Part shown: piece after piece, positions 1 to 53,766 of the stretch
Numbering within the stretch: the first letter of the stretch is position 1
How the letters are laid out: each line of letters opens with the position of its first letter
IMG/VR virus record: IMGVR_UViG_3300030116_007293
Location: 1-53,766 of that record
Reading direction: 5' to 3' (one strand)
DNA: 53,766 nucleotides
DNA from: a virus
Taxonomy: Duplodnaviria; Caudoviricetes
Position numbers and translations under genes: made by a program
Notes under the pieces: model-generated
Told to the model about the DNA's origin: nothing
Seen by the model: only the letters and a program-made list of their open reading frames with translations
The model's database searches: none

Positions 1-179
1 GCTGGATCTCTGCCTGATGCTAATTGTATTCCAAAATTTAAAAGTGCAGAACCACCTGCTCTTGCTAGATTTGCTTTACCAGCAGCAGATGTCGGATCTA
101 TCCTTTGACCAAATTTTTCCATAAATGTCGGTGTTGCAGTTTGTGCTGTTATTGGCTCTGCAAATAAATTGGCTTTTCC
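1..179. repeat. Terminal direct repeat / circular assembly overlap (copy 1)
   Basis: Matches 53588-53766 except at positions 66 (t vs g) and 102 (c vs t). Confidence 0.97.
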
Positions 180-779
180 TGTTTCTGCTGCTTTAGTTAA
201 AACAGATTGATCGTAAACTCCTGGAGTCGTTGTTTCTGGTAATTTATTAAAAAGATCTAAATTACCTGTTGCTTCAGCAGTTGCCCTAGTTGCAAGTTCA
301 GGTTGAAATGCTGAAGTTCCTTTTATTTTTCCTGCGTCTAAAAGTTCGAAACCTTTGGTTGTTGCTTGGTCAACCATTTGTAATGGGGTTGAACCAAATG
401 TATCACCTAAACCTGCAGAAACAACAGATTGTTCAGAATCCAAAACATAAGGATCAAACATAGATGCACCAATTTGACCTGCAGCAAGAGAGCCAACCTG
501 ACCAACAATGTCACCTGCTATCTCTCCAGGACTTGGCAATCCAGGAGGAACTCCTTGTTGACTTACAATTTGTTCATATTGCTCTAATAATGCTTGGTCT
601 GCTGGATCTGTTGGAGTGTATGAACCTGTCCCAGTTTGAATACTTTGAACCCAGTTAAATACAGGCATTGCTGCTGTGCCATATGTATTTTGTAAATTGC
701 TTAAATCTCCTAATGGTGTTTGAGATTGTATTTGAAACAATGGATATTCTATCGGTTGTGGTGCTTCTTCTTCAGCCAT
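1..779 (-). CDS. N-terminal part of a 411-aa putative ejection/internal virion protein spanning the junction (continues 53587 to 53131)
   Basis: ATG at 779 (MAEEEAPQPIEY...) overlaps the stop of the upstream gene; frame is open to position 1 and in frame with the 53131..53709 ORF. Confidence 0.85.
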   Translation of the reverse strand, partial: MAEEEAPQPIEYPLFQIQSQTPLGDLSNLQNTYGTAAMPVFNWVQSIQTGTGSYTPTDPADQALLEQYEQIVSQQGVPPGLPSPGEIAGDIVGQVGSLAAGQIGASMFDPYVLDSEQSVVSAGLGDTFGSTPLQMVDQATTKGFELLDAGKIKGTSAFQPELATRATAEATGNLDLFNKLPETTTPGVYDQSVLTKAAETGKANLFAEPITAQTATPTFMEKFGQRIDPTSAAGKANLARAGGSALLNFGIQLASGRDP

Positions 780-1101
780 TTGATGCCTCCATATAACTTG
801 CCACAACATGCAATCTGTCTGCTGTTGCTGCTGTTGCTTTTAAAATTTCATTTTCTTGCAAAACCAATGGTCCTTTTAATAACTCTTCAGTGCTCAATGC
901 ACCAACACTCTCATTTTTATATAAACTAAAAACTGCACTTGCACTATCAGTAATTGTTAAAGTTATTGTATCTTCACTTGATGAGTCATTTGAAACCATC
1001 AAAGATTTAAAAATACAACTTGTTGCTGCTGGTGCTGTAAGAACAGTTGTCGCATTTGTTGTTGTTAAATCAATTTTAGCATTTTTATAAACTATTGCCA
1101 T
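772..1101 (-). CDS. Small virion structural protein (109 aa, MAIVYKNAKIDL...)
   Basis: Thr/Ser-rich beta protein downstream of the nozzle gene; start moved to ATG 1101, coupled via TGATG. Confidence 0.7.
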   Translation of the reverse strand: MAIVYKNAKIDLTTTNATTVLTAPAATSCIFKSLMVSNDSSSEDTITLTITDSASAVFSLYKNESVGALSTEELLKGPLVLQENEILKATAATADRLHVVASYMEASNG

Positions 1102-1277
1102 CAGCTCATAAACCAACTCATTTTTTGAGATTCTTCTGATAAATTTCTTGTTGCTGTTGTCGCAGCAAAAAACATAACTCTTTTATCAAGTTCTAATGCA
1201 TTTATTAATCTACTAAAAAATCCTTGATTGTAATTAGTTGGTGGTTCTGGTAATCTAAATGTTGTTGTACCACTCAT
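1101..1277 (-). CDS. Small hypothetical virion protein, 58 aa (MSGTTTFRLPEPPTNY...), below ORF-track cutoff
   Basis: Fills the gap exactly, with TAATG and TGATG overlaps on either side. Confidence 0.8.
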   Translation of the reverse strand: MSGTTTFRLPEPPTNYNQGFFSRLINALELDKRVMFFAATTATRNLSEESQKMSWFMS

Positions 1278-3394
1278 TATCTTAAACCATCCTCTCTTGT
1301 GTTAATTCTAAAATCGCCAAATGCCCAGTCATCTGTAGTTCCTGTGCTTGATAATTTTACAGCTATCTGCCGACCTTTTGCTCTTGTGCTTATTTTAGTT
1401 GTGCTTGTTGAAATAGTAAATGGACCTTTTGTAATTTCTGTTGCATTTGGATATTTTCTAGATTTTAATTCTAAAAGTAAATTTGTATCAGAAGTCAATG
1501 TAACATCAGGAACAACTTTATCAACCATAAATAATTCATTACCACCAGAAGTTATTTCCATTGGTGAACTTTCTACAAATGCATTCATCGCTGAACCATT
1601 ATCGCTTGTCCCAGTTTCATGATCATATAAAAAACCATTCTCATCAAAAGCAAAAGGAACTGTCCTCGCACCAAAGCTGTCATGCCAAACTGTTCTGTTC
1701 AAAGTTCCAACTGCCCAAACATTTTCTTGATAATTATATGTTACATAGCTGTCTGGTTCTGGGTTTGTAGTTCCTGCTGTATTTGATGTGCTTACATAAA
1801 ACCAAGTCACCTCTTTAAATTTACGATTGTGACCAATAACTGTTTTATCTATATAATCTTCTTGCATTCTATTAAAAACAAAATATTGAACAGAACATGG
1901 CAACTCTCTAATAACACCATCATATTTAAAAAATCTATTTTTCCCCATCCAATAAACTATGCCATCTGCGTCACCGACAACATTTTTACCACCAGCACCT
2001 GTTCCTGTTGCTAATAATCTGAAAGAAAATATAAATGGTGCTCCAACAAATGACATGCCATAAACTGCTTCATCTGTAAATATAAGCATCTCATCTCTTG
2101 TTGGCTGCATTGTTACAATTTTATTACCTATTTCAAGTCTTTGATCACCTGCTGTATTCGTAGTTGTTGGAGTAAATACATTAAAAGTTTCCTGATCTGA
2201 CCATCTTATTAACATCGGATCCATAGTTGATCCTCCTAATGGTATTGTGCCACCAAGAATAACATGTCTATCAGGGAATGAAACTGCTGAAACTCTTGCT
2301 TTACTAGGAACACCAGTCGCACCTGATTCTTCAGATATTAAAACAGCTCTATTGCCAACTCCGTCAGATGTATCATAATAATATATTCCACCACCACGAA
2401 CAGTTGCAATTATATCTTCATCCCATAAATTTAATGACCAAACTGAATGCTCTAAATTAATGTCAGATTCGCTGGCAGATCTTGGAGTTCCCCATGTTGA
2501 GTCACCCCAACCACCAACTCCCCAACCGAGTGCAGGATCACCAGATTGAGTTCCTAAATTTCCATCTATACCAACTAAATATTTAATAATAACATCTAAA
2601 CCACCACCAGCAGAAACTGTGCTAGATGCTGCACTTGGCACTGTTATTGTAAAAGCATTAGAACTTGTTACTGTTATTTCAAAACCTTCTGATCTATTTA
2701 ATACATCTGTTGTAACACCACCTGTTGCTGTTGCACCTGATATTACTACATAGTCTCCTGATTGAGCTCCATGTGCAGTATCTGTTATTGTTACAGTTGT
2801 GCTTTCGTCTGTTGTCGCAATAGGATTAACAAGAATCTGTGTTACAGTTGCACCATTACTGTGAGATGCAGCTGATGTGCTGTTAGTTCCTCTGGTGCAA
2901 CCTGTTAATGTTAATGAGCTTATTCCTGTATATGTTATGACTTCTGAATTTATTTTTATAGTTCCAGCAGTCGTAAATCCTGTAACACTTGTTAAATCTA
3001 TTTCAGTTTCACTGCTGTCTAATCCTTCTGTTGTGGTTGTTGAAGTATTCGATATATCTCTCAATGGTGTTACATCATACATGACACCATTTTCAATAAC
3101 ATATAAATGACTGTGAGAACCGACGATTATTCTGTCTTCACCATCTGACTCTGCTCTCCAAAATAATATATTTCTAGCAATACCATCTAAAGAAGTTTCT
3201 GTTGTATAATCTGCTGAATTAGAAGTGTCTGTTCCATAAATTGTATCTTTTTGCCAACCACCTATTTTTTCAGCATAACCATTTATAAATCTCACAAGGT
3301 TGCTGTCAATCCAAAATGGACCATTTTTACCTGCTGAATAATTTGTTATGTCTTTAACAACACCAGCTTTAATTTTCATTAGTTGAAGTGCCAA
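1277..3394 (-). CDS. Tail nozzle / tail tubular protein B-like (705 aa)
   Basis: Size, beta-propeller-like segments (IRWSDQE, VYWMG, YDGVIRELPC), position upstream of ejection genes. Confidence 0.7.
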   Translation of the reverse strand: MALQLMKIKAGVVKDITNYSAGKNGPFWIDSNLVRFINGYAEKIGGWQKDTIYGTDTSNSADYTTETSLDGIARNILFWRAESDGEDRIIVGSHSHLYVIENGVMYDVTPLRDISNTSTTTTEGLDSSETEIDLTSVTGFTTAGTIKINSEVITYTGISSLTLTGCTRGTNSTSAASHSNGATVTQILVNPIATTDESTTVTITDTAHGAQSGDYVVISGATATGGVTTDVLNRSEGFEITVTSSNAFTITVPSAASSTVSAGGGLDVIIKYLVGIDGNLGTQSGDPALGWGVGGWGDSTWGTPRSASESDINLEHSVWSLNLWDEDIIATVRGGGIYYYDTSDGVGNRAVLISEESGATGVPSKARVSAVSFPDRHVILGGTIPLGGSTMDPMLIRWSDQETFNVFTPTTTNTAGDQRLEIGNKIVTMQPTRDEMLIFTDEAVYGMSFVGAPFIFSFRLLATGTGAGGKNVVGDADGIVYWMGKNRFFKYDGVIRELPCSVQYFVFNRMQEDYIDKTVIGHNRKFKEVTWFYVSTSNTAGTTNPEPDSYVTYNYQENVWAVGTLNRTVWHDSFGARTVPFAFDENGFLYDHETGTSDNGSAMNAFVESSPMEITSGGNELFMVDKVVPDVTLTSDTNLLLELKSRKYPNATEITKGPFTISTSTTKISTRAKGRQIAVKLSSTGTTDDWAFGDFRINTREDGLR

Positions 3395-3830
3395 GTGCTT
3401 TCATCCTATTTATTAATCTATCTGCTCTATTTGTAACTTGTTTATACCAACGACTGTCTTTCATTTGAACTGCTGCTTCCAACCAATTACCATCTTTAAC
3501 AGCTTGTATTTTCTTTTTAAATTTACTATATCTTGGATAGCCAAGATTGAACATCATGTTTGCACATATATGTTGAACTTCCTCTGGCATATTATCCCAA
3601 TCATCATAAATTTTTTTACAATCATCAATAGTTATATTCATATCTTGCTCGAACAATTCACCACATCTTTCATATGAAACTTTTGTTCCAACTGGTAAAC
3701 CTGACTCCTCATCACCTTCTTTTATTAAATGGCCAATGCCACATGTTGGTAAACCTAAATGATCCAGATATATTTCTAATTTAAATCCCTCATCTTCTTC
3801 TATCTCATCTTGTAATTTACTGAGATTCAT
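3369..3830 (-). CDS. Endolysin, T4-lysozyme-like (GH24)
   Basis: DEGFKLEIYLDHLGLPTCGIGHL keeps the T4 E11/D20/T26 spacing; C-terminal SRWYKQVTNRA. Confidence 0.92.
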   Translation of the reverse strand: MNLSKLQDEIEEDEGFKLEIYLDHLGLPTCGIGHLIKEGDEESGLPVGTKVSYERCGELFEQDMNITIDDCKKIYDDWDNMPEEVQHICANMMFNLGYPRYSKFKKKIQAVKDGNWLEAAVQMKDSRWYKQVTNRADRLINRMKALGTSTNEN

Positions 3831-4231
3831 TTTTTACTCCTTTGATTCATTATCTGCAATCCTTGTTTACCAAACCTATATCCAAACGATGCACCAATAG
3901 AAATATACAAACAATTTTGGAACCATGTTGGACAGTGTTCATCTAAAAATATAAAACCTTCTTTAACATACTCTTGAGTCCATGGTAAAAAACATGATAA
4001 TAATATGCCACCAAATATAATTGTCCAAAACTCATCTTTCCAACTGCCAGCCATTTGGCTCGTAAGATTTTGTTCCATAAGCATACCAGATGTTGCTTCA
4101 GTCTCATAAACTTTTGCTTCTGCTTTTGCTCTCGCAACTTTTACATCTGTCTCTGCTTTTGCTTTGTCAACTCTGCCTTGTAACCAAGTTCCTGCTAAAC
4201 TAGCAATTGGACCAATAAAACTTTGTAACAT
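3827..4231 (-). CDS. Putative holin
   Basis: Hydrophobic helices, SWKDEFW motif, ASFGYR C-terminus, overlaps endolysin start. Confidence 0.7.
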   Translation of the reverse strand: MLQSFIGPIASLAGTWLQGRVDKAKAETDVKVARAKAEAKVYETEATSGMLMEQNLTSQMAGSWKDEFWTIIFGGILLSCFLPWTQEYVKEGFIFLDEHCPTWFQNCLYISIGASFGYRFGKQGLQIMNQRSKK

Positions 4232-4233
4232 AA

Positions 4234-4434
4234 TTATCCTTTTATTTTTTTAGTTATCCATAAAAATATAGCATAAACTGTTAAACCATAAATTGTTGCG
4301 ATGCCTATGTCAACAAGATGTTCTCTCATATGATATATAAATTGAATACCAGCTTCAACATCACTGCCACCACCATCATTAAAATTAACTGTTTTAGTTA
4401 AATTTTCAACATCACTTATGGTTTGTTCCATCAT
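4234..4434 (-). CDS. Small membrane protein (lysis region)
   Basis: 66 aa with C-terminal TM helix; coupled to neighbours. Confidence 0.65.
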   Translation of the reverse strand: MMEQTISDVENLTKTVNFNDGGGSDVEAGIQFIYHMREHLVDIGIATIYGLTVYAIFLWITKKIKG

Positions 4435-4574
4435 TTACCTGTTAACCAATCCCAAAAAGTTTTTCTTTTTTTAGTTCCGATTAATTTTTTAATAAAAGAT
4501 AAAATTTTGTTTTCATCTTCTACAACTCTTGGTGTATAAACAGTCTTTTTTGGTCTTCCTCTTTTATTTGCCAT
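4431..4574 (-). CDS. Small basic protein (47 aa, MANKRGRPKK...)
   Basis: ATG at 4574 with AAGGAG RBS; AT-hook-like RGRP. Confidence 0.6.
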   Translation of the reverse strand: MANKRGRPKKTVYTPRVVEDENKILSFIKKLIGTKKRKTFWDWLTGK

Positions 4575-4575
4575 T

Positions 4576-4770
4576 TTACTCTCCTTGTTTTTTTGGTACA
4601 GACTTTGGGACGCAATATGCTTTGACCCAGATTTTACTGTCTCCTGCGAGTGATGGATCATAGTTTTGTGCCCTAATTTTTGCTGCAATTCTAAGACACG
4701 AGTCCAGATCACTGAAATAAACTGCCTCCTGTACTGTTCCTGATAAAAATACGACGAGCAACCATGTCAT
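4576..4770 (-). CDS. Small putative exported protein
   Basis: 64 aa, hydrophobic N-terminus, two Cys (DSC...AYCVP). Confidence 0.65.
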   Translation of the reverse strand: MTWLLVVFLSGTVQEAVYFSDLDSCLRIAAKIRAQNYDPSLAGDSKIWVKAYCVPKSVPKKQGE

Positions 4771-5102
4771 TTACCATTGCCATTCCTTGTCTTTCCCCAT
4801 GTACTAAACCCAAAAAAAGTTGCAACAATACCTGATTGAGCAACTAAAAATGTATTTAAAAAACCACTAATGCTATTTAATCTTTCTATTGCTATTAATG
4901 GTGTAAATAAAACTGCAACAGCAATGCAAACAGAACCCATAGCCACCCATGCCATAGCTCTGTGCTGATCCATCATTTTATCTATATTTTCTAAATGAAC
5001 AAGCTCTTTGTGTAAAGACAACTCTTTATCAGTTATTTCACCATCACCATCTAAATCTGCTTCCTCATACATAGAACCTTTTTCAAGTTTTTTCTGAGCC
5101 AT
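4767..5102 (-). CDS. EF-hand plus two-TM membrane protein
   Basis: Canonical loop DLDGDGEITDKE followed by two hydrophobic helices. Confidence 0.75.
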   Translation of the reverse strand: MAQKKLEKGSMYEEADLDGDGEITDKELSLHKELVHLENIDKMMDQHRAMAWVAMGSVCIAVAVLFTPLIAIERLNSISGFLNTFLVAQSGIVATFFGFSTWGKTRNGNGK

Positions 5103-5269
5103 TATGAGACCTTTAATATAATTCCAACAAGTAATACAATTATAGTACCAGCAGATCCAAACAATATTTGCTCAATTCTTTTTATTCTTAAGATAGTTTC
5201 TTTCCATCTTTCTTCTAATTGAGTTTCCAAAACTGTAATCCTTTTGTCTAAATCATTTATCTTTGTCAT
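5102..5269 (-). CDS. Coiled-coil plus C-terminal TM protein, 55 aa (MTKINDLDKRITVLE...), below ORF-track cutoff
   Basis: Open frame filling the gap; TAATG overlap with next gene; XhlA/holin-like architecture. Confidence 0.75.
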   Translation of the reverse strand: MTKINDLDKRITVLETQLEERWKETILRIKRIEQILFGSAGTIIVLLVGIILKVS

Positions 5270-5459
5270 CTTTAACTGAATTTATTAAAGCACTTACAAA
5301 ATGATCTTTTGCTTTATCTATTTGATCTTTTTCAAAAGCTAATTTGTTACTTTTTAACTGAAGATCTTGAACTTGCTGAATATAATATTTTTGATTATTA
5401 TCTAAATCATCAGCATTAAAATTTTTGCCATCTATTTTTACAACATTTTCTTTAGTCAT
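5253..5459 (-). CDS. Putative tail-fibre-associated chaperone
   Basis: 68 aa, KIDGK...DL plus coiled coil, directly after the tail fibre, AAGGAG RBS. Confidence 0.6.
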   Translation of the reverse strand: MTKENVVKIDGKNFNADDLDNNQKYYIQQVQDLQLKSNKLAFEKDQIDKAKDHFVSALINSVKDDKDK

Positions 5460-5468
5460 TTTTTCTCC

Positions 5469-7676
5469 TTAACCACAATATAATGCACATGGCACTGTAT
5501 AAGAACCATCACTATATGTTTCTTGTTTAATGTTTGTTAAAACTTTGCCAATAGTTTTACTACGAATTATATCATCATCTTGTTTCTTGGCTGTGCCATC
5601 ACCATTAGATGTTAATAAATCGCCTTTAGAAACTGTTTGGTCTTTGTGTATTCTTACTAAAGATGTCCCTAATGCATTAACATACATATCATTACAACAG
5701 TCATCATCATTGTCCCAATCCATAAATACACCATATACATTTGTACATTCGGCAGTATCTGATATTTTACATTTAACGTGTTTTACATCATCTGTTAAAC
5801 AAACTGTTGCATCATATTCTATACCATCTTCATCTTTATATTTAACTGTATCACCTACATTTACATTTGATGGTTTTTCATAATCTTTTTTAAGGTCAAA
5901 TTTTTCACGACTCACATCGCCAACTTTTTTATCTTTTGGTATATCATCACCATCTTGATATTTTAATTCAGGTTTGCTAAATTCTAAATGATACCAATCC
6001 ATCATCTCATCAATAGTTTCCATAACAGTACCACGCAGTATTGTTGGTTTGCTGTTGTCTGTTAATCGTGACCAGTGGCTTCCAGTAAATGCATTATATG
6101 ATGTCGTACTTCCACTGATTGATACCGAACCTTCAGCAGTTCCTGCTTGTTTAAATTGCACTATAGAACCATCTGAACCAGTTCTATTGCACTCTAAAAC
6201 AAACTGACCATTTACAGCAAGCACTGAGTCTTGTCCACCCAATACACAGCCTTGAGTTGAACTGCCGTCAGCAATATCTGCAGCTGTGGAGTCAATACTA
6301 GGTGAAGTTCCTACGTTAAATTTGGTTGCATGAAACTTATGTCTAGCAGTACCTGATAAAACAACTTCTATAGAACCACCAGATTGTTCTGCTGTTATTT
6401 GTGGTTGTCCACCACTTGTAACAGCTAATCCAATTCTTTTAGAACCACCACTAGATGTCTCTTCCAACATTAATTCTGGTGCTGCTTTTTTAATGTCTAG
6501 AGCATGTAATGGATTGCTATGTCCTATTCCAACATTACCTACATCACCACCAACTAAAAGTGCATTCGCATCACTTTCAGCTTCAACTCTAAAACTGCAG
6601 TTCCTTGCTTCTTCGTTAAACACCACTTCAGTAGGTTTAATAGAAAGCATCGTACGTTCTGTTCCTGCCACCATATTAAATATGTGGATAGTGCCATCTT
6701 CTGAACCATCAGAAGCATCAGCAATATCTGCTCTAATTTTTCCATAAATAACAAGTTGACTTGCATCATTATTGCCTTCAAATCTTATAGTACACATTGT
6801 GTCATCATCAGCAGGACTTGCTGAGTTTCTATAAAAACTTAATGCAGGACCACCACCAGCATCTGCATCTGTAGATATAAGTGTAAGATTATCTCCATTA
6901 TCACTTCTTGTTACATTTAAATTAGTATTTAAAAGTAATCCTGTATCATGCACATGAGTAAGTGTTACATCATTATCTGCACCAAAACCTAAAATTGCAC
7001 CATCACTATCAAGTTTTAAATCATGACTGACCAGCACAGCAGTTGAAGCATTTAAATCAATAGTTGCCTCACCATCTATTGTTAACACACCATCTGAACT
7101 TTGATGTATAAAACTGGCTGCATCACCAAATGTTAATTTATTTGTAGAGTTTAAAGTGAGACCTGTTCCATCTGTATGAGTCAAAGTTGTATCAGTATCA
7201 GCACCAAAACCTAAAACTGCTGAATCAGACTTTAAAGTTAAATCATTTCCGATTTTTAAAGATGTCCCGAAAAAACTTGCCACAGCAGCACCTGAACCAG
7301 CACCATCTGCATAAATAATATCGGCAGCACCATTAGCAATAGTTGCATTTGCACCTGTTCCCTGACTAAACTGTACTTCTTGGCCAGAGTTGTTAACAAC
7401 AAAATATAATTTATCTTGTGTGTTATCACTAATAGTTATTGTGTTTGTTCCTGATGGTGAGCCACCGAGAACCAATACTCTGAACATACCATCAGTCAAA
7501 GAGCCATCTGTTGTTGTAAGTGTATGCGACGTTCCTGTTAAAGTTATCGCACCAACACCACTTAATGCTCTGTCTATTATGTCAAAGTTTGTGTTGGTTG
7601 TATTACCCCAAGTTCCCGATTGTTCACCAGTCCCTATTTTTTCAATGCCTGTATTGAGTGTGTATGTACTCGCCAT
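5469..7676 (-). CDS. Tail fibre / receptor-binding protein with C-terminal intramolecular-chaperone-like domain
   Basis: 735 aa Gly/Thr/Ser-rich; duplicated LGFGADxDxTLTH segment; C-terminal FTGSH...GDLLTSNGDG...TIGKV. Confidence 0.85.
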   Translation of the reverse strand: MASTYTLNTGIEKIGTGEQSGTWGNTTNTNFDIIDRALSGVGAITLTGTSHTLTTTDGSLTDGMFRVLVLGGSPSGTNTITISDNTQDKLYFVVNNSGQEVQFSQGTGANATIANGAADIIYADGAGSGAAVASFFGTSLKIGNDLTLKSDSAVLGFGADTDTTLTHTDGTGLTLNSTNKLTFGDAASFIHQSSDGVLTIDGEATIDLNASTAVLVSHDLKLDSDGAILGFGADNDVTLTHVHDTGLLLNTNLNVTRSDNGDNLTLISTDADAGGGPALSFYRNSASPADDDTMCTIRFEGNNDASQLVIYGKIRADIADASDGSEDGTIHIFNMVAGTERTMLSIKPTEVVFNEEARNCSFRVEAESDANALLVGGDVGNVGIGHSNPLHALDIKKAAPELMLEETSSGGSKRIGLAVTSGGQPQITAEQSGGSIEVVLSGTARHKFHATKFNVGTSPSIDSTAADIADGSSTQGCVLGGQDSVLAVNGQFVLECNRTGSDGSIVQFKQAGTAEGSVSISGSTTSYNAFTGSHWSRLTDNSKPTILRGTVMETIDEMMDWYHLEFSKPELKYQDGDDIPKDKKVGDVSREKFDLKKDYEKPSNVNVGDTVKYKDEDGIEYDATVCLTDDVKHVKCKISDTAECTNVYGVFMDWDNDDDCCNDMYVNALGTSLVRIHKDQTVSKGDLLTSNGDGTAKKQDDDIIRSKTIGKVLTNIKQETYSDGSYTVPCALYCG

Positions 7677-7677
7677 A

Positions 7678-8094
7678 TCAATCTATCCTTATAATAGCTG
7701 TTGAACCTGCAGCTGGAAAAACTATTTTAAATGTTCCTCCTGCAACAGTAAAGTCTCCTCCAAAATTTAAAACAGCTATCGCTTTGTTACTGTTTGAACT
7801 ATTATATATTAAAGCACCTCTCGCAGTAAAGCTCGCAGATGTCCATGTTGGATCATCAGCATCAAAATGTGCTGTTGTTCCTGTTGTTGAGACTGCTGTT
7901 GATGTTAAAGTTACACCTGTCGCTGTATAACCAGTTCCACTGACTTCATTTGAACTAGAGTATGCAGTTGTTGTTGCATCTAATGATGCAGAGCTAGTGT
8001 AAAGAGCTATTTTTATTGTGTCAGTTGCAAGTTGATGTCCTTCTTGTAGAACCTCAGATTTGAAACTGGTGCACATTGCTTGTGTTATTGCCAT
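7678..8094 (-). CDS. Virion structural protein (138 aa)
   Basis: KIALYTSSASL...GY..G...FTARGALIYN pattern of tail-associated proteins; position. Confidence 0.7.
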   Translation of the reverse strand: MAITQAMCTSFKSEVLQEGHQLATDTIKIALYTSSASLDATTTAYSSSNEVSGTGYTATGVTLTSTAVSTTGTTAHFDADDPTWTSASFTARGALIYNSSNSNKAIAVLNFGGDFTVAGGTFKIVFPAAGSTAIIRID

Positions 8095-8718
8095 TTAGAT
8101 ACCTCCATCATATTCGGCTGTATAGTTGCGACCCATCTCTTGTTGAAATAATGCAATTGCTTCATCAAATTGGTCTTTATATAGTTTTACTGTTTCTCCT
8201 GCTTTAAGGAAAGCAGAACTTTCATAAAGTGCTGCAGAGAGTAAAACATTCTCTGCAAATGTTCCGACCCAACTGTTAGCATTCCCTGAAGAAAGTCCTG
8301 TCTCAGGAGCAATAAAATCAACTTGAAATGCTAATGTTGCACTTGGTGTCGGTGCTAATGTTATAACAATTCCCCCTGTTCCAGAGTCTTTTGTGCTATA
8401 CATTATTGGTGTTCCAGTTGTACTGGAATTTGGATGAAAGTCTCTTAAATAAGAATCTATCTTATGATTTAAAAAACTCACATTACTGCTAGATGTTACT
8501 GAAACTTGTCTTATCATTCTCGCTGTTGCCACTGTATAATCTGCTGTTCCTATGACTAAATTGCCTGTGCTTTGTTGTCTGAAACATGGTAAATTAGGCA
8601 GTCTTTGAAAAATCATGCTTTCAGCTTGTGTTATTATTGTTGGGATAGAATTAGACAACTCTGTGCTATCATCTTCTAAAAAATTTTGTATATTAGAAAC
8701 TAATTCTGTATAATTCAT
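8095..8718 (-). CDS. Head-tail adaptor-like protein
   Basis: MNYTELVSNIQNFL...AESMI...LAPTP...LLSAAL adaptor-like pattern. Confidence 0.6.
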   Translation of the reverse strand: MNYTELVSNIQNFLEDDSTELSNSIPTIITQAESMIFQRLPNLPCFRQQSTGNLVIGTADYTVATARMIRQVSVTSSSNVSFLNHKIDSYLRDFHPNSSTTGTPIMYSTKDSGTGGIVITLAPTPSATLAFQVDFIAPETGLSSGNANSWVGTFAENVLLSAALYESSAFLKAGETVKLYKDQFDEAIALFQQEMGRNYTAEYDGGI

Positions 8719-9645
8719 TTATTCACCCCATGCACCAGTGTTCCAAGCACCTGTTCCCCATTCAGGATCAACTATTACACTAACACTTCCTATAGCACCT
8801 GTTCCAGCGACACCTGATTCAGTAATAGATGCTTCAACAACTTCTGTTCCTGTGTTACCTGTTCCAGCAACACCTGATTCAGTAATAGATGCTTCTAGAG
8901 TCTCTGTTCCTATTGCTCCTGTTCCAGCGACACCTGATTCAGTAATAGATGCTTCTGGGATTTCTGTTCCTATTGCTCCTGTTCCTGCAACACCTGTCTC
9001 TGTTATAGATGCTTCTAGAGTCTCTGTTCCTATTGCTCCTGTTCCTGCAACACCTGATTCAGTAATAGATGCTTCTGGGACTTCTGTTCCTATTGCTCCT
9101 GTTCCAGCAACACCTGTTTCAGCAATCCTTAACTCAAATGATTCTACACCAACAGCACCTGTTCCGCCAATACCTGAAACACCAATAAGTCCTAAAACAG
9201 ATGCATCTCCTACATTACCTGTTCCAGCAACACCTGTTTCATCGATTGATGCTTCTGGAGTTTCTGTTCCTATAGCACCTGTTCCAGCTATTCCTGAAAT
9301 ACTGGTATTTTCAATTTCAAAAGAAGGAAAACCAACACTGCCTTTGCCAACTGGTAAATTTGGTTTTTTGTATTGTGTTGCCTGCATACCAGTTGGTGCA
9401 TTATTAAACCAATTAAAATTAAAAAATATAGAAACATTTTCAGGATCATTATTTGGTCTAGGATCAAATAATGCAGTTGGATCTATTATATTTTTTGGTG
9501 GTGTTAAACGAGGATGCTTAACCTCAAACTCTTCAGGCTCAACACGTAAATTGTTCCAAGTTGTTTTGAGTTGAGTATATGGAACTTCAAAACCACTTCT
9601 GTCGCTTATCGCTCTTGATCTTTTACCTTTTGCAAATCTTCCCAT
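8719..9645 (-). CDS. Structural protein with nine 20-aa repeats
   Basis: N-domain AISDRSGF...KHP, then EASITESGVAGTGAIGTE repeats and a WGTGAWNTGAWG end. Confidence 0.8.
   Translation of the reverse strand: MGRFAKGKRSRAISDRSGFEVPYTQLKTTWNNLRVEPEEFEVKHPRLTPPKNIIDPTALFDPRPNNDPENVSIFFNFNWFNNAPTGMQATQYKKPNLPVGKGSVGFPSFEIENTSISGIAGTGAIGTETPEASIDETGVAGTGNVGDASVLGLIGVSGIGGTGAVGVESFELRIAETGVAGTGAIGTEVPEASITESGVAGTGAIGTETLEASITETGVAGTGAIGTEIPEASITESGVAGTGAIGTETLEASITESGVAGTGNTGTEVVEASITESGVAGTGAIGSVSVIVDPEWGTGAWNTGAWGE
8781..9310. repeat. Intragenic 60-bp tandem repeat, 9 copies
   Basis: gttcc (in cctgttcc) recurs at 8801, 8861 ... 9281 with an exact 60-nt period. Confidence 0.95.
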
Positions 9646-10343
9646 TATATCAAGTTCAATGCTGTTGGTTGTATTTTTAAACTTACACCATCATTATCGC
9701 TAGATGCTGCAAAATTAAATGCTCTTTCATACATTTCATTTAATAGTTGAAATTTGTCAGGAGCATATTTAACTGCTAATTTGCTTGCTAAACCTGCACA
9801 GATGCACTCACTCCAAGTATATGGAATGTCTGTATCTTGGTTTGATGCTGTTATATCTTCAAGTTGGTTCATTGCCCAATAACTGAGAACATAAGTATTT
9901 ATGTCTGGTGCTTGCCAAACATATATTTTAGAAATATTATTAGATCCAGATTGTAAACCTTTATCAAGCATATATTGGCTTGGCTTACCAGATGAGCTTT
10001 TATTTGGTATTTGATTATATTCTTGCAATGTTATTCTATTTACAATAGTGTCGTTGCGAGTTGAGTCTGCTGAATTAAATATAACAACATCTAACAAATC
10101 AATTACACCTGCTGGCAAATTATATGTTATGGTATCTGTTGATAAATTTAATGTTGCAGTGCCAACTGTCCAATAGTTTATCCCTCTGTTTGCCCACTCT
10201 GAGAATAATAAATTTAAACTTCTTCTTGCAGATGTGGCATGGTGACCTGTCCTTGTTTGAGGATCGATACCACATCTCTCATATGATTCAGAAATTATTT
10301 CTTCAACAGTTGGTCTAAATGCTGTTGTCCCAGAAGTCGCCAT
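9645..10343 (-). CDS. Adaptor / tail tubular protein A-like
   Basis: MATSGT..F...EEII.ESYERCG...ARRSLNLLFSEWAN pattern; position after capsid genes. Confidence 0.65.
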   Translation of the reverse strand: MATSGTTAFRPTVEEIISESYERCGIDPQTRTGHHATSARRSLNLLFSEWANRGINYWTVGTATLNLSTDTITYNLPAGVIDLLDVVIFNSADSTRNDTIVNRITLQEYNQIPNKSSSGKPSQYMLDKGLQSGSNNISKIYVWQAPDINTYVLSYWAMNQLEDITASNQDTDIPYTWSECICAGLASKLAVKYAPDKFQLLNEMYERAFNFAASSDNDGVSLKIQPTALNLI

Positions 10344-10351
10344 TTAATCTC

Positions 10352-10957
10352 CTATGTAAAAAAGAATGTCATCATATCTGCATGATCAACTGTATATGAT
10401 ACACTCATACCACTAGCAAATAATAATCCTTCTGCTGGAATAGTTCTATCAACAACATCATTCGCAGTGCCAATAGTTCTTGCTTTAAATAAAGTTGTGC
10501 CAGTCTCAGGTGTGCCATTAATAAAAGATATAGTTCCTGCTGTACCACCAGATGTAATAGACATGCCCTTTAATCTTACTCTTGCTCCACCACCTATTGC
10601 TTGAGCACAAAGTGTTCCAGAGCCAACTTTTATATCTGCTGCATATTTTGCAGAGCATTCCACTGCTGAAACAGTTAAAAATAATTTGCTCCCTGCAACT
10701 GCTTCTGCCGAGCTTGTAGATGTTATCGTTTCGCTCAAAGAGTTCCCGAAAACATCTGTTCCAGTAATGGTTGTTGTTTTACCATTGTCGCCTGTCCCAG
10801 TGGTTGTAACAATTATATTTCTTGCACCACCACTTGCAAAATTAGTGTTTGCAAGAGTTGCTGTTGTGTCAGGTCTTGCTGCCTCAACAATCCTATTGTC
10901 ATCAGATGCATTTTCATCACTAACTGTTAAAACTCTTACATCAGTTTGATAACCCAT
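10352..10957 (-). CDS. Virion structural protein (201 aa)
   Basis: Beta-rich, small-residue composition; RBS; position. Confidence 0.65.
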   Translation of the reverse strand: MGYQTDVRVLTVSDENASDDNRIVEAARPDTTATLANTNFASGGARNIIVTTTGTGDNGKTTTITGTDVFGNSLSETITSTSSAEAVAGSKLFLTVSAVECSAKYAADIKVGSGTLCAQAIGGGARVRLKGMSITSGGTAGTISFINGTPETGTTLFKARTIGTANDVVDRTIPAEGLLFASGMSVSYTVDHADMMTFFFT

Positions 10958-10971
10958 TAAAATCTCCTTAT

Positions 10972-10996
10972 AAAAGTGGGGGAAATTAATCCCCCA
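10972..10996 (-). terminator. Intrinsic terminator-like hairpin
   Basis: TGGGGGA-6nt-TCCCCCA stem followed by CTTTT on the minus strand. Confidence 0.6.
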
Positions 10997-11002
10997 ATTA
11001 TA

Positions 11003-11899
11003 TTATTCAAAAATAGTCCTGCTTATGCATTGATAATGAACATCAACTGCTTCTGCTGCTGCTGCTCCTGCTTCAATACCAATATAAGGAATCAAATCAA
11101 CATCGTCAGTCATCGCACCAGATTTAGTTGTTCCTGATGTTACTGCTGTTCCACCTGTTGAACCTGATGTGCTTGTAACATTATATTGAACACCATCAAC
11201 AAAAATAGACAATTTCCTAGCTGAATCAATCTCTATTTTTAAATGATAAATAGTATTTGCTGCAACTGTTATTGGCAACTGACTTATAAAGTCTGTTCCA
11301 CCAATACTATGAATAAAATGCCATTTAGTGAAATCAGTAAATGATTCAGAGTTTGTCGCATCAGTTTGAAATTTAAAATATGCTTGATCATCATCTGTTG
11401 CCAATAACTGATCATTTGTTAATTTGAGTCCTGCCCAAAGTTTCTGATTATCAATAGCATTTGTATTGATTGAACATTCCCAATGAGTTTGGTTCTCTGT
11501 TCCCCATTTAGTTCCTGTCCATGCAGTTTGATTGCTATCTAAATGTGGCAACACAATTGCTTGATCTTGGTCTGCTCCTGCAGTTGTCAAAGTAATCCCT
11601 GCTGCTGTTGCATTTCTTGTTGATAAAGCAGAAGTCATATTTGTTCCTAAAACTTCAAAATCTTTATTTGCTGCAACAAATGCTGCTAGTGCTGAAGCAT
11701 CATCTGCATCAGGATCAATAGTATTAACAGCATTTAATTTTGGAATTTGCTTATACCATTCTTCAAGATAATATCTTCTTGCATCTCTTACACCTGCTGA
11801 AAATGTCCTATCTTGAATTAAACCAGTTGTTGTATTTTTACTTACAAGTCGAACTGAATCTTGTGAACGCAATGGTCCACTAAAAGTTGTTGTGCCCAT
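11003..11899 (-). CDS. Capsid-associated / decoration protein (MGTTTFSGP...)
   Basis: Directly downstream of MCP; lectin-like beta C-terminal part. Confidence 0.6.
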   Translation of the reverse strand: MGTTTFSGPLRSQDSVRLVSKNTTTGLIQDRTFSAGVRDARRYYLEEWYKQIPKLNAVNTIDPDADDASALAAFVAANKDFEVLGTNMTSALSTRNATAAGITLTTAGADQDQAIVLPHLDSNQTAWTGTKWGTENQTHWECSINTNAIDNQKLWAGLKLTNDQLLATDDDQAYFKFQTDATNSESFTDFTKWHFIHSIGGTDFISQLPITVAANTIYHLKIEIDSARKLSIFVDGVQYNVTSTSGSTGGTAVTSGTTKSGAMTDDVDLIPYIGIEAGAAAAEAVDVHYQCISRTIFE

Positions 11900-11907
11900 G
11901 TTAATCT

Positions 11908-11943
11908 CCTTGTTCTAGGCAGTCTGCATTTCTGCAGTCAAGG
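11908..11943 (-). promoter_or_regulatory. Structured leader pairing over the RBS of the 11899 gene
   Basis: CCUUG/CAAGG outer stem covering AAGG of the SD; inner CUGCA-GAAA-UGCAG hairpin. Confidence 0.45.
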
Positions 11944-11957
11944 TTAAAAATTAATCT

Positions 11958-11979
11958 GGGGAGAAGTTGCCCTCTCCCC
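11958..11979 (-). terminator. Hairpin after major capsid gene
   Basis: GGGGAGAGG-GCAA-CUUCUCCCC on the minus strand, then an A/U-rich tail. Confidence 0.7.
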
Positions 11980-11988
11980 TGACCTCAA

Positions 11989-12897
11989 TTAGTCAGCACC
12001 CTCTGTGCCAAAAATGCCTCTCCAATCAGTGAAACCGAAAGAATATCTTTCTCTCACTTTATATCTGACATTACCAGTTTCGAAGTCACCTTCGATACCT
12101 TTTTTCATTGCAGTTCTTTGGAAATACTTTAATCCATCAGGAACATCAGTTCTAATAAAAAATTGATCAGAATCTGTGAGACGTCTCATTACATGATATC
12201 CTTGTGGTAAATATCCACCTGAACGAATAGCATTAATGTCGTTGTCAGCAGTTCCTGTTCTTAACTGAGACTCTAATAATCTTTCAGCAACAAAAGTATA
12301 TGCTGTTGGAATTATCAATGTTGTTCCTTGTGCAGCAATCCTTAACCCACGATCATCTTTCATATCAGCTATGTTGATAAGAATAGATTCAAGTGAAGTT
12401 TCAGATAAATCTGCAGCTGTGGCCAAAGTATTACTTTGATTGCCATTACGAGTTGGGTGTGCAGTATTTAAAAGTGACACACCATCACCACCTGTAAAGT
12501 TAGAATCTGTTGCGTTATTTAAAACATTTGCAGCTTTGATCTCTTTGGTTGTTGCCATAGATCTTGCTAATGCTTTTGTATAACGAGCAGAGATTGAACC
12601 ATACTGTCCATCCTCTTCTGCTTCTTCAGTAATTGAAAAAGCCAAAGCGATAGTTTCGTGCTGATATCTAGCAGTCCATTGCTGACCTGCTGTATCGTAA
12701 GAAACAGCTGCACCTTCATTCTTAACTGGTGCTGCATCAAAACCTTCTAATAAAACATCTTCTTCGAATGCTCTGTTAGATGTGTTTGAATCGAAAACTG
12801 CTTGCCACTCTGGTGGATACGAATCATACTCAAGACCGAATAATGTATTTAATCCTGGCTCGAGTAATGAAGCAAATTGTGCTCTGTTCATTGCCAT
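11989..12897 (-). CDS. Major capsid protein (HK97 fold)
   Basis: MAMNRAQF..LLEPGLN.LFGLEY N-terminus and RERYSFGFTDWRG C-terminus; GGAGG RBS; follows scaffold block. Confidence 0.9.
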   Translation of the reverse strand: MAMNRAQFASLLEPGLNTLFGLEYDSYPPEWQAVFDSNTSNRAFEEDVLLEGFDAAPVKNEGAAVSYDTAGQQWTARYQHETIALAFSITEEAEEDGQYGSISARYTKALARSMATTKEIKAANVLNNATDSNFTGGDGVSLLNTAHPTRNGNQSNTLATAADLSETSLESILINIADMKDDRGLRIAAQGTTLIIPTAYTFVAERLLESQLRTGTADNDINAIRSGGYLPQGYHVMRRLTDSDQFFIRTDVPDGLKYFQRTAMKKGIEGDFETGNVRYKVRERYSFGFTDWRGIFGTEGAD

Positions 12898-12910
12898 GTT
12901 CTAATCCTCC

Positions 12911-13462
12911 CTATATACCAGCACTGTCTTTAAGAAGGTGCTCATTTATTAGCACTTCCATAACAGCATTTGTACCAAAGGCATTGCTTGGACTATCGTG
13001 AAGTGCAACAATTTTACATGTGGCAGCACTGTTTGCCATTGTTCCACTTATTTCAAATCCTGAAATACCAGTAGTTGTTGAACCAGCTCCTGCGACAACA
13101 TCAGCACAATTACCAATATTTGTCTGGGCTGGTGTTCCAGCAGACTGAACCTTGTAAACAGTGAAAGGATCATCATAGATATAAGCTATGATATTTGTTC
13201 CAGTTGTTCCACTTGGCCAGTATTGACTATATACATATGAGCCATCTGAAGCAGTATATGATACTCCTGCAAATACACCAATGTTATTAGTTTCAGTTGC
13301 TGTGTGTGGTGTTACAACACCATCAGCTGTTATAATGCAAAGATCTCCTGTAAAGATATTTTCTGCCAAACCTGAAGTAATGGTATATTTATTTGCACGA
13401 GGAGCATTACCACTGAGATGACGGATTGGGACGAACCCAAAAGCAGCATCTACATTTGCCAT
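12911..13462 (-). CDS. Minor capsid / cement protein
   Basis: MANVDAAFGF.P, IFTGD, IYDDP motifs; immediately upstream of MCP. Confidence 0.65.
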   Translation of the reverse strand: MANVDAAFGFVPIRHLSGNAPRANKYTITSGLAENIFTGDLCIITADGVVTPHTATETNNIGVFAGVSYTASDGSYVYSQYWPSGTTGTNIIAYIYDDPFTVYKVQSAGTPAQTNIGNCADVVAGAGSTTTGISGFEISGTMANSAATCKIVALHDSPSNAFGTNAVMEVLINEHLLKDSAGI

Positions 13463-13473
13463 TTACTCTCTCC

Positions 13474-13959
13474 TTAATTATCTTTCATAGCAGAAGGCAA
13501 TCTGCCTCTGCTGGTTGAACTTTGGCGATTCTGCTGAATTGCCATACCTCCAGTCCTTCCCAACGCATCAAGATCATTAGATATAGATTCATTCTGACTC
13601 TCATTCTTACCATTGTAATATGCCTTCATAGATTTATGTTTCTCTTCTGGCATTTCACAAAGGATCATTCCTTCTATTCCTATTGACCCTGCCCACTGAC
13701 CATGATTGATAGTTGGATATCTCTTATCTTTCACTGTGTCTGCAGGACGTGGATTCCAGCCAGCACGCATTCTTTTATACACATTGTCTGGAGTTTCTTT
13801 ACCCTGAATCGAGGTAGCAATCCATCGTTGAACATAACCAGGACGTGGAGATGGTGCGTCCAACAATGATGGTGGTTTCCAAGCTGTGTCAGGTCTTCCT
13901 TCTTCAGCTCTAATATTTTCACGAGTTTCTGATGCTCTAACATTTCTACTTTCTACCAT
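13474..13959 (-). CDS. Head-module hypothetical protein
   Basis: WKPPSLLDAP.P..GY..RWI motif; lies between scaffold and capsid genes. Confidence 0.7.
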   Translation of the reverse strand: MVESRNVRASETRENIRAEEGRPDTAWKPPSLLDAPSPRPGYVQRWIATSIQGKETPDNVYKRMRAGWNPRPADTVKDKRYPTINHGQWAGSIGIEGMILCEMPEEKHKSMKAYYNGKNESQNESISNDLDALGRTGGMAIQQNRQSSTSRGRLPSAMKDN

Positions 13960-13968
13960 GACTGACTC

Positions 13969-14856
13969 CTATCCTTTACTCTTTTGAATTTCACTTGCAT
14001 ATTGTTTTAATGCCTTTTCATCTGTAATACCTAGTTCTCTCGCCATACGCAGTTGATCTTGTGTTATACGCATCCGATTCCCTTTGTAAGTTTGTCCGCC
14101 AGCAGTGGGAGCGACAGGTTGCCTGCTTTTGACTTTTGGCTTACTCTTGGTCTCTTGTTCTGATAATAACTCGGGAAATACATTTCGTAAACGATTATTT
14201 AACAAAACATAATATTCATCGCTATTTTTATCATATCCCTCTAAATCCAGCTGAACATCTATTGCTCTTGCTGCAGCTGTTTCTCTTTCATATCCATTAG
14301 CATTGAACCAACGATTCTTTTGCCACCAATCCATTGCTTTGGCTGGAGGTGGTGTTGCTGTTTGTTGAGCACGACCAACTGTTGGTGACACTGCTTCCTG
14401 AGATCTTTGCTGCCTTTGCATTTCTGCAACTCTCATAGCTGCACGCATATCTGCTAATTGTTCAGAAAAATCAACTTGTGCTTTTGTGTCGCCTTCTTCA
14501 ACTGCTTTGGTCAATGCTTCTTTTGTAGCATTATATCTTTCATTAAACTGTTGTTGAGCACTTTGTTCTGAACCTTGCTCTAATCTTGCCAATCTTGCTT
14601 CAAGTTGAGCATTTTTCTCTTGAAGAGTTTTTGCTTCTAATTCTGATTGCCTTCTTTGATCTACAAGTTTTTTAATTCTTCTTTCTACTTTTTGACCATA
14701 TTCATCCTTTTCAGGCTCTTCAACTTTTTCAGGCTCGACATCTTCTTTCTGTGGCTCGCTTGTTACTTCGATCTCAAAGTCTTTTGGATCTTCTTTTGCT
14801 TTTATTATTTCTTGTTCGATCTGTTCGATCGCTTCATTATTTTCTTGTTGTTCCAT
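13969..14856 (-). CDS. Capsid scaffolding protein
   Basis: Acidic N-terminus, long coiled coil, W...N.WF, C-terminal QLRMARELGI...YA. Confidence 0.75.
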   Translation of the reverse strand: MEQQENNEAIEQIEQEIIKAKEDPKDFEIEVTSEPQKEDVEPEKVEEPEKDEYGQKVERRIKKLVDQRRQSELEAKTLQEKNAQLEARLARLEQGSEQSAQQQFNERYNATKEALTKAVEEGDTKAQVDFSEQLADMRAAMRVAEMQRQQRSQEAVSPTVGRAQQTATPPPAKAMDWWQKNRWFNANGYERETAAARAIDVQLDLEGYDKNSDEYYVLLNNRLRNVFPELLSEQETKSKPKVKSRQPVAPTAGGQTYKGNRMRITQDQLRMARELGITDEKALKQYASEIQKSKG

Positions 14857-14878
14857 GGTTGCGTTCTCCAGTTATCGC

Positions 14879-15283
14879 TTATAGATATGCAGTCACTTCA
14901 ACTCCTTCAGGCAAGATAGAAGTTATCTCGTCATCGTTGAGTAAAAGAAACCGAACACCATTTATTACTAATTTTTGACCAGCATATTTACCATATGTGA
15001 CTCTGTCTGATATTTTAGGAATTATTTCTTGTTTCCACTTTTGACCAGTGTTTCTGTCACGATATGCTAATTCACCAATGCCAGCAACTGTGCCATGAGC
15101 AGTTAAATATGCCTCATTGTCTTTGGCTTGAGATGGTAATAATATGCCACCTTTAGTTTGCTGTTTGATTTGATTTGGTTGAACTAGAATTTTCCATCCC
15201 ATAGGTATTGGGAGATCTTTTGCTGCTACGACTGATTTAGACTCTTCGTCGGTATAGAGTTTTTCTACATGCTGATGAGACAT
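14879..15283 (-). CDS. groES: Co-chaperonin GroES-like
   Basis: PMGWKILV, TKGGILLP mobile loop, KYAG, LLNDDEI. Confidence 0.9.
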   Translation of the reverse strand: MSHQHVEKLYTDEESKSVVAAKDLPIPMGWKILVQPNQIKQQTKGGILLPSQAKDNEAYLTAHGTVAGIGELAYRDRNTGQKWKQEIIPKISDRVTYGKYAGQKLVINGVRFLLLNDDEITSILPEGVEVTAYL

Positions 15284-15285
15284 GA

Positions 15286-15486
15286 CTATTCATCCTCTTC
15301 GTTAAATTGTTTAATTGTTTCATTGATAATTTCTGATGCCTGTTCTAGACCTTCAGCAATTCCAACGTTCTTGTGATATTGATTAAAATCGCTCATGCGA
15401 CCTTCAACCATGTCACTCGCTATTGTTGTCTTCCTCTCCTTCAGATTTCTCTGAATCATTCTCAACAGGTCTGTTACTGTTGTCAT
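15286..15486 (-). CDS. Small helical protein upstream of groES
   Basis: 66 aa with Y...VG...GL pattern. Confidence 0.7.
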   Translation of the reverse strand: MTTVTDLLRMIQRNLKERKTTIASDMVEGRMSDFNQYHKNVGIAEGLEQASEIINETIKQFNEEDE

Positions 15487-15568
15487 TTTTCAGACCTGTT
15501 TCATTTGACATGGAAACTCCGTCAACAAATACTTCGACAGATTTTTCAGCAACTTCTTTACTTGCCAT
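15413..15568 (-). CDS. Possible small acidic protein (51 aa, MASKEVAEKSVEV...)
   Basis: Open frame coupled to the upstream gene but overlapping the next gene by 74 nt. Confidence 0.4.
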   Translation of the reverse strand: MASKEVAEKSVEVFVDGVSMSNETGLKNDNSNRPVENDSEKSEGEEDNNSE

Positions 15569-15683
15569 ATCTGCCTTTTTTAACTTTTTTCTTCATTGGC
15601 TTCTTTTTCATTTTCTTTTTCTTGCCTGCATGATCCATTTTTCTGCCTTTCATTATTAAAGATTTAAAATTAGTTCTATTCAT
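15558..15683 (-). CDS. Lys-rich peptide (41 aa, MNRTNFKSLIMKGRKM...)
   Basis: Fills the gap; below ORF-track cutoff. Confidence 0.65.
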   Translation of the reverse strand: MNRTNFKSLIMKGRKMDHAGKKKKMKKKPMKKKVKKGRYGK

Positions 15684-15692
15684 TTTTAACTC

Positions 15693-16391
15693 TTATTTGA
15701 TATCTCGTAAAGCACCGAATTGTTTATAAGATGGAATATTTACAATTTCCATCAATTCACCTAATGATCCGACTTCTTTACCACCACTTTTCTTTCTAAA
15801 ATACGCATCATACATAAGCTCATCAAATACTTTAGGATCTTGACGGATTATCGGCATACCTAATTCAACTCTGTCTCCTTTTGTCTTTGGTGTCAAATTA
15901 ACAAGAGATTGATCATAACCAGCTTGTTGTAAAGCTCTGTTGCGATGACGACCTTGATGTCCTGTTATTTGAAAAATATTAGGGAATGGTGTTTGATATT
16001 GTAAATATGGAATCTCCCTTAATTGTATTCCTGATCTTATCTGATCAGCAAGGTCTTCTATTTTTTTATATGACTCATCCATTATCTGTGGACCATAAAC
16101 TGGGTCTAGATCGTCTGGTAATTTTGCAGCAAGGTCTCTAAATGTATCTGGTTTTGTTAAAATTAAATCACCTGAACTTAAAGTTTTATAAAGATTAAAT
16201 GCTTCAAAAATATTAAAAAATTCTGGTGCTTTAGTTTCTAAACCAATTATGTTTTGACCTAAATCTTCAGCCATCTTTTCGACAGGTTGAGGAACAAAAC
16301 CTTCTTTTTCAACTTTTTTACCAATAGACTCTAGCCACCTTATTGCTGTGTCTCCAAGTTCATCTAATATTAATCTGCCTATTTTTGACAT
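15693..16391 (-). CDS. ParB/Srx-like domain protein, putative internal protein
   Basis: IPYL...ITGHQGRHRNRAL resembles the ParB/Srx GxHR motif. Confidence 0.55.
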   Translation of the reverse strand: MSKIGRLILDELGDTAIRWLESIGKKVEKEGFVPQPVEKMAEDLGQNIIGLETKAPEFFNIFEAFNLYKTLSSGDLILTKPDTFRDLAAKLPDDLDPVYGPQIMDESYKKIEDLADQIRSGIQLREIPYLQYQTPFPNIFQITGHQGRHRNRALQQAGYDQSLVNLTPKTKGDRVELGMPIIRQDPKVFDELMYDAYFRKKSGGKEVGSLGELMEIVNIPSYKQFGALRDIK

Positions 16392-17464
16392 TACATCATC
16401 TCATCATCTAATTCATCTAATGAAGTTGCTCGATTAAAAAGATCGTCCAAAGAATTATCTATAACATCTGATATTTCTTCATCAGAATAACCAGACAACT
16501 TCATCTCTCCTACAAAATCCTCTAAAAGCTCTCCCATCGGGGATGAAAATTTTTGATCAGTTGTTAATTTTTCTGTGCCCTCAACAAAACTCTTAGATGA
16601 CAATTGAAAATCATCTAATGCTTCTTGTATTTGTTGTCTCATATCATCTTCAAAAGAATCTAAATCAGTCGTAGCAGGGTCAAGAAAATTATCTTCAAAA
16701 ACTTTATCAATCTCTTTAGAATTTAAATCATCAAAAGATTTAATTTCTCTACCAAATTCATCAGACAAATCAGACAGTTCAATGCCTAATCCTTCAGCTT
16801 CAAGTTTTATTAAAGATTTTTTCATCTGAGGCAAATCTGTTAATCTTAACATACTTTTTATGTTTTTTGCTTTTTTCAAAACAGGTGCTGCTTCTTTAGC
16901 AACAGGAACAACTTCATCAACAACTTTACCTAATGGAATATTTGACAATGCTCCTGCAGCAACAGGTGCTGCAACTGCACCTTGTAATAAAGCTCTTCTG
17001 CTTGTATCTGTTGGTGCTGATGATGTTTTGTTTGCCAAATTACTTAAAAAACGACGCAATGGTCTTGTTGCTATTTCTGTTAATGGATATGCTTCAATAG
17101 CAGACAGACCTAAACCAATTGTTGGCATTATATAGTCTGTTAATTTTTCTGCCTGACCATATTCTCTTAATGCTTCGTCAACTCCATATACTAAACCGAG
17201 TGGAGTAAAATCTAAAACACCAATGCTGTCTGTAATGCTATCTCCATAATAATCGCCAAATAAATTTTTAGCAATCTGCCTGTCTCTAGAGTCGCCACCA
17301 CCACCAAAAGGCAAAGCACCAATAACATCTGTTGCAATATTAACAGACTTTTCTCTTAAACTTTCATCAACAGGCTTTAATGTACCAAACTGTTGTTGTA
17401 AGCTATCAATGTATGCCTGTTGTTTTATTGCATTTTCAATTGTTGGTCCAAAACCATTTGTCAT
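16391..17464 (-). CDS. Hypothetical protein (357 aa), putative internal protein
   Basis: Long ORF with TAATG coupling; acidic C-half. Confidence 0.75.
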   Translation of the reverse strand: MTNGFGPTIENAIKQQAYIDSLQQQFGTLKPVDESLREKSVNIATDVIGALPFGGGGDSRDRQIAKNLFGDYYGDSITDSIGVLDFTPLGLVYGVDEALREYGQAEKLTDYIMPTIGLGLSAIEAYPLTEIATRPLRRFLSNLANKTSSAPTDTSRRALLQGAVAAPVAAGALSNIPLGKVVDEVVPVAKEAAPVLKKAKNIKSMLRLTDLPQMKKSLIKLEAEGLGIELSDLSDEFGREIKSFDDLNSKEIDKVFEDNFLDPATTDLDSFEDDMRQQIQEALDDFQLSSKSFVEGTEKLTTDQKFSSPMGELLEDFVGEMKLSGYSDEEISDVIDNSLDDLFNRATSLDELDDEMM

Positions 17465-18115
17465 TTAATCACCTTTTTGTAAAGACATGTTTGCTGAAAA
17501 AGATCTTCTTTCACCTTCGCCATAGAATGGATATACTGTATGGAATAAAAATGCTGGGAATATATAAAGATCTCCAACCTTTGGCTGTACACACATATTT
17601 CCTGGACAAACAGTTGTAGATGAACCAAACACAAAATCAATATAACCTTCAGTGGCATATTTTTCGTGAGTGTTTCTAGAATTTTTATCTGATATTCCTG
17701 GAGGGATCTTTAAATATAATACACATGAAAAAGAACCATTGGTATGAATATGTGTTGGATTATAATCATTTTCGAATGAACGAACAAACCAAGAATGGTG
17801 TATTGCTATTTTTTCTGCTTGTTCTATTTTTTCCTGTTCACCTCTTTCAACGAGAAAGTTTGTGTATAATGCTTTTGTTGCACTATATAAAAAATTACCA
17901 AAACCTTCAGATTTTTCTAAATCGCACCTTAACTCTTCAAATACATGACCAACCAAATCGTCAGACGCATCTCTTTCTTTTCTTTCCTCATCGTTTTTTA
18001 ATAACTCATCGCATTGAGTATTTAACGCATCTATCATATTTTGAGGAACTTTTGCCTTTAATATCCTTGGACCAAATGGTCTTAATATATCAACTTCTAT
18101 TTCTTGTTTTGTCAA
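17465..18115 (-). CDS. 2OG-Fe(II) oxygenase
   Basis: YNPTHIH, FSCVLYL, FPAFLFHTVYP, RRSFSAN. Confidence 0.85.
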   Translation of the reverse strand: MTKQEIEVDILRPFGPRILKAKVPQNMIDALNTQCDELLKNDEERKERDASDDLVGHVFEELRCDLEKSEGFGNFLYSATKALYTNFLVERGEQEKIEQAEKIAIHHSWFVRSFENDYNPTHIHTNGSFSCVLYLKIPPGISDKNSRNTHEKYATEGYIDFVFGSSTTVCPGNMCVQPKVGDLYIFPAFLFHTVYPFYGEGERRSFSANMSLQKGD

Positions 18116-18303
18116 ACCTGACCTCCTGATAATTCTCTTGCTAATATTTTTAAAACGTCATTAAAACTTTTGTCGAGCTTTTTTGCAGCTTGTGCAAATT
18201 TTTTAGGACTCACTTCATCTGTATCTATGTTTCTTCTTTTTAAAAAACTTTTTGCTGCTCTTATTTCAGCTTGTGCCACTTTTTTAATTGCTGCTTTTGC
18301 CAT
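18112..18303 (-). CDS. Small basic helical protein
   Basis: 63 aa, Lys/Ala-rich, coupled to neighbours. Confidence 0.7.
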   Translation of the reverse strand: MAKAAIKKVAQAEIRAAKSFLKRRNIDTDEVSPKKFAQAAKKLDKSFNDVLKILARELSGGQV

Positions 18304-18746
18304 TAGTCTAATCTCTTTATATATTGTTCTGGATTAAAAATCCCAATCTCATTCGGTGTCGCAGACATTCTTACTCTGTATCCCTCAAAACCTAAATCTT
18401 TCAATGCTGATTGAACTTTTGGATTTTCAAGAGCTTTCCAGTTGTCGAGTGATTTAGGTTCAGATTCTATTTTATTTTTTAGCAAATCTGTGTGTAATTC
18501 ATTATATGGGTCAAAAAGTTTTGATGTTGTAATATTTACTGGGATTAATTTTTTATTAGAACCTTCAACAATATCCATAGCTGATTCAGCATCAGTTGTG
18601 AAATAAGTTGCTCCTCTTGGTGGTGAATCAGAAAACTTTTGAATGTTTGAGCTTGTTGCATGATAAAAAATTTTATCACTAAAACTTTTTAAAAAGTCAA
18701 ACAAATTTTCAACTCCTTTTTCACCGATTTTAGAAAGTGCTGCCAT
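18303..18746 (-). CDS. ADP-ribosyltransferase-like (ART-PolyVal type)
   Basis: FYHAT, GATYFT, LIPVNI, LGFEG, NEIGIFNPEQYIK: H-Y-E ART motifs in order. Confidence 0.7.
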   Translation of the reverse strand: MAALSKIGEKGVENLFDFLKSFSDKIFYHATSSNIQKFSDSPPRGATYFTTDAESAMDIVEGSNKKLIPVNITTSKLFDPYNELHTDLLKNKIESEPKSLDNWKALENPKVQSALKDLGFEGYRVRMSATPNEIGIFNPEQYIKRLD

Positions 18747-19243
18747 CAGTCTACAATCTTTGGTTTGGTTCTAATCTTTATTTCATTTTGCAAATCAAAT
18801 ATTTCATTTTGAAGACTAGAAATAATGTCTGCAAATGCTGGTGCATCCTTTTTATCATCTATATATTTTTGTAGTGATTTTATCTCATCTCTCAACATTA
18901 GTATACTTTTATTATCCTGCTTGGGAATGAGACCAAAATCTGTATCTAATTCTCTTAAATCTTTTTCTTGACTAAATATACTTTTAGAAAGTTTTGGTGT
19001 CATTTTCTGTCCTGGACTAAATACATTATATTCTGGTCCAGATATTATTCTGCTGAAATCTTTGGAATAAGAAAATGTTGGTGGTGTTCCTTCTTTTCTT
19101 ACCATAGCAAAAGGAAGATTTTTCAATGCACCAAAATCACCACTGGGAGCATCTGGCAAATTATTAACATCTTGACCTGCTTTACTTACAAGATTTTTTA
19201 AAAACTCAAATGCCTCGAGACCAAGTTTTTGAATTTTAGCCAT
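18746..19243 (-). CDS. Hypothetical protein, putative internal protein
   Basis: 165 aa ORF coupled to neighbours. Confidence 0.75.
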   Translation of the reverse strand: MAKIQKLGLEAFEFLKNLVSKAGQDVNNLPDAPSGDFGALKNLPFAMVRKEGTPPTFSYSKDFSRIISGPEYNVFSPGQKMTPKLSKSIFSQEKDLRELDTDFGLIPKQDNKSILMLRDEIKSLQKYIDDKKDAPAFADIISSLQNEIFDLQNEIKIRTKPKIVD

Positions 19244-19244
19244 A

Positions 19245-19502
19245 TTACCATGCCTTACAAGACCAATATCTTGCCTTTGTTTTTGGTCCAGGATTATCGC
19301 AGTTGTGCCTTGATCTAAAATTACTTCTGCGACCTTTTTGATTTTTCTTTATACGCATATTTGGATCACCAAATGTAACTCTTTTGACCTTGTCACCATC
19401 CATAACATAAACCACAGACTTCTTTTTACCATAGGAAGTTTCACCTTTGCCTATTCTTCTGGGTTTATTTAATGTTACTTTTTTGCCTTTGTAAGTTGCC
19501 AT
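19245..19502 (-). CDS. Small basic protein with His/Cys motif
   Basis: FGDPNM...RRSNFRSRHNC...ARYWSCKAW. Confidence 0.8.
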   Translation of the reverse strand: MATYKGKKVTLNKPRRIGKGETSYGKKKSVVYVMDGDKVKRVTFGDPNMRIKKNQKGRRSNFRSRHNCDNPGPKTKARYWSCKAW

Positions 19503-20104
19503 TACTTATCTTTATCAAGTTTTACATTTAATATATCTCTGATATCTTCAGGAGATAAATTATATGATTTAAGGAATTCATATTGTGCTTGTTTTTTTAA
19601 AAGTTCATTTATTGAAATTTTATCAGGGTCATAATCAAAAACATCCTCAAATTTCATATTTTTATTTCTTAACCATGTTCTGTAAAAAACATTATCTGGA
19701 CCAGGATCACCTTTGAAATCAGGATCTCGTTCAATTGGAAAACCATATTGTCTTATTTTATCTATTTTTTCACGACTATCAATAAAACTAATTCTCTCGT
19801 CTCTTGCTGTTCTTGGACTATTAGGATTATCAAATCTAAATATATTAGGAAGATCAGAATAGTAATCATCTAATTCAGGAACAGCACGGAATATACTAGC
19901 ATCAAGCTCTGTATTCATGTCAATCATTCCTTGTTGTCGAGCTGACTGTGTTTCAAAATTTAAATCTTTATGCAATTCTTCTACCTTTGATAAATTAACT
20001 TGGTCATTAGCAGGAATGTCTTTAAATGCACCGATATCTTCACGTGCAGGTCTTTTACCTAATAAATCTAATAATGCTCCTAATGCTTTATCTAGTTTTG
20101 CCAC
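19502..20104 (-). CDS. Hypothetical protein (about 200 aa), putative internal protein
   Basis: Likely GTG start at 20104 (AKLDKALGALLDLL...) overlapping the end of the upstream small gene. Confidence 0.7.
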   Translation of the reverse strand: MAKLDKALGALLDLLGKRPAREDIGAFKDIPANDQVNLSKVEELHKDLNFETQSARQQGMIDMNTELDASIFRAVPELDDYYSDLPNIFRFDNPNSPRTARDERISFIDSREKIDKIRQYGFPIERDPDFKGDPGPDNVFYRTWLRNKNMKFEDVFDYDPDKISINELLKKQAQYEFLKSYNLSPEDIRDILNVKLDKDK

Positions 20105-20252
20105 TGTGAACTTTCTGTATCTCAAAAGTTGCTTTTTGGCTCGCACCTTTGTGTGGTTTGTATCCTCCAGCTGGATTCTTCATTAACTTATAACCTTTGC
20201 CAGCTTTCATCCAATGAAAACCTTTTGGTGCCTCAACTGCTTTTTTTGCCAC
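20088..20252 (-). CDS. Small basic protein (54 aa, AKKAVEAPKGFHWMK...)
   Basis: GTG start with AAGGAG RBS; missed by the ORF track. Confidence 0.75.
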   Translation of the reverse strand: MAKKAVEAPKGFHWMKAGKGYKLMKNPAGGYKPHKGASQKATFEIQKVHSGKTR

Positions 20253-20544
20253 TTTTACTCTCCTTTTTATTTTTTAAAACTTGTTTTGCTTTTTTAAAAA
20301 TACTTGCAACTTCTTTCTTCCCCATAACTTTTGCTCTTTGTTCTCCAACTGTTAATATCTGAACTTTTCGAGCATATGGTTTAGATATCTTTTTTACTTT
20401 GGCAACTGTCTTGCGAGCATCTGTTGGTGTAGCAAATTTTATACTGACTGTGTCTTTAGGATTTTCATCTGTATATAATCTTCTGCCACTGCCCTTTGGT
20501 TTTTTGCCTGTGCCTTTTTTAGGATCAGGTCTTTTTTTTACCAC
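20233..20544 (-). CDS. Small basic protein (103 aa)
   Basis: Lys-rich; LYTDENPKDTV...EQRAK. Confidence 0.75.
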   Translation of the reverse strand: MVKKRPDPKKGTGKKPKGSGRRLYTDENPKDTVSIKFATPTDARKTVAKVKKISKPYARKVQILTVGEQRAKVMGKKEVASIFKKAKQVLKNKKESKSGKKSS

Positions 20545-20788
20545 TTTTCTTTTTCCCCTTTAATAAATCTGAATCTGCTTTTCTTGCTCCACCTTTGCCT
20601 GTCACAAAGCTCTTCACTCTACCCATTGCCCATTGGTGTGCTGAAGTTTTTGGTCTGCTGCCTGATGAGTAATAAGCACCCAATCCTCTTTTATAAACCT
20701 TGTCAAGTTTTTCTTTTGAGAACTTTCCAGCTCCAGGAATAGAACCATATTTACCACCACTTTTCTTTTTAGTTGCTTTTGTTGCCAT
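20525..20788 (-). CDS. Small basic protein, DUF5824-like
   Basis: VYKRGLGAY.SSGSRP...QWAMGRV motif. Confidence 0.65.
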   Translation of the reverse strand: MATKATKKKSGGKYGSIPGAGKFSKEKLDKVYKRGLGAYYSSGSRPKTSAHQWAMGRVKSFVTGKGGARKADSDLLKGKKKSGKKKT

Positions 20789-20976
20789 TAGCTTTTGCTC
20801 CTCCTTTTAGATATTTTATCCATCATAGCAGGTGTCAATTTATTTTGCCTGTAAAGTTTGGCTGTTCTTTTTATTTCTTTTTCTCTTGCCTTTGGGTTCT
20901 TTGCTCCTGAAACATATTTCTTTGGAACACCCTTTTTTGTTTTGGCAACTTTTTTAAACTTTCTTTTTCCTGGCAC
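20788..20976 (-). CDS. Small basic protein (PGKRKFKKVAK...)
   Basis: GTG at 20976 downstream of AGGAG; VPKKY motif. Confidence 0.65.
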   Translation of the reverse strand: MPGKRKFKKVAKTKKGVPKKYVSGAKNPKAREKEIKRTAKLYRQNKLTPAMMDKISKRRSKS

Positions 20977-21112
20977 TTTTTGCTGCACTCCTAAAATTTG
21001 CTTTTGTGGGTCTTCCTTTCTGCCCTTTTTTACGCATCTTCTCTTTTGATCCTGCTTTTATTCTTTTTCTCTTCGCATGAATATTAGCATATAATCCTGG
21101 TCTTTTGGCCAT
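20954..21112 (-). CDS. Small basic protein (52 aa, MAKRPGLYANIHAKRKRI...)
   Basis: TAATG coupling; missed by the ORF track. Confidence 0.8.
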   Translation of the reverse strand: MAKRPGLYANIHAKRKRIKAGSKEKMRKKGQKGRPTKANFRSAAKSARKKKV

Positions 21113-21231
21113 TACTTTTTCTTCTTCTTTTTCTTTTTTAGTGCTTTAAAATCTGCACCTGTTATTTTATTTCTTGGCTTTGCTGCTCTTGCGAGCTTTT
21201 TCTGTTTTGGTGAATATTTGCTAAATGGCAT
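21112..21231 (-). CDS. Small basic peptide (39 aa, MPFSKYSPKQKKLA...KITGADFKAL)
   Basis: TAATG coupling at both ends. Confidence 0.75.
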   Translation of the reverse strand: MPFSKYSPKQKKLARAAKPRNKITGADFKALKKKKKKKK

Positions 21232-21476
21232 TATCTGCTTCCCTCCACTCCATACTTTTCCCTCATAAGAAGGGGAAAACCAGTTGAACCATTTGCCCAA
21301 GGATTAAAATCTTCATTAGCAAAGTCCATTAATCTTTTTATAATATATGCCTTGTCTTCATCAGGTAAATTACTTGGATAACCCATATCTTCAAAAGTTC
21401 TGCTGGCTTTTACAATACCATTGTCCATTTGTCCCAAAGCACCTAAATTTTTTGGCATGTTCATCATTTTAATCAC
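21231..21476 (-). CDS. Hypothetical protein
   Basis: ORF in the coupled array; true start probably a downstream Met. Confidence 0.65.
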   Translation of the reverse strand: MIKMMNMPKNLGALGQMDNGIVKASRTFEDMGYPSNLPDEDKAYIIKRLMDFANEDFNPWANGSTGFPLLMREKYGVEGSR

Positions 21477-21744
21477 TCATCATTGGACCACCATGACCTA
21501 GCATTTCATCCATCATGCCTTTCATGTCGCCACTGTGAACTTTCATTATTTTAACTTTAACACCATCATCTTCGTGTTCTTCTTCCTCTTCACCAACACC
21601 ATATTCCATCTGGTGACAGAGCAATAAAAAATTTACAAGTTGTTCTTCAGAAAGTTCAAGACCTTCTGAGTCGTGAGCAAAACCCATCTTTTCCATAAAT
21701 AGTTCTGCATTTTTATCCATGTTGTCTACGTTTATTTCAGCCAT
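21469..21744 (-). CDS. Acidic Met/His-rich hypothetical protein
   Basis: AGGAG RBS, 91 aa. Confidence 0.75.
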   Translation of the reverse strand: MAEINVDNMDKNAELFMEKMGFAHDSEGLELSEEQLVNFLLLCHQMEYGVGEEEEEHEDDGVKVKIMKVHSGDMKGMMDEMLGHGGPMMSD

Positions 21745-21753
21745 TTTATTCTC

Positions 21754-22047
21754 CTATGTTTCTGAATCTATTCCTGATCTTGTTTTATAAATATTTCTTA
21801 ATATCTCTTCAAGCATAGTATAACCTTGCATCCCACTTTCACCAACAGAAGATCCTTGATCTAATGATTTTAAAGAATCAATTATATCGCTCTCACTGAC
21901 AGCAGCTCCTGGCTCCATCCTCAAAGATTTTATAATTGAATCATATATAGAATTAAAAAATTCTTTATCATCATCAGTCATTGGTGCATTTGGCTCAGCC
22001 CTTTTAAGCAACTGATTCATTTGATCAAGCATTTCATTGCCAGCCAT
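21754..22047 (-). CDS. Hypothetical protein
   Basis: AGGAG RBS, 97 aa. Confidence 0.75.
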   Translation of the reverse strand: MAGNEMLDQMNQLLKRAEPNAPMTDDDKEFFNSIYDSIIKSLRMEPGAAVSESDIIDSLKSLDQGSSVGESGMQGYTMLEEILRNIYKTRSGIDSET

Positions 22048-22056
22048 TTTATTCTC

Positions 22057-23007
22057 CTATGTCATTTCTTGTTTAATTTTTTCACCGATCAATGCAACAT
22101 TTGGCAGACCTTCTATAAGATTGCCTTGAGCATCTACGATCTCGCCATCTTCATTAACTTGCATTTGTTGATCTATGAATGTTGGACTATATCCAAACCT
22201 TGTTAAAAAACTGCTTAAAAATCTATCTGGGATGCCACCTTTGTATGCTCTTTGAAAATATCTGAATATTGGTTCGTTTGTTGTTGCTGGTTCTGAATCT
22301 TTTTCAAGTTTCTTTTCCTCACTCATTTGTAATTGAGCATCAAATGATGGCTGTGGACTCGCATATACTGGATCGAATATACCAAATAATTTATCTGGTG
22401 GAGTGAACTCTTGCATGACTTGACTTGGTTGTGCGACTGTTCCCAAAGGTTCAAAAGGCATTTGTTGACCTGATGCTTCACCTGTTAATGAATCTAATAA
22501 TGTTGGCATGCTGTCAACTATTGTTCCTGCTGGCTCACCAAAAACTGCTGAATCTTGAGCATCTTTCATATCTTTTAAAGTTTCAAGAGCTGATAAAGTT
22601 CCTGTCACATTACCTTCATCATCTTTCATTGTATAGATGTTGCCACCTTGTATTGTAACTCCTGTGCCTGCTGGTCTTGGTTCTTCTGTAGATGGAACTG
22701 GTGTTTTGAATATTAAATCTTGCATTGGCTTTTGAGGTTGCAATGGTGCTGCTCCAGAAGATATTGTAAATCCTTCTTTCTTTTCTTCTTCAGGTGGTGT
22801 TGCACCTATTGATCCAAAAACTGAATCTAAAACACCAATGACTGACGGGAAGAATGGTTTGTCCTCTTTTGGTTGGTTTTTGTCTGGTGCTGTTAAATTT
22901 ACTGAACCAAGAACTGAACCTGACTCGCCACCAGCGATGCCACCTATACTTCCCATTGAGTCTTGCTTATCTTCCTCTGAACTGCCACCTGCACAGGCTG
23001 AACCCAT
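22057..23007 (-). CDS. Putative internal/ejection protein (MGSAC N-terminus)
   Basis: 316 aa, low-complexity Pro/Gly/Ser-rich, downstream of portal. Confidence 0.65.
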   Translation of the reverse strand: MGSACAGGSSEEDKQDSMGSIGGIAGGESGSVLGSVNLTAPDKNQPKEDKPFFPSVIGVLDSVFGSIGATPPEEEKKEGFTISSGAAPLQPQKPMQDLIFKTPVPSTEEPRPAGTGVTIQGGNIYTMKDDEGNVTGTLSALETLKDMKDAQDSAVFGEPAGTIVDSMPTLLDSLTGEASGQQMPFEPLGTVAQPSQVMQEFTPPDKLFGIFDPVYASPQPSFDAQLQMSEEKKLEKDSEPATTNEPIFRYFQRAYKGGIPDRFLSSFLTRFGYSPTFIDQQMQVNEDGEIVDAQGNLIEGLPNVALIGEKIKQEMT

Positions 23008-23231
23008 TACATTCTCCTTCTAGGTTGTTGCATCATTGGTTGCTGTTGCTGCATCATAATGTTTGCGAGAGCACCAACATTGTCACCAAACATTCTCCTT
23101 TTTATCTCGTCTATCTTTTGAAGTAAATACTGATTCATGTTTATATTAGCAGCAGGCATTGGTTGTTGCTGCATCTGGCCAGAGAATGCTGCTGGGTTGA
23201 TTCCTTGCATTGGTATTATTTTTTCATTCAT
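23007..23231 (-). CDS. Gln/Met-rich small protein
   Basis: 74 aa, overlaps portal stop. Confidence 0.7.
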   Translation of the reverse strand: MNEKIIPMQGINPAAFSGQMQQQPMPAANINMNQYLLQKIDEIKRRMFGDNVGALANIMMQQQQPMMQQPRRRM

Positions 23232-25663
23232 TGCTTAAACATTTCCATTTGTAATTTTGCTGCATTCTTTTCTCTCTCTAATTGTAACTCTGCCTCGAGC
23301 TTTCTGATCTTGGATTCAAGCTCAACTTGAGTTTTGGCTTTTGCTATTTCTATATCTTGTTTAGCATCTGCTTGCTTGATCGCAATATCCGATTGAGCTT
23401 TGGCTTGGTCAGCTTGTATTTGCGATTGAGTCCTTTGCTGGAGTGCTTGTGCTTCGAGTTGAGCAAGTTGCTGGGCATATTGTAATGGGTTTTGTTGTTG
23501 CTTGCCAACATTTTGTAATCCTCTAATTGCTTGCATCTGTGGTGCTGCCTGAACAACTTGTGCTGCTCTTTGGCTTATTAACATATCTAGTTCTGGATTG
23601 ATATCATCAAACTCGAACTTCTTATCACGCACATCTGGTAAATTAGGCAATGGCATACCAATGCTTGCTTCCATTCTAGTGCGATACAATAATGCAATAT
23701 GTTCAGCAACGTGTGCAACAAGTATTGGTTGCATGCCTTTTGCTCCTGGATTGCCACCAAGTGATGGGTCTGACAAAAACTGTAAATGAACTTGTATGTG
23801 TGAATCATGATCTTGCTCTGGGAATGCTCTTATTGGCTTGCCATACATAACAGACATATTCTCATCAATCGGATCAAGTCTTGCTGCTTCTGTTGGCTTT
23901 TTTAGAATCTCATCAATGTTTGGTATTCTGATTGCTTCATACATTCTTTTGTATGCTTCATAATTATCATGCAGGTTTGGTGCTGCTTTTGACATTTGCA
24001 ACACTGCTTGTGCTTGTGCTATTCTCTGGGCAGTGCTAAATATGTTTGGATCACTGACTGGTATTATATCAACTCTGTCATTGAAGTCTGCAGCAAAAAC
24101 TTGTTGTGTTCCACCAGCAACTGAAAACGCAACTTTCTCTGGTAAATATTCTGCATTTAGTTTTGAGAGTAATTTAAACTCTTGACCTTGGGAATGGTGC
24201 AGTCTTTTGTGTATTGCTGAAAATGATTTACTGCCTTGTTCTATTAACGCAACTGTAGAACCAACAGGTGCATTAGGATTAACATCGCCAACATTTAAAT
24301 CTGCTGTGCTTGCAAATCTTTGACCTGATTGTACAATAAAACCTAATAATTGAAACAACGATCCACTTGGCTCTTTAAATGGCAATGGCATGATTGCTTT
24401 GTTAACATCGTCAACTGTTGAATCTAGATCTGCGAACTCTCCAGGATTAACTTGCAGTTCACCACCTGTCACTCTGCCTTTTAATTTAAATCCACCTTGC
24501 ATATTTGAAAATGCAGCAGAGTCTAATAATGCTCTCAAAGATCCTGTTGCAGCTTTGCCAAGACCACCAATCATGTGATAAAGACCAAAACCATAAAACC
24601 CAAGTCCAGGAAGAAATTTATAACTTACAAACCAATCTCGTCTTCGTTGCTGTTCATCTTCTTCTCTCCAGTTTCTGCGAACACTAACAACTTTCTGCGT
24701 GTCATAATTTATTGTAACAATATATGGCAATGCAACACTGCCCTCATCATCATCTGCATTATCAATGCCTTCAAAAGATTCGTAAACATGCATCTCTAAA
24801 AGTGTTAATGTCTGATCTTCGCCATCTGCAGAATAACCTTCAACACCTTCAATGTCTGCTATTGTATCACCTGCTGGATCGATATCATCACCTGAATATT
24901 CTGATTGTAAATAATATCCTGCATCAACATATCTATTGTAGTCGTTTTTTGGTATTCTTATGAGGTGAGTGTATCTTGGTGCTGTTTGTAAATCATTTGA
25001 CTCTGGTGCAACAACAAAATCTTCTGCCTTTACAAATATAGATTTTTGTCTATTTAAATCTGGATCCCACCATATCTTTTTAAAAGTTTGTCCGATCAAT
25101 GGCAGGTGAAATAACATCTGGTCTAGATCAGGAAAGTATTCAGGCATCTGCTGGGTGATCTGGTAATTCATATATTCACGCACCCTGCGACCTTGCTCCT
25201 CAACTTCTTCACTTGGCTCACCAACAATAACTGTTTTCACTGGTCCATCAGAAGGATATAATTCTGCGATTGCTCTTGCATTGAACTGTGTTGCTGCTTC
25301 TGATATTAAAGGATGAACAACTGTGCTCAGACCTCTGGATGCTCTTTGATCTTCTGATTCGTCTAAACCACCTTCAGTGTCAAGTGTCCTCAAACCTTCT
25401 TTATATCTTCTTTCCCACTCGGATCTTGCTGATTTATCATTTTCATAATGCTGTATTAATTCATCTGCTTTTTTTGAAAGCTCTCTTTCATCAATAACTT
25501 CAGCAAGGTTTTGATCAAAGTCAGTGTCCTCCTGAACCATGTCTTCTGCTGGGTCACCTATTAAAACGTCATCACCAATATTTTCAACTTGTAAATCATC
25601 AGCTGGTTCGCCTTCAGCAAACATTGGCTCTTCAGCTTGGATATTTATTGGGGATCTAGCCAT
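23228..25663 (-). CDS. Portal protein
   Basis: 811 aa directly after TerL; VHPLISEAATQF, FLPGLGFYGFGL; Gln-rich coiled-coil barrel. Confidence 0.9.
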   Translation of the reverse strand: MARSPINIQAEEPMFAEGEPADDLQVENIGDDVLIGDPAEDMVQEDTDFDQNLAEVIDERELSKKADELIQHYENDKSARSEWERRYKEGLRTLDTEGGLDESEDQRASRGLSTVVHPLISEAATQFNARAIAELYPSDGPVKTVIVGEPSEEVEEQGRRVREYMNYQITQQMPEYFPDLDQMLFHLPLIGQTFKKIWWDPDLNRQKSIFVKAEDFVVAPESNDLQTAPRYTHLIRIPKNDYNRYVDAGYYLQSEYSGDDIDPAGDTIADIEGVEGYSADGEDQTLTLLEMHVYESFEGIDNADDDEGSVALPYIVTINYDTQKVVSVRRNWREEDEQQRRRDWFVSYKFLPGLGFYGFGLYHMIGGLGKAATGSLRALLDSAAFSNMQGGFKLKGRVTGGELQVNPGEFADLDSTVDDVNKAIMPLPFKEPSGSLFQLLGFIVQSGQRFASTADLNVGDVNPNAPVGSTVALIEQGSKSFSAIHKRLHHSQGQEFKLLSKLNAEYLPEKVAFSVAGGTQQVFAADFNDRVDIIPVSDPNIFSTAQRIAQAQAVLQMSKAAPNLHDNYEAYKRMYEAIRIPNIDEILKKPTEAARLDPIDENMSVMYGKPIRAFPEQDHDSHIQVHLQFLSDPSLGGNPGAKGMQPILVAHVAEHIALLYRTRMEASIGMPLPNLPDVRDKKFEFDDINPELDMLISQRAAQVVQAAPQMQAIRGLQNVGKQQQNPLQYAQQLAQLEAQALQQRTQSQIQADQAKAQSDIAIKQADAKQDIEIAKAKTQVELESKIRKLEAELQLEREKNAAKLQMEMFKQ

Positions 25664-27158
25664 ACAATGTTATCCTCTCTTTTGTTTCTATTTCGTCATC
25701 ATCATAATCAGAAGAATGAGTGACAAACCAACCTTTGCGAAGTCTCAACCATGCCTGTGTACATGTGTCAACTATGTCATCATTGTCCCCAGCAGGGAAT
25801 GCAGCACAAATGTCTATTAAATTTTTAGCCCATTTTCTGTTAGAAGGAAAGTAAATTCTTCCATCTTCTAATAATGCACTGCTGGCATGTGCTCTTGCTT
25901 CTTTGTCTCTGTCAGGCATATATTCAATTACTGGCACACCAGCCATACGCAAATCTTGTATTAAACTTTGACCAGATGCTTTCTTTTCTATGAGAACTGC
26001 GTCTGGTTCATAATCATAAAACGACTCTTGTGCGATTCTTCTCAACTCTGGATAGGTGACTCTGTCATACCACATATCAATAACAATAGCATTCACCTGA
26101 CCATTCCTCCTGAAGACACCCCAAGTTGTTCTTGCAGAATATGATGTTTTTTCTTTTGTGCTAAATGCTGTGTCCCAAGATTGAATAACATATTCTACAT
26201 CTGGCAACTCTTCATACTCCCATGGCACCCACCACTCTGCTCTTAATATACCACCACCTTTGGGCATTGGTCTTTGTTGCAGTTGACCTGCCGATGCATA
26301 TGTGCCAAGACTTTTCTCTAAATTATCAAGAGTCTTTTCATCTATTCTTTCTGGCCATAATAATTCACCTTCTTTTGTTCTTGGATCTGTAAAGAACAAT
26401 GAACTTTTAGAAACTGTTGGATGACCAATCTCATATCTAGCAGGAATGCAAAGGTGATCCCAATCATTGTCATTGGCCAAAATATGACCTGTCAAGTCTT
26501 TCTCGTGAACTCTTTGCATAATGATAACAAATGATCCAGTCTTTGGATCATTGAGTCTGGTTTGCATTGCTTGATCCCACCAATCAAGAACACCCTCTCT
26601 GACTGTATTTGATTCTGCCTCACGAACATTGTGCGGATCGTCAATAACAATTATGTCACCACCTTCCCCTGTCAAAGCTCCATCAACTGATGTTGCGATC
26701 CTGTATCCTGTTTTATCATTTTCAAATCTTTGTTTTTGGTTTTGATCTGTTGTTAATTTAAAAGAACCATCAAAATGTTTTTTATACCAAGCACTGTCAA
26801 TTAATCTCCTGCATTTAACTGAATCTCTTATTGACAATGAACCTGCATATGATGCGAACAAAAATCTTTTCTGCGGCTGTATTGCCCATGTCCATGCAGG
26901 AAGAGCAACTGCCACTGCGATTGATTTCATATGTCTCGGAGGGATATTAATTATTAATCGACGAATATCACCTTCAACAACTGCCTGAAGATGTTCTGAT
27001 ATTGCGTCAATGTGCCAGTTGTCATAGAACTCTCGTCCTGGTTCAACTGTTTGCCAACTCTCCTGGATGAATGTCTTCAATGATCTCCTCATCCTCTCTG
27101 CCTTGACTTGCGTCAATGACAGCATGCTCAAGAGCTCGCTCGATTGTATTAAGGTCAT
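25656..27158 (-). CDS. terL: Terminase large subunit
   Basis: IPPRHMKS, IIVIDDP, QSWDTA, IEKKASG, DDIVD; start may be 27125. Confidence 0.95.
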   Translation of the reverse strand: MTLIQSSELLSMLSLTQVKAERMRRSLKTFIQESWQTVEPGREFYDNWHIDAISEHLQAVVEGDIRRLIINIPPRHMKSIAVAVALPAWTWAIQPQKRFLFASYAGSLSIRDSVKCRRLIDSAWYKKHFDGSFKLTTDQNQKQRFENDKTGYRIATSVDGALTGEGGDIIVIDDPHNVREAESNTVREGVLDWWDQAMQTRLNDPKTGSFVIIMQRVHEKDLTGHILANDNDWDHLCIPARYEIGHPTVSKSSLFFTDPRTKEGELLWPERIDEKTLDNLEKSLGTYASAGQLQQRPMPKGGGILRAEWWVPWEYEELPDVEYVIQSWDTAFSTKEKTSYSARTTWGVFRRNGQVNAIVIDMWYDRVTYPELRRIAQESFYDYEPDAVLIEKKASGQSLIQDLRMAGVPVIEYMPDRDKEARAHASSALLEDGRIYFPSNRKWAKNLIDICAAFPAGDNDDIVDTCTQAWLRLRKGWFVTHSSDYDDDEIETKERITLYG

Positions 27159-27579
27159 TGTCTGTTAATTTGCTGATATCCAGCACCTTCTTTTCTTCTA
27201 TTTGAGCTTTTACTTCAACTGCTTTTAAATCTGGAACACATTTGCCGAGCAATGTTTTTGCTGCCATAACTCTCAGCTCTGGGTCTGCACCTATCTTTCC
27301 AATGTTTTGTATCTCACCATCTGACTCTGAATATACTGGGAATATTTCTTTACCATTCATAACATTGGCCAAAAAACCTACTGGGTCTGCTTGACCCATA
27401 ATCCAATTAATTGTTGCATGATGATTCCATTTATATCTATTGGGTCTTGTTCTTGATGGCTTTTGATTCTTCATTGGTTCAACAGATTTAAACTTTCCAT
27501 CAAACTTTTCAACATTGACAGGACGACCATCTTTGACAGGTCTTTTGACTGTTATCTTCTTTGTTTTCTCTGCAGCCAT
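27043..27579 (-). CDS. terS: Terminase small subunit (probable)
   Basis: Upstream of and overlapping terL; LLGKCVPDLKAVEV motif. Confidence 0.65.
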   Translation of the reverse strand: MAAEKTKKITVKRPVKDGRPVNVEKFDGKFKSVEPMKNQKPSRTRPNRYKWNHHATINWIMGQADPVGFLANVMNGKEIFPVYSESDGEIQNIGKIGADPELRVMAAKTLLGKCVPDLKAVEVKAQIEEKKVLDISKLTDNDLNTIERALEHAVIDASQGREDEEIIEDIHPGELANS

Positions 27580-27648
27580 ATATTCTTCTCCAAAAACCTA
27601 TGTTTCCAGTGGTTAACTGTTATAAAACTGTATATCTTATTTCTGGGC

Positions 27649-27678
27649 AAAAAGAAAGCTCTCTGTGAGGAGAGCTTT
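27649..27678 (-). terminator. Intrinsic terminator ending the leftward early unit
   Basis: AAAGCTCTC-6nt-GAGAGCTTT (27655-27678) followed by CTTTTT on the minus strand. Confidence 0.7.
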
Positions 27679-27777
27679 AAGTTTAATAAATATTAAATAT
27701 TTGAAATGGGAGGAAATAATGTTTTTAATTAAATTATTTCTAAATTGACTTTAGATTAAAAATAAATAAAAGTAAAA

Positions 27778-27966
27778 TTATTTCCACTTGCCATGTGCTT
27801 GTTCGTGAGGGATTAATAAACATTCATTAGTTATCCAATGACCCTCAGCAAAATAAGTTCTTTCGCCACAACCAACCATGAGTTCAAAAACCATAACTGT
27901 GAGGAGAAAGCTCAAGCAACAAATTAAAATTAGTCCGAGTGTTTTTATCATTTTTCTACATCCCAA
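27778..27966 (-). CDS. Small membrane protein
   Basis: Hydrophobic helix followed by GCG. Confidence 0.55.
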   Translation of the reverse strand: MGCRKMIKTLGLILICCLSFLLTVMVFELMVGCGERTYFAEGHWITNECLLIPHEQAHGKWK

Positions 27967-28184
27967 AGTTTTTTAATCTCTTTTATAAACTTTTCACTAG
28001 ATCTCCAATCTTTTTTTACACCATGCTTCTCGAGAGTTTTCTCTATTTTCAGAACCAATCCTTTGAACTCTTTGTGTTCTTCAGCACTAAAACAATCATC
28101 ATACTCAGACATGATCCTATCATAATGACATTCTAATACACATGCCATTGCTAACATTTCAGACTCATCAAAATCTATTTGCAT
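27948..28184 (-). CDS. Hypothetical early protein
   Basis: 78 aa, GGAGG RBS. Confidence 0.7.
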   Translation of the reverse strand: MQIDFDESEMLAMACVLECHYDRIMSEYDDCFSAEEHKEFKGLVLKIEKTLEKHGVKKDWRSSEKFIKEIKKLWDVEK

Positions 28185-28381
28185 TTCTTCCTCCGTCTTG
28201 TCAGTTCAGCAGAGTATGTCATTCTCTGGTCGGCATAATAATTTTCCTTTTCAGGATTCCAACCTCTCATTGCGAGCTCTGCTTCTGCACAGTCTTTACA
28301 AATAAAAACCAACTCATCGATTGAGCATTTCTTTGCTCTTTGTTCCCACTCTTGGAACTGTTTTGCTGTTGCACCTGACAT
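28175..28381 (-). CDS. Hypothetical early protein (68 aa, MSGATAKQF...)
   Basis: ATG at 28381 with AAGGAG RBS. Confidence 0.7.
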   Translation of the reverse strand: MSGATAKQFQEWEQRAKKCSIDELVFICKDCAEAELAMRGWNPEKENYYADQRMTYSAELTRRRKKCK

Positions 28382-28426
28382 AAATATCTCCTTTCTCAAA
28401 TGCTGGGGGAATAAATCCCCCAATAA

Positions 28427-29011
28427 CTAAAAATTAAAATCGTAAAACTTTCTTGGTTTATCACCTAAAAGGTGCTTGCCAATAACAGAATGATAATAAC
28501 CATCCTTTCTTAATCTTGCTCTAACAAGTGGAGCATCATCGTTTGAAACAACATCCCACTTTTGATCGCACTGGTTAACACAGTGGCCAGCATAACCACC
28601 AGAAACAAACTCTGGTTTCCAACTTTCATCTCTTGTTGCATCCATAGGTCTAATGTCAATAGTTTTATCAGACACAACTTTTACAATCTCATATGGATTT
28701 ACATCTGACCAACCAATGTGATTGGCATAACCATATGTTAATGACTCGATGCTGTAAGTATATTTATATGAAAACTGACCAAGAGTGCCAGTGGCAGGCA
28801 AACCAGAAACAACTTCCCATGCTTCTTTTCTTGTTGCAAAAAGAACTTCTGGTCTTTGAGTTGTTGAAACTCTCTCAGGTTTATCTGTGAAACTTCTTCC
28901 TGAAATTGTGTTAACAACCTTTGAAAAATATGTAGGTTGATATTCATTTGAATGTCCAGTCTTTGTATCAGTGATAACTTCGTGGACTTTTATAGCAAAT
29001 TTTGTAATCAT
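28427..29011 (-). CDS. Hypothetical early protein (194 aa)
   Basis: ATG at 29011 with GAAAGGA RBS, downstream of promoter A. Confidence 0.75.
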   Translation of the reverse strand: MITKFAIKVHEVITDTKTGHSNEYQPTYFSKVVNTISGRSFTDKPERVSTTQRPEVLFATRKEAWEVVSGLPATGTLGQFSYKYTYSIESLTYGYANHIGWSDVNPYEIVKVVSDKTIDIRPMDATRDESWKPEFVSGGYAGHCVNQCDQKWDVVSNDDAPLVRARLRKDGYYHSVIGKHLLGDKPRKFYDFNF

Positions 29012-29039
29012 TTTAGTTCCTTTCTCAATTAATATAGAC

Positions 29040-29099
29040 ATTATCTCTTATTATCTCTGGGAAGTAAAGAAAAAAGATCGTAACAAAAACAATGACTTA
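29040..29099 (-). promoter_or_regulatory. Promoter A with TAAGTCATTGT box
   Basis: Box 29099-29089; TTTACT 29068-29063; 17 nt; GATAAT 29045-29040. Confidence 0.75.
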
Positions 29100-29274
29100 G
29101 AAAAAAAGTTACCAAACACTGGGGTCGGTTTCTCCTAATTATTGTCTTTGGTTAACACAAATAAAATATTGTTTTTAATTAATAAAACGATTAGAGTTAC
29201 CACAGTAACCAATGTTTTTGTAATTTAATAAAATATTTTTTTATCCCCAGATTTTATTTTCTATATATAAAAAC

Positions 29275-29304
29275 TTTACTAATTTACAAATAAAAGGTTA
29301 TATT
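29275..29304 (+). promoter_or_regulatory. Putative promoter of the replication arm
   Basis: TTTACT 29275-29280, 18 nt, TATATT 29299-29304. Confidence 0.5.
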
Positions 29305-29312
29305 TATAAAAC

Positions 29313-29395
29313 GTGCTACGCAGTGGACATAGTTAAGGACTGTTCTCTGTCTCAGTACAGCTGATTAGTGGTTGAACTTGGCAAGCTGGTGGCAC
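29313..29395 (+). ncRNA. Putative structured 5' leader / small RNA
   Basis: GC-richer island closed by GTGCTAC/GTGGCAC, with internal stems, starting near the predicted +1. Confidence 0.4.
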
Positions 29396-29418
29396 AACAA
29401 AATTAAGAAAGGATATAT

Positions 29419-29805
29419 ATGCCAAAAGTATATGTTGTTAATAGACCAGTGAAGAATAAATTTGGTTGGACACCAGATTTAACTGATGCCACTCGTTATG
29501 GAACGATTGAAGTTATATTTGAACCAAATGAAAAGCCACAGTTTCTTCCTGGACCATCTATCCAAAAGGCAAAAAGAATATTAAAGAACTTCAGTCCAGA
29601 CGATTATTTGCTCTGGCCAGGAGGAGGAGACCCAATAGCTGTTATGATCACTTGTATGATAGCATCTGAAATGTCTCCAACAGTCCGTGTTCTCAGATGG
29701 GAACGCAATGTAGAAGAAGGTGAGAGGGATCGACGCAAAGGTTGGTACATGCCTGTCGCCTTGGAACTCAGAAAGGTGAAAGAAAATGAGTATAAATCTG
29801 CTTGA
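29419..29805 (+). CDS. Hypothetical protein, first gene of the replication arm
   Basis: KVYVV...YG...DYLL..GDP...LRW; GAAAGGA RBS. Confidence 0.8.
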   Translation: MPKVYVVNRPVKNKFGWTPDLTDATRYGTIEVIFEPNEKPQFLPGPSIQKAKRILKNFSPDDYLLWPGGGDPIAVMITCMIASEMSPTVRVLRWERNVEEGERDRRKGWYMPVALELRKVKENEYKSA

Positions 29806-30370
29806 TGACGTGGCACCTGCGTCAAATGAATTAGGTGCAATTGCAGATATGGCTCAACAGATGTATGATTTACAAACTGAAATTATACAAGCTGAAGAAT
29901 CATTGAAGCGAAAAAAGCAGGATCTTACGAAGTTGGCTGAACAGTCCTTGCCTGATTTAATGCAAGAACTGAATATCAAAGACTTTACTTTAAACAATGG
30001 TGCGAAGATTAAAGTTGAAGATATTGTCTCTGCTTCTATACCTAGTGCTGGCTCTATTGAAAGAGCAAAAGGCACAGAACGTATAGAATTGCAAGTCCGA
30101 CAGGATCAATGTTTTGATTGGTTGCGTGCTAATAATGGTGGTGACTTAATTAAAAATAATGTTGAAGTTCAATTTGGTCGTGCAGAAGATAATGAATGTG
30201 ATCAGTTTGCAAAAGAGCTGAGAGATCGCAAAATTTTCTACAAACGAGCAACTGGAGTTCATCCTGCACAATTGACAGCATACATAAAAGAAATGTTGTC
30301 TGAAGGGAAATCAATCCCACACGATCTGTTTAAAATTTATACAGGTCGCAGAGCCAAGATAAGGAGATAA
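29786..30370 (+). CDS. Replication-module hypothetical protein
   Basis: Coiled coil, LPDLMQELNI..FTL.NG, FDWLR..GDLIKN, VHP..L. Confidence 0.8.
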   Translation: MSINLLDDVAPASNELGAIADMAQQMYDLQTEIIQAEESLKRKKQDLTKLAEQSLPDLMQELNIKDFTLNNGAKIKVEDIVSASIPSAGSIERAKGTERIELQVRQDQCFDWLRANNGGDLIKNNVEVQFGRAEDNECDQFAKELRDRKIFYKRATGVHPAQLTAYIKEMLSEGKSIPHDLFKIYTGRRAKIRR

Positions 30371-30374
30371 AATT

Positions 30375-31163
30375 ATGGCCAATGAAATAAAGAAAAAAGT
30401 AGAGAGCAATGTAGTGGCTTTCGATAAATCTATATTACTACAGGATGCAGGATCAGCATCTGAAAATATGTCACAAGATGACATTATGATTCCTCGCTTG
30501 AATATACTTCAAGCACAATCACCAAAAGCAATGAAAGCAGATCCTGCTTATATCAAAGGTGCTGAAGCAGGATATATTCTTGACACAGTATCCAATGATG
30601 TCATTGATGGTGAAAAAGGTATTACTGTGGTGCCAATTAGTTATCGCAGAACACATCTAGAATGGAAACCAGACAGAGGTGGTTTGGTAAAAGATCATGG
30701 CAATGATCCTTTTATTTTAACAACTTGTAAACAAAATGAGTTGGGAAAATATTTTAATGATGTTGGCAATGAAGTTGTGCCAACTGCAGAATATATGGTT
30801 TATGTTATTGACGGAACTTTATATTCACCTGCGATGATATCAATGGCATCATCTCAATTACGCAAGGCAAAGCAATGGAACTCTATGATAAATAGATTAC
30901 AGATACCAAGACCAGATGGTGAGGGTGTTATGAATCCTGCTATGTTTTGGACTGCATATAAACTTACAACAGTGCCACAAAAGAATGACAATGGCACTTG
31001 GTTCGGTTGGAATATCGAAATACTCTTTGATGCCAAGTCAGGTGGCATTTTAGAAAAACTTCCAAATGGTCAGGATATATATCTTGCAGCAAGGAAGTTC
31101 AAGAGCAAGGTTACATCAGGTGAGGTTAATGTATCACCAGACGAACAAGATGATGTAATGTAG
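30375..31163 (+). CDS. Putative ssDNA-binding protein
   Basis: DIMIPRLNILQAQSP, aromatic GTWFGW strand, acidic C-tail; position before primase. Confidence 0.6.
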   Translation: MANEIKKKVESNVVAFDKSILLQDAGSASENMSQDDIMIPRLNILQAQSPKAMKADPAYIKGAEAGYILDTVSNDVIDGEKGITVVPISYRRTHLEWKPDRGGLVKDHGNDPFILTTCKQNELGKYFNDVGNEVVPTAEYMVYVIDGTLYSPAMISMASSQLRKAKQWNSMINRLQIPRPDGEGVMNPAMFWTAYKLTTVPQKNDNGTWFGWNIEILFDAKSGGILEKLPNGQDIYLAARKFKSKVTSGEVNVSPDEQDDVM

Positions 31164-31164
31164 T

Positions 31165-31278
31165 TTCATTCTCCCCTCATGGGTCATGGCATGAGGCATG
31201 TTTTCTCGGGGAATGAATAAGGTGCAGTTTGGAGTTGTCCTCTCGCTTTACTTAATGGACCCAACTCCAGCTGCACTT
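31165..31278 (+). promoter_or_regulatory. Tandem long hairpins between SSB-like and primase genes
   Basis: TTCATTCTCC/GGGGAATGAA (31165-31217) and AGGTGCAG..TGGAGTTG/CAACTCCA.CTGCACTT (31220-31278). Confidence 0.65.
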
Positions 31279-31294
31279 TTAAAAAGGAATATAA

Positions 31295-32818
31295 ATGATA
31301 AAAAGATTTATGAATCTGTTCAATGGTTATGAACTTGCTCATGGTCAGTACAGAGTTAAAAAACAAGAAGCAGATGGCAAGATGTCTGGTCGTGCTGTAA
31401 CAGTCAGTGAACCAGCAACAGAAGAAAATTTTAAACATCACTTAAATGGTGGTGATTATATATTAGGGATCATAATGTTGAAACTTGATAACTCTTGCAA
31501 CTTTGGAGTTATTGATATTGACATTCGTGGTGAATCAAAATTAAATGAATCACTTGAAAGTTTAGAAAAGAAAATTAGAAAAACACCATTGATACTTTGC
31601 AGAAGTAAATCTGGTGGTGCTCATTTATATTTATTTTGTAAACCTGCGATTGCTGCAATAGATATGGTTGCCAAGTTAAATGAGTTTGCTGCCCAATTAG
31701 GTTATGGTGGAGCAGAAATATTCCCCAAGCAAATATCAAGAGCCAATGAACGTGATAGAGGAAATTGGATAAATCTTTGTTATTGGGATGGAGATAAAAC
31801 AGAAAGGCATGCAATCTATAATGGCAAAAAATTAAGTTTAAAAGATTTTATAGAGCTCGCAGAAAAGAAAACAACAACTTATGATAAGCTGCAAAATTTT
31901 AAAACTCAATTAACAGATATGTTTAGTGATGGTCCACCATGCCTTCAACATATAATGACGATGGGTTTTCCTGAAGGTGGTCGCAATAATTCTTTGTTCA
32001 ATGTTGGTGTTTATTATCGCAAGAAAAATCCAGACGACTGGCAAGAAGATTTAATGAAGTTTAATTATGAGAATGTTTCAAGTCCATTACCATCCAGTGA
32101 AGTAAATGGATTAATAAAAGCAGTCAGCAAAAAAGATTATGCATATACTTGTAAGCAGACACCAATATGTAATTATTGTGAGAAGTCAAAATGCATGAGA
32201 AGAGAATATGGCATTGGAGGTATTGGTGGTGGTCTGACGATTGAAGTTGATGCCATAACAAAATATGAAACTGAAAATAAATCTTCTGTAAGATGGTATG
32301 TAGAAATGCAAGGTGAAAGAATAGAAGTCACAACCCAGCAATTACTTGACCAAAGACAGCTACAAAAGATGTGTGTTGAAAAATTAAATAAATGCCCTAG
32401 CCTGATGCCAGGATTAAAATGGGAGAAAAGGATAAATGAACTATTGCAGAGTGTTGAAGTAATAGTTGACCCAGACGATGCATCACCACAAGGTCAGTTT
32501 GAAAAAGCATTGGATGCATTTTTAACAGGTAAAGTCCAAGCCAGACAAAAAGATGAAATAATGAATGCCAAACCATGGCACAGCAAAGATGAACAAAAAG
32601 TTTATTTCAGATCAGAAGATTTATTTATATATTTAGAAGCAAGAAGATATCGTTATTCAAGTCAACATCAAATATGGTCTTGGTTGAGGAATCTAGGAGG
32701 TGACAGAAAAACTTTTAAAATAAAAGGCAAAGCAGTAAAAGTTTGGTCTGTGCCTGCACCAGAGTTTTATGAAGATGAGGATCTTGATATACCATCAACA
32801 GTTGAGGAGGATTTTTAA
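31295..32818 (+). CDS. Archaeo-eukaryotic-type primase with PriCT-like domain and Cys cluster
   Basis: IDIDI, RSKSGGAHLY, GNWINL, PPC, GRNNSLFN, C-x5-C-x2-C-x4-C. Confidence 0.85.
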   Translation: MIKRFMNLFNGYELAHGQYRVKKQEADGKMSGRAVTVSEPATEENFKHHLNGGDYILGIIMLKLDNSCNFGVIDIDIRGESKLNESLESLEKKIRKTPLILCRSKSGGAHLYLFCKPAIAAIDMVAKLNEFAAQLGYGGAEIFPKQISRANERDRGNWINLCYWDGDKTERHAIYNGKKLSLKDFIELAEKKTTTYDKLQNFKTQLTDMFSDGPPCLQHIMTMGFPEGGRNNSLFNVGVYYRKKNPDDWQEDLMKFNYENVSSPLPSSEVNGLIKAVSKKDYAYTCKQTPICNYCEKSKCMRREYGIGGIGGGLTIEVDAITKYETENKSSVRWYVEMQGERIEVTTQQLLDQRQLQKMCVEKLNKCPSLMPGLKWEKRINELLQSVEVIVDPDDASPQGQFEKALDAFLTGKVQARQKDEIMNAKPWHSKDEQKVYFRSEDLFIYLEARRYRYSSQHQIWSWLRNLGGDRKTFKIKGKAVKVWSVPAPEFYEDEDLDIPSTVEEDF

Positions 32819-33022
32819 ATGGATGATAAACAATTAGAAAGATCTATTTATATTATAGATTCAGCAGTCAGTTTGATAGTTGCTGAACACAAAGAATCAA
32901 ATCCAGAGATGTCAAGAAGAATACATGCTCATTGGGAAAATTTAAAAATACATTTAAGAGATAATATTAAAGTTGATAAAAGTAAAATATGGACTTTTTG
33001 GAACAATGCTAAAAATAAATGA
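32819..33022 (+). CDS. Hypothetical protein
   Basis: 67 aa, GAGGAGG RBS. Confidence 0.7.
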   Translation: MDDKQLERSIYIIDSAVSLIVAEHKESNPEMSRRIHAHWENLKIHLRDNIKVDKSKIWTFWNNAKNK

Positions 33023-34479
33023 AAAGAGTTAAAATAATACTTGGACCACCAGGAACTGGCAAGACAACAACTTTATTAAATATAGTTGAGGATGCGATAT
33101 CACGTGGCATAAAACCTGAGAGGATTGCATATTTAGCATTTACTCGCAAAGCTGCATATGAAGCACAAGAAAGAGCTATGTTGAAATTTAATTTAGATGA
33201 AGATAGGTTTCCATATTTTAGAACACTCCACTCATTAGCATTTAAGCAACTTGGTCTACAAAGAGATGAAGTAATGACCAATGATCACTATCGCAAGTTC
33301 GGCAAGGCAATGGGGATAAATTTTAAAGGCATATATGATGAAGCATTAGGATTTAGTCTTGGTGATGGTTTAGGTGATAAATGTTCAAGAATAGAGTCTC
33401 TGGCCAGAATGGGGGTCAGAACAGTAGAGCAACAATATCAATTATCAAATACAGAAGATTTAAATTTACATGCTGTAAAACAATATCACAGTGCATTATT
33501 AAAATATAAAAAAGACAATGGCATATTAGACTTCACTGATATGTTAAGTAAATATAACACAGATTTAGATATTGATATTTGTATTATAGATGAAGCACAG
33601 GATTTATCTTCAATACAATATAAAATGGCAATAAAGGTTTCAAGTCTTGCTGATGAAGTTTATATAGCAGGTGATGATGACCAAGCAATATTTGGTTGGG
33701 CAGGAGCAGATGTAAATAAATTTTTAAATTTAAAAGGTGATAGAATAATATTACCACAGTCTTTCAGGATACCAAGATCAGTCCACAAGCTCGCAGTTGA
33801 TATCGTTCAAAGAATAAAAAATAGATATGCCAAGCAATGGTCACCAAGAGAAGAACATGGCAATATAGATTATGTTGTAAATGAACAGGAGATAGATTTT
33901 AGGAAAAAAGGAACATGGATGCTTTTGGCAAGAAGTAAATATTTAACAAACAGGTTGATAAGAGCAGTCCGTCAACAAGGTTTTGCATATTCAATAAATA
34001 ATAAAAGTTCTTTAGAATCAGATGAAACCAGAGCAATAACATCTTGGGAAAGATTAAGAAAAGATACACCAATATCAATGCATGATGCAAAAAATTTACT
34101 TAATTTTTTAAATTTAAAAATAAAATTAGAACCAAAAGATGCTTACAATATATCAGATTTTAGTTTGCCAGATGCTGTAAAAGAATATGACTGGATGAAA
34201 ATGTTGAAAGGCATAGCACCAGATGAAAGAGAATATTTAAGATCATGTTTAAGAAACAATGAAAAGTTTTCTAAAAAACCAAGAATAAATATTTCAACAA
34301 TACATCAGAGCAAAGGTGGTGAGGCAGATAATTTAGTTTTATTAACAGATATGAATTCTAAAAGTTGGCAAAATTTAGGTAATGACGAGGAGAACAGAGT
34401 ATGGTATGTTGCGATAACAAGAGCAAAAGAAAGTCTTTTTATTGTGAGACCAAGAACTTTGAAGAGTTTTAACATATGA
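33019..34479 (+). CDS. UvrD/Rep-like SF1 helicase
   Basis: GPPGTGKT, TLHS, IDEAQD, GDDDQAI, SFR, STIHQSKGGE, YVAITRA. Confidence 0.95.
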   Translation: MKRVKIILGPPGTGKTTTLLNIVEDAISRGIKPERIAYLAFTRKAAYEAQERAMLKFNLDEDRFPYFRTLHSLAFKQLGLQRDEVMTNDHYRKFGKAMGINFKGIYDEALGFSLGDGLGDKCSRIESLARMGVRTVEQQYQLSNTEDLNLHAVKQYHSALLKYKKDNGILDFTDMLSKYNTDLDIDICIIDEAQDLSSIQYKMAIKVSSLADEVYIAGDDDQAIFGWAGADVNKFLNLKGDRIILPQSFRIPRSVHKLAVDIVQRIKNRYAKQWSPREEHGNIDYVVNEQEIDFRKKGTWMLLARSKYLTNRLIRAVRQQGFAYSINNKSSLESDETRAITSWERLRKDTPISMHDAKNLLNFLNLKIKLEPKDAYNISDFSLPDAVKEYDWMKMLKGIAPDEREYLRSCLRNNEKFSKKPRINISTIHQSKGGEADNLVLLTDMNSKSWQNLGNDEENRVWYVAITRAKESLFIVRPRTLKSFNI

Positions 34480-34480
34480 T

Positions 34481-34567
34481 TAAGTCATTGTAAATAAAAG
34501 ATATTCAAAATTAATTTCTTTTTTTGTATTTTTTTGTTTACTTTTAATTTAAAAAGAGAGATAAGAT
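34481..34567 (+). promoter_or_regulatory. Promoter B with TAAGTCATTGT box (upstream of the modification/polymerase operon)
   Basis: Box 34481-34491; TTTACT 34537-34542; 17 nt; GATAAG 34560-34565. Confidence 0.7.
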
Positions 34568-34602
34568 TAATTAAATACATTATTTGAGAAAGGAAAATTA
34601 AC

Positions 34603-35220
34603 ATGAAACATTTTGTATTAAATTTAAGAACTTTTAAAACTGTGGTTGCTTCTTCTGAGCAAGAGGCAAAAAATCTTGGCAACGGATCAATAATATTTAG
34701 GTCTGCAGAGCAACTTGCCAAAAACCCAAATACAACAGGTCAAGTTTTAGTCAGAGCATTCAATGAGCTCTCACCTGTTGAAACTAAAAAATTCGCTGAT
34801 AAAATTTCAGGATCAAAAAGAGTATTCAAACTTGCTGAATCTTCAGCACCTAAAAATGACTTTTATGGTAAGTTTATTCAATCTTCTGATGTTTCCAAAG
34901 AAACCTATAACAGCATCGAAGAGCTCGCAGCCAGTGCTGAAAAGAGCATTGATCTTTATCGTGATAAAGTTTTGAGTGATAAATCAGAACCATCTAAAGG
35001 TGGTGGTAAATTTGCTGGCAAAATTATTACATGCCTTGTATCAGAGAATCCTCGCAGAGAGGGAACTCGTGGTTGGAAAAACTATAATATATTTATAGAA
35101 AATGATGGCATATCATATGAAGACTTCGTTGATATCGCTGCAGGTCATGGCAGCACAAGAGCAGGTTGCAGAGAAGATCTGGCTCATGACATTAAAAAAG
35201 GGAGAGTGTCCTTATCATGA
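34603..35220 (+). CDS. Hypothetical protein, possible C-terminal winged-helix DNA-binding domain
   Basis: NPRREGT...GISYEDF...DL..D..KG pattern; GAAAGGA RBS. Confidence 0.6.
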   Translation: MKHFVLNLRTFKTVVASSEQEAKNLGNGSIIFRSAEQLAKNPNTTGQVLVRAFNELSPVETKKFADKISGSKRVFKLAESSAPKNDFYGKFIQSSDVSKETYNSIEELAASAEKSIDLYRDKVLSDKSEPSKGGGKFAGKIITCLVSENPRREGTRGWKNYNIFIENDGISYEDFVDIAAGHGSTRAGCREDLAHDIKKGRVSLS

Positions 35221-35453
35221 GAAATTTATTTTTAATATCAGTTGTTGGGTTGCTTTCTGCTTGCAGTGGCATCCCCAACACAAAAGTGATAACTGAAAAA
35301 AATATATATTCTTTGAGCAGGAATGAAGTTATAAATGGAATAGAAGATTGTAAGGCAGTTGACTTGAGACCAGTTTTAATTCATGCTCGAAGAAAAATAA
35401 ATAATAGACCAGTGCCAATGGTTGTTGAGGTGAGTTGTGCACCAAAAGGATAA
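35217..35453 (+). CDS. Putative lipoprotein
   Basis: Signal peptide with lipobox LLSAC. Confidence 0.7.
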   Translation: MRNLFLISVVGLLSACSGIPNTKVITEKNIYSLSRNEVINGIEDCKAVDLRPVLIHARRKINNRPVPMVVEVSCAPKG

Positions 35454-35754
35454 AATATTATCTCTCCCATTGCTTATAGAAGTTGTAGACAGTGAATGGG
35501 ATAATTATGAAGTTGGCTCTTCATTTGTTATCGAGGAGCCATTTTCAGCACCAAACATAGATTTTACTAAATATCGAGATTCAAGAATATATTGGGATAC
35601 CAATAAGAAAGGAAAAAATAAATATGATAGTAATAGGAGCAGGGATGGCAGGTCTTCTAGCAGGGAATATGCTGAGAAGATTCAGACCATACATTTGGGA
35701 AGGAAAAGAAGATCTTCCAATAAATCACAGTGCATTGCTGAGGTTCAGAACTGA
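35437..35754 (+). CDS. Uncertain hypothetical ORF
   Basis: Fills the gap but overlaps the next gene by about 130 nt. Confidence 0.35.
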   Translation: MHQKDKILSLPLLIEVVDSEWDNYEVGSSFVIEEPFSAPNIDFTKYRDSRIYWDTNKKGKNKYDSNRSRDGRSSSREYAEKIQTIHLGRKRRSSNKSQCIAEVQN

Positions 35755-36571
35755 AAAAGTTGGTATTGCAACAGCCATACCATTTGAAAAAGTCAAAGTA
35801 AATAAAGCAATAAAATACGATGGCAAGCTGATAACTGAACCCAGTGTGTTTTTAAGTAATATGTATTCTGAAAAAGTAACAGGAGCAGTTTTGCCTCGAT
35901 CTATAGACAGCCTTGAAACTGTTGAAAGATATATTGCTCCAAATAATTTTGTTCATACTATGGCAACAAATTGTAATATAGCATTTAGAAAAAGATTTGA
36001 TTTTGATAATTGGATGAGCAAGCAATATAGAACACCATTAATATCTACAATACCAATGCCAGCACTTATGAAGATGGTTGGCTGGAAAGATATGCCAGAT
36101 TTTAATTTTCAAAACATTTGGACTCAAAAAGCAGTTATTGATGAACCAGAATGCAATGTTCATCAGACGATATATTATCCAGATCCAACTGTCCCATATT
36201 ACAGGATATCTATTATGGGGAATGTTATAATATCTGAATTTATTAAAGAGCCATCAGAATATATTGGTGGTCATTTATCAAATGTGCTCTATGAAGATTT
36301 TGGTTTCATGCCAAAAAAATTAATTGATCTAAAAGATTCAAAACAAGTTTATGGTAAAATAAAACCTATTGATGAAAATTTAAGAAAAGAATTCGTATTT
36401 GAAATGACAAACAAATACAAAATTTATTCTGTTGGTCGGTTCGCAACTTGGCGACAGTTATTATTGGATGATCTAATAAATGATTTAAAAATGATCGACA
36501 GTTTTATAACGAGTGATTCAAATTACTCAAGATTAATACACTCTCAGAAAGGAGAAAACAATGAAAGTTAA
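35624..36571 (+). CDS. FAD-dependent oxidoreductase (UDP-galactopyranose mutase / amine-oxidase-like fold)
   Basis: IVIGAGMAGL Rossmann motif, LISTIP, C-terminal IYSVGRFATW. Confidence 0.8.
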   Translation: MIVIGAGMAGLLAGNMLRRFRPYIWEGKEDLPINHSALLRFRTEKVGIATAIPFEKVKVNKAIKYDGKLITEPSVFLSNMYSEKVTGAVLPRSIDSLETVERYIAPNNFVHTMATNCNIAFRKRFDFDNWMSKQYRTPLISTIPMPALMKMVGWKDMPDFNFQNIWTQKAVIDEPECNVHQTIYYPDPTVPYYRISIMGNVIISEFIKEPSEYIGGHLSNVLYEDFGFMPKKLIDLKDSKQVYGKIKPIDENLRKEFVFEMTNKYKIYSVGRFATWRQLLLDDLINDLKMIDSFITSDSNYSRLIHSQKGENNES

Positions 36572-37208
36572 ATTAATATCTTGCACAGACGATGCAGTGG
36601 ACTTATTACTGTTCACAAAAAATACCAGACTCATGAATGATGAGGATGCTTTTAGTAAAATTAAAGAATGGGATGATGATAAAAAACAAGCAGAGCTTGA
36701 TTATATGCTTCAAACTATAAAATCATCCTGGGAATTTATTGATTATGTTTTTGATATAAGAGATGTAACAAGAGGATTTACACATCAGTTTGTAAGAACT
36801 CGTCAAGCATCTTATGCTCAACAATCTCAAAGGACTGTTGATATGCAGGGATTTAATTATTCAGTCCCAGAAAAAATAGCCAACGATGAAAAGGCAAAAT
36901 TAATTTATGACCAGACTATGGAATTAATTAATATGCGATACCAGCAATTAAGAGAGCTGGGTGTTCATGCTGAAGATGCTCGTGGAGTTCTGCCAACAAA
37001 TATCCATACAAATATTGTTGCAAAATTTAATTTAAGAACTTTGCATGAGATGGCAAAAAGCAGATTGAGTCCAAGAGCACAGGGTGAATATCGTGAGGTG
37101 TTTACATTAATGGTTGATGAAGTTGTAAAAAAGCACCCATGGGCAAAACCTTTTTTAACTCCAAAAGAATGGGCTGCACCATCTATGTATAAGGCATTAA
37201 ATAAATGA
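36561..37208 (+). CDS. thyX: ThyX-fold flavoenzyme, non-canonical active site
   Basis: HQFVRTRQASYAQQSQR, EDARGVLP, NLRTL...RL...AQGEYR. Confidence 0.85.
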   Translation: MKVKLISCTDDAVDLLLFTKNTRLMNDEDAFSKIKEWDDDKKQAELDYMLQTIKSSWEFIDYVFDIRDVTRGFTHQFVRTRQASYAQQSQRTVDMQGFNYSVPEKIANDEKAKLIYDQTMELINMRYQQLRELGVHAEDARGVLPTNIHTNIVAKFNLRTLHEMAKSRLSPRAQGEYREVFTLMVDEVVKKHPWAKPFLTPKEWAAPSMYKALNK

Positions 37209-37648
37209 AGAGGACAATCATATCAGATCTTGATGGCACAATATCTAATTATGAACATAGAGCTCATTTATATAATGATTTGCTTTACAGTGAATTCAAC
37301 AAAGCAGGAGCAGATGATCCACCAATAGAGAACATCTGCAATATCCTCAGAGCTTTGAAAGATGATGAAACTGAGATAATTATATTGACTGCCAGAGATG
37401 AATCATGTAGAGCCATGACTTTGAAATGGCTTGAATTAAACGATATTCCATGTGACCAGTTATACATGCGACCATTAAATGACACCACTAGTGACCATAT
37501 AACAAAGGAAAATTTATACAAAAACAATCTTTCTGACAGAAATGTATGGTTTGTGCTTGAGGATAGAGCTGTTTGTGTTAATATGTGGAGAGCATTAGGT
37601 TTGAGCTGTTTAGCAGTTAAGGAGATAAAAAATGTCCATAGAAGTTAA
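37205..37648 (+). CDS. HAD phosphatase, T4 PseT 3'-phosphatase-like
   Basis: DLDGT, LTAR, LYMRP..D...D...K, LEDR..CV.MWR.LG. Confidence 0.88.
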   Translation: MKRTIISDLDGTISNYEHRAHLYNDLLYSEFNKAGADDPPIENICNILRALKDDETEIIILTARDESCRAMTLKWLELNDIPCDQLYMRPLNDTTSDHITKENLYKNNLSDRNVWFVLEDRAVCVNMWRALGLSCLAVKEIKNVHRS

Positions 37649-37841
37649 GACCATGTATTTAAGAATTATAAATAATGACCTTGAACTTGATGGAGTAAAA
37701 GTTGCCAGAGTGCTTGACATAACAGGAACAGTGCTTGGCAACTTTGAAGAAATGATTGAGAGGGCAAATGATTATGAAAAAATTGCTGAACAAGAATATG
37801 AAAAAGGATATGAAAAAGGGAGAGAAGATGCCGAAGTTTAA
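37632..37841 (+). CDS. Small hypothetical protein
   Basis: AAGGAG RBS; C-terminal YEKGYEKG. Confidence 0.65.
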   Translation: MSIEVKTMYLRIINNDLELDGVKVARVLDITGTVLGNFEEMIERANDYEKIAEQEYEKGYEKGREDAEV

Positions 37842-38154
37842 ATATAAAATTCTTGATAAATCAGGGAAAGATGCAGCCAAAATTTTAGAAGAGATGGCAG
37901 AAACTTTTCGTGAGAGAAATAAAGTTTATGGTGATAATTATAAAACAGTTGGTGAGGTGATGGTTGGTTTATTCCCCAAAGGCATTCACCTTAAAACAGC
38001 TGATGATTATAATATATGGCATCTTTTTGAACTCATGATAGTCAAAATAACAAGATTTGCTAACAGCGATTTAAACCACAAAGACTCAATACATGATGCA
38101 GCAGTTTATGCAGCAATGGTTGAATCATTATTAATAAAAGGAAATAAAAAATGA
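37828..38154 (+). CDS. All-alpha DUF6378-like protein, possible nucleotide pyrophosphohydrolase
   Basis: RNKVYGD...MIVKITR...HKDSIHDAAVYAA; start reassigned to 37828. Confidence 0.6.
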   Translation: MPKFKYKILDKSGKDAAKILEEMAETFRERNKVYGDNYKTVGEVMVGLFPKGIHLKTADDYNIWHLFELMIVKITRFANSDLNHKDSIHDAAVYAAMVESLLIKGNKK

Positions 38155-38822
38155 GTAATATTTTAATTACAGGGTCAGGCAAAGGTCTTGGCAAAGCTAT
38201 GAAAGATGAGCTAGAAAAACAAGGTCATAACATTCTCGGATATGATATAAATGATGGCAATGATGTGACCAAAGCAAAAATTTTTGGTTCTATAAATATT
38301 GATGTATTAATAAATAATGCAGGAGTGAATTTAATAGATTGGCTTGAAAACTTCACAGAAGATATGTGGGATAAAGTTATGGATGTAAATGCAAAAGGCA
38401 TATACATGATGTCTAGAGCATGCTTGCCATCATTGATTAAGAACAGAGGAACAATATTAAACATTGTCAGCAATGCTGCTCACATGCCAATGACTTGTTC
38501 TTTGGCTTACAATGCATCAAAAGGTGCTGCTCATATAATGACTTTGCAAATGGCTCGTGAACTAACAAGAAAGCATGGCATTACAGTTTTTGGTATAGCA
38601 CCAAACAAATTATCAGGCACTGGTATGAGCAAATCAATAGATGAACAAGTTGTTAAAACTCGTGGTTGGGCAAATGATTATGCTCGACAATATCAATTAG
38701 ATGGATTGTTAACAGGTGAAGAAACACCACCCCAAAGATTAGCAGAGTTCATTGCATATTTATTACAATCAAAAGAGCATCACAAATATTTAACAGGATG
38801 CATATTACCATATGGAGCTTAA
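38151..38822 (+). CDS. Short-chain dehydrogenase/reductase
   Basis: TGSGKGLG, NNAG, NIVS, YNASK. Confidence 0.92.
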   Translation: MSNILITGSGKGLGKAMKDELEKQGHNILGYDINDGNDVTKAKIFGSINIDVLINNAGVNLIDWLENFTEDMWDKVMDVNAKGIYMMSRACLPSLIKNRGTILNIVSNAAHMPMTCSLAYNASKGAAHIMTLQMARELTRKHGITVFGIAPNKLSGTGMSKSIDEQVVKTRGWANDYARQYQLDGLLTGEETPPQRLAEFIAYLLQSKEHHKYLTGCILPYGA

Positions 38823-38823
38823 T

Positions 38824-39300
38824 ATGAAATTTACTATTGAACAAATCGCTATTTGCCCAGAGAACCCAGTTAAGGCAAAAAAGTTGTTATCTGAAATAGG
38901 TGCAGTGGATTGGGTTGAGGATCATGTTGTTGCGACTGGTGCAGTTTTTGATGTTGTTGGAACAAATGAGGCAGACTTATCTTTCAATTATGATATCTTC
39001 TCTGGTAAAGAGTTTGAGATTTTAAATTATACTGAAGGCAATAACTGGATGGATACAGATAAAAGAGGAAGAAACTCTGTAAGTCATCTTGGTATGCACT
39101 GCACAAATACTGAACTTGCTCTGTGGAAAACATTTTTTGAGGAAAGAAATATAGGTATCGCACAAGAAGTTTTTACAGACTCTCATACAAATGTTGCAAT
39201 AGCAGGCAAAAGATCTTACAACTATGTTATTTTTGATACCAAAGATATATTGGGTGTTGATTTAAAATTTATTGTCAGGATAGATAATGATAATATTTGA
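38824..39300 (+). CDS. VOC / glyoxalase-fold protein (methylmalonyl-CoA-epimerase-like)
   Basis: IEQIAI, EFEILNY, SHLGMH, FDT..ILG pattern. Confidence 0.7.
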   Translation: MKFTIEQIAICPENPVKAKKLLSEIGAVDWVEDHVVATGAVFDVVGTNEADLSFNYDIFSGKEFEILNYTEGNNWMDTDKRGRNSVSHLGMHCTNTELALWKTFFEERNIGIAQEVFTDSHTNVAIAGKRSYNYVIFDTKDILGVDLKFIVRIDNDNI

Positions 39301-39820
39301 TCTTGAGACAACAGGATTGCCAAAAGCTGAAGGCAGTGATTTAGAAATGCAGCCAAAGATAATTGAATTTGGTGGTATTAAAGTTGATGATGACTTTAAT
39401 AAAATAGACAGCTTTGAGTTTTTGTGTAATCCTGGACACCCATTAGATCCAAAAATAATAAAGATAACAAAAATAACAGATGAGATGTTAAAAGATCAAA
39501 AACCTTTTATTGCTCATTATAAAAAACTTGCTGAATGGTTTTGTGGTCAGAGTTCAATTGCAGCACACAATCTATCTTTTGACAGACAGATATTAAAATT
39601 TGAATTAGAAAGAATAGATAAATTAACAAAGTTCCCATGGCCATATAATCATATTTGCACAGTTGAGATAGGTCAATCAGTTTGGGGAAAGATGAGGAAG
39701 CTGGGTGATATATATGAAGACTTGTTTAATAAAAAGATTCAAGGTGCTCACAGATCTTTGGTTGATGTTGAAGCAACAATAGAAATATTGAGGTGGTACA
39801 GAAAAGAAGGACACATATAA
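39287..39820 (+). CDS. dnaQ: DEDDh 3'-5' exonuclease (Pol III epsilon-like)
   Basis: FDLETTG, AHNLSFD, AHRSLVDV. Confidence 0.92.
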   Translation: MIIFDLETTGLPKAEGSDLEMQPKIIEFGGIKVDDDFNKIDSFEFLCNPGHPLDPKIIKITKITDEMLKDQKPFIAHYKKLAEWFCGQSSIAAHNLSFDRQILKFELERIDKLTKFPWPYNHICTVEIGQSVWGKMRKLGDIYEDLFNKKIQGAHRSLVDVEATIEILRWYRKEGHI

Positions 39821-39882
39821 TGGTCACTAGATGTGCAAAAGATATTTGTCATGTATCAAACTACACAGTAAAATGGCAATAA
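39820..39882 (+). CDS. Possible 20-aa peptide MVTRCAKDICHVSNYTVKWQ
   Basis: TAATG overlap with dnaQ stop; ends 1 nt before the dnaE ATG. Confidence 0.45.
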   Translation: MVTRCAKDICHVSNYTVKWQ

Positions 39883-39883
39883 T

Positions 39884-42697
39884 ATGCTAAATATTAGATT
39901 AAGAACTGAATATTCATTTCGCAAAGCATTTGGTCATACCAAAAAAGTTGTTGAAGCATCTGCAGGTGAAGCAGTTGGTATATGTGATGCTGGCACTTGG
40001 GGTCATGTTGCTTTTGATAAGGCATGTAAAGAATTAAATAAAAAACCATTGTTTGGTACTGAAATATCATTTGTTGAAGATTCAACTGCAAGAGAAAAGC
40101 AACCAGCAAATCAAATGGCTTTTATTGCAAAGAGCAATAAAGGATTAAAAGAACTTTATGAGCTTGTAACAAAAAGCACAGAAAAAGAAAATTTTTATTA
40201 CTTCCCCAGACTTTCATATTCTGACCTGTTTGATATATCAGATGAATTAATCATATTGAGTGGAACACATCCTGCATGGGGAATGCTTCCTTTGGCCAGA
40301 AAAAACAATTTATATATTGAGATCAATCCTATGAGTTCTCGCAAGGCATTAGACTTTTGTGAAGCAAAAGGATTTAAATGCATATCAACATCTGATAATT
40401 ATTTTCCAAAAGTTGATGACAGAAAAGGTTATGAAGTTCTTGTTGGCCAGAATAGGATTAACAGAACAGCACCAATGCATATATTAAATGAGTGGGAGTT
40501 GAAAGATTTAGTTCCTTGGATTCCAGATTCAGCTTTTAAAAATAGCTATGAAATAGCTGATATGTGCAATGTTGAATTACCACAAGGATCAATGGTATCA
40601 TTTCATTCTGAAAAAACTTTAGAAAAACTTTGTATTGAAGGTGCTGTAAAAAGAGAAGTAAATTTAAAAGACCCAATATATAAAGCAAGATTAAAAAGAG
40701 AGATTGATTTAATAGCTGATAAAAAGTTTGAAGATTATTTTTTTGTAATAGCAGATATGATTAATTTTGCCAAGCAACATATGTTAGTTGGACCAGCAAG
40801 AGGATCTTCAGCAGGATCATTGGTTTGTTATTTAACAGGGATAACTGACATCGATCCAATAAAACATGATTTATTGTTTGAAAGATTTATTGATATAACT
40901 CGTGAAGATTTACCTGATATCGATATTGACTTTCAAGATGATAGAAGAGAGATGGTTATAAATTATTTGAGAGATAAATATGGTGAGGAAAAAGTTGCAC
41001 ATTTAGGAACAATATCAAGATACAAAGCAAAGAGCACAATAACAGAAGTTGCCAAAGAACTTGGTGTTCCTGCTTGGGAAGTTAATGATCTCAAAGGTGC
41101 AATAATAGAAAGAAGCTCTGGGGATGCTCGTGCAGCCATGTGTATAATGGACACATTTAATGACCTCGAAATTGGGAAAAAAGTTCTGGAAAAGTATCCA
41201 CAGATGAGAATAGCATCAAAAATGGAGAATCATGCTCGTCACAATGGTGTTCATGCAGCCGCAATAATTGTGACTGAAGACCCAGTAAGAAAATATTGTT
41301 CAGTAAATCAACAATCAGGTGCAGCACAGATTGATAAGATAGATGCTGAGAGCTTAAATTTACTGAAGATTGATGCTTTGGGATTAAGAACTTTGTCTGT
41401 TTTACAAGATATACTTGACCAAGTTGGTTGGCAAAGAGAAGAATTAATAAATTATAGACTAGATGATAAAGATGCTTTTGATGTTTTAAATAAAGAAAAA
41501 TATGCAGGAATATTTCAGTTTGAAGGTTATGCTTTGCAATCATTAACAAGGCAAATGCAAATATATGATTTTGAAGATATCGCATCGATAACTGCTCTGG
41601 CTCGTCCTGGACCATTAACTTCAGGTGGGACAACACAATATATTCAAAGAAGAGTTGGTTCTTCACCAATAGAATATCTTCACCCAATGACTGAAGAAGT
41701 TACAAAAGTCACAAAAGGTGTTGTTGTTTATCAGGAACAGGTTATGAATATTGCTCGTGATGTTGGCAAGTTAAGTTGGGAAGATGTATCTCAACTTCGC
41801 AAAGCAATGAGCAAAAGTTATGGTGAAGAATTTTTTGACAGGTATTGGCAAAGGTTTAAAGTTGGTGCTGAAGAAAATAATATCGATGAAGAACAAGCAT
41901 TAAAAATATGGAAAAATATTAATACAATGGGATCTTGGGCATTTAATCGTAGTCACGCAATATCTTATGGACTTGTGAGTTATTGGTGCTGTGTTTTAAA
42001 AAGTAAATTTCCATTAGAATTTGCAGCTGCATGTTTGAGAAATGTTAAGGATGATGAACAAGGAGTAAAACTTTTAAGAGAAGTTGTAAGAGAGGGTCTT
42101 GTATATAAGCCATATGATAAATACAAATCAACAAGTAATTGGTCAGTTCAAGATGGCCAGTTGATAGGTGGATTGATTGGTATAAAAGGTGTTGGTCCAA
42201 AAATGTCTGAAGATATAATAAATAGAAGAGAGCTGAATCAACCATTAACACCAAGACAAAATAATCTTTTAGACAATGGGGAAACACCATATGATGATAT
42301 TTTTGAGTGTGAAAGAAGGTTTGGTCATATTAAAAAAGAACCAGCAAAACATAATATAAAAACAGCCATAACAGATATACAAAATCTTGAAGCTGACAAT
42401 CCTGGAGAGTTTGTTGTTTTTGGAAAGCTCATTGAAAAGAATTTAAGAGATTTAAATGAAACAGTAAACTTGGCAAAAAGAGGTGGTCGTAGAGCAGAGA
42501 CTAATAACTTATGGTTGAACATGAAATTTGAAGATGACACTGGTCCAATTTTAGCAGGCATCAATAGATGGGCATATCCAAAGTTGGGCAAACCAATAGT
42601 TGAGGAGGGTAAAATTGGTGATTGGTATCTATTAAAAGGCAAAATAAATAAAGGATTTAGAAAATTAAATGTAGAGAAATGGCGTAAGCTGACATAA
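39884..42697 (+). CDS. dnaE: DNA polymerase III alpha subunit (family C)
   Basis: PHP-like N-domain, GPARGSSAGS, FERF, PDIDIDF, HAAA, KIDALGL, FQF, YQEQ, FNRSH, HhH, OB fold. Confidence 0.97.
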   Translation: MLNIRLRTEYSFRKAFGHTKKVVEASAGEAVGICDAGTWGHVAFDKACKELNKKPLFGTEISFVEDSTAREKQPANQMAFIAKSNKGLKELYELVTKSTEKENFYYFPRLSYSDLFDISDELIILSGTHPAWGMLPLARKNNLYIEINPMSSRKALDFCEAKGFKCISTSDNYFPKVDDRKGYEVLVGQNRINRTAPMHILNEWELKDLVPWIPDSAFKNSYEIADMCNVELPQGSMVSFHSEKTLEKLCIEGAVKREVNLKDPIYKARLKREIDLIADKKFEDYFFVIADMINFAKQHMLVGPARGSSAGSLVCYLTGITDIDPIKHDLLFERFIDITREDLPDIDIDFQDDRREMVINYLRDKYGEEKVAHLGTISRYKAKSTITEVAKELGVPAWEVNDLKGAIIERSSGDARAAMCIMDTFNDLEIGKKVLEKYPQMRIASKMENHARHNGVHAAAIIVTEDPVRKYCSVNQQSGAAQIDKIDAESLNLLKIDALGLRTLSVLQDILDQVGWQREELINYRLDDKDAFDVLNKEKYAGIFQFEGYALQSLTRQMQIYDFEDIASITALARPGPLTSGGTTQYIQRRVGSSPIEYLHPMTEEVTKVTKGVVVYQEQVMNIARDVGKLSWEDVSQLRKAMSKSYGEEFFDRYWQRFKVGAEENNIDEEQALKIWKNINTMGSWAFNRSHAISYGLVSYWCCVLKSKFPLEFAAACLRNVKDDEQGVKLLREVVREGLVYKPYDKYKSTSNWSVQDGQLIGGLIGIKGVGPKMSEDIINRRELNQPLTPRQNNLLDNGETPYDDIFECERRFGHIKKEPAKHNIKTAITDIQNLEADNPGEFVVFGKLIEKNLRDLNETVNLAKRGGRRAETNNLWLNMKFEDDTGPILAGINRWAYPKLGKPIVEEGKIGDWYLLKGKINKGFRKLNVEKWRKLT

Positions 42698-42774
42698 GTC
42701 ATTGTTTTTATTGAGATCTTTTTTCACTTTCTTTAAAAATAATACTTTACTTCTCTGGGCAAAAGAGATATCAT
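42695..42774 (+). promoter_or_regulatory. Promoter C with TAAGTCATTGT box
   Basis: Box 42695-42705 (uses the dnaE stop); TTTACT 42746-42751; 17 nt; TATCAT 42769-42774. Confidence 0.75.
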
Positions 42775-42804
42775 CTATTCATAGAGTTAAGAAAGGAAAT
42801 AATT

Positions 42805-43296
42805 ATGACAAAACATACTCCAAAAAGAAGACAAATTACTGACTGGGTTGGTAAGCAAAGAAAAACATGGTGTGGTCCATATGCGATCGCAGTTGTTTGT
42901 GGTACTGAATATGAGCCAGCATATCAAGTGGCAAAAGCAGTTCGTGGCAAAAGGCATGCCAAAGGAATCACTGTTACTCAGATGATTAAGTCTTGCAAAA
43001 AATTAGGTGTCACTGGTGTAAATAAAAAACTTGATAAAAAAATGAAGTTATCAAAATGGCTTGACCAACACACTCTTCCAAATAAAGTTTATGTTGTCAA
43101 TACCACACGTCATTTTATAATTGTTGATACAAGAGATTGGACAACTATTGATAACCAGCAACCAGAGTGGAAAGCTGTAACAGCATCCAAGCATATTAAT
43201 AAAATGGTTCATGGTCATTTTATAGTTGATAATCCAAAGTTCGAAACAGCCAAAGATGAATGGCTTTTTGAACCACTTGCTGCATCTAGCAAGTAA
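42805..43296 (+). CDS. Papain-fold (C39-like) Cys peptidase-like protein
   Basis: WCGPYAIA, GIT, HFIIVD, IDN giving a Cys-His-Asp order. Confidence 0.55.
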   Translation: MTKHTPKRRQITDWVGKQRKTWCGPYAIAVVCGTEYEPAYQVAKAVRGKRHAKGITVTQMIKSCKKLGVTGVNKKLDKKMKLSKWLDQHTLPNKVYVVNTTRHFIIVDTRDWTTIDNQQPEWKAVTASKHINKMVHGHFIVDNPKFETAKDEWLFEPLAASSK

Positions 43297-43324
43297 AGGC
43301 AATCAAGCTAAACACAAAAGGAGA

Positions 43325-43358
43325 TTTCCTGAGCATGAAGTAAAACTGCTCATTTTTT
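43325..43358 (+). terminator. Hairpin/pseudoknot with U-tract
   Basis: TGAGCA/TGCTCA stem followed by TTTTTT. Confidence 0.55.
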
Positions 43359-43371
43359 ATTGGAGGGATTT

Positions 43372-43794
43372 ATGTTAACAGAACTAGCATGTATGGCAAC
43401 AGCAATATATTTTGAAGCACGTGGTGAACCAATGGTTGGTCAAGTTGCAGTGGCTCAAGTTATAATGTCAAGAGTAAATGATGAAAGATATCCTGATACA
43501 GTTTGTGATGTTGTAAAGCAGGGATATTATTATTCATGGGACAAAACAATACCAATCAGGGACAAATGTCAATTTAGTTTTTGGTGCGATGGTAAACCTG
43601 AAACGATTAAAGATGAGGATGCATATTTTTGGGCAACAGAAGTTGCTCAAGCAGTTATGGTTGGCACACTTTACGATACAACACAAGGTGCGACTCATTA
43701 TCATGCTTATTATGTTCAACCATCCTGGAGCAAAAAATTTACCAGAACAGTAAGAATAAATGATCATATATTTTATAGATGGGAGAATGAATAA
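43372..43794 (+). CDS. Cell wall hydrolase, SleB-like
   Basis: AIYFEARGE, GQVAVAQV, CQFSFWCDG, ATHYHA, HIFY; ATG at 43372 after GGAGG. Confidence 0.92.
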   Translation: MLTELACMATAIYFEARGEPMVGQVAVAQVIMSRVNDERYPDTVCDVVKQGYYYSWDKTIPIRDKCQFSFWCDGKPETIKDEDAYFWATEVAQAVMVGTLYDTTQGATHYHAYYVQPSWSKKFTRTVRINDHIFYRWENE

Positions 43795-43988
43795 TGACAA
43801 AATTTTCAGATGAATTTATTAACAAAGTAAAACAACATTGGGAAGAGAATAAAGGAAAACCTTTAGGAGATAAAGTTGGTGGGATTCATAGGGAATATAA
43901 AAAATTAAAAAAATTTGGAATGCAAGATTTAGCAGATTATTTTAGCATAACAAAAGCTCAAGCAACAAGGATTATTTATCACAAATGA
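43794..43988 (+). CDS. Small HTH-like protein
   Basis: MQDLADYFSITKAQATRII. Confidence 0.55.
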   Translation: MTKFSDEFINKVKQHWEENKGKPLGDKVGGIHREYKKLKKFGMQDLADYFSITKAQATRIIYHK

Positions 43989-44385
43989 CTTTTGACAAAT
44001 CAACCCAATCTTCTTTTGTCATATTCCCTTTTTTATGCCAATGCAGAAGATCAGAGAATTTTGTTTTTGAAACTCGATTGTAAACTTCTTTAGAATTAGA
44101 GCCATCGATTAAACCAATAAAGTTCCTGCCAATACGAATTAAAACCCAACAATGACCTTTGTAGCTTTTATATTCTTTCAACCAAATGACCTGATTCAGT
44201 GCCAATCCTGTAGAAACTCTTTTCTCTGGCCAATGATTGAGATACTTTAATTCTATCCAACCAGACTCACCATCTTTATTAATATAATGAATATCTGGCA
44301 TTCCTCTCATAACTCTGTTTTCAACTCTATACATCTTCAAAGGCAAAGAAGTTCTCAACAAATGCCAAAAATTTTTTTCACTCAT
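43972..44385 (-). CDS. VRR-NUC / PD-(D/E)xK nuclease
   Basis: SE..FW, RVEN, GMPD, WIELK, Q..WL. Confidence 0.85.
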   Translation of the reverse strand: MSEKNFWHLLRTSLPLKMYRVENRVMRGMPDIHYINKDGESGWIELKYLNHWPEKRVSTGLALNQVIWLKEYKSYKGHCWVLIRIGRNFIGLIDGSNSKEVYNRVSKTKFSDLLHWHKKGNMTKEDWVDLSKVICDK

Positions 44386-44386
44386 A

Positions 44387-46087
44387 TTATTCTCCATTAT
44401 TTAAAAAGACTGATCTCGGATCTTTAGTTATCGCATCAGCAAGATTCTTTTTATCTCGCAATGCTTCTATTATTTTTGAATCAATTGTTCCTTTTGCTTC
44501 AATGTCTATGTATGTTACATTCTTTGTAGTTCCTATCCTGTGACATCTGTCTTCAGATTGCAATCTTGTTTCAAGGTCAAAACTATTAGAATAATAAATA
44601 GCATAATCTGCAGCTGTCAATGTTAAACCAATGCCACCAGATTGAGGTTGGCCAATAAAGTATTTTATTTTGGGATCATTTTGAAATCTATCAACTGCAG
44701 TTTCTCTTTCATCTGTTGGAATATCCCCATAATAACTAACAGCTGACTCACCTAATGCCTGTCCTATGGCTCTTATATCAGCTTTAAATCTTGCCCATAT
44801 GATAACTTTTGACTGTATTTCACCAAGAATGTTTATTAAAGCTGATAGACGAGGATTGTCAGCATTGATCATTTGGATGCCATCTTCAGTTGGAAACCAA
44901 TTACAAGTTATTTGTTGCAATCTTAAAAACCTTGTAATTGCTTCTGGTGCTGATACTGTTTTGCCTTCAAGTTCTGCTATGTATTCCTTTTGTAAATCCT
45001 TATAAATTTTTTGTTGATCAGATGTCAACTTTATAGAATATCTTTGATATATCTTTTTAGGCAGATCCAAACAATCTTTTTTAAGAACTCTAAAACTATG
45101 ACCCTCAATGTTCTTTGTTAATTCATCAATGTTTTGATAAGATACTATTTCTCTATTATCAAAACCACCCATCACACAATATCTTGCTCTGAAAGAATAA
45201 AAACTATCATATCCAAGAATATTAGGATCTAAAAATTTAAATTGACTATAAACATCCTCTGGACCTTTTGTAACAGGTGTGCCAGTTAATATTCTACGAT
45301 ATTTAGCATTTTTAGAAAATTTTGTTATCATCTTTGTTCTTTTTGCTCCTGGTTTTTTGATCCTAGAACTTTCATCAACAACCAACATAACATTGTGCGA
45401 TGATAATATTTTCATCATATAAAATACAGCAACACTGCTAACAAATGCTTCAACATTAAAAGAGAACACTTTAAGACAGTTTTCAGCACCTATAACAGCA
45501 TCAAATTTTTCCTTGTGCTTTTTTATGGTATTCTGCCCTGACTTGTAGTATATGCTCTCATATGGGCACCAATCAGGCATATGCACAGGAAGTTCTTTGC
45601 TCAACCAGTTTCTGTGAACACCATTTGGTGCAATAACAACCAAAGCATTAATTTTATTATTTGCATATAAATATGCAGCATTGTCGATTATAACTTTACT
45701 TTTTCCTGTGCCTTGTTCCATCAAAAGACCAAATGCTTCTTTATCACGTGACATATAAAATGCTTTTCTTTGATGATCAAAAGGTTTTGTTTTAAATTTA
45801 AAATCATCATTAGTTGGCAACACTTCAACTTTAGCTGAACGAGTATTTTCTGCTTCGATTAAGAGATCAACATATTTTTCTAATATTGGCTTGGCTTCAT
45901 CTGACCAAGTTGCATCTGGCCAATATTTCTGTATCCTACTTATATTGGCACTGGTGGGATCAAATAAAAGATCCCGACCAACCCATTTTTTATATCCAGG
46001 AAGACTAGACAGCTTTTCAATAGATGTGCTGTCCAGCTTTACTTTAGCAACACAATACTTGCCAAATTCTGCTTTTTCAATATGCAT
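44387..46087 (-). CDS. SNF2-family SF2 helicase
   Basis: EQGTGKS, VDESS, LTGTP, GGIGLTLT, QSEDRCHRIG; start reassigned to ATG 46087 (TAATG coupling). Confidence 0.93.
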   Translation of the reverse strand: MHIEKAEFGKYCVAKVKLDSTSIEKLSSLPGYKKWVGRDLLFDPTSANISRIQKYWPDATWSDEAKPILEKYVDLLIEAENTRSAKVEVLPTNDDFKFKTKPFDHQRKAFYMSRDKEAFGLLMEQGTGKSKVIIDNAAYLYANNKINALVVIAPNGVHRNWLSKELPVHMPDWCPYESIYYKSGQNTIKKHKEKFDAVIGAENCLKVFSFNVEAFVSSVAVFYMMKILSSHNVMLVVDESSRIKKPGAKRTKMITKFSKNAKYRRILTGTPVTKGPEDVYSQFKFLDPNILGYDSFYSFRARYCVMGGFDNREIVSYQNIDELTKNIEGHSFRVLKKDCLDLPKKIYQRYSIKLTSDQQKIYKDLQKEYIAELEGKTVSAPEAITRFLRLQQITCNWFPTEDGIQMINADNPRLSALINILGEIQSKVIIWARFKADIRAIGQALGESAVSYYGDIPTDERETAVDRFQNDPKIKYFIGQPQSGGIGLTLTAADYAIYYSNSFDLETRLQSEDRCHRIGTTKNVTYIDIEAKGTIDSKIIEALRDKKNLADAITKDPRSVFLNNGE

Positions 46088-46731
46088 TACAGTCCCCATC
46101 TTTCTGCACATATTGGTCCAATGCCTTTTTCGATACTACCATGATTTGTTAAATCTCTACCACAAGCAGAACAGTTGCCAGTCCTTTTACCATAAGCAAC
46201 AGCAGAACCGAGTGGATCTTTAGCAATCTCTTGCAACTTTTCGAGAGTTCCTTCAGGTGCATTAAAAGGTAAAAAATAACCACCAGTCACTTTACCAGCA
46301 TACTCACCATCAACTTTAACATAGATGGCACCAGCATTTACTCCAGAATCTGGAGCTCTAGATAAAACAATATTATCAACACGAAATTTAGGACTTTTAA
46401 TTGCTTCATGTGCTTTGTCAAAAATTTTCTTAACATTACTCAAATCAATAGAAACAATATTTCTTTGCCTTTCCTCTTTATTCTTTTTGATTTTCATTAA
46501 CATAGCACTGGCAGCAATCATCTGCTTTTCAGACAAAGAGCCTTTAATTGCAATTTGATCAATCAATGATGCAGCAAAAGAGTTCCAAGATGAAATTTCT
46601 TTAAGAGCATCAAATATTTTTTTATTGTCTGCATCCATACAAAATTTTTGAGCTTTAAGTTCACTCGCTCCTAAAAATTTTCTTTCATGATATTCGTTAA
46701 TTTCTTTGATTGCATTCATAATTCTTGTCAT
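46087..46731 (-). CDS. DUF6011-like Zn-finger protein
   Basis: C-terminal CSACGRDLT...SI..GIGPICA. Confidence 0.75.
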   Translation of the reverse strand: MTRIMNAIKEINEYHERKFLGASELKAQKFCMDADNKKIFDALKEISSWNSFAASLIDQIAIKGSLSEKQMIAASAMLMKIKKNKEERQRNIVSIDLSNVKKIFDKAHEAIKSPKFRVDNIVLSRAPDSGVNAGAIYVKVDGEYAGKVTGGYFLPFNAPEGTLEKLQEIAKDPLGSAVAYGKRTGNCSACGRDLTNHGSIEKGIGPICAERWGL

Positions 46732-46760
46732 AATTTTTTCCTTTCTAAATTTATGAATAA

Positions 46761-46829
46761 ATTATCTCTCTTTTTTATTCAAAAGTAAAGAAGAAAGTTA
46801 AAAAAGAATCTAATTAAAACAATGACTTA
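46761..46829 (-). promoter_or_regulatory. Promoter D with TAAGTCATTGT box
   Basis: Box 46829-46819; TTTACT 46789-46784; 17 nt; GATAAT 46766-46761. Confidence 0.75.
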
Positions 46830-46830
46830 A

Positions 46831-47133
46831 TTAATCAAACGCATCTTTTATGCTTTTTATTACATTTTTTAATGTAAATGGCTTTTCATTTGGTCTGTAT
46901 TTACATTTTATTTCTCTTGGACAATCTACGTTTCCTGCACTCATATCAATATATTCATTCCATTGTGTGTAGTTTGCTCCTACATAAACACAGATATGTT
47001 GATTATTGCTTCTCATTTGCTTCGCCAATCTACAGGTTGTGTGTTCTCTGTCTCTGGCAAAAACAACTATTGCTAATATAGATATTACAGCAATAAAAAT
47101 AAGAATGTAATATATTATCCGAATAAAACACAA
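46831..47133 (-). CDS. Membrane-anchored Cys-containing protein
   Basis: N-terminal TM; TTCRL...CVY...CPREIKC. Confidence 0.65.
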   Translation of the reverse strand: MCFIRIIYYILIFIAVISILAIVVFARDREHTTCRLAKQMRSNNQHICVYVGANYTQWNEYIDMSAGNVDCPREIKCKYRPNEKPFTLKNVIKSIKDAFD

Positions 47134-47164
47134 ATTAAAATAAATCCTAAAATTGCAAGAATAA

Positions 47165-47650
47165 TTATCGAGTAACAGAATACGATATGAGCCAAATCAT
47201 CCATCCGAGACCTCCTGCACCAATCAGGCAAGCAATGCCCATAATAGTGTAATCTCTTATCATTTTTTGTTGCTCTTGTTTTGCATAAACTGCTTGTTGT
47301 CTGGCTTTTCTTATACGACCCTCTTCACGAATAAGATCGTCCCATGCCTGAAGTCCATAATGAGCCACTAAAAAATTTTTGAGTTCCTCTCTTTGCTTTT
47401 GTAGTTTCTTTTTACTAGCGAAACTCTCTATGGCTACCTCTTCAACAGAACCATTGAAAAGTTTATCAAAAGTTGATGGATTGTTAGCATTTTTGTGTAT
47501 GTTATCAACATCACTTACTGCTTTCATCCATGTAGATAATTGGCTTGATAAGTCCTCAATCTCACGACCCATCATTATGGCTTTTTTGATGCCATTATAT
47601 GCGGCTGTTGCTCCTGATACAGCAGCAGACAATGTAATTGGATCGATCAT
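47165..47650 (-). CDS. Coiled-coil membrane protein (MIDPITL...)
   Basis: 161 aa with C-terminal TM; RBS. Confidence 0.75.
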   Translation of the reverse strand: MIDPITLSAAVSGATAAYNGIKKAIMMGREIEDLSSQLSTWMKAVSDVDNIHKNANNPSTFDKLFNGSVEEVAIESFASKKKLQKQREELKNFLVAHYGLQAWDDLIREEGRIRKARQQAVYAKQEQQKMIRDYTIMGIACLIGAGGLGWMIWLISYSVTR

Positions 47651-49762
47651 TTACCTTACTGATTCTATTATTTTCTTTTTTGTGTTTTCTGGTAAGTTTT
47701 CAATAATAGTATTTATTTCAGATGGCAACTCTGATATTGCTCCGATTGTTGTGTCTTGAGCACCAATCGATTGTAAATATTGAGAATATGCACCTGCTGA
47801 TATCGGACTGCCTGAATCGACAACCATGCCACCACTTTCAACAAATTGAGGATAACTTAAAACTTCACCTGCAAATGCAGGAGATATTATTGAATCTGGT
47901 GCAAATTTTTCTGCTGTAAAAGCACTCGCAGTTGTCGTGCCTGCTGTCAAGCTATCTAACAACTGACCAACTCTTTTACTTAATATAGAAAGAGCATCTC
48001 TGTCTGTTAATGCTCTCTGTATAAGATCAGCATCTTCAGAAACTAATATTTTTGCTGCTTGCTCAAGTTGTGCTTGAGATATGTTGTCAACTTTTGAACC
48101 AATCATTTTTCTGGCCATTCTTGTAAAAGCAAAAATATTTAAAGGATTCAATGCAAATTCAACAACATCAACTGCAGCATCTGCACCAACTCTTTTAACA
48201 CCTTCAGCTGTTATCGCTGTCGGAGAGCCACCAAGAACTCTTCCTTTTGTTGTTTGTGTTTTACTTGCTAATTCTAATTTTTTTAAAGTATCCTCAAACA
48301 TTCCTTCAGGATAAATCTTCTCTAATATATCTCTTTCTTTCCTTTCTAATTTACTTAATGCTGACATAAAACTTTTAGCAGAGCTCAAACCGAATTTATT
48401 TTTTAATTGAGCTGCAACTCCTGCTCTAAAAGAGTCCATTGCTAGGTCATCACCTCTTTGTGCAAGGTTGTCAAACTGTATTGATAAATCTTCAAAGCTC
48501 TTACCAAATGCTTTTTTACCATCTTCAAATGCTTGTTGTGCTGCTTTTATACTTGCCCATTTTGCCCTTGTTGCTGCTAATTCTGGTGATACATCATCAA
48601 GAATACTTCTAACAGACTTTTCAATAGTATTTAATGAAGTTCCAAGATTGCCTTTGCCACCACTGAATGCTTTGTTAGTTGCATCTGCCAATGCTCTTCT
48701 TATAATCTCACCATCTTCAAGAGTTACATCTCTCAATAATTCTAATTTGCCATCTGTTATTTTAAAAAGGTCAGGTGCATTGCTTGCTTTTAAAAGTTTG
48801 TTTATATCTTTTTGTAAAAATTTTTGATTTGTTAATATTTGCTCTGCTGATAAATTTAATGAATTAGATTGTAGAGCTTTGCCTTGATCAAATATTTCTT
48901 TGTATGCTGCTGATTCTGCTGCTTCTAATTCTTTTAAATTTTTGCTTAATGCTAATGTTATATTCTCTCCACCTTCTGGTGCGAGTTCAGACAATAATGC
49001 TCTTTTTCCTGATTCAAAAGTCTCGTCTGCTCTTCTTGTTAATGTGTCAGCAATTATTTGACCACCAGACCCACTCTTTGCATATATTGATCTTAATGCG
49101 TTTGCTGTTTGTTCACTCATGTCTGGTATTATTTCACCAGCATTAACTTTTTTAACAACATCTTCAAGAGTTAAATTACCCTCTCGCATTATTCTTAAAA
49201 CTTCATCCTCTGCTGCTTTACCGAGTCTTCCTGTTAATTTTCTTCTTATAAAGTCTGCTGGCTTTTTTAATAATGTTGTGCCTAATTGAACTGCTTTTGT
49301 CCCAACTGGACCAGCAACACCACCTACAACAGCACCAATTCCAGCACCTTCTAATCTTCCACCAAAACCTTCGCCACCACCAGCACCTGCTAATGATCCT
49401 GCTCCTGCTCCAACTGCTGCTGCTCTTCCGAGAGTTGGCACTAAACTTGCACCACCAGTAAATGGTGCAGCTGCAATACCAGAACCCAAAGCACCACCAA
49501 TCTCATATTTTAAACTTCCTGGCTTGTCTTGTGCTGTTTTTAAAGCACTTCTTTCTTTTTGCAATGCTTCACTATAAGTTTCTGGACCAATAGCTCTAAT
49601 CGCAGCAATCGCTTCATCTGAAAAATTAAATAATGCACCTTGTGCAGCAAGACGAATTTTTTCACTGAATGTTAAACCTTGATCATCAGTTTCTTCAGGA
49701 CTTGGCTCAATATTATATTTTTCAAGTAATTTTTTTAATACTTCTGTTGCATTATCTGACAT
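47651..49762 (-). CDS. Large ejection / internal virion protein
   Basis: QGALFNFSDE, glycine zipper, helical body, LGGSPTA; last gene of the ejection cassette. Confidence 0.7.
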   Translation of the reverse strand: MSDNATEVLKKLLEKYNIEPSPEETDDQGLTFSEKIRLAAQGALFNFSDEAIAAIRAIGPETYSEALQKERSALKTAQDKPGSLKYEIGGALGSGIAAAPFTGGASLVPTLGRAAAVGAGAGSLAGAGGGEGFGGRLEGAGIGAVVGGVAGPVGTKAVQLGTTLLKKPADFIRRKLTGRLGKAAEDEVLRIMREGNLTLEDVVKKVNAGEIIPDMSEQTANALRSIYAKSGSGGQIIADTLTRRADETFESGKRALLSELAPEGGENITLALSKNLKELEAAESAAYKEIFDQGKALQSNSLNLSAEQILTNQKFLQKDINKLLKASNAPDLFKITDGKLELLRDVTLEDGEIIRRALADATNKAFSGGKGNLGTSLNTIEKSVRSILDDVSPELAATRAKWASIKAAQQAFEDGKKAFGKSFEDLSIQFDNLAQRGDDLAMDSFRAGVAAQLKNKFGLSSAKSFMSALSKLERKERDILEKIYPEGMFEDTLKKLELASKTQTTKGRVLGGSPTAITAEGVKRVGADAAVDVVEFALNPLNIFAFTRMARKMIGSKVDNISQAQLEQAAKILVSEDADLIQRALTDRDALSILSKRVGQLLDSLTAGTTTASAFTAEKFAPDSIISPAFAGEVLSYPQFVESGGMVVDSGSPISAGAYSQYLQSIGAQDTTIGAISELPSEINTIIENLPENTKKKIIESVR

Positions 49763-51366
49763 TATTGTTCTCTTCTGTCAATTTCTTGTTCTATAAATTT
49801 CAATTGTTGGGCTGAATAAATATTAGCAGCATTTGGCTTTTTAAGTAAATTTTTCAACTCTTCTGTTGTTAAACCTGCTATTGTATCTTTAAAAAATAAA
49901 TCTTTGCCTGTTGCTGTATCTGTTAATTTTTTATTAGCATAACCTTGAGGATCTAATATATCATATGTTTCTTCGCCACTGGTATAAGTTAAAAAAGGAA
50001 CTGCTTCAGGATATATAGATTTGAATGCGTCCATACCTGATGCTTGAATCATACCTTTTGTGGCAGTTTCTCTTAATGATCTTTTCTGATCAAGTGTTTC
50101 TTGACTATCACCAACAACAGGAAAATATTGTAAAAGTGCATCTGCATATTCTGATGCAGCAATCGCAGCACCTGATTCTTGTCTTAATTGAGCTGCAACC
50201 CAGTTTTGTGCTGCAACGTGAAATTGTTGTGCCAATGGATCTACACCAATCATACCCAGACCAAGAGTGCTCATTGTTCTTATTTGTGCAACATCTGCTG
50301 GAGTTAACACATAACCTTGAGCAATAACATTTCTTAATATACCTTCATTAAAAAGCATTCTGCTTCCAAATCCTGCAGCTTGAACTTGATTTTGATCAAA
50401 TTTTTGAGACTTCTCACTTAATATTTTTTCAAGATCAATTCCTTTAGGGACAGGTAAATTTGTTCCTGAAAGATCAATTCCTGGAACTTGAACTTCAATT
50501 TCTTTACCATCTTCAAATTTTGTATATTTACCACCTGATACAAGTTTTTGATATTTAATAGAATACTCTGATAAATCAGCAGGAGACACATTTTCACCAG
50601 CAGCAAGTCTTTGACCAATCTCATTTACTCTGGCAACCATTCTTTCAAATTGTGCTCCTTGTGGTGGTTTATCAAATAACTTTGCAACACCTTGTGGTAA
50701 TTTTTCAAATTCATCTGCTGTAACAGAAATAATTTTATCATCAGGAATAGTTGTATTAGGAAATATTTCTGTAAACTTTTCTTCATTTAAAATTTGTATG
50801 TTAAAAGGTTTTGCAGGTGATGGTGTTTTTAATTCATTTAATGTAAAACCTTGATTCTGTAAATTTATAGCTTGTCTGCTGTCTAAAAGTTTAGTTTGTT
50901 TTGTACCATCTGGAGAAGTTATTTCATAATTTTTTAAAGTTCCTGTTTTGCCTAATGCTGTTGCCAATGTTAATGCTTGTGCTGGCATTGCTTCTTTACG
51001 TTTTCTCTCTTCTTCACGTCTTTTTACAAGATAGGCAGTTGGTGACTCTAATGCACCAGCAGCAGAACCAAACAATGTTGCTCCTGGTTCACTGGCTCTT
51101 CTGGCCAGATCCGTAAAGTATAAAAGTCCGAGGACATTTTTATCGATAGGTTGTGCTTGTGGTGTCACTTGTTTTAATAAATTCATCGCACCTTGAAAAT
51201 CTATACCACCTAATGCACCACCACCGACATCTGCCATATTAGTTGCTGACACACCTAAATTAGAACCAGTTTGATTCATCAATGGTGCTGATAATTGTTG
51301 ATTTGAAGAAACCATATTAGGGTGTCCTGTTAATACACTTCCTCCTTCTTGTACTTTATGTGGCAT
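49762..51366 (-). CDS. Ejection / internal virion protein
   Basis: LRQESGAAI..SE...YFP..GDS motif; position. Confidence 0.7.
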   Translation of the reverse strand: MPHKVQEGGSVLTGHPNMVSSNQQLSAPLMNQTGSNLGVSATNMADVGGGALGGIDFQGAMNLLKQVTPQAQPIDKNVLGLLYFTDLARRASEPGATLFGSAAGALESPTAYLVKRREEERKRKEAMPAQALTLATALGKTGTLKNYEITSPDGTKQTKLLDSRQAINLQNQGFTLNELKTPSPAKPFNIQILNEEKFTEIFPNTTIPDDKIISVTADEFEKLPQGVAKLFDKPPQGAQFERMVARVNEIGQRLAAGENVSPADLSEYSIKYQKLVSGGKYTKFEDGKEIEVQVPGIDLSGTNLPVPKGIDLEKILSEKSQKFDQNQVQAAGFGSRMLFNEGILRNVIAQGYVLTPADVAQIRTMSTLGLGMIGVDPLAQQFHVAAQNWVAAQLRQESGAAIAASEYADALLQYFPVVGDSQETLDQKRSLRETATKGMIQASGMDAFKSIYPEAVPFLTYTSGEETYDILDPQGYANKKLTDTATGKDLFFKDTIAGLTTEELKNLLKKPNAANIYSAQQLKFIEQEIDRREQ

Positions 51367-51368
51367 AA

Positions 51369-52355
51369 TTAACTCGTCAATTTATAAGCACTATACAATC
51401 CACCAAGACCACCTAGCAACTGACCATATAAACTAGGATTTTGGATGTATTGTGTGCCTGTTTGTAGTTGAACATTTTGTGTATTATATGGGACACCTTG
51501 TAAAGCACCAAGAGCAAAATTTACCATATCCATCGGAAACTGTCTTTGATCAACATAATCTGCGAATGCCATATCTAATGCCATCTGATCTAATCTTCTT
51601 CTTGCTTCACCTGTGCTTATTAAACCTGCTGCTGCTTGCTGTTCTAATCCTTGTATTAATGGAGCCATGCCTTCAAGTTGCTGTTGAGCACGAACTCTTG
51701 ATGCCTCTTCTGTTTCATATGCTGCTCTTGCTGCATCTTCTGCTCCAAAACGAGCAGTCCTGTCTGCATCAAAACGACCAGCTGCAAAACCTAATGCATC
51801 TCTAGCTGCTTGTGCTCTTATGTCACCTGCTGCTTGTGCTGCTTCACCCATTGTCTGACCTTCAAGCAGTGCAAGTCTAGAACCAAACCCACCACCACCA
51901 GTTGCTGCTTTTGCTCTAGCTCTTGATAAATTATCAAATAATGTTTGGTCAACTTGTCTTATCGCAGGATCAACTGCTTCTTGATAAATATCTAAAAATG
52001 GTTGTGCTGTTTCTATTGAAAATGGATCGCCAACTAACTCTTCTCTTGTTGCTGAATCAAAACCTTGACCAAGATTCATTGCTGCTTCACCAGCAGCAGT
52101 TACAAAAGGATCAAAAGATGAAGTTCCTCTTGCCATTATGTCTGCAGCTTGTTGTTCTTCTGGTGTTAATTTAGAACCATCATAAGTTGCTATTCTTGGT
52201 CCAGTGTATGCTGGGAATGGTGACGATGCTATATTTGCAGCTTGTTCGAATAACATTTTACCACCAGCAGATACCCATTCTGGCAGTTCTGTGCCTTCAA
52301 TTACTGTACTTGAATCTGGCAGTTCTGTTACACTTGTCGTACAAAAATTTCCCAT
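51369..52355 (-). CDS. Ejection (pilot-like) protein
   Basis: MGNFC start, Ala/Gln-rich helices, GFGSR, C-terminal GGLGG helix. Confidence 0.7.
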   Translation of the reverse strand: MGNFCTTSVTELPDSSTVIEGTELPEWVSAGGKMLFEQAANIASSPFPAYTGPRIATYDGSKLTPEEQQAADIMARGTSSFDPFVTAAGEAAMNLGQGFDSATREELVGDPFSIETAQPFLDIYQEAVDPAIRQVDQTLFDNLSRARAKAATGGGGFGSRLALLEGQTMGEAAQAAGDIRAQAARDALGFAAGRFDADRTARFGAEDAARAAYETEEASRVRAQQQLEGMAPLIQGLEQQAAAGLISTGEARRRLDQMALDMAFADYVDQRQFPMDMVNFALGALQGVPYNTQNVQLQTGTQYIQNPSLYGQLLGGLGGLYSAYKLTS

Positions 52356-52796
52356 TTATTTCTCCACATATACAGATCCAGCTTTTTTAAAACCCAATCT
52401 CTCAAAAAATTTATCTTTGCGTTCAATATCACCAGAAAACACATGACCGAGCCTTACAGACATTTTAACTGATTTTGCAAAATTTACAAAGTTTTTTACC
52501 AACATTAAAGCTGACCTGCTTTTTCTATAATTTTTAGAAACAAAAAACCAAAGATCAGATAAATGCTTTTCATCACTCCACCAATCATTTGCATAGATGC
52601 CACCTATTGATCCTGTTATAAATCCTTCATTATTGTAAGTCACAAACACTATACCATTCTTAATAACATTATCTACTTTTCTGGCCAAACATTCTAGTTT
52701 TATATTAGGGATATTTATTACTGTTCCTTCATGCATTTCTTTTAATAAAAGTAATATTATGAAGGCATCATCTAAATTTGCCCTGCGAATGTTCAT
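52356..52796 (-). CDS. GNAT-fold acyltransferase
   Basis: IRRA, FFVSKNYRKS, FFERLGF. Confidence 0.8.
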   Translation of the reverse strand: MNIRRANLDDAFIILLLLKEMHEGTVINIPNIKLECLARKVDNVIKNGIVFVTYNNEGFITGSIGGIYANDWWSDEKHLSDLWFFVSKNYRKSRSALMLVKNFVNFAKSVKMSVRLGHVFSGDIERKDKFFERLGFKKAGSVYVEK

Positions 52797-53131
52797 CCCA
52801 TTTTACTTAAAGCACCCATTTCTTTTTTGCCTTCTTGCATTCCCATGCCCTCAACAGCATTTATAAGTTCTGCCAACTCTGGCAACAATTTAATTAATAT
52901 TCTTGCTGTTTCTGGAGTTATGGCTTTATCAAGCATCCTTAACTCTTCTGGTGACATATTTGCTAAACGAGCCATTAGAACAGCAGTCATCTCTTCTGAT
53001 GGTCTCATTAAACTCATTTTTGCTTCTGGTGGCATACCACCTCTCATTTGATCCATACCTCTTGGTGCCATGTTTGCACCTTTCATATCTGGCATTGGTG
53101 GCATCATATTTTTATCGACGTGTCCTGGCAT
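52793..53131 (-). CDS. Met-rich hypothetical protein
   Basis: 112 aa, coupled to neighbours. Confidence 0.75.
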   Translation of the reverse strand: MPGHVDKNMMPPMPDMKGANMAPRGMDQMRGGMPPEAKMSLMRPSEEMTAVLMARLANMSPEELRMLDKAITPETARILIKLLPELAELINAVEGMGMQEGKKEMGALSKMG

Positions 53132-53766
53132 TATATCTCCTTCTGTTTATAAAGTGTTGACCAATCTGTTTTGTTACAAAAAGATCCTATAACCAAGCAC
53201 ATTGGTTCTAAAATTTTCCTGTAAATTTTACCTAAATAATCTGGCTTATCTCTTTCACCATATATATAGGCAATCTCATTTGCTCTATGACCTGCGACAT
53301 GTTTCCAAAAATTTACAAATCTGCCTTTACGCATTTGCCTGACCATCCAAACTGCCCACACATGATAACCATTAACATGCATTGGAGTAAGGAAGTCTCT
53401 TGTAAATTTATAGTCAAGAACAACTTGTTTGCGAGACATTATTCCTTGTCTCATTAATTCATTACATATAACTCTGCCACCAAGTGCTGAACCTAAAACT
53501 CCCCCGATGATTCCGCCAAATCCTGGCAGCAGAGCATTCCCTAAATATGTTCCAATAGCTTGAGCACCTGCAGATCTTGCTGCTTTGGCTGGATCTCTGC
53601 CTGATGCTAATTGTATTCCAAAATTTAAAAGTGCAGAACCACCTGCTCTTGCGAGATTTGCTTTACCAGCAGCAGATGTCGGATCTATTCTTTGACCAAA
53701 TTTTTCCATAAATGTCGGTGTTGCAGTTTGTGCTGTTATTGGCTCTGCAAATAAATTGGCTTTTCC
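53131..53766 (-). CDS. C-terminal part of the junction-spanning 411-aa protein (glycine zipper plus VIC domain)
   Basis: In frame with 779 to 1 across the repeat. Confidence 0.85.
   Translation of the reverse strand, partial: GKANLFAEPITAQTATPTFMEKFGQRIDPTSAAGKANLARAGGSALLNFGIQLASGRDPAKAARSAGAQAIGTYLGNALLPGFGGIIGGVLGSALGGRVICNELMRQGIMSRKQVVLDYKFTRDFLTPMHVNGYHVWAVWMVRQMRKGRFVNFWKHVAGHRANEIAYIYGERDKPDYLGKIYRKILEPMCLVIGSFCNKTDWSTLYKQKEI
53588..53766. repeat. Terminal direct repeat / circular overlap (copy 2)
   Basis: Matches 1-179 with 2 mismatches (53653, 53689). Confidence 0.97.

What the first reader, a model, noticed from the sequence alone, without database searches (positions are those of the whole stretch)
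36561..37208. ThyX homologue missing the folate-binding His and other signature residues
Seen: canonical GHxSxxEH reads TIKSSWEF (Ile53 where T. maritima ThyX has His53), RHR reads RTR, and SxRY reads SQRT. Ser89, Arg91, EDAR and the R..AQ.E region are retained. Known: His53 stacks on methylene-THF, while the retained Ser/Arg residues bind and activate dUMP. Inference: the enzyme still binds FAD and a pyrimidine nucleotide but uses a donor other than CH2-THF, perhaps an aldehyde supplied by the neighbouring enzymes.
Basis: partly seen in the sequence, partly recalled or inferred. Interest (0 to 1): 0.78.

Follow-up and report, generated by a model that had tools for sequence, protein, structure and literature searches.

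The report
Phage ThyX variant with flavoprotein partner
This marine phage gene belongs to a phage-only branch of flavin-dependent thymidylate synthases that lacks two interacting catalytic residues, always sits beside an uncharacterised flavoprotein, and may start the unexplained thymine hypermodification found in related Pseudomonas phages.

Summary
ORF 36561-37208 is a Thy1/ThyX-family protein. Against T. maritima ThyX it reads Ile53 for His53, Thr80 for His79, Thr92 for Tyr91 and Ala86 for Asn85. The dUMP/FAD arginines are kept.

This is not decay. Of 141 scorable 50%-identity relatives, 135 lack His53, and 134 of those also lack the Tyr. They form one clade. No cellular ThyX row (0 of 65) and none of 5 other phage ThyX has a clade residue at the two scored positions; every single-domain row whose segment was printed keeps the His.

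The clade looks phage-only. It always travels with an uncharacterised flavoprotein whose model resembles UDP-galactopyranose mutase.

Members include Pbunavirus F8 and 14-1. About a quarter of their thymidines are sugar-type hypermodified, and no biosynthetic gene has been named. [quoted passage not shown]

My best reading (about 0.5) is a neofunctionalised pyrimidine-C5 enzyme that feeds thymidine hypermodification. The main rival (about 0.33) is an ordinary dTMP synthase with a rebuilt pocket.

The parts
35624..36571 (+). Uncharacterised flavoprotein (P0272, 315 aa) with an N-terminal GxGxxG dinucleotide-binding motif and a model resembling UDP-galactopyranose mutase. It is the conserved partner of the ThyX variant, and its stop overlaps the ThyX start by 11 nt.
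   Evidence: ORF and translation. No Pfam or NCBIfam hit; phrog_4828 'unknown function' at 3.6e-67. AF2 model has pLDDT 85.3 and pTM 0.81. Foldseek best hits are UDP-galactopyranose mutases (E 1.4e-10, TMq 0.65, 12% identity), with renalase and protoporphyrinogen oxidase lower. Protein-atlas neighbours carry NAD_binding_8/Amino_oxidase. Found upstream of the variant ThyX in 4 of 4 cultured phages, 7 of 7 MAG contigs and 65 of 65 IMG/VR loci with enough upstream DNA.
36561..37208 (+). ThyX-family protein (P0001, 215 aa) of the phage-only variant clade. The FAD and dUMP residues are kept. The His53-Tyr91(-Asn85) group is replaced by Ile53/Thr92/Ala86, and Trp57 and Phe59 are gained.
37205..37648 (+). 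HAD-superfamily phosphatase (PNKP phosphatase-domain type, 147 aa). Its start overlaps the ThyX stop by 4 nt. In Pbunavirus and Wifcevirus it is fused to the next domain.
   Evidence: Pfam HAD_PNKP 5.9e-27. Downstream of ThyX in 46 of 46 close relatives and 3 of 5 MAG contigs. Fused HAD+DUF6378 proteins occur in phiKTN6 gp57 and WFC_00067.
37756..38154 (+). DUF6378-like helical protein. The true start is uncertain: the listed ORF begins at a TTG, and the conserved core is about 37834-38151.
   Evidence: Pfam DUF6378 at 21.9 bits, below the 27.1 cut-off. phrog_4889 2.4e-32. Alignment. AF2 model is four helices, pLDDT 87.4. No informative fold match.
38151..38822 (+). Short-chain dehydrogenase/reductase (223 aa). 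It is an accessory member of the cluster.
   Evidence: Pfam adh_short 5e-34. All NCBIfam matches are far below their cut-offs. Present in 6 of 46, 1 of 5 and 1 of 4 loci. 48% identical to the Wifcevirus WFC homologue.
38812..39300 (+). 162-aa protein of unknown function. It travels with the SDR as an accessory gene.
   Evidence: No Pfam, PHROG or NCBIfam hit. The only lead is a weak PDB sequence hit to a glyoxalase-family protein, E 0.071. 52-59% identical to WFC_00065.
39287..39820 (+). DnaQ-like 3'-5' exonuclease.
   Evidence: Pfam RNase_T 1.5e-28. Shared with phiKTN6, WFC and VA-RY-3.
39884..42697 (+). DNA polymerase III alpha-type replicase.
   Evidence: Pfam DNA_pol3_alpha 3.1e-71. Shared with phiKTN6, WFC and VA-RY-3.

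Best explanation
The ORF is a functional member of a phage-only ThyX subfamily.

What the sequence shows: it still binds FAD and a (deoxy)uridine monophosphate, as canonical ThyX does. The face of the flavin that normally receives CH2-THF and NADPH has been rebuilt. The H-bonded His53-Tyr91(-Asn85) group is gone, and Ile53/Trp57/Phe59 are fixed instead. The gene is inherited together with a second, uncharacterised flavoprotein and a PolIII-alpha/DnaQ replicase.

What I infer: the enzyme no longer makes only dTMP. I propose that it carries out the first committed, mononucleotide-level step towards a C5-modified thymidine. It would use the ThyX chemistry, in which a carbon electrophile is held on reduced-flavin N5 and attacked by the polarised C5 of dUMP, but with a different outcome. 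Two outcomes are possible:
(a) Water is added in place of hydride, giving 5-hydroxymethyl-dUMP. This is the conservative version, with folate still the donor.
(b) A larger aldehyde is taken in place of the one-carbon unit. This is the bold version.

The partner flavoprotein would supply or recycle reducing equivalents, or process the donor. The HAD phosphatase would trim a phosphate or deplete dTMP. The SDR and the 162-aa protein would be lineage-specific tailoring enzymes.

No product, donor or partner role has been shown; all three are inferred.
For: 1. The residue pair lost is a functional unit. In T. maritima ThyX, His53 stacks on the folate pterin and on the reduced flavin, and is H-bonded to Tyr91 and Asn85. 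Tyr91 and Ser88 are called strictly conserved, and Tyr91 mutants are 100- to 1000-fold slower (PMC11940539 and PMC8316439, passages read). In the clade the two are lost together: 134 of the 135 His53-less representatives also lack the Tyr. Ala86 is at least 90% conserved. Ser89 relaxes to S 83, T 35, A 26.

2. The replacements are conserved, so they are under selection: W57 in 108 of 141 and F59 in 132 of 141. Inteins occur in two members.

3. The variants form one clade. All 117 variants lie on one side of a branch, with 0 of 53 canonical or cellular sequences; support is 0.86.

4. Canonical residues are otherwise kept. 63 of 65 cellular rows have His at position 80 and Tyr at position 92. 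30 of 30 alphaproteobacterial ThyX read H..TPFEM/RHR/RY. 5 of 5 aligned non-clade phage ThyX are canonical.

5. The clade is not used by cells. A scan of 185,579 species genomes found 10 loci, all on MAG contigs of 1.6-47.6 kb that carry the same phage module.

6. It is linked to a second flavoprotein in 4 of 4 cultured phages, 7 of 7 MAG contigs and 65 of 65 IMG/VR loci. Counts in the phage collection match between the two searches: Pseudomonas 292 and 292, Escherichia 27 and 27. The only genes shared by the window, phiKTN6, WFC and VA-RY-3 are this flavoprotein, the ThyX variant, DnaQ and PolIII alpha.

7. Phages F8 and 14-1 carry the variant (TIRSPFEF/RTR/TSRA) and the flavoprotein. Their DNA holds novel thymidine-derived nucleosides of 362 and 390 Da that replace about a quarter of T, with no biosynthetic gene named (PMC12191111, section 8 and passages read). 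No ThyA homologue is present in phiKTN6, WFC, VA-RY-3, RHph_Y65 or the window.

8. [quoted passage not shown]

9. There is precedent. Single active-site changes mark neofunctionalised ThyA homologues in phages (PMC13326640, passages). ThyX-bound FADH- reacts directly with an aldehyde, formaldehyde (PMC8316439).
Against: 1. No activity was measured. The protein passes NCBI's thyX equivalog cut-off and is the only thymidylate-synthase-family gene in the window and in 4 of 4 cultured relatives. That is also what a plain dTMP synthase would look like.

2. In Rhizobium phage RHph_Y65 the gene lies near dUTPase and ribonucleotide reductase, an ordinary dTMP-supply context.

3. Trp57 could replace His53 in stacking on folate, so loss of His53 does not prove loss of folate use.

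4. The Pbunavirus modification is confined to a TG context and to about a quarter of T. That requires a sequence-specific, DNA-level step, which a mononucleotide enzyme cannot provide. No such enzyme was identified in the shared gene set.

5. The link between this module and the Pbunavirus or Wifcevirus phenotypes is correlation only. Those two genera share many other genes with each other.

6. Nothing is known about the DNA of the window's own uncultured phage. Its nearest cultured relatives (Vibrio VA-RY-3, Cronobacter Ss1, Ralstonia and Rhizobium phages) have no modification data that I found.

7. Synteny among phage replication modules can persist without functional coupling.
Confidence: 0.5

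Rival explanations
1. It is an ordinary flavin-dependent thymidylate synthase (dUMP + CH2-THF to dTMP) from a divergent phage lineage. Trp57/Phe59/Ile53 form an alternative folate and NAD(P)H pocket. The neighbouring flavoprotein is a dedicated NAD(P)H:flavin reductase that delivers reducing power. The hypermodification of Pbunavirus DNA is made by other genes.
For: It scores above the curated cut-offs of Pfam Thy1 and TIGR02170. All dUMP-contacting arginines and the FAD-contacting Glu58, Asn157 and Arg159 are conserved. It is the sole thymidylate-synthase-family gene in the window and in 4 of 4 cultured relatives. In RHph_Y65 it sits near dUTPase and RNR. About three quarters of Pbunavirus T is canonical. 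The best structural matches of the partner include UDP-galactopyranose mutase chains solved with NADH or NADPH, and renalase with NADH, which fits a nicotinamide-dependent flavin reductase.
Against: Tyr91 mutants of T. maritima ThyX lose 100- to 1000-fold in rate, and the residue is described as strictly conserved. Yet 134 of 135 clade members lack it. None of the 65 cellular ThyX rows sampled has a clade residue at positions 80 or 92, and the clade was not found in isolate genomes, although canonical thyX moves often between phages and cells (PMC2826268, passages). A canonical ThyX needs no partner protein.
Confidence: 0.33
2. It alkylates a different pyrimidine nucleotide at C5, for example dCMP, UMP or CMP. 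The recalled analogy is the ThyX-like UMP methylase PolB of polyoxin biosynthesis. Loss of Tyr91 near the sugar and phosphate would reflect a changed nucleotide rather than a changed carbon donor.
For: The active-site loop that carries Ser88 and Tyr91 is the part that changed most: Ser89 is S/T/A and position 92 is V/T/I/A. Phage ThyA homologues have repeatedly switched to dCMP.
Against: Arg168, the equivalent of the Arg174 that polarises the uracil (PMC8316439), is invariant, as is Gln76. The only modification known in clade-bearing phages is on thymidine, not cytidine. PolB was not compared here.
Confidence: 0.07
3. It is a catalytically dead ThyX relic, kept as a structural or regulatory subunit, for example of a nucleotide-synthesis or replication complex.
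For: It has lost residues described as critical for activity. It always travels with the replicase genes.
Against: All substrate- and cofactor-binding arginines are invariant across proteins that share only 37-55% identity. That pattern is not expected of a non-catalytic scaffold. The new residues Trp57 and Phe59 are themselves conserved.
Confidence: 0.03

Closest known systems
Canonical flavin-dependent thymidylate synthase ThyX (T. maritima TM0449, PDB 1O26/4GT9; Pfam PF02511; TIGR02170)
   Same: Same family by sequence. The RxR...S.R, EDAR-type Arg, Arg168 and Q..E residues that bind dUMP and FAD are kept. Presumably the same homotetrameric flavoenzyme fold and the same way of activating C5 of dUMP.
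   Different: It lacks His53, Tyr91 and Asn85, and has Trp57 and Phe59. The RHR histidine is usually Thr. It is phage-only and always paired with a second flavoprotein. Activity is untested.
Neofunctionalised ThyA homologues of phages (T4 dCMP hydroxymethylase, dUMP hydroxymethylases of thymidine-hypermodifying phages, flavin-using 5-hydroxy-dCMP synthase of RB69/DLP3)
   Same: Both are phage copies of a thymidylate synthase whose altered active-site residues mark a new C5 product that seeds DNA hypermodification (PMC13326640 and PMC8989533, passages read).
   Different: Those enzymes belong to the unrelated ThyA fold. I found no ThyX-family example. Here the product is only inferred.
UDP-galactopyranose mutase and related two-domain flavoproteins (for the partner protein)
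   Same: N-terminal GxGxxG motif and the overall predicted fold (Foldseek E 1.4e-10, TMq 0.65). From recall, UGM also uses reduced-flavin N5 as a nucleophile on a sugar carbon.
   Different: Only 10-14% identity and no Pfam GLF or amine-oxidase hit. It is about 60-190 residues shorter than the matched chains. Renalase and protoporphyrinogen oxidase score almost as well, so the fold class is clear but the function is not.
5-hmdU-based thymidine hypermodification pathways (phages M6, ViI, SP10, PhiW-14)
   Same: The outcome in relatives is similar: part of T is replaced by a bulky C5 adduct that blocks restriction enzymes.
   Different: Those pathways start from a ThyA-type dUMP hydroxymethylase, which is absent here. 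The kinase and transferase families of those pathways were not searched for with dedicated models.

Membership tests
ThyX / FDTS (Pfam Thy1 PF02511, NCBIfam TIGR02170) | Sequence matches the family models above their curated cut-offs | tested here: met
   Thy1 136.1 bits against 24.8. TIGR02170 100.7 bits against 87.9.
ThyX / FDTS | ThyX motif RHRX7S (Myllykallio 2002, as quoted in PMC2826268) | tested here: not met
   The window reads R79-T80-R81-X7-S89, one mismatch. In the clade, position 80 is T 91, H 28, S 9, N 7, other 6 of 141.
ThyX / FDTS | dUMP-contacting Arg78, Arg80, Ser88 and Arg90 (PMC3498832), plus Arg174 that polarises uracil (PMC8316439) | tested here: met
   R79, R81, S89, R91 and R168 align to them. 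R79, R81 and R168 are invariant and R91 is at least 90% conserved in 50 clade sequences. Ser89 is not conserved in the clade: S 83, T 35, A 26.
ThyX / FDTS | His53, which stacks on the folate pterin and the reduced flavin (PMC11940539) | tested here: not met
   Ile53 in the window. 135 of 141 relatives lack His.
ThyX / FDTS | Tyr91, the 'strictly conserved' proposed general acid and H-bond partner of His53 | tested here: not met
   Thr92 in the window. 134 of 141 relatives lack Tyr, against Tyr in 63 of 65 cellular rows.
ThyX / FDTS | Catalyses CH2-THF- and NAD(P)H-dependent conversion of dUMP to dTMP | not testable with these tools
   This needs thyA complementation and enzyme assays.
5-hmdU-type thymidine hypermodification system | ThyA-family dUMP hydroxymethylase | tested here: not met
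   PF00303 found in 0 of 1 (the window, 98% complete) and in 0 of 4 cultured relatives.
5-hmdU-type thymidine hypermodification system | DNA-level 5-hmdU kinase and transferase enzymes | not tested
   No dedicated models were run. Pfam and PHROG scans of the window named none.
5-hmdU-type thymidine hypermodification system | Modified thymidine present in virion DNA | not testable with these tools
   Shown by others for clade-bearing phages F8 and 14-1 only. Unknown for this uncultured phage.
UDP-galactopyranose mutase (partner protein 35624-36571) | Sequence membership (Pfam GLF / NAD_binding_8) | tested here: not met
   0 Pfam families and 0 NCBIfam families.
UDP-galactopyranose mutase (partner protein 35624-36571) | Fold and dinucleotide-binding motif | tested here: met
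   GAGMAG at residues 5-10. Foldseek top hits are UGM at E 1.4e-10 and TMq 0.65, but related flavoprotein folds score similarly.

The most novel reading that the evidence does not exclude
The variant ThyX is a flavin-dependent C-alkylase that couples an aldose directly to C5 of dUMP. The rebuilt Trp/Phe/Ile pocket would bind a sugar or sugar phosphate in place of folate. Reduced-flavin N5 would add to its aldehyde, as ThyX does with formaldehyde and, from recall, as UDP-galactopyranose mutase does at C1 of galactose. C5 of dUMP would attack that carbon, and the flavin would leave. The resulting alkylidene would then be either reduced or closed by a sugar hydroxyl.

The arithmetic fits both published Pbunavirus nucleosides exactly. 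dU + aldopentose + 2H - H2O = 362.3 (F8). dU + aldohexose - H2O = 390.3 (14-1). These masses are isomeric with the ether and glycoside forms of 5-hmdU, so mass alone cannot decide.

This would be a new reaction type for the ThyX family and a C-C-linked sugar-nucleobase in DNA. The TG-context specificity reported for Pbunavirus argues against a purely pre-replicative route and is not explained by this model.
Probability: 0.15. Interest if true: 0.95.

Novelty: new variant of a known kind. Interest (0 to 1): 0.8.

Why it matters
Pbunaviruses are among the phages most used in therapy against P. aeruginosa. In 2025 their DNA was found to carry a sugar-type hypermodified thymidine, and no gene was named for it. 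Wifceviruses resist restriction for unknown reasons.

A conserved two-flavoenzyme pair, shared by these phages and by abundant marine phages, gives a concrete and testable candidate for that pathway. The pair is a ThyX that has lost its His53-Tyr91 group and a flavoprotein without a family.

If the reading is right:
- It would be the first neofunctionalised ThyX used for DNA modification. It would parallel the many ThyA cases.
- It would give a sequence signature (TIxS[SP][WF]EF, no Tyr after SxR, flavoprotein upstream) for predicting modified genomes in viromes.
- Hundreds of database entries now called 'thymidylate synthase' would need re-annotation.

If the reading is wrong, the clade is still a natural experiment. 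It would show how ThyX can work without residues held to be critical.

Tried and rejected
- Complex prediction of the ThyX variant with the flavoprotein returned 'no answer'. It says nothing either way.
- DUF6378 function: a profile search of PDB sequences gave nothing below E 0.6. Foldseek gave nothing at E <= 0.001. VIA-align gave only generic helical bundles, best Z 8.1. My guess of a MazG-like pyrophosphatase is therefore unsupported.
- Fusions as a Rosetta stone: 14 long representatives were examined. None contains the flavoprotein. The extra parts are inteins (P0191, P0207), a weak GIY-YIG hit, or unannotated.
- The 162-aa protein has only a weak glyoxalase-family hit, E 0.071.
- The flavoprotein has no PDB sequence relative. 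120 listed homologues out of 1589 are all named 'hypothetical', with no Pfam domain.
I repeated it with 10 sequences. That scan used only two peptide patterns, so more divergent cellular members could have been missed.
- A sample of one Bacillota-type phylum gave only 5 of 121 genomes with a Thy1 match, most of them divergent or tandem. These were kept in the counts and dropped from the tree (L143-L148, and L178 as truncated).
- In one search MAFFT put a gap inside the query's 52-55 stretch. I therefore read His53-equivalents from the printed strings and not from the column counts.
- Mycobacteriophage Hawkeye ThyX did not align over the motif region and was left out of the '5 of 5' count.
- Papers not held: Koehn 2012 PNAS, Mishanina 2016 Science and Ulmer 2008 J Bacteriol. 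What I remember of them is not used as evidence. This includes an 'extended ThyX motif' with His69 and Tyr108 essential in M. tuberculosis.
- Literature searches for any link between this ThyX clade or the flavoprotein and DNA modification found none. The Yee et al. text has 0 occurrences of 'ThyX' or 'thymidylate', as do two later Pbunavirus papers.
- Decay or pseudogene was rejected: the frame is intact, the genes are tightly packed and the clade is conserved.
Full report
**What the window is.** The window is a 53,766-base IMG/VR virus record judged 98% complete. It carries terminase, portal, head and tail genes on the minus strand. A plus-strand replication block spans 29.4-43.8 kb: an AEP-type primase, a UvrD-like helicase, the cluster discussed here, a DnaQ-like exonuclease, a PolIII-alpha replicase and lysis genes. 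Close relatives of the ThyX-like protein are abundant in marine metagenomes, including Tara samples: 1427 proteins at E <= 1e-5, with the best 120 at 75-100% identity.

**The observation.** ORF 36561-37208 translates to 215 residues with TIKSSWEF at 52-59, RTR at 79-81 and SQRT at 89-92.
- It is a clear Thy1/ThyX-family protein: Pfam 136.1 bits and TIGR02170 100.7 bits, above the 87.9 cut-off.
- HMMER alignments to T. maritima ThyX chains pair His53 with Ile53, His79 with Thr80, Tyr91 with Thr92, Asn85 with Ala86 and His59 with Phe59. Those chains include the H53A and H53D mutant entries.
- Arg78, Arg80, Ser88, Arg90, Arg147, Arg174, Gln180 and Glu182 are all matched by identical residues.

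**Is it more than chance?** A search of 1.84 billion cluster representatives gave 3828 relatives at E <= 0.001, and I could see the best 150. 141 of these have residues in all five diagnostic columns.
- 135 lack His at position 53 (I 111, V 13, L 8, N 2, S 1).
- 134 of those 135 also lack Tyr at position 92.
- Trp57 is present in 108 and Phe59 in 132.
- Only the six weakest hits are canonical (SGHxSxxEH, RHR or RKR, SQRY).
- The RHR histidine is the loosest marker, since 23 His53-less proteins keep it.
- In a maximum-likelihood tree, all 117 full-length variants fall on one side of a single branch. None of the 53 canonical or cellular sequences joins them. SH-like support is 0.86.

**Are the substitutions common in bona fide ThyX?** No.
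- I pulled ThyX genes from unnamed species genomes: 101 of 151 genomes in one alphaproteobacterial class and 67 of 81 in one cyanobacterial-type phylum have a match.
- All 30 alphaproteobacterial loci read H-x-H-[TS]-TPFEM, RHR and S[AG]RY.
- Over 65 cellular rows, position 80 is His in 63 and position 92 is Tyr in 63. The exceptions are two rows from one tandem-domain protein.
- Five other phage ThyX are canonical too: Bacillus S4-4, Desulfovibrio 7757, Clostridium phiCP26F, halovirus HCTV-1 and Gordonia GordDuk1. A sixth, Hawkeye, did not align and was dropped.

**Why these residues matter.** Two held papers on T. maritima ThyX were read as passages.
- PMC11940539 states that the conserved His53 stacks on the pteridine of folate in the ternary complex and on the reduced isoalloxazine in the reduced enzyme. 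Its imidazole is held by H-bonds from Tyr91 and Asn85, and the His53-Tyr91 contact stabilises an 'OFF' state of the flavin.
- PMC8316439 calls Tyr91 and Ser88 strictly conserved and proposes them as acids that help the flavin carbinolamine lose water. [quoted passage not shown]
- In the clade the whole group is gone together: Ile, Val or Leu at 53; Val, Thr, Ile or Ala at 92; and Ala86 at least 90% conserved. Ser89 relaxes to S 83, T 35, A 26.
- By contrast R79, R81, R141, R159, R168 and E58 are invariant across 50 clade proteins that share only 37-55% identity with the query.
- The picture is a live flavoenzyme that still grips FAD and dUMP but has a different donor/reductant face.

**Distribution.**
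- A two-pattern scan of one genome for each of 185,579 prokaryotic species found only 10 loci. All are on MAG contigs of 1.6-47.6 kb, and they carry the same phage genes.
- In one of these MAGs the organism's own tandem-domain ThyX lies elsewhere, on a contig reaching past 241 kb.
- In the cultured-phage collection the closest relatives (38-53% identity) are Vibrio VA-RY-3 and PVA7, Ralstonia PY059YO380, Cronobacter Ss1, Rhizobium RHph phages, Serratia MyoSmar-like phages, E. coli and Shigella Wifcevirus, and Pseudomonas Pbunavirus (292 records). All are annotated 'thymidylate synthase' or hypothetical.
- No ThyA homologue and no second Thy1 gene occurs in the window or in RHph_Y65, phiKTN6, WFC or VA-RY-3.

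**The conserved partner.** The gene just upstream (35624-36571) overlaps the ThyX start by 11 nt.
- It has no Pfam or NCBIfam match and belongs to an unknown-function PHROG.
- It begins IVIGAGMAGLLAG and ends with a conserved GRFATWR..LLDD block.
- An AlphaFold model built on 14 sequences has pLDDT 85.3 and pTM 0.81. It matches UDP-galactopyranose mutases best (E 1.4e-10, TMq 0.65, 10-14% identity). Renalase, protoporphyrinogen oxidase and other two-domain flavoproteins follow.
- Protein-atlas neighbours point the same way.
- Homologues lie within 3 kb upstream of the variant ThyX in 4 of 4 cultured phages, in 7 of 7 MAG contigs and in 65 of 65 IMG/VR loci with enough upstream DNA. For the IMG/VR loci, 50 were counted automatically and 15 were recovered on inspection, where my over-long ThyX ORF call hid the overlap. 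The IMG/VR loci are close relatives and are not independent. The cultured phages and MAG contigs are divergent (28-43% identity for this protein).
- In the phage collection the flavoprotein is found in 362 records. Pseudomonas gives 292 and Escherichia 27, the same numbers as in the ThyX search. Its ten commonest organism names include none of the actinophage, halovirus or Bacillus groups that carry canonical ThyX.
- An all-against-all comparison shows that only four window genes have homologues in all three of phiKTN6, WFC and VA-RY-3: this flavoprotein, the ThyX variant, DnaQ and PolIII alpha.
- The HAD phosphatase and DUF6378 domain follow in most loci (46 of 46 close relatives; DUF6378 in 5 of 5 MAG contigs) and are fused in Pbunavirus and Wifcevirus.
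- The SDR and the 162-aa protein are accessory: 6 of 46, and 1 of 5 (SDR) or 0 of 5 (162-aa protein), and 1 of 4.

**Link to experimental data.** Yee et al. (bioRxiv 2025, PMC12191111; abstract, section 8 and passages read) report the following.
- DNA of Pbunavirus F8 resists five enzymes whose sites contain TG and is cut by five whose sites do not.
- F8 and 14-1 DNA contain novel nucleosides of 362 and 390 Da that replace about a quarter of thymidine. The authors interpret these as a tetrose sugar-alcohol derivative and a cyclised aldopentose derivative.
- Pbunaviruses lack genes previously tied to hypermodification. The text never mentions ThyX or thymidylate.

My own checks add to this.
- F8 and 14-1 both carry the flavoprotein (ORF65), the variant ThyX (ORF59: TIRSPFEF, RTR, TSRA) and the HAD-DUF6378 fusion (ORF57).
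[quoted passage not shown] The exception is EcoP1_I. From recall, its site AGACC holds no TG on either strand.
- My searches found no paper that assigns genes to the Pbunavirus modification or comments on this ThyX clade.

**Mechanism, and what is shown against what is inferred.**
- Shown: family membership; retained nucleotide and flavin residues; coupled, clade-wide replacement of the His53-Tyr91-Asn85 group; monophyly; restriction to phages; obligate linkage to a second flavoprotein; presence in phages with hypermodified T.
- Inferred: the enzyme no longer simply makes dTMP.
- Version (a), conservative: the methylene still comes from folate through flavin N5, but the exocyclic methylene intermediate is hydrated rather than reduced. 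This gives 5-hmdUMP, the known entry point for thymidine hypermodification in other phages (PMC8989533). No ThyA-type hydroxymethylase exists in these genomes for that role.
- Version (b), bold: the new Trp/Phe/Ile pocket binds a sugar aldehyde that reacts with FADH-, as formaldehyde does in T. maritima ThyX. The sugar carbon is then joined to C5. The masses fit: dU + aldopentose + 2H - H2O = 362.3, and dU + aldohexose - H2O = 390.3. They are isomeric with 5-hmdU ethers and glycosides, so mass cannot discriminate.
- The TG specificity needs a DNA-level, sequence-reading step that neither version supplies. This is the main gap.
- The chief rival is that this is a working dTMP synthase. Trp57 would replace His53 in stacking, and the partner would be its reductase. 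I rate that rival at about one third.

**Limits.**
- No residue-level 3D comparison was possible.
- Only the best 150 of 3828 representatives were visible.
- The cellular sample covers two large groups plus a few stragglers.
- The genome scan used two peptide patterns.
- The supplements of the key preprint were closed.
- The window's own phage is uncultured, and its DNA chemistry is unknown.

**Verdict.** Its specific mechanism (a non-folate donor fed by neighbouring enzymes) is unproven, and the neighbour it relied on is not the conserved one. The general idea is now backed by comparative and published experimental evidence. That idea is a ThyX that keeps the nucleotide and flavin but has changed what it does at the other face. 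It also bears directly on an open question in phage biology.

Noticed in passing
window 17465-18115 (-): A 2OG-Fe(II) oxygenase (Pfam 2OG-FeII_Oxy_5 3.4e-19; phrog_81) sits among the structural genes. Enzymes of this superfamily hydroxylate bases in some phages. It has no homologue in phiKTN6, WFC or VA-RY-3 at E 1e-4.
   Followed up: partly
window 37632-37841 and 37756-38154 (+): Between the HAD phosphatase and the DUF6378 core lie a 69-aa ORF and a Lys-rich N-terminal extension that starts at a TTG. In Pbunavirus and Wifcevirus, HAD and DUF6378 form one fused protein, so the window may hold a split form or a miscalled start.
   Followed up: partly
window 38151-39300 (+); L002 7743-9074: The SDR and the 162-aa protein occur as a pair in the window, in Wifcevirus WFC (48% and 52% identity) and in only 6 of 46 close marine relatives. 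This looks like a mobile accessory pair.
   Followed up: partly
proteins P0191 and P0207 (metagenomic relatives): Two members of the variant ThyX clade carry inteins inserted after about residue 76-100 of the ThyX domain.
   Followed up: no
L189 8722-9786 and L190 8713-9729 (phages F8 and 14-1, ORF57): The HAD-DUF6378 proteins of F8 and 14-1 are only 80.8% identical, against 94-99% for ORF56, ORF59, ORF65, ORF66 and ORF67 (five small ORFs, ORF58 and ORF60-63, are 78-89%). They differ by an AEDAAEDAA-type repeat in the linker. The two phages carry different thymidine adducts.
   Followed up: no
L003 7369-8124 (Vibrio phage VA-RY-3): Where the window has HAD/DUF6378/SDR, VA-RY-3 has a 222-aa protein with a weak DUF3310 hit and a 251-aa sulfotransferase-like protein (Sulfotransfer_3 5.8e-07) between ThyX and DnaQ.
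   Followed up: no
L111/L112 (genome G003, contig C27, about 240.2-241.6 kb): A Dehalococcoidia MAG encodes a 600-aa tandem-domain ThyX whose first domain lacks the canonical motifs (FGDDSVAQL, ERGR). This is separate from the phage-type variant on its 45.6-kb contig.
   Followed up: no
window 29419-31163 (+): Three genes match Pam3 gp32, gp33 and gp34-like families. The gp33- and gp34-like genes have homologues in Pbunavirus and Wifcevirus next to the helicase genes.
   Followed up: no
window 14879-15283 (-) and 52356-52796 (-): A GroES-like co-chaperonin (phrog_3188 1e-12) and an acetyltransferase (phrog_1249 6.9e-18) are encoded in the structural and late regions.
   Followed up: no
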